A DNA stretch of 12,008 bases from assembly GCA_003696835.1 (NCBI GenBank), contig RFHT01000822.1, positions 1-12,008 on the forward strand, in the 5' to 3' direction. Within the stretch, counting starts at the first letter, position 1, and each line of letters opens with the position of its first letter. Made by a program: the position numbers and the translations under genes. Shown here piece after piece: positions 1-12,008 of this stretch. The notes beneath the pieces are model-generated. The model was not told the DNA's origin. It searched no databases and saw nothing but the letters and a program-made list of their open reading frames with translations. This stretch comes from Bacteroidota bacterium (GTDB taxonomy: Bacteria; Bacteroidota; Bacteroidia; J057).

Positions 1-79
1 AGCTCCGTAGGAGCTTGACCTTTGTAGCTGATCAGCACATAACCATTCTTGAAGCCCCAGCGGGGCGATACATTTAATC

Positions 80-93
80 GCTGAAGCTTCAGC
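80..93. terminator. Short palindromic hairpin GCTGA-AGCT-TCAGC between convergent stops (weak candidate bidirectional terminator)
   Basis: This is a 14-nt perfect palindrome, which can form only a 5-bp stem and a 4-nt loop. It lies 6 nt after the protease stop (100-102) and 3 nt after a plus-strand frame-3 stop at 75-77. No flanking U-run is present. Confidence 0.2.
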
Positions 94-99
94 TTGCAT

Positions 100-1896
100 T
101 TACCGGATTACAAATTTGTGTACCTTTCGCACCACATTGGCCTGCACAAAACGGGCCACGTACAAGCCCGGCGGCTGATGGAGGCGGATAGTTTGGGAAT
201 TAGCTGGCAGCAGTTGACGGGTATGCACCAGTTGTCCCAGTGCATTGAACACCTCCAGCCTCAGGGGGGTAGCAATCCCTTCCAATTCAACAGTAAAGCG
301 TCCGGTATTGGGGTTGGGGTAAAGGCGGATGGCTTCTTCTTCAGGCATGTTAGGCGAAAGGCCCACACTTAAGCAGATGGGCCGGTTTTGCAGCCCGCTT
401 TCACAGGTGTAAAAATTAATGACGTCGGTGTGAATACCTGCGTACAGCAGGGAGTCGGCTTCCAGCAGGAGCTGCACAGCATCCTCCATGCTCATTCCGA
501 TGCTGTTGGCATACATTTGCTGCAGGGCAATGCGGTCGGCAGCTTCTGCACCTATCTCTTGCCTGATGCGCATGAGGGTGGAAGCCCAGATTTCCCCATA
601 GGCGTAAATGTTTCGCTGCTCAGGCGGGTAGGTGTTGAGGGTGGCAGCATCCCGCCCACTCCAGAATTCGTTGTGTCCATCCCAGTTGAAGAGCTTGTTC
701 CACTCAAAGGGGTCGATGTCCTGGGAGTAACGCGCGGCCAGGTAGTCCCCAATTCCTTCATCCAGGGCACGGCGTTCGAATCCGCTGAGGGTACCGGGTG
801 CTGCCGCATAAGAAAGGGCGTGCCCATACTCGTGAATGATGACGTCGGCATCTTCGGCATCATCTACGCCCCCTTCTCCATATTTGATATAGGAGTTGGG
901 GCCGTTTGGGATGAAAGCAGAATTATCGCCGGTAGAGCCGTGGGCATCTACCCGGAAAGGGCCATTCTGGAGGTTGGTGAACCCCAACGACTGCACGTAG
1001 CGCTGAAAGCGGTCAATGTGGTAATACACCATCACATCTTCAAAGCCACTGCTGTCGCGCCTGAAGAAAAAATTGCCGTCGGTGGAACTTACTGGCTGGC
1101 GGTTGGGACTGGTGATATCCTCTACTTTCACGTAGGGCCCCTGCAGCAAGAATCGCCCCTGTTCAAATGTGAGGTCATTAAGAACGACTGTATCCATCAG
1201 ACTTTCCAGTATGGCCTGGTGCTGGTCATTATTGTCGATAAACAGATCGCCATAAGCTACCTTTGCCTTTGTGCAAGGGTTGGGCATGAAAACCCTGCCT
1301 CTGCCACTGGTATCGGCAGGGTGCGCATAGCGGTTTTGGTCTTCCCGCAGCAGCAGTTCCCCACTTTGGGCATGAAAGAGCAGGAGTTCATTTCGTCCAC
1401 TGTCTTCTTCAAAACGGTGCAACTGAAAGACGGGCAGGCTTTTGCCTTTTTGCAACAGATAACATGCCTGGAATTTTCCTGCATCAACTCCCAGCTTTTC
1501 GGCTGTGCTTCTGGCTACAGCTTCTTCCCGCGGTCCAAAATCCGGGAGGCTTTGCCCGGGCAGGTCTTTGAGGTAATTCATCACCGATATAACCTCCCCT
1601 TTGCGATTGAGGTTGACTTTAATGCCCCCGTTGAAGACGGGGAAGCTTCCGTAATGCTGCCCAAACGTATAGTGCCACCCACCCGGGCTTTGTACTTCGT
1701 ACAAAAGGCTGAGGGTGTATTTGCCCTGGCGGAGCAGGGGAATTTTGGTGCGCAAAAACGACTGCAAGGCAAGTTCGGAGCGCCCGGGAAGCGCATAAGG
1801 CTGCATGCGCTGATATACGCCTGGCGACTGGGGATATGCCTGCAAGCAAGCAAGCAAAGCCAGCAGCAAACTGAGATGTGTTAAATGAGTTTTCAT
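100..1896 (-). CDS. Secreted zinc metalloprotease (gluzincin-type HExxH...ExxxD) with T9SS C-terminal sorting domain
   Basis: Track ORF 100..1902 starts at GTG. The ATG at 1894-1896 gives a classic signal peptide, MKTHLTHLSLLLALLACLQAYPQ. HEYGH is encoded at nt 820-834 (minus), followed by ALDEGIGDY, an ExxxD candidate for the third zinc ligand; it resembles the HEYTHG...ExxxD pattern of M4/M36 proteases. The C-terminal ~77 aa, 'IRLYPNPNTGRFTVELEG...LPPGLYVARF...RKVHKFVIR', fit the Por/T9SS C-terminal-domain pattern. The plus-strand 498-aa ORF at 388..1884 is its antisense shadow. Confidence 0.85.
   Translation of the reverse strand: MKTHLTHLSLLLALLACLQAYPQSPGVYQRMQPYALPGRSELALQSFLRTKIPLLRQGKYTLSLLYEVQSPGGWHYTFGQHYGSFPVFNGGIKVNLNRKGEVISVMNYLKDLPGQSLPDFGPREEAVARSTAEKLGVDAGKFQACYLLQKGKSLPVFQLHRFEEDSGRNELLLFHAQSGELLLREDQNRYAHPADTSGRGRVFMPNPCTKAKVAYGDLFIDNNDQHQAILESLMDTVVLNDLTFEQGRFLLQGPYVKVEDITSPNRQPVSSTDGNFFFRRDSSGFEDVMVYYHIDRFQRYVQSLGFTNLQNGPFRVDAHGSTGDNSAFIPNGPNSYIKYGEGGVDDAEDADVIIHEYGHALSYAAAPGTLSGFERRALDEGIGDYLAARYSQDIDPFEWNKLFNWDGHNEFWSGRDAATLNTYPPEQRNIYAYGEIWASTLMRIRQEIGAEAADRIALQQMYANSIGMSMEDAVQLLLEADSLLYAGIHTDVINFYTCESGLQNRPICLSVGLSPNMPEEEAIRLYPNPNTGRFTVELEGIATPLRLEVFNALGQLVHTRQLLPANSQTIRLHQPPGLYVARFVQANVVRKVHKFVIR
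103..333 (-). other. T9SS (Por secretion) C-terminal sorting domain of the metalloprotease
   Basis: This covers the last ~77 codons, with the 'YPNPxxGxFTVE' beta-strand motif near the domain start and a K/R-rich hydrophobic terminus. The pattern is characteristic of Bacteroidota T9SS cargo. Confidence 0.65.
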
Positions 1897-1908
1897 ACCC
1901 ACTCTTTC

Positions 1909-2499
1909 CTAAGCTAATACGTCAACTTCCAGTCCTGCATCCTTCAATTTCTGGTACAAGCCGGGGAATTCCCCCTCATAAATAGCTAACGTCTGCGTAC
2001 AGCTATCCGTGTAAGTTGCATCCACCAGCTCAGTGTCATAAGGATGTAAGATACGATTAATTTCTGAAGTTTGGGAATAGGGAAAATGCAGGCGGAAGGT
2101 AATTTTGGGCACCAGGGGTTCTCTGGCCAGGCCCTCCAGGGCTGCTTCGGCAGCCGAACGGTATGCCTCAATGAGGCCTCTGATGCCCAGTTTGGTCCCC
2201 CCGAAGTAGCGAACCACCACGACCAGCACATTGGTGAGCTCCGCAGCATGTATGGCTGCCAGTATGGGCGGGCCCGCGCTGTGGGTGGGCTCGCGGTCGT
2301 CGGTGGCATACGCTTCTTCTCCCTTTGCTCCCAGCCGCCAGGCATAGCAATGGTGGCGGGCGTCGTAATACTTTTTTTTCAGCTCACGCAGCCGCTGCCC
2401 AATTTCTTCCTGGCTGTGCACCGGGAAAGCAAAGCTGTAAAACTTCGACCCCCGGTCTTTGACCAGTCCTTCTCCTGCTTCTTTTAGTTGGAACAACAC
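1909..2499 (-). CDS. yigZ: YigZ / IMPACT family protein (UPF0029 N-terminal domain plus C-terminal DUF1949-like domain)
   Basis: The 196-aa ORF carries family-diagnostic motifs, 'DRGSKFYSF', 'DARHHCYAWRLG' and 'VVVVRYFGGTKLGIRGL', which align to E. coli YigZ (KKSRFIT / DARHHCVAW / VVVRYYGGILLG). The track start is GTG at 2497-2499. The stop at 1909-1911 lies only 7 nt from the protease GTG/ATG, so the two genes are probably co-transcribed. Confidence 0.85.
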   Translation of the reverse strand: MLFQLKEAGEGLVKDRGSKFYSFAFPVHSQEEIGQRLRELKKKYYDARHHCYAWRLGAKGEEAYATDDREPTHSAGPPILAAIHAAELTNVLVVVVRYFGGTKLGIRGLIEAYRSAAEAALEGLAREPLVPKITFRLHFPYSQTSEINRILHPYDTELVDATYTDSCTQTLAIYEGEFPGLYQKLKDAGLEVDVLA

Positions 2500-2556
2500 G
2501 CTTTCAGGATTAGTTTTTCAACTCATTAGCTCTGCCTGCACATGCGGGTTCAGCAC

Positions 2557-4425
2557 TTATCGTTTTTCAAATACCCCCGCGCCAGGCTGATTTTCCTTTC
2601 CCCTCCAGTCGGGTTGCCAGAAGAGGGTACTCTCGTGCATGCCCTCCATATCAAAGTCTCTGACTATCACATTCAGCCGGAAGCGTTGCCAGCTGCCCCC
2701 ATAGCGTTCATCCAGGTAAGTAAGGGGGATGGCTACTTCGGCAATGTAACCACCTTCGGTAGTTTTGCACGCCCATTTTGTTCCCTCTGGCAGGCGGCCG
2801 TGCCCCTGCACGCTGCCGCCCTTGGCGGCGCTCAGCCCCACGACCAGGGCATTGCGCCAGTTGGCTGCGGAGGTAGCAGCCGCAGGCGTAGGGTCCAGAA
2901 TAAATGCCAACCCGTCCTGCTCCAATGCATTTTTATGCTCATCCAATTCCAGCTGATCGTCCCACACTTCTGCAGCCAGGTACAAAAAGGTATCATCATA
3001 TTGTACGTCAAAGGCAAAAGAGGCATCCTGGCTTCCCTGATAGGCAAAAGGGGAAGCCTGCACAAATTCGGCCTCTTCAATGCGCTGCGAAAGCTGCGGC
3101 CAGTCGGTCAGTCGGCCATCTATTTGCACAGCCCCGGCTGCCCTGCTTATATCGTAAATGGGTTGGGGCTTCAACAGGTAGCTGAAGTTCATTTCCAGCT
3201 CAGCTTGCTCCGGGGGCAGGTACACCACCCGGGCTTTCAACTGCACGGGCTGCATCTCCTCAAGGGGAATAATCACGTCCTCTTTGGACCTCAGAGGCAG
3301 GTCCACCAACTCCACAGAGTTGGGGGGCAGGCTGCGCTCAAAAGGTGCAAAGGCTGCCCATAGGTCCTCATTGGAAACGGCTTCCACAAACACTTTCATG
3401 GGTACTTCGCTGTCGTTGGTGATGCGCAGCCTGGCAGCCCGCCCGGAAAATATTGCTTCGCCCTCCAGCAGGCCTTCAATCAGCAGGGGCTCCTTGTTCA
3501 TCAGGGGGCGGGTAAGGGCATAACGCGCTTCGGTATTCACGTTCTGGTCCCATATTCCGTCCAGTAGCAGGTTGGCAATGATGGGGCCTTCATCCGTCAT
3601 ACTTACCCACACCACGTGGTCAAACTCTCCAAAGGCGGACCCTCTGAGGCTGCTGCCCCCTCCGGTAGTGGCCAAAATAAAGTAGTTGGACGCATTGCGG
3701 CTGTATTTGACATAACGGTGCCTGTGCCCGGCAAATACCGTGTGTTTCCGGCCCTGCAGCAAGCGCTCTACTTCGGGCCAGAGACCGGGGTCTTCCTGAT
3801 CCCAGAGGGGCTGGTGCAAAAACACCAGGGTCCACTTCACGCCGGGGTGCTCCTCCAGCACCTGACGTATATAGGCCAGCTGAGGCTCGTCTATGTAGCC
3901 TTTGCCCGAGCCGCGCATGCGTTCCTCTGAGTTGAGACACAAAAACAGCACCTCTTTGTACACAAAATGATAATAATCCCTGCCAAAGCGCTCCTTCCAT
4001 TTCCTGGCCATCACTTCATTGATGTAGTCGTGGTTGCCGGGCACATAGAAAAAGGGCGCCTGCAGGCCGGAAATAAAACCCGTGAACTCCTCCCATTCCT
4101 GGTCGATACGGGCTTCATCTTCTGTGTAGCCCTCGATGAGGTCGCCCACACTCATGACAAACTCCGGCTGCAGTAAGTTGAGCTTTTCAATGGCCGTGGG
4201 GAATACGCCCGGGCGATGCCCGCCCGTGCGGTCGGTCACAATGGCAAACTGAAAAGTAGCCGGGGCATTGTTTACCCGCAAATGACTCCAGGGATTCTGT
4301 TCTCCCTGGGTGTTGACCAGGATACGGGCCTGCTGGCTACACAAGCATACAGGCCACAGCAACAACAGGAAGACAACCCCCTGCACTAGTTGTAATTTTT
4401 GCATTTTGGGAAAAAGTTTTGCCAT
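2557..4425 (-). CDS. Secreted calcineurin-like metallophosphoesterase with C-terminal CBM9/DOMON-like carbohydrate-binding-type domain
   Basis: The N-terminal half carries metallophosphoesterase motifs: IVTDRTGGH, GDLIEGYTED, GNHDY, FLHQP and GHRHRY. The C-terminal ~300 aa contain 'IDGRLTDWPQ' and 'FAFDVQYDDTFLYLAAEVWDD', as in family-9 CBM-like domains. Track ORF 2557..4497 starts at M1, but the signal peptide (MQKLQLVQGVVFLLLLWPVCLCSQQA) follows M25 (ATG 4423-4425) and M32 (ATG 4402-4404). I place the true start at 4425 or 4404 and treat 4426-4497 as AT-rich promoter, not coding sequence. Confidence 0.8.
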   Translation of the reverse strand: MAKLFPKMQKLQLVQGVVFLLLLWPVCLCSQQARILVNTQGEQNPWSHLRVNNAPATFQFAIVTDRTGGHRPGVFPTAIEKLNLLQPEFVMSVGDLIEGYTEDEARIDQEWEEFTGFISGLQAPFFYVPGNHDYINEVMARKWKERFGRDYYHFVYKEVLFLCLNSEERMRGSGKGYIDEPQLAYIRQVLEEHPGVKWTLVFLHQPLWDQEDPGLWPEVERLLQGRKHTVFAGHRHRYVKYSRNASNYFILATTGGGSSLRGSAFGEFDHVVWVSMTDEGPIIANLLLDGIWDQNVNTEARYALTRPLMNKEPLLIEGLLEGEAIFSGRAARLRITNDSEVPMKVFVEAVSNEDLWAAFAPFERSLPPNSVELVDLPLRSKEDVIIPLEEMQPVQLKARVVYLPPEQAELEMNFSYLLKPQPIYDISRAAGAVQIDGRLTDWPQLSQRIEEAEFVQASPFAYQGSQDASFAFDVQYDDTFLYLAAEVWDDQLELDEHKNALEQDGLAFILDPTPAAATSAANWRNALVVGLSAAKGGSVQGHGRLPEGTKWACKTTEGGYIAEVAIPLTYLDERYGGSWQRFRLNVIVRDFDMEGMHESTLFWQPDWRGKENQPGAGVFEKR

Positions 4426-4474
4426 TTTTTCAAACATTTTAAAGTAGCCGTCGTAAAAGAATTTGATACATGAT

Positions 4475-4491
4475 TTAACACATTGTGTTAA
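4475..4491. promoter_or_regulatory. 17-bp perfect inverted repeat TTAACACA-t-TGTGTTAA in the divergent promoter region (candidate operator)
   Basis: Reading directly: the 8-bp arms TTAACACA and TGTGTTAA are reverse complements around a single central T. The site lies in AT-rich DNA just upstream of the plausible start of the metallophosphoesterase gene, within the divergent intergenic region. Confidence 0.35.
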
Positions 4492-4585
4492 ATTCATACA
4501 TTCTTATATTTTATTATCAACCCTATGAATAGACTACTTCAGCAAAGAATTTTAAACACCTCCCCTCCCGCTGTTACTGGCTAGT

Positions 4586-4599
4586 TCCTACTTTGCACA
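4586..4599 (+). promoter_or_regulatory. Shared 14-nt motif TCCTACTTTGCACA, copy 1 (276 nt upstream of the YqiJ-like gene)
   Basis: An identical 14-mer is present at 7878-7891. The match extends to 15 of 16 positions (gtTCCTACTTTGCACA versus gcTCCTACTTTGCACA). It contains TTTG, like the Bacteroidota -33 promoter element. Confidence 0.3.
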
Positions 4600-4875
4600 A
4601 TTTCTTTTGACCATTTTCAGTATTTCAACGTATCAGATCTGAGCTGATGAGCTGCAGGGAGATGCGCTTTCTGAGCCGAATTTTCCGCAGCGTTTCACCA
4701 AATGTACAGAACTTTATAGAATGAGGCACTATTGCCTTGCAATATCTTGCATCTGCCCGGTGGCAGCAAGCTGTAACATTGTGCCAACTCCGCTCGTCCT
4801 GAAAGTGAACACGTACACGCTTCCCTCTTCTTTTCCCGGAAAAACCTGAAGCAAATCTTCATTTCAGACACAAGT

Positions 4876-5565
4876 ATGACCGAACTTTTTCATCTCGCTT
4901 TTTCAGCTCCCCACCTGCCCTACACCATGCTGTTGCTGCTTATTCTGCTGTACTGGATGACGGTGATCATTGGGGCCCTGGATCTGGACTTTCTCAACAT
5001 TGAAGTTGACACGCCCGATATGGACCTGGATGCAGATATCGATATGGACTTAGACACAGAAGTGGAGGTGGATACAGAGGTGGAGGCTGGCCAGGAGGTT
5101 GCGGCTGGCGGGGGGGCATGGCTGCTGAAAACCCTGGCCTTTTTCAATATAGGCAAGGTGCCCTTTATGGTATTTTTGAGCATGTTTGTACTGGCGCTTT
5201 GGGTATCTTCTGTGCTCAATTATCACTACTGGGGACACGCCTTCAAGGATTTTTTCGCCTGGTGGTTTTTGCCCAATGTGCTCATTGGTCTCTTTGCTGC
5301 CCGGCTGCTTACCGCGCCATTTAAAGGTACATTTGCCACCATGAACCAGGAAGGCCGTAGTAAGCGGGAACTGGTGGGAAAAACCGGCGAGGTGGTGATG
5401 CGCATAGGAGCGGGAAAAATAGGCCGCCTGGAGGTCTTTGATGGCGAAGAACATTACAGCCTGGACGTAAAGGCAGCAGGCAACAAGGTGATAGAAAAAG
5501 GTCAGCAAGCCATAATAGTAGAGTATAATCCCCAAAAGGATATGTACCTGGTAGAACCCTTTTGA
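4876..5565 (+). CDS. YqiJ-like / NfeD-like inner-membrane protein (N-terminal TM, acidic linker, two TM helices, C-terminal OB-fold beta-barrel)
   Basis: This 229-aa ORF has a hydrophobic N-terminal helix (MLLLLILLYWMTVIIGAL) and a central pair of TM helices (FMVFLSMFVLALWVSSVL / FLPNVLIGLFAARLL). Its C-terminal ~70 aa, 'GKTGEVVMRIGAGKIGRLEVFDGEEHYSLDVKAAGNKVIEKGQQAIIVEYNPQKDMYLVEP', match the NfeD/YqiJ OB-fold tail in pattern and size (E. coli YqiJ is about 209 aa). It sits immediately upstream of a flotillin gene, as in yqiJK and yuaF-floT. Confidence 0.75.
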   Translation: MTELFHLAFSAPHLPYTMLLLLILLYWMTVIIGALDLDFLNIEVDTPDMDLDADIDMDLDTEVEVDTEVEAGQEVAAGGGAWLLKTLAFFNIGKVPFMVFLSMFVLALWVSSVLNYHYWGHAFKDFFAWWFLPNVLIGLFAARLLTAPFKGTFATMNQEGRSKRELVGKTGEVVMRIGAGKIGRLEVFDGEEHYSLDVKAAGNKVIEKGQQAIIVEYNPQKDMYLVEPF

Positions 5566-5621
5566 GATCGTTAAGCATTATTTTTTATTCCTCTTCACTC
5601 AACCAACAATTTAATTAGATC

Positions 5622-7832
5622 ATGGATAGTATGTTAACTTCAGTTCTGATCGTAAGCGGCAGCATCATTGCCATTGTAGCGCTGGGGTTCATTATTGGAA
5701 TCTCAAGCTTTTACCGCAAGGTCACACAGGGAAAAGCACTGGTGAGAACCGGATTTGGAAAAACCAAAGTGGCATTTAAGGGGATGTGGGTCATTCCTCT
5801 GCTGCACAATGTGGAGATCATGGACACCTCCCTTAAGCAGGTTACGATCAGTCGGGAAGGCAAAGACGGCCTGATATGCCAGGACAATCTGCGGGCCGAC
5901 ATCAAAGTCGTCTTTTTTGTGCGGGTAAACTCCACCATGGATGATGTCAAGCGGGTGGCCAGTACCATAGGCTGTGCCCGAGCCTCAGATCCCGAGCTGC
6001 TTATCACCCTGTTTGAAGCCAAATTTTCCGAAGCCCTCAAAACCATTGGTAAGCAGTTTGACTTTGTAGAGCTGTACAATGCAAGGGAAAAATTCCGGGA
6101 GGAAATCATCAATCTCATTGGCCGTGACCTCAACGGCTACCTGCTGGACGATGCCGCCATCGACTATCTCGAACAAACGCCCATAGAATACCTGGATGAA
6201 GACAACATACTCGATGCCGAGGGGATCAAGAAAATCCGTGATCTGACGGCCAGGCAAATAACGCTGGCCAACAAAATTCAGCGCGAAAAGGAAAAAGAGA
6301 TCAAGAAGCAGGATGTAGAAGCCCAGGAGGCCATACTGGAACTGGAAAAGCAGTTGGTAGAAAAAGAAGAAATACAGAAAAAGGAAATTGCCTCCATACG
6401 GGCGCGGGAGCTTTCCGAAACGCGCACCATACAGGAGCAGGAATCGGAAAAGGCCGAACTGGCCCGCATTGCCAAAGAGCGCAGCCTGAAAATTGAGAAA
6501 GAAAATATGGAGCGCGACATCATTGTGGCTCTGAAAAACAAAGAACGGACCGATGTAATCGAAACTGAAAAGGTGAAGCGCGACCAGGAGCTGGAAATGA
6601 CTGAAAGGGAGCGCATTGTATCCATTGCCCAGATTGAAAAAGAAAAGGCCATTGAAGAGGAGAAAAAGAACATACAGGATGTGATACGCGACCGGGTAGC
6701 CGTGGAGCGCGAAGTGGTAGAAGAACAGGAGAAGATCAAAAATACCGAGGCCTTTGCAGCGGCCGAACGTGATAAAAAAGTGGCCATCACCCAGGCTGAG
6801 CAAAAAGCAGAAGAAGAGCTGGTACAAAAGATCAAAGCGGCCGAGGCCGACAAACAGGCAGCCTCTTTGGAGGCAGACCGCCGCATCATCTCGGCCAATG
6901 CGGAGCGCGAAGCGGTGGATAAGGAAGCCGAGGCCAAGAAAATCATGGCCGACGCCCTGGCTGAGGAGCATGCCGCCATCGGCCTGGCCGAAGCCCGCGT
7001 AATGGAAGCCAAAGCCCAGGCCAAAGAAAAAGAAGGCGAAGCCGAAGCCAGCATACTGGAACAAAAGGCCCTGGCCGAAGCCAAAGGCATAGAAATGAAA
7101 GGCCAGGCACAGGCCGGTGCCAACCAAAAACTGGGGCAGGTAGAGGCCCAGCTCAACATTGACAAAGGCCTGGCCGAAGCCACAGTCATAGAAGCCAAAG
7201 CCCAGGCCCAAAAGAAAATGGGGCTCACCGAGGCCGAAATCATCGAACAAAAAGGCGTAGCCGAAGCCAAAATTGTAGAGCAGAAAGGCCTAGCCGAAGC
7301 CAAAGGCGTAGCAGCCAAAGCCAAAGCCATGCAGGAGCTCGATGGCGTGGGCCGCGAACACGAGGAGTTTAAATTAAGACTCGAAAAAGAAAAAGCCATT
7401 GAGCTGGCCGGCATTGAAATTCAAAAAGACATAGCCGCAGCCCAGGCACAGGTGCTGGCTGAGGCCCTCAAATCTGCCAATATTGACATCGTGGGTGGCG
7501 AACAGGAGTTCTTCGAGCGAATTACCCATGCCGTCAGCCACGGAAAATACATGGACCGCCTGCTGGATAACAGCCAGCATTTGCTGGACGTAAAGAAGGC
7601 CCTCCTGGGCAATGGAAAAGAAAATGGGGACTTTGGCCAAAATCTTCGTAAATTTATCGCCCAGTTTAGTCTTTCTTCCGAGGATATCAAAAACCTGAGT
7701 ATTTCTGCCCTTATTTACAAAATGATGGAACAGACCTCAGACCCCGGCAAGAAAAATGTACTGCAGCAGTTGTTGGCTTCCGCTACCCAACTGGGAATTG
7801 ATGGCAAGAAGATTGACAGCATTTCTGCTTAG
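5622..7832 (+). CDS. Flotillin-like SPFH/band-7 protein (YqiK/FloT-like) with extended EA-rich coiled-coil
   Basis: This 736-aa ORF starts with an N-terminal TM helix (VLIVSGSIIAIVALGFIIGI). An SPFH domain follows ('KALVRTGFGKTKVAFKGMWVIPLLHNVEIMDTSLKQVTISREG...ADIKVVFFVRV'), then a ~350-aa E/K/A-rich coiled coil with EA repeats. The flotillin-type C-terminus 'ANIDIVGGEQEFFERI' is present. Minus-strand ORFs 5985..7250 and 6278..7414 are low-complexity shadows of the repeat region. Confidence 0.85.
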   Translation: MDSMLTSVLIVSGSIIAIVALGFIIGISSFYRKVTQGKALVRTGFGKTKVAFKGMWVIPLLHNVEIMDTSLKQVTISREGKDGLICQDNLRADIKVVFFVRVNSTMDDVKRVASTIGCARASDPELLITLFEAKFSEALKTIGKQFDFVELYNAREKFREEIINLIGRDLNGYLLDDAAIDYLEQTPIEYLDEDNILDAEGIKKIRDLTARQITLANKIQREKEKEIKKQDVEAQEAILELEKQLVEKEEIQKKEIASIRARELSETRTIQEQESEKAELARIAKERSLKIEKENMERDIIVALKNKERTDVIETEKVKRDQELEMTERERIVSIAQIEKEKAIEEEKKNIQDVIRDRVAVEREVVEEQEKIKNTEAFAAAERDKKVAITQAEQKAEEELVQKIKAAEADKQAASLEADRRIISANAEREAVDKEAEAKKIMADALAEEHAAIGLAEARVMEAKAQAKEKEGEAEASILEQKALAEAKGIEMKGQAQAGANQKLGQVEAQLNIDKGLAEATVIEAKAQAQKKMGLTEAEIIEQKGVAEAKIVEQKGLAEAKGVAAKAKAMQELDGVGREHEEFKLRLEKEKAIELAGIEIQKDIAAAQAQVLAEALKSANIDIVGGEQEFFERITHAVSHGKYMDRLLDNSQHLLDVKKALLGNGKENGDFGQNLRKFIAQFSLSSEDIKNLSISALIYKMMEQTSDPGKKNVLQQLLASATQLGIDGKKIDSISA
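6981..7330 (+). repeat. Intragenic imperfect tandem repeats (EA-repeat coiled-coil region of the flotillin gene)
   Basis: Units such as gccgaagccaaagcccaggcc, ggcctggccgaagcc and gccgaagccaaaggc recur. They encode reiterated 'GLAEA(K/R/T)x(I/V)EAKAQA' and 'EQKG(L/V)AEAKG(I/V)' modules. Confidence 0.6.
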
Positions 7833-7877
7833 ACAAGCCTCAACAAAATGGAGTGTTGAAGTATGGAAGCATCGGGC

Positions 7878-7891
7878 TCCTACTTTGCACA
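7878..7891 (+). promoter_or_regulatory. Shared 14-nt motif TCCTACTTTGCACA, copy 2 (92 nt upstream of the lipoprotein gene)
   Basis: This is identical to 4586-4599. It lies in the 150-bp gap between the flotillin and lipoprotein genes. Confidence 0.3.
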
Positions 7892-7982
7892 GCGATGTGA
7901 TTAACATTATACCCACTTGATGTGAACATATTTTGACACTCCTCTTTCCCTCTGCCGACTACCAGCCATTTAGCCACCCAAT

Positions 7983-8618
7983 ATGCTAGCTATGCCCAGG
8001 TTGTTCATGTTGATCCCTCTGTTTTTGCTCTTGTTTGCCTGTGGAGAAGGAAGGCAACAGCATGCCCCCCCCAGCCGTATTCAACGCATTGTACAGCTGG
8101 CTGCCGACTCTTCTGCCCTTAGGCGGTACGTACAGCTACAGGAGGGCGATATACAGTTTGAACAAATGCAGTGGACAGCCGTGAGCCCGGCAGAAAAAGG
8201 CTATTCCTATATGGAAATTTACAATGTATATGAAGCGGCTGATGGCAGCAGGGAGTACTATGTGCTGGAGTTTGAGCTGGATACCACCCAGCTGCAGGCC
8301 CGCCAACCCATTACGGACTATCAGTTGGTTGTAAAGCCCGACACTGCTTTTATTCAGTTGGAAGAACAAGCGGTATTTCAACTGGAAAAAAAATTGCTGC
8401 TGCAGGCCGGAGGCCAGCAGTTTGAGGTATATAAACTGCTGGGATTCCGGCATCCGCAGGACCGGGAAGCTGTTCACTACAAATACTGGAGTCCTGAATT
8501 TGGCACCTTGCTCATTTATTCTGGCGAAAAGGAGACATTTGAACTGACTGCAGACCCGCACAGGCAGGAAGCCATTCCCCAACTGATTGATGCCATTAAA
8601 CGAGATATTCATCCTTAA
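7983..8618 (+). CDS. Hypothetical lipoprotein
   Basis: This 211-aa ORF begins with a lipoprotein-type signal peptide, MLAMPRLFMLIPLFLLLFAC, which has an LFAC lipobox. The alternative start at M4 (7992) gives MPRLFML.... No family is recognisable from the rest of the sequence. The gene lies 150 bp after the flotillin gene and 18 bp before the giant ORF, on the same strand. Confidence 0.6.
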   Translation: MLAMPRLFMLIPLFLLLFACGEGRQQHAPPSRIQRIVQLAADSSALRRYVQLQEGDIQFEQMQWTAVSPAEKGYSYMEIYNVYEAADGSREYYVLEFELDTTQLQARQPITDYQLVVKPDTAFIQLEEQAVFQLEKKLLLQAGGQQFEVYKLLGFRHPQDREAVHYKYWSPEFGTLLIYSGEKETFELTADPHRQEAIPQLIDAIKRDIHP

Positions 8619-8636
8619 CCTCATTATTTGCTGCAC

Positions 8637-11600
8637 ATGGCTGATGTAAAAAATGCCCCGGCCCCAAAAACGGAACTTGAAGGGAGCACCTACCAGATCA
8701 TACAAAAACGCCTGAAAAAACAGGCCGCCCTCTTACAAGAGCAGCTGAACCAACTCAACGAAAGCCGCAAACAAGTATTTGGGGCCGTAGAAACCCGCCT
8801 GGTGGGCACCAACCGCATTACCACTGCCAACAACTGCATTCCCAAAGACATGGTTTCTGTCGGCAAGCAGTTCTTGTTTGGCTACAATGTTCACATTGGG
8901 CTGCGGTCGGAGATCAGGCTGGAAGATGTCTTCAGCCTTTATCGCTTTGAAGCCGAAGATCATAGTTTCCATCAGCAGGAGCTATCTCTCCTGGCCGACA
9001 AGCAGTTTGAAGAAGACTTCAAAAACCTCTATAAGTATTACAAGCATACCGTCTTTGCCAAATTTGCCCTGGTCGGACCGCATTTATTCATGGTATTTCA
9101 GGTGGGCAAGGGTCCGGGGGATGTCAAAACCTTCAAGTGGGCGCTGCAGGAGCACAGCCTCAGCTACCTGGGCAACCGCTTCGACCACGAATACAAGTTT
9201 CCCGATCAGCACGAGTTTGTGTGGAAACGCACCAACCGCGACATGCACCGCAGGGGCAAGCACCCCCATATCTCCATTCTCGACCGGGTATTTGTAGAAA
9301 CGGTGGGGGGAGACCTCACCATAAAGGTGGAGGACAATACCGATAGCGGCCAGGGCATATACGCCGAAGAGGTGACCCACAAAGAGCAAACCCTGGACGA
9401 TGCCGAAGTGGCCTACGCCGACCTGGGCAACCTCATCGTATTGCGCATACGTCCCTACCAGGAAAAGACTTACCGCTACTTCATTTTCAACGAAAAAATG
9501 CAGGAAGCCCTGCGGGTGGACAGCCTCGAACACGCCTGCGTGCTGCTACCCGATGAGCAGGGCCTCATTTTTGCCAACGGTTACTACCTGCAAACTGGTG
9601 AATACAAAATTTTTGACCACGCCATACAAGACCTGCAGTTCGAAAGACGCATAAGTTCTCCCAATGGAGAGGATTTCCTCTATGTTTTTTACAATCCCCA
9701 TACGGGCCTTTACGTGCTGCTGCAGTACAACCTGGTTAACCAGCAGGTAGCTACTCCAATTTTATGTCATGGGTTTTCTCTGTTCAGCAATGGAGAATTG
9801 TGCTACTTCCGGGCCGAAGACCAGCCCGGCAGGCATCACACCCTCCAAATTTGGCAAACGCCCTATACCCGCACAGAGATACGTACACAGGAACATACAG
9901 ACTCCTACCTCTTCAAGATAGGCAACAAGGACATTGTGCGTGCCATGGCCGAATGCAATGAGTTGCTTACCCTCATCCACAAAGGCGACACTTATACCAA
10001 TCTTTATATAGACCTGGTGCAGCATACCCAAAGCATGCTGGACAGTTATTACTGGATCAAACACCCCGAGGCAGGTGCTCTGGGTGAGCCCCTGCAAGCC
10101 ATTGGGCAAATAGCTGCTGCGGCCATAGATGAATTCGAAAAAGTGCGCCGTATCCGCCAACATACTGAAGAAGCAATACAAGCCGCAACGGATCGCCTGG
10201 AGCAATTGCTGCATCAGATTAAAAGGCACAAGGCCAAAAGCATTGAGCAGTATGTGCACCACCTGGCCGAATTGCGGCTGCTCAGGGGAGAAATCATTGG
10301 CCTGAAAGAGTTACGATACGCTAATACCGAAAAAATTGAACTGCTGGAGCAGCAAGTGGCCGGGCAAACCCAGAAACTCTCAGCAGACTGCATACAATTT
10401 TTGCTCAAAGATACTGCCCTGGCCCCCTACCGGGAACAGCTTTTACAGCATGAAGCTGCCATTGCCAAAGTCGAAAAAGTGGCCCAGGCCCGGGAAGCGG
10501 CCAAAGCCATTGACCAAACCGCAGGCGAACTCGAGCTGCTTATTGAGGTAGTGAGCAACCTCAAAATTGAGGATGCCACCGAAACTACCCGCATTATTGA
10601 GCAAATTTCGGATATTTATGCAGGCGTAAACCAGCTCAGGGCCCGCCTCAAGACCCGCCGCAAAGCCTTGCTGAGCCAGGAAGCCACTGCCGAGTTTCAG
10701 GCCCAGCTGAAATTGCTGGAGCAGGCGGTGGTCAACTACCTCGAATTGTGCGACAGCCCCCCCAAATGTGACGAATACCTCACCAAGCTCATGGTGCAGC
10801 TCGAAGAGCTGGAAGGAAAGTTTACTGAGTTTGATGAATTTGCCGATCAGCTGGCCCAAAAACGGGAGGAAATCTACCAGGCTTTTGAATCCAGAAAACT
10901 CAGCCTTACCGAAGCCCGAAACAAACGCGCCAACAACCTCCTGAAGGCCGCCGAACGCATACTGAAGGGCATACAAAACCGCCTGGCTGCTTACGAAGAA
11001 GTGAAGCAGATCCATGCCTACTTTGCCTCTGACCTCATGGTTGAGAAAGTGCGCGATATCATTGCCCAACTGCAAGCCCTTGAAGACAGCGTAAAGGCCG
11101 GCGATATTCAGGCGCGCCTTAAAAGCGTAAAAGAAGACGCCATTCGGCAGCTTAAAGACAAAAATGAGCTCTTCGTAGCCGGCAACAACCTCATACAGTT
11201 TGGCAGGCATCATTTCAGTGTCAATATTCAGCCCCTGGACCTTACCCTGCTTCCGCGCGAAGGCCAGATGTATGTACACCTTAGCGGCACCAATTTCTTT
11301 GAACAAATCGACCAGCCCGAACTGGAGAAAACCCGGGCAGTATGGGAGCAAAGCCTCCTCTCGGAAAACCAGCAGGTATATCGGGCTGAGTATCTCGCCT
11401 GGCAGATGTTTCAGACCGGGCAGTTTCCCCAGGATACCACACTTCCCGGCCTGCAGCAAAGCCTCAGAAAATTTATGGTCACCCGCTACCAGGAAGGCTA
11501 TACCAAAGGGATACACGATGCCGATGCCGCACGCATCCTGCACGAGCTCATACAACTGCATGCCCGGATCGACCTGCTAAGGTATGCTCCCCGGGCCCGG

Positions 11601-12008
11601 GCCTGTGCCTCCCTTTACTGGCATAGCCTCATGGGGGCCGACGAAAAACAGCTCATGAGCAGCCGTCTCAAAGGGGTCGGCATCATTTTGGAGCTCTTTC
11701 CTGATACCCGCGAGTTTGGCGACCTCGTTACTGATTTGCAGGAACACATCCGCATGTTTACGGCCCGCAGCCACCTTTTTGAGGAGGGCTTGGCCCTCGA
11801 AGCAGGCGAATACCTCTTTTTTGAGCTCAGCCGGGGCCAGCACTTCATCATCAGCCTGGAAGCTGCAGAGCTGTACCAATCCTTTCAGGCTTTTTTGAAA
11901 AAGCAAAAGATTAAGAGCAAGTTTGACCAAAGCATCGCACAACTCGCACATGCACCTGAAGAGCGCTTTGACCTGATCAGGAGCTGGCTCAGTGCCTTTA
12001 CCGCCCAG
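8637..12008 (+). CDS. Large hypothetical protein of at least 1124 aa, 3'-truncated by the window end; no recognisable catalytic or nucleotide-binding motif; N-terminal beta-rich repeat-like region followed by a long alpha-helical/coiled-coil region
   Basis: Manual frame-0 translation from the ATG at 8637-8639 (MADVKNAPAPKTELEGSTYQIIQKRLKK...) reaches nt 12008 without a stop, giving 1124 codons. It is absent from the ORF track, presumably because it has no in-window stop. The track lists only out-of-frame plus-strand fragments and minus-strand shadow ORFs there (9084..9533, 9762..10262, 10443..11561, 11577..11951). No frame-0 ORF is listed anywhere downstream of 8616, which agrees with a single open frame. 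I found no GxxxxGK[ST] motif. Confidence 0.8.
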   Translation, partial: MADVKNAPAPKTELEGSTYQIIQKRLKKQAALLQEQLNQLNESRKQVFGAVETRLVGTNRITTANNCIPKDMVSVGKQFLFGYNVHIGLRSEIRLEDVFSLYRFEAEDHSFHQQELSLLADKQFEEDFKNLYKYYKHTVFAKFALVGPHLFMVFQVGKGPGDVKTFKWALQEHSLSYLGNRFDHEYKFPDQHEFVWKRTNRDMHRRGKHPHISILDRVFVETVGGDLTIKVEDNTDSGQGIYAEEVTHKEQTLDDAEVAYADLGNLIVLRIRPYQEKTYRYFIFNEKMQEALRVDSLEHACVLLPDEQGLIFANGYYLQTGEYKIFDHAIQDLQFERRISSPNGEDFLYVFYNPHTGLYVLLQYNLVNQQVATPILCHGFSLFSNGELCYFRAEDQPGRHHTLQIWQTPYTRTEIRTQEHTDSYLFKIGNKDIVRAMAECNELLTLIHKGDTYTNLYIDLVQHTQSMLDSYYWIKHPEAGALGEPLQAIGQIAAAAIDEFEKVRRIRQHTEEAIQAATDRLEQLLHQIKRHKAKSIEQYVHHLAELRLLRGEIIGLKELRYANTEKIELLEQQVAGQTQKLSADCIQFLLKDTALAPYREQLLQHEAAIAKVEKVAQAREAAKAIDQTAGELELLIEVVSNLKIEDATETTRIIEQISDIYAGVNQLRARLKTRRKALLSQEATAEFQAQLKLLEQAVVNYLELCDSPPKCDEYLTKLMVQLEELEGKFTEFDEFADQLAQKREEIYQAFESRKLSLTEARNKRANNLLKAAERILKGIQNRLAAYEEVKQIHAYFASDLMVEKVRDIIAQLQALEDSVKAGDIQARLKSVKEDAIRQLKDKNELFVAGNNLIQFGRHHFSVNIQPLDLTLLPREGQMYVHLSGTNFFEQIDQPELEKTRAVWEQSLLSENQQVYRAEYLAWQMFQTGQFPQDTTLPGLQQSLRKFMVTRYQEGYTKGIHDADAARILHELIQLHARIDLLRYAPRARACASLYWHSLMGADEKQLMSSRLKGVGIILELFPDTREFGDLVTDLQEHIRMFTARSHLFEEGLALEAGEYLFFELSRGQHFIISLEAAELYQSFQAFLKKQKIKSKFDQSIAQLAHAPEERFDLIRSWLSAFTAQ

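Follow-up and report, generated by a model that had tools for sequence, protein, structure and literature searches.

The window, by which we mean the whole stretch of DNA analysed, is an entire contig of 12008 bp. It carries four co-directional genes, the last of which runs off the contig end:

Gene 1, 4876-5565, + strand: 229 aa; YqiJ/YuaF (NfeD-like) membrane protein
Gene 2, 5622-7832, + strand: 736 aa; divergent YqiK-type flotillin (SPFH)
Gene 3, 7983-8618, + strand: 211 aa; orphan lipoprotein, clade-restricted
Gene 4 (5′ part), 8637 to beyond 12008, + strand: 1124 codons, stop absent; DUF3686/DUF7902 giant AAA+ ATPase

An initial annotation of this DNA had proposed a single operon with gaps of 56, 150 and 18 bp and no terminator between the genes. 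The ORF coordinates agree exactly with these spacings, and a consensus scan showed all three gaps to be free of + strand terminator-like sites; its only + strand matches, at 5273, 9656 and 9668, are all intragenic.

The same annotation had described the giant gene 4 product as coiled-coil-rich and lacking an ATPase motif. The missing motif proved to be an artefact of the ORF being cut by the contig end: gene 4 covers only the first 1124 residues of a protein of ~1620–1660 aa, and its full-length homologues (1600–1700 aa) possess an AAA+ module (Walker A, SPPGYGKTT; Walker B, [LIV]DDIQH) at the C-terminus, which maps past the end of the contig. The deposited protein is accordingly labelled ‘AAA family ATPase, partial’. 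The coiled-coil description holds for a helical/coiled-coil region at residues ~424–845 but not for the first ~470 residues, which correspond to DUF3686 and are modelled as a β-propeller. Two Pfam domains were assigned:

DUF3686 (PF12458), 8733-10052, + strand: gene 4 residues 33-472, Pfam E 2e-193; predicted β-propeller
DUF7902 (PF25472), 10416-10664, + strand: gene 4 residues 594-676, Pfam E 1.5e-28

In the AF2 model, residues 54–407 are predicted to be β-rich (pLDDT ~85–93), and DUF7902 is placed by its secondary structure inside the long helical/coiled-coil region. Foldseek searches with this model retrieved β-propellers, including those of Elp1, the oligopeptidases, CyRPA and PON1, at a probability of ~1, and solved structures gave no match to the ATPase family outside the P-loop. 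No signal peptide was found in gene 4, and its family comprises 1423 clusters at 50% identity with E ≤1e-3.

The assignments of genes 1 and 2 as YqiJ/NfeD-like and flotillin-like were borne out most clearly at the level of family profiles. Gene 1 encodes a protein with hydrophobic segments, a loop that is acidic and rich in D-x-D, and a soluble C-terminal domain; the protein itself scores 21.8 bits against Pfam YqiJ_N, slightly below the 23-bit cut-off, with 18 of the 47 family members matching that profile (best E 3.6e-8). An hhalign comparison of the gene 1 family profile with E. coli YqiJ returned a probability of 96.8% (E 3e-10, 184 columns). The gene 2 protein matched no Pfam family even at E ≤10, both Band_7 and Flot being missed; the family profile aligns with E. 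coli YqiK over 390 columns (probability 100%, E 5e-42) and weakly matches QmcA (PDB 8z5g), and Band_7 is detected in 5/49 members (best E 3.3e-13). In this protein, an N-terminal membrane anchor and the SPFH domain are followed by a long coiled coil rich in E, K and A and by a C-terminal region that is conserved, and an orthologue in Pontibacter sp. G13 shares 66% identity with it. Homology to YqiK, together with basic residues following the N-terminal hydrophobic segment, suggests that the bulk of the flotillin is cytoplasmic.

Our linkage survey covered 69 related loci, each with ≥3.1 kb of DNA 5′ of the ATPase gene, spanning at least six phyla (Bacteroidota, Planctomycetota, Verrucomicrobiota, Desulfobacterota, Clostridia and Fibrobacterota). 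A flotillin gene lies directly 5′ of the ATPase gene and on the same strand in 66 of them, and a YqiJ-like gene plus a flotillin gene in 64; three loci (L011, L013 and L023) have no flotillin pair near the ATPase. Even two homologues at only 26–28% identity keep genes 1, 2 and 4 in this order. The initial annotation had anticipated an extended flotillin/NfeD system should the neighbourhood of the giant gene be conserved, and linkage across phyla and at such low identity argues for precisely that. We therefore regard the cluster as a genuine system and, on sequence grounds, as a predicted operon that is strongly conserved for genes 1, 2 and 4. CesT and PspA genes stand immediately 5′ of the operon in 22–23 of the 66 loci, many of them from Bacteroidota, and a divergent XRE-HTH/S24 regulator linked to this PspA form was found at 21 loci. 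Besides the operon genes and the PspA-form regulator, no gene family recurred in more than ~10 loci.

This linkage also bears on the name under which the ATPase family is filed. NCBI calls it ‘DNA repair ATPase’, the Pfam text for DUF3686 reads ‘ATPase involved in DNA repair’, and faint RuvB_N matches occur, so that gene 4 might be read as a DNA-repair enzyme whose adjacency to flotillin is functionally meaningless. We consider this extremely improbable. A literature full-text search on DUF3686, PF12458 and DUF7902 returned no papers, and experiments on members of this ATPase family were likewise not found, leaving the name without a traceable experimental basis; the likeness to RuvB and p97 is limited to the P-loop stretch, and neither a DNA-binding nor a nuclease domain was detected. 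Persistent association with membrane proteins in six phyla and at 66/69 loci is likewise hard to reconcile with a repair function.

The coupling of the scaffold pair to the ATPase has, moreover, been described before. Ravi et al. (mSystems 2024; PMC11237479), in the passages devoted to this operon, report the order YqiJ-YuaF, Band-7+coiled-coil+flotillin, β-propeller+coiled-coil+AAA-ATPase, with or without CesT/Tir-PspA, and state that abbreviated operons without CesT-PspA are ‘more widely distributed’. The description is computational only; it predicts ATP-dependent membrane dynamics and lists a Dokdonia donghaensis prototype, ANH61663.1, in Table S3. The claim that the giant protein lies outside the known NfeD/flotillin module is thereby superseded. 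The three core genes, their order and their domain architectures equal those of the window, and our survey recovered the full form as well as the abbreviated one. In contrast to the full form, the window has no CesT/Tir, PspA or divergent cHTH-S24 regulator, PspA and CesT genes being absent from the 12-kb contig, and it adds a lipoprotein gene that the operon passages of PMC11237479 do not mention. The window thus represents the PspA-less (‘abbreviated’) version of an operon that is widespread in bacteria, with a clade-specific lipoprotein gene inserted between the flotillin and ATPase genes.

That lipoprotein is the sole new element here, and it is confined to a few close relatives. Its lipoprotein-like character, as initially annotated, is upheld by a signal-like N-terminus and by a Cys that is invariant across a 5-sequence alignment of full-length family members. 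Structure modelling predicts that the mature part forms an up-and-down, calycin-like β-barrel with helices on its flanks. The family is an orphan, with 9 protein clusters among 5.8 billion proteins, and was present at only 5 of 85 loci (84 fetched plus the window), which speaks against the lipoprotein being a general part of the extended system. All members with known context lie directly 3′ of the flotillin gene; in most loci the corresponding slot before the ATPase gene is either a gap of ≤200 bp or filled by unrelated genes. Being extracytoplasmic, the lipoprotein could make no direct contact with the cytoplasmic parts. Most likely, it serves as an accessory particular to this lineage, perhaps one that binds a hydrophobic ligand, or is a mere passenger in an insertion-tolerant slot.

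The DNA preceding genes 1 and 3 contains further features:

TCCTACTTTGCACA (14-mer) copy 1, 4586-4599, + strand: 290 nt 5′ of the gene 1 start; candidate promoter/operator
TCCTACTTTGCACA copy 2, exact, 7878-7891, + strand: 105 nt 5′ of the gene 3 start; possible internal promoter/operator
Imperfect inverted repeat, 21-nt arms, 7845-7865 / 7927-7947, + strand: in the gene 2-gene 3 gap, enclosing TCCTACTTTGCACA copy 2

The two exact copies of the 14-mer in the window compare with 0.10 expected at ≤2 mismatches. The motif includes TACTTTG, near the Bacteroidota −7 promoter consensus TAnnTTTG, and may act as a promoter or operator. The inverted repeat has an RNA fold z-score of −2.07, with 7 of 200 shuffles folding equally well or better; it was rejected as a canonical terminator, as no T-run follows it and the consensus scan was negative. 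These features raise the alternative of two transcription units, in which genes 1-2 would form a yqiJK-like pair and genes 3-4 would be expressed from an internal promoter, the lipoprotein partnering the ATPase rather than the flotillin. The near-consensus −7 box 5′ of both gene 1 and gene 3, the structured repeat in the 150-bp gap and the spacing of only 18 bp between genes 3 and 4 are consistent with such a division. We nevertheless judge it improbable: the gap has no canonical terminator, half of the loci with flotillin 5′ (33/66) have a flotillin–ATPase distance of ≤200 bp, leaving no space for a separate unit, and TAnnTTTG in relatives (L001, L002, L087 and L088) precedes gene 1 only, with no equivalent motif seen 5′ of gene 3. 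Given the repeat and the TCCTACTTTGCACA copy, the gap may hold an internal promoter or a processing site; even with an internal promoter, the functional coupling would still stand.

Taken together, we favour, as the probable reading, a flotillin/YqiJ/giant-ATPase operon performing ATP-driven work at a membrane scaffold, with the lipoprotein as accessory or passenger, and we infer that its function is ATP-driven remodelling at the inner membrane. The SPFH domain and coiled coil of the flotillin would drive its oligomerisation into a cup- or cage-like assembly at the cytoplasmic side of the inner membrane, for which flotillin cages offer a precedent (PMC11260169), with the YqiJ-like partner located in or at the flotillin membrane patch. 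The giant ATPase would dock onto this scaffold by its propeller or coiled coil, and ATP hydrolysis would assemble, disassemble or extract a target there, the substrate and direction being conjectural. Candidate targets are the flotillin assembly, PspA/ESCRT-III-like polymers or client membrane proteins; PspA, encoded in cis in other genomes, would presumably act in trans here. Such a system may serve envelope-stress or membrane-maintenance responses.

A related but rather unlikely alternative is membrane protein quality control, in which the flotillin/NfeD microdomain would confine unfolded or damaged membrane proteins and the propeller-AAA+ protein would clear or refold these as an unfoldase or extractase, functionally resembling FtsH within HflK/C but without a protease domain. 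HflK/C-FtsH is an established case of SPFH-AAA+ cooperation (PMC13220708), flotillin microdomains of staphylococci reportedly confine unfolded proteins and stabilise them (PMC11222466), β-propellers are common in substrate recognition, and the gene 4 propeller resembles the gating propellers of oligopeptidases. However, a protease or other effector domain was not detected in the window and is not listed in the precomputed Pfam annotation of the homologues, and the recurrent cis partners are PspA and CesT rather than proteases or chaperones.

Large NTPases that combine several domains with repeat sensors are characteristic of defence systems, and the initial annotation had already listed a defence role among its options; a flotillin-tethered NTPase with a sensor propeller could then trigger membrane-level abortive infection. 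Scattered neighbours lend this some colour, namely a gene with a DNA-methyltransferase-like N-terminal motif beside the solo locus L013, and HipA, TelA and RNA-ligase (Pfam) beside the distant locus L090. We hold such an anti-phage or conflict role to be highly improbable. PADLOC models yielded no defence signature, with no match for genes 1-3 and only a weak ‘Cyclase’ match (E 5e-5) to a coiled-coil stretch of gene 4, and neither a nuclease nor a toxin effector was detected. The flanks are ordinary, unconserved housekeeping genes, the operon appears to be stably inherited in families such as Hymenobacteraceae and Flavobacteriaceae, and its recurrent partners are again PspA and CesT, not defence genes.

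Among known systems, the NfeD-like/flotillin pairs yqiJ-yqiK of E. coli and yuaF-floT of B. subtilis share the adjacency and order of genes 1-2, whose products have YqiJ and YqiK, respectively, as homologues. In E. coli, however, no giant ATPase follows, the sibD/ibsD loci coming next, and YqiK is shorter than the gene 2 protein (553 versus 736 aa), which is too divergent for Pfam Band_7/Flot. In the HflK/HflC-FtsH complex, an SPFH cage surrounds an AAA+ protease; HflK/C are periplasm-facing and FtsH is anchored in the membrane. The flotillin of the window, in contrast, resembles YqiK and is predicted to face the cytoplasm, and the ATPase is soluble, with a propeller and coiled coil and no protease domain. 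Homology between HflK/C-FtsH and the window proteins is limited to the SPFH and P-loop folds. The complex may serve as a mechanistic analogy: an SPFH-family membrane assembly coupled to an AAA+ machine, for which it is a precedent (PMC13220708). A further comparison is with ESCRT-III/Vps4 and PspA-PspF, in which an AAA+ ATPase is paired with a polymer that remodels membranes. Unlike Vps4 and PspF, the ATPase has a propeller N-terminus, with no MIT or HTH domain match, and a review notes that a Vps4-like ATPase is apparently absent in bacteria (PMC7619361). Nonetheless, its cis-linkage with PspA, an ESCRT-III relative, at ~23 of 66 loci suggests, by analogy, a similar polymer-plus-ATPase logic.

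The window spans a complete contig of 12,008 bp from a Bacteroidetes metagenome-assembled genome. The plus-strand genes at its 3′ end follow one another at gaps of 56, 150, and 18 bp, and the ORF coordinates agree with the four-gene order proposed in the initial annotation. Its remark that no terminator interrupts the run also holds, as a consensus scan found no plus-strand hairpin/T-run site in any of the three gaps.

Genes and sequence elements of the window
100-1902, minus strand: M36-like metallopeptidase with a type IX secretion C-terminal sorting domain
1909-2499, minus strand: UPF0029/IMPACT-family protein
2557-4497, minus strand: calcineurin-like phosphoesterase (metallophosphatase) fused to a CBM9 domain, the divergent neighbor 5′ of gene 1
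4586-4599 and 7878-7891, plus strand: two exact copies of the 14-mer TCCTACTTTGCACA, intergenic, upstream of genes 1 and 3
4876-5565, plus strand: gene 1, 229 aa
5622-7832, plus strand: gene 2, 736 aa
7845-7865 / 7927-7947, plus strand: imperfect inverted repeat with 21-nt arms, in the 150-bp gap between genes 2 and 3
7983-8618, plus strand: gene 3, 211 aa
8637 to contig end, plus strand: gene 4, 1124 codons, stop codon absent

The opposite-strand genes at 100-4497 are unrelated to the operon, and Rfam and tRNA scans over the window returned no match. The arms of the inverted repeat between genes 2 and 3 are 76% complementary across a 61-nt loop, with an RNA fold z-score of -2.07 and no T-run after it; the repeat may act in RNA processing or attenuation, or may have arisen by chance. 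The 14-mer TCCTACTTTGCACA occurs twice against 0.10 copies expected in the window (allowing up to 2 mismatches), the first copy lying 290 nt 5′ of gene 1. Part of it closely resembles TAnnTTTG, the -7 promoter box of Bacteroidota, so its second copy marks a candidate internal promoter before gene 3; the two copies might reflect promoter duplication or an operator common to both genes. Within gene 2, positions 6001-7500 show a strong positive AT skew (0.35-0.53) that coincides with a long Glu/Lys/Ala-rich coiled coil and probably reflects the A-rich codons used there rather than a replication signal.

The product of gene 1 scores 21.8 bits against Pfam YqiJ_N, slightly under the 23-bit cut-off, and 18 of its 47 homologues match that family. 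Its family profile aligns with E. coli YqiJ over nearly the full length (hhalign probability 96.8%, E = 3e-10), and the gene lies on the same strand as gene 2, 56 bp away; we therefore predict a multi-pass YqiJ/YuaF (NfeD-like) membrane protein encoded directly upstream of the flotillin. Searched alone, gene 2 of the window had no Pfam match at a threshold as loose as E≤10, no NCBIfam match in a single-sequence scan, and nothing useful in a phmmer search of PDB sequences. A profile of 49 homologues aligns with E. coli YqiK (hhalign probability 100%, E = 5e-42, 390 columns) across the membrane anchor, SPFH domain, and coiled coil, ending at about residue 429. Band_7 is matched by 5 of the 49 homologues, while Flot (PF15975) is found neither in gene 2 at E≤10 nor in the homologues at E≤0.01; Ravi et al. 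(PMC11237479), using more sensitive methods, labeled this region ‘TM-Flotillin’. These features point to a divergent flotillin of the SPFH/YqiK type with an N-terminal membrane anchor. Because both family profiles align with their E. coli counterparts, the YqiJ-flotillin pair had been correctly called by eye, with the flotillin now recognized as divergent.

Gene 4 encodes the largest protein of the operon, and two Pfam families are detected in it.

Pfam families in the gene 4 product
Residues 33-472: DUF3686, E = 2e-193
Residues 594-676: DUF7902, E = 1.5e-28

An AlphaFold2 model of its 1124 residues (pLDDT 81) shows, in order, an N-terminal helix, a β-domain (54-407), approximately 420 residues of long helices (424-845), a small β-domain, and a helical domain. 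Foldseek matched the β-domain to β-propellers (Elp1, oligopeptidase propellers, CyRPA, and PON1) with probability about 1, so the model predicts an N-terminal β-propeller followed by a coiled-coil region. Matches to dynein heavy chains were set aside as long-helix similarity (query TM-score 0.12), and beyond the P-loop stretch we found no solved structure resembling the family, with phmmer against the PDB returning nothing useful.

The protein had initially been described as lacking an ATPase motif, which is almost certainly an artifact of the contig end: the ORF is cut at residue 1124, and a C-terminal AAA+ region would lie outside the window. The deposited protein is labeled ‘AAA family ATPase, partial’, and the listed homologues at 52-67% identity are all about 1600-1700 aa with AAA/AAA_5 annotations. 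Past the point where the window ends, the Walker A (SPPGYGKTT) and Walker B ([LIV]DDIQH) motifs hardly vary across their alignment, and the intact gene 4 almost certainly encodes the same C-terminal AAA+ module. The family is large: more than 6000 of the clusters built at 90% identity match it, and at 50% identity 1423 clusters reach E≤1e-3; a literature search on DUF3686, PF12458, and DUF7902 found no paper. A DNA-repair ATPase, the reading implied by a database name, is rejected, as the name is its sole source and comes without support. In locus L062 (9926-15241, a Rubripirellula MAG), the ATPase frame is broken into three pieces of 776, 57, and 887 aa, which may reflect a pseudogene or an assembly frameshift.

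To place these genes in a wider context, we scanned one genome per GTDB species, recovering at least 502 relatives, and analyzed the best 80 loci, drawn from Bacteroidota, Planctomycetota, Verrucomicrobiota, Desulfobacterota, Clostridia, and Fibrobacterota. ORFs were called in all loci, and homologues of the window genes, PspA, and CesT were mapped by iterated HMMs, with linkage counted over the 69 loci whose sequence before the ATPase gene spans 3.1 kb or more. A flotillin gene lies upstream on the same strand in 66 of the 69, and 64 hold the complete triad of YqiJ-like, flotillin, and ATPase genes; the ATPase stands alone in three (L011, L013, and L023). Even where the ATPases are only 26-28% identical (L089 and L090), the three-gene order is kept, with the upstream genes identified by profile comparison. 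Beyond the operon itself and the regulator that accompanies the PspA form, no family of neighboring genes is shared by more than about 10 loci, so the linkage is not mere synteny among close relatives. The triad is thus conserved in order and on one strand across lineages spanning six phyla. Some relatives carry, between the YqiJ-like and long flotillin genes, a short Band_7 paralogue of 183-191 aa that the window lacks; three of the four have a precomputed Pfam Band_7 match.

Short Band_7 paralogues in related loci, resembling the N-terminal SPFH part of gene 2
L001, 4240-4809
L007, 6975-7526
L086, 209-778
L088, 2693-3268

Of the 66 loci that reach 6 kb or more upstream, 23 have a PspA gene directly before the YqiJ-like gene; these 23 are all Bacteroidota, and in 22 of them a CesT/Tir-like gene precedes PspA. 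Near this dyad, 21 loci carry a divergently oriented gene for a protein of approximately 258 aa joining an XRE-HTH to an S24 (LexA-like) domain, a candidate self-cleaving regulator; it corresponds to the ‘<-cHTH+Protease’ entry in Table S3 of Ravi et al. (PMC11237479).

Example of the regulator gene
L004, 2867-3661, minus strand: XRE-HTH with S24 peptidase

No PspA or CesT match falls in the window, which consequently belongs to the abbreviated operon class without the CesT/Tir-PspA dyad. Locus L003 (13077-17203, Fulvivirgaceae bacterium BMA10) has GPP34, DUF5687, and ABC ATPase genes between flotillin and ATPase; after the ATPase, it continues with DUF4178, a lipoprotein-like gene, DUF350, and a spermine-synthase-like gene. 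This downstream set belongs to the second PspA-associated operon type of Ravi et al., so that two types are fused in one locus.

Gene 3, in contrast to the triad, is missing from most loci. Its N-terminus has a hydrophobic, signal-like stretch at residues 7-20 ending in LLFAC, and the lipobox Cys is invariant in an alignment of five full-length family members, with an atypical Phe at position -2; from these features we predict a lipoprotein. The deposited annotation (protein match P0121) has 195 aa, implying a TTG start at 8031. Since that start drops the signal segment kept by full-length homologues, translation more plausibly begins at the ATG at 7983 or at another ATG close by. As a single sequence, gene 3 has no match in Pfam or NCBIfam and retrieves only itself in a homologue search. 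BLASTP against its positional equivalents in two related loci (L001 and L002) gives 31-33% identity (E about 1e-30), and a profile of the five sequences finds only nine clusters among 5.8 billion proteins. Identity to the counterparts in Pontibacter sp. G13 (CP134696, locus L002) is 31% for gene 3, 33% for gene 1, 66% for the flotillin, and 58% for the ATPase, so gene 3 is far more diverged than the flotillin and ATPase. The family directly follows the flotillin gene in all eight contexts examined, and precedes the ATPase wherever the contig reaches. It is a rare lineage-specific insert and a putative accessory of this clade.

The position it occupies is variable. Among the 66 loci with an upstream flotillin, the flotillin-ATPase gap is at most 200 bp in 33, and elsewhere the slot holds unrelated small genes. 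These were considered as remote gene 3 homologues and rejected (hhalign probability below 10%); among them are lipoproteins and membrane proteins unrelated to gene 3, and some that look like small selfish genes. The slot has independently gained three recurrent families of small genes (L014/L044/L082; L016/L018/L026; L039/L058/L076), whose N-termini, read by eye, resemble RAYT/IS200-like, DUF559-like, and GxxExxY-like genes. The slot may be an insertion hotspot. In one sub-clade, another small lipoprotein of ~143 aa, from a separate family with the N-terminus ...LSACNGP..., lies directly upstream of the gene 3 homologue, placing two lipoproteins between flotillin and ATPase.

Second lipoprotein (LSACNGP) in related loci
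L005, 6992-7423
L087, 8244-8672
L088, 6035-6472

Taken as a functional unit, the triad is most economically modeled as a flotillin cage with an ATP-driven remodeler. The flotillin would assemble into a cup- or cage-shaped oligomer, accompanied by the YqiJ-like protein at the inner membrane; homology to YqiK and the basic residues after its N-terminal hydrophobic segment suggest that the bulk of the flotillin faces the cytoplasm. Lacking a signal peptide, the gene 4 product would share this compartment, and its propeller/coiled-coil/AAA+ architecture may serve to remodel the flotillin assembly, PspA polymers, or client proteins. Client quality control by the triad is a variant of this cage-remodeler model, inseparable from it here. 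The exported lipoprotein could not directly contact the flotillin bulk or gene 4. A more specific proposal would make the triad a dedicated bacterial flotillin-cage machine, whose ATPase would be the long-missing ATP-driven remodeler of flotillin and/or PspA (ESCRT-III-like) assemblies, with a function comparable to that of Vps4 or of FtsH within HflK/C. In the small clade of the window, the orphan calycin-like lipoprotein would then act as a periplasm-facing sensor of a hydrophobic envelope molecule and signal via the YqiJ-like membrane partner. We regard this full proposal as improbable. A role in defense, raised in the initial annotation, is disfavored: PADLOC-DB 2.0 has no match to genes 1-3 and a single weak one to the coiled-coil region of gene 4 (Cyclase, E = 5e-5, 20.7 bits), and the gene neighborhoods likewise count against it.

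No ATP-driven factor has been established that assembles or disassembles bacterial flotillins or PspA polymers. Given its near-obligatory linkage to the YqiJ/flotillin pair, the ATPase family, with about 1400 clusters at 50% identity and structurally uncharacterized without a solved relative, is a good candidate for this role, an idea already published as a prediction. The present analysis adds a quantified linkage (64-66 of 69 loci), ties DUF3686/DUF7902 and the misleading name ‘DNA repair ATPase’ to the published operon, and identifies a tiny orphan lipoprotein family found only inside the triad operon. The system is experimentally untouched and worth studying, and cultured carriers would make experiments feasible, including Pontibacter sp. 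G13 for the four-gene form and Hymenobacter, Leeuwenhoekiella, Maribacter, and Aquimarina for the PspA form.

The literature searched contained no experimental study of the triad operon, whose composition has been described computationally. Ravi et al. (mSystems 2024; preprint 2020; PMC11237479) describe operons that join CesT/Tir-PspA with three more genes, a 3TM YqiJ/YuaF protein among them, and the full-form loci recovered here are identical to that operon; the same paper also describes the abbreviated class. The ‘extended membrane-microdomain system’ of the initial annotation is accordingly real in its conserved linkage but not new, and the giant protein, taken there to lie outside the known module, belongs to a module already predicted with its ATPase. 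Popp et al. 2022 (PMC9239133) likewise linked PspA with band-7/FloT and NfeD, and a Vps4-like ATPase is apparently absent in bacteria according to a review (PMC7619361). Precedents for the triad model are HflK/C-FtsH and flotillin cages, and its logic can be likened to that of ESCRT-III/Vps4 as discussed by Ravi et al. (PMC11237479).

Follow-up and report, generated by a model that had tools for sequence, protein, structure and literature searches.

An operon in which CesT/Tir, PspA, YqiJ/YuaF, Band-7/flotillin and propeller/coiled-coil/AAA+ genes are combined was described computationally by Ravi et al. [quoted passage not shown] In the window analysed here, by which we mean the whole stretch of 12,008 nucleotides, the last three genes share the order and the architectures of that operon, and the Dokdonia row of Table S3 in the same paper has the same gene order. 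Unlike the operon as described, however, the window has no CesT/Tir-PspA dyad (a tblastn search of PspA and CesT against it gave no match), and between its flotillin and ATPase genes there is an additional orphan gene, which is lipoprotein-like; it fits only the abbreviated form. Upstream of the module lies a divergent metallophosphoesterase gene. The YqiJ-YqiK pair of E. coli and the YuaF-FloT pair of B. subtilis are similar to this locus in that a membrane protein, here probably NfeD/YqiJ-like, is followed by a flotillin made of a transmembrane (TM) segment, an SPFH domain and a coiled coil, but the flotillin-like protein of the window is longer.

HflK/C cages hold FtsH, a membrane-anchored protease of the classical AAA type, and the SPFH domains of HflK/C face the periplasm. 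The module studied here resembles HflK/HflC-FtsH in that, at the cytoplasmic membrane, an SPFH-family scaffold and an AAA+ ATPase are coupled genetically; its large ATPase, which we call the giant, is however soluble, MoxR-like and devoid of a protease domain, and the bulk of the flotillin-like protein is predicted to be cytoplasmic. As in the ESCRT-III/Vps4 system, an AAA+ gene is found beside a membrane-remodelling polymer, with PspA occurring in roughly one related locus out of three, but Vps4 has a MIT domain, a classical AAA core and a DE Walker B motif, whereas the giant family combines a predicted propeller and a spectrin-like arm with an invariant DD Walker B. The features of the window are collected in Table 1.

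Table 1. Position and supporting evidence of the genes of the module, and of the domains of the giant protein
Feature	Position	Strand	Evidence or remarks
Probable YqiJ/YuaF (NfeD-like) membrane protein, 229 aa, first gene of module	4876..5565	+	YqiJ_N match below cut-off, position, architecture
Flotillin-like SPFH protein, 736 aa, conserved partner gene	5622..7832	+	Band_7, TM, coiled coil, synteny
Orphan ORF, 211 aa, lipoprotein-like signal peptide, in variable slot between flotillin and giant genes	7983..8618	+	Sequence features
5' two-thirds of DUF3686/DUF7902/AAA+ giant ATPase gene	8637..12008	+	Open frame, coding statistics, Pfam, NCBI identity
DUF3686 (PF12458), aa 33-472	8733..10052	+	E=2e-193, 643.4 bits vs cut-off 25, profile 2-448 of 448
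All-beta domain, predicted beta-propeller fold, aa 54-407	8796..9857	+	AlphaFold2 model, Foldseek PDB matches
Long helical region (predicted), aa 424-844, helices of up to 58 residues	9906..11168	+	Spectrin-repeat-like bundles or coiled coil
DUF7902 (PF25472), aa 594-676, within helical region	10416..10664	+	E=1.5e-28, 99.2 bits vs cut-off 26
Small beta unit (predicted), aa 853-890	11193..11306	+	Model; flanking segments (844-867) of low confidence
Helical domain (predicted), aa 916-1123	11382..12005	+	Model; followed in full-length relatives by linker and AAA+ module

The program-made list of open reading frames for the last part of the window contained only shorter overlapping ORFs, such as one of 372 aa at 10443-11561 on the minus strand, and an earlier note on this DNA had claimed, from the letters alone, that a much larger plus-strand frame was missing from the list while its antisense shadows had been entered. 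The list and our translation bear this out. Plus frame 0 is open from the ATG at 8637 up to position 12008, for 1124 codons without a stop, and it is, as had also been stated, the largest gene in the window; the preceding in-frame stop ends at 8618, and the N-termini of homologues agree with this ATG. It is absent from the list because ORFs running off either end were left out. Within these 3372 nt, the three plus frames contain 0, 29 and 47 stops and the minus frames 9, 46 and 66, and the probability of 1124 codons staying open by chance, given the base composition, is about 5e-22. The GC content at codon positions 1, 2 and 3 of 8637-12008 (+) is 0.61, 0.32 and 0.63. When a codon model was trained on the window's other genes with Pfam support, plus frame 0 scored +0.416 bits/codon, the best antisense frame +0.216, and all remaining frames below zero, so that codon usage, which the note had named as a check, favours frame 0 over the minus strand.

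To the opposite reading, that the plus frame is open by chance or belongs to a decayed pseudogene and that the real genes are those listed on the minus strand, we give next to no credence. The in-phase antisense frame does have few stops, and the 372-aa ORF does have a positive codon score (0.274 bits/codon, against 0.489 for the sense frame across the same stretch), but a real gene usually casts just such a weakly positive shadow on the in-phase antisense frame, the sense frame scores above the antisense everywhere, and the sense protein is 52-67% identical to hundreds of proteins along its full length, while a Pfam search with six antisense or out-of-frame ORFs returned no match. The minus-strand ORFs as real genes are thus refuted by the open frame, the codon scores, Pfam and the homologues, and 8637-12008 (+) is a real gene. 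More generally, a track that drops edge ORFs hides real genes and leaves their antisense shadows behind, and such ORFs should be listed as partial.

As for what this gene encodes, the note had seen no assignable motif and spoke of a large uncharacterised protein. This description is still apt in so far as our literature search found no paper mentioning DUF3686 or PF12458 and no experimental function for the family, but a family can be assigned without difficulty. The Pfam search and the AlphaFold prediction that the note had suggested were both informative, the former with matches to DUF3686 and DUF7902 and the latter with a beta-propeller and helical bundles, and a 100% identical protein is named in NCBI ("AAA family ATPase, partial"). 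The contig of that entry is 12,008 bp long, which means that the window covers it from end to end. Homologues number 6044 at E<=1e-10 and fall into 1423 clusters at 50% identity; 119 of the proteins found cover 99-100% of the 1124-residue query within the range of identity given above and are collinear with it, in members of about 1600-1700 aa, and relatives in four other phyla are 34-39% identical. Family members are also found on large plasmids. The family is already catalogued, and the ORF is a gap in an annotation track, not a discovery.

A motif scan agreed with the earlier observation that neither Walker A nor HExxH occurs in the 1124-aa fragment, but the P-loop is missing through truncation and not by the nature of the protein: the contig ends before the C-terminal AAA+ module. 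Complete relatives (n=77, 1618-1886 aa) carry the GYGKT(T), DDIQ and AGNP motifs in 77 of 77 cases; their AAA domain begins at about aa 1255-1280, some 140 residues past the contig end, and they extend about 500 residues beyond the last residue of the window (alignment A3). A search for a longer copy of the source genome with the rest of the gene found none, and the AAA+ module of the window's own gene is extrapolated from the sequences of these relatives. Compared with the family that databases call "DNA repair ATPase" (DUF3686/DUF7902), the window copy has the full DUF3686 profile and DUF7902 and is collinear over 1124 residues, but it stops at residue 1124 with the contig and so is without the AAA+ module. 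We consider it almost certain that the 1124 codons of 8637-12008 begin a gene whose product is a cytoplasmic protein of about 1,620 aa with propeller, helical and AAA+ parts, and that this gene is the last of a conserved same-strand module.

The AlphaFold2 model of the fragment (mean pLDDT 82.6) suggests a layout in which an N-terminal helix is followed by a beta-propeller (DUF3686), spectrin-like bundles (including DUF7902) and a helical domain; no TM segment was found in the fragment. The predicted beta domain has some 27-28 strands, a number compatible with seven blades, this being a count of strands and not of blades on the coordinates. Its domain-sized Foldseek matches in the PDB are beta-propellers (Sec12, the prolyl oligopeptidase propeller, CyRPA and thiocyanate dehydrogenase), the longer top matches being propeller-plus-helical IFT-A and nucleoporin chains, and the modelled helical region has spectrin-like helical structures among its matches. 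This layout bears on the names "DNA repair ATPase" and "ATPase involved in DNA repair" used by NCBI and Pfam. A repair ATPase of the SMC/Rad50/RecN kind, built of long coiled coils and an ATPase, would agree with the long helical segments of the model and with the weakly RuvB-like Walker A region of relatives; we nevertheless find this identity very improbable, since the helices look like spectrin-type bundles rather than like the hinged antiparallel arm of SMC proteins, the N-terminus is a predicted beta-propeller in place of an ABC-type head, aa 1-1124 have no Walker A and no SMC or Rad50 match in Pfam, and the ATPase of relatives is C-terminal with an AAA+ fold. The conserved neighbours, moreover, are membrane proteins and PspA rather than repair genes. 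Neither our results nor any paper that we found support the database name, which is probably misleading.

All matches of the C-terminal model of relatives were AAA+ structures, headed by the MoxR-class NorQ and with CbbQ also at the top, but this model is of low confidence (pLDDT 64) and RuvB, Lon, ClpA, Vps4 and p97 match it almost equally. Pfam AAA_5 extends across nearly the whole core in relatives (24.6-26.6 bits vs cut-off 22), JGI names some of them "MoxR-like ATPase", and the pattern that follows their Walker B (...DDIQH.NPEFLQKF...) and the surroundings of AGNP resemble MoxR motifs. In these respects the giant family is like the MoxR chaperones (NorQ, CbbQ, RavA); those proteins, however, are about 300 aa long with VWA-domain partners, whereas the giant has a 1,250-aa N-terminal extension and no conserved VWA gene. 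Walker B is DD, not DE, in all 77 complete relatives, and their core looks MoxR-like and unlike the classical unfoldase clade (Vps4, Cdc48), which may indicate a slow, switch-like or chaperone-type ATPase rather than a disassembly motor.

A MoxR-type protein could act on client membrane proteins within a flotillin microdomain, either as a chaperone for their maturation or insertion or by extracting them, and not on the scaffold or on PspA, with flotillin serving only as a platform, as HflK/C does for FtsH. We see this as unlikely. In its favour, besides the NorQ and CbbQ matches, the AAA_5 coverage and the JGI names, beta-propellers typically serve as platforms for binding clients or peptides, and the chaperone-like assembly role favoured by Ravi et al. 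(2024, PMC11237479) points the same way. The low confidence of the C-terminal model and its nearly equal matches, on the other hand, weaken the structural part of the argument, and no client gene is conserved, as no VWA family was found among the conserved or recurrent neighbours and only the YqiJ-like and flotillin-like genes, sometimes with CesT and PspA, recur.

Those neighbours deserve closer description. The 229-aa protein has an acidic, DxD-rich loop and a small C-terminal beta domain, and scores 21.8 bits against PF21001 YqiJ_N, just below the 23-bit cut-off (E=0.18 for the NfeD C-terminal domain); of 10 members of this protein's family, 5 match YqiJ_N, and its position and architecture fit a YqiJ/YuaF-type gene. 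Pfam fails to detect the flotillin-like protein at full length, but the N-terminal 240 aa alone match PF01145 Band_7 above the cut-off (E=3.6e-14). After its single N-terminal TM (aa 9-27), which is followed by K/R residues, this protein has the Band_7/SPFH domain, then an E/A/K-rich coiled coil of about 400 aa, and a C-terminal region that is conserved. The orphan ORF has a hydrophobic N-terminus ending in ...LLFAC; it gave no match in Pfam, NCBIfam or PADLOC, and the first 16 related loci yielded no relative.

In 72 of 74 related loci a flotillin-like gene lies upstream of the giant on the same strand (median gap 170 nt), the giant being without it in L010 and L014, and a YqiJ-like orthologue is detectable in 54 of the 63 loci with enough upstream DNA. 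The flotillin-giant pairing is also seen in Proteus, Pseudomonas pQBR103, Streptomyces, Deinococcus and one Verrucomicrobia contig, so that the linkage spans five phyla, with a stable gene order and moderate divergence. The nearest upstream genes of related loci include PspA_IM30 (15), CesT_Tir_1 (13) and PLD-like genes (3); PspA is upstream in 18 of 53 loci, CesT/Tir-PspA in about a third, and the extended operon with CesT/Tir-PspA was found in 21 related loci. On pQBR103, the upstream genes include PspA/IM30, DUF2491, DUF350, DUF1190 and GspS-like. Gene adjacency does not prove a physical interaction between the giant and the flotillin-like protein.

Occasionally the module has genes of another kind in or beside it. 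Defence genes occupy the slot between flotillin and giant in three loci (NsnABC in L007, and the PDC-S02 YhcG/DUF1016 nuclease in L012 and L078), and Septu PtuA/PtuB is directly downstream of the giant in L010. PspA is historically tied to phage-induced membrane stress. These facts, and the presence of the family on large plasmids, would suit an anti-phage or conflict system, consisting of the module or at least of the giant, in which a large NTPase senses infection at the membrane and triggers a response. We judge it quite improbable. Accessory-gene hotspots gather defence genes in general, which makes co-location weak evidence, and the majority of slots contain either nothing or small unknown ORFs, the three defence cases standing among 24 slots longer than 400 nt. 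When the four module proteins were compared with 5027 PADLOC 2.0 models, the sole match was a weak, coiled-coil-type one of the giant to a helical stretch of a cyclase model (E=5e-5), and 50,697 phage genomes contained no match to the module. The order is stable across five phyla, and no nuclease, protease, TIR or pore-former effector domain is present.

The role that we regard as likely, judging from domains and gene order, is that of an ATP-driven remodeller or chaperone for flotillin/PspA assemblies at the membrane. The flotillin-like protein would be anchored by its one N-terminal TM helix, with the SPFH domain and the coiled coil predicted by the positive-inside rule to face the cytoplasm, where it might build one of the large oligomeric scaffolds or cages that SPFH proteins are known to form. 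The soluble giant could then dock, through its propeller and helical arm, on this scaffold or on PspA polymers recruited there, and the C-terminal AAA+ ring might drive the assembly, remodelling or disassembly of this scaffold or of its clients when the membrane is under stress, by analogy with Vps4 on ESCRT-III or with FtsH held in HflK/C cages. Points against this picture are the two loci in which the giant stands without flotillin, the absence of PspA and CesT from this window, the MoxR-like core with its DD Walker B, and the defence genes that now and then accompany the module. We infer the topology, the physical interaction, the substrate and the ATP-driven remodelling alike. Identity and mechanism taken together, this is the best explanation of the locus, with a probability of roughly 0.6, and for the mechanism of a flotillin-docked AAA+ remodeller the odds are about even.

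For the family, the window adds one more truncated copy to a group that is widespread in at least five phyla. The nearly obligatory pairing with a flotillin-like gene and the frequent pairing with PspA make the giant a reasonable candidate for the energy-dependent step in flotillin/PspA membrane maintenance, a question that Ravi et al. (2024, PMC11237479) had raised before. A narrower proposal, that the giant is a dedicated ATP-driven remodeller of bacterial flotillin/PspA (ESCRT-III-like) assemblies with a MoxR-like motor, is tentative and in our opinion somewhat unlikely; it stems from the family and the operon, and from nothing special to this window. If it were true, the giant would correspond in function to Vps4 in the repair of bacterial membranes, but would run on an unrelated, MoxR-like motor whose Walker B is invariably DD, and the gap between the flotillin and ATPase genes would be a place where accessory and defence genes repeatedly insert and are co-expressed with a membrane-damage response.

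The frame that opens with the ATG at position 8637 and runs along the plus strand to the end of the window (8637-12008), whose product we refer to as the giant, is a real gene. Translation gave 1124 codons with no in-frame stop anywhere, as the earlier note had claimed, a run with a probability of about 5e-22 from base composition, and over these 3372 nt the three plus frames hold 0, 29 and 47 stops and the minus frames 9, 46 and 66. The in-frame stop preceding the gene ends at 8618, and the ATG agrees with the N-termini of homologues. GC content at codon positions 1, 2 and 3 is 0.61, 0.32 and 0.63, and in a codon model trained on the other Pfam-supported genes of the window the sense frame scored +0.416 bits per codon, above every antisense frame, the best of which (in phase with the gene) reached +0.216, with all remaining frames negative. 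Along the longest ORF listed across the gene by the six-frame ORF track supplied with the window (10443-11561, minus strand, 372 aa), the score was 0.489 for sense versus 0.274 for antisense, and six antisense or out-of-frame ORFs over the gene gave no match in a Pfam scan. Stop counts, codon scores and the lack of a family match rule out the minus-strand ORFs as genes; likewise, the possibility that the giant frame itself is a shadow or a pseudogene is refuted by the open frame, the codon scores, the existence of identical and homologous proteins, and antisense ORFs devoid of Pfam matches. The note was also right that the track misses the gene and shows shorter overlapping ORFs instead, which is because ORFs running off either end of the window are left out by its stated rule, not because of any property of the sequence; the fix would be to give edge ORFs as partial. 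Elsewhere in the window, the 498-aa ORF overlapping the gene for the 600-aa protein (see table) looks like another antisense shadow, and the T9SS domain of the 600-aa protein points to a Bacteroidota origin.

Coordinates of features in the window, in the AlphaFold2 model of the giant (aa) and in related loci carrying giant homologues (L numbers)
Feature	Position	Strand	Remarks
600-aa protein	100-1902	-	T9SS C-terminal sorting domain; weak M36/fungalysin-like metallopeptidase matches
498-aa ORF	388-1884	+	Overlaps the 600-aa gene; no family match
YigZ/IMPACT-family protein	1909-2499	-	Transcribed divergently from the module
Calcineurin-like metallophosphoesterase, 646 aa	2557-4497	-	CBM9-like domain; divergent from the module
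YqiJ-like protein, 229 aa	4876-5565	+	TM segments, acidic DxD-rich loop, small C-terminal domain
Flotillin-like SPFH protein, 736 aa	5622-7832	+	Band_7/SPFH, TM, coiled coil
Orphan ORF, 211 aa	7983-8618	+	Lipoprotein-like signal; no family match
N-terminal helix	giant aa 16-48		Predicted
All-beta domain	giant aa 54-407		Predicted
Long helices, up to 58 residues	giant aa 424-844		Predicted
Small beta unit	giant aa 853-890		Predicted
Helical domain	giant aa 916-1123		Predicted
NsnABC	L007 5536-9040		Slot cargo
PDC-S02 (YhcG/DUF1016 PD-(D/E)xK nuclease)	L012 9112-9933		Slot cargo
PDC-S02 (YhcG/DUF1016 PD-(D/E)xK nuclease)	L078 8799-9815		Slot cargo
S26 signal-peptidase-like gene and unknown 601-aa gene	L039 6833-9928		Slot cargo
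Septu PtuA/PtuB	L010 8371-11045		After the giant, which lacks an upstream flotillin gene

In Pfam, aa 33-472 of the giant match the whole profile of DUF3686 (PF12458, "ATPase involved in DNA repair"; E=2e-193) and aa 594-676 match DUF7902 (E=1.5e-28). NCBIfam gave no match for the giant or for its three neighbours in the module. In a search of 5.8 billion proteins, the identical 1124-aa sequence was found as "MAG: AAA family ATPase, partial [Bacteroidetes bacterium]" on a 12,008-bp contig, and hence the window is that entire contig and the giant had already been annotated as partial; this was the sole exact copy in the search, and no longer copy of the gene was found. At E<=1e-10 the same search yielded 6044 homologues, of which the best full-length proteins share 52-67% identity at 99-100% coverage, are about 1600-1700 aa long and have an extra AAA domain. 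When 1.84 billion cluster representatives were scanned exhaustively with HMMER, 1423 clusters passed at E<=0.001 and 461 at E<=1e-30, and relatives in a genome-collection scan shared 61% identity or less. In full-length relatives the AAA/AAA_5 match begins at about residue 1255-1280, and the family alignment continues for about 500 residues beyond the window's last residue. The absence of a Walker A motif noticed earlier is thus true of the 1124-aa fragment and explained by the contig end, which truncates the gene. The view of the giant as an unassignable, uncharacterised protein holds only in the experimental sense, given its Pfam matches and NCBI entry: it is the truncated copy of an ATPase that is catalogued and has been described computationally, and its sequence had been deposited with an annotation before.

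GYGKT(T) as Walker A, a Walker B with DDIQ at its end and an AGNP motif are present in all 77 complete relatives (1618-1886 aa, from five phyla). Between phyla, conservation is visibly far higher in the ATPase core than in the first 1,124 residues, which share 34-39% identity. When the C-terminal 502 residues of the full-length relative closest to the giant were modelled, albeit at low confidence (pLDDT 64), the model matched AAA+ ATPases only, with NorQ (MoxR-class) ranking first, followed by RuvB, Lon, ClpA, CbbQ, Vps4 and p97; in PDB sequence searches with a full-length relative and with a C-terminal profile, likeness to p97 and RuvB was limited to the Walker A region. The motor of the family looks MoxR-like, with an invariant DD and not DE in Walker B. 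The usual catalytic residue of Walker B is Glu, and the DDIQ of this family has Asp at that position. With such a core, and with DD in place of DE in the relatives, a slow, switch-like or client-chaperone role of the giant is a less probable but serious alternative to the remodelling mechanism proposed below. That the giant is a "DNA repair ATPase", as its family is named, is scarcely credible, as there is no ABC-type head and no SMC or Rad50 match, its neighbourhood offers no repair context, and the ATPase of its relatives is a C-terminal AAA+ domain. The name, without support here, should be used with caution.

The AlphaFold2 model of all 1124 residues (76-sequence alignment, mean pLDDT 82.6) shows a predicted propeller followed by a spectrin-like helical arm, and no TM-like segment was found in the giant. 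Among its Foldseek matches to PDB structures, those of domain size are beta-propellers, namely Sec12, the propellers of prolyl oligopeptidases, CyRPA and thiocyanate dehydrogenase, and those ranked highest combine a propeller with helices, as IFT-A and nucleoporin chains do, with identity of 12% or less throughout; PDB sequence and structure comparisons returned no specific solved relative. A protocoatomer-like reading, prompted by the IFT-A and nucleoporin matches, was rejected on TM-scores of about 0.1 and on long spectrin-like helices that form no solenoid.

The giant gene closes a same-strand module that also comprises a YqiJ-like gene, a flotillin-like SPFH gene and a variable slot, the latter being the stretch between the flotillin-like and giant genes. 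In the case of the YqiJ-like protein, the score against YqiJ_N (21.8 bits) falls just under the Pfam cut-off of 23 bits, and 5 of 10 orthologues do match this model. At about aa 36-72 it carries a loop in which acidic residues alternate (DLDFLNIEVDTPDMDLDADIDMDLDTEVEVDTEVE); D56 and D58 are invariant in ten orthologues, and D43, D45, D52 and D60 nearly so. Part of the loop, which may bind cations, is encoded by an imperfect tandem repeat of 18 nt (nt 5045-5084). The full-length flotillin-like protein had no Pfam match even at E<=10, whereas aa 1-240 scanned alone gave Band_7/SPFH at E=3.6e-14, probably as the HMMER composition filter, set off by the long E/A/K-rich coiled coil (E+A+K of about 51% across some 400 residues), masks the match; the SPFH domain would therefore escape automated annotation. 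A single N-terminal TM segment (aa 9-27) is followed by basic residues and, by the positive-inside rule, this flotillin-type protein probably has its bulk in the cytoplasm. Between 6001 and 7500, A strongly outnumbers T on the plus strand (AT skew 0.35-0.53); the stretch coincides with the E/K/A-rich coiled-coil coding, so the skew reflects codon composition and is no replication signal. PDB sequence searches with the flotillin-like and YqiJ-like profiles gave nothing useful, and scanning the window for Rfam families, tandem repeats, promoters and terminators produced nothing of relevance; the sigma-70 consensus is in any case unsuitable for Bacteroidota.

The comparison covered 100 related loci, of which 80 came from metagenomes, 16 from genomes and 4 from annotated records. 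Of the 74 loci whose upstream DNA extends for 3 kb or more, 72 have a flotillin-like gene upstream of the giant in the same orientation, L010 and L014 being the sole exceptions. The gap from flotillin stop to giant start has a median of 170 nt, and the YqiJ-like gene could be detected in 54 of the 63 loci where enough sequence was available upstream. Outside Bacteroidota the pairing occurs in Proteus, the Pseudomonas plasmid pQBR103, Streptomyces and Deinococcus (flotillin orthologues at 37-46% identity), as well as on a Verrucomicrobia contig. The giant gene thus adjoins a flotillin-like gene near-obligatorily in five phyla, and PspA and CesT genes are frequent nearby: immediate upstream neighbours of the YqiJ-like gene include 15 PspA/IM30, 13 CesT_Tir_1 and 3 PLD-like genes, and tblastn places PspA upstream in 21 loci (18/53 among those with enough upstream DNA) and nowhere in the window. 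In the 425-kb plasmid pQBR103 of Pseudomonas fluorescens SBW25 (L017, 85-98 kb), the module closes a longer same-strand cluster that reads PspA/IM30, rhomboid protease, DUF2491, DUF350, DUF1190, glutathionylspermidine-synthase-like, hypothetical, SPFH and a 1748-aa ATPase. Three records filed as plasmids in PLSDB, NZ_OL790812.1 and NZ_OL790811.1 (Proteus mirabilis) and NZ_LT559118.1 (Nonomuraea), are evidently chromosomes (4.1 Mb and 11.9 Mb), and because such chromosome-sized records are included, the 13 "plasmid" matches overstate plasmid carriage of the family. No conserved genes were found downstream of the giant, and the YigZ/IMPACT and metallophosphoesterase genes of the window, common to none of the 100 loci, are unrelated to the module.

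The slot exceeds 400 nt in 24 of 85 loci and holds unrelated cargo (see table). The remaining long slots contain small orphan ORFs, including the 211-aa lipoprotein-like ORF of the window (slot 7833-8636), for which no relatives were seen in the first 16 related loci. A few relatives (L007, L012, L078 and L010) have defence genes inside the module or next to it, as they might if the module were itself a defence system. We find this very improbable, since the slot is mostly empty or occupied by small unknown ORFs, PADLOC gave nothing meaningful for the four module proteins, and the giant was not found in phage genomes. The co-located genes fit an accessory-gene insertion site better, and the slot looks like a site for accessory or defence genes inside a conserved operon, which is a useful side observation.

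Searches on DUF3686, PF12458 or "DNA repair ATPase" with flotillin returned no paper, those on flotillin, AAA+ ATPase and YqiK no experimental study of the giant ATPase, and two SPFH papers mentioned AAA only in reference lists. The operon was described by comparative genomics by Ravi et al. 2024 (mSystems, PMC11237479), who report a PLD hydrolase added in some cases, a wider distribution of abbreviated operons without PspA and, in their Table S3, an identical gene order in Dokdonia donghaensis (Bacteroidetes), and who propose ATP-dependent membrane remodelling or chaperone-like assembly. The giant, its family and its operon are already known and are not a discovery. As for what the protein might do, we suggest that the soluble giant would dock, through its propeller and spectrin-like arm, on a cytoplasmic flotillin scaffold or on flotillin-recruited PspA polymers. 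The two loci without a flotillin gene count against such a mechanism, which as a whole we give a probability of about 0.5. Proposed analogues are Vps4 with ESCRT-III and FtsH in HflK/C cages. Once docked, the AAA+ ring of the giant might then assemble, remodel or disassemble flotillin/PspA structures under membrane stress.
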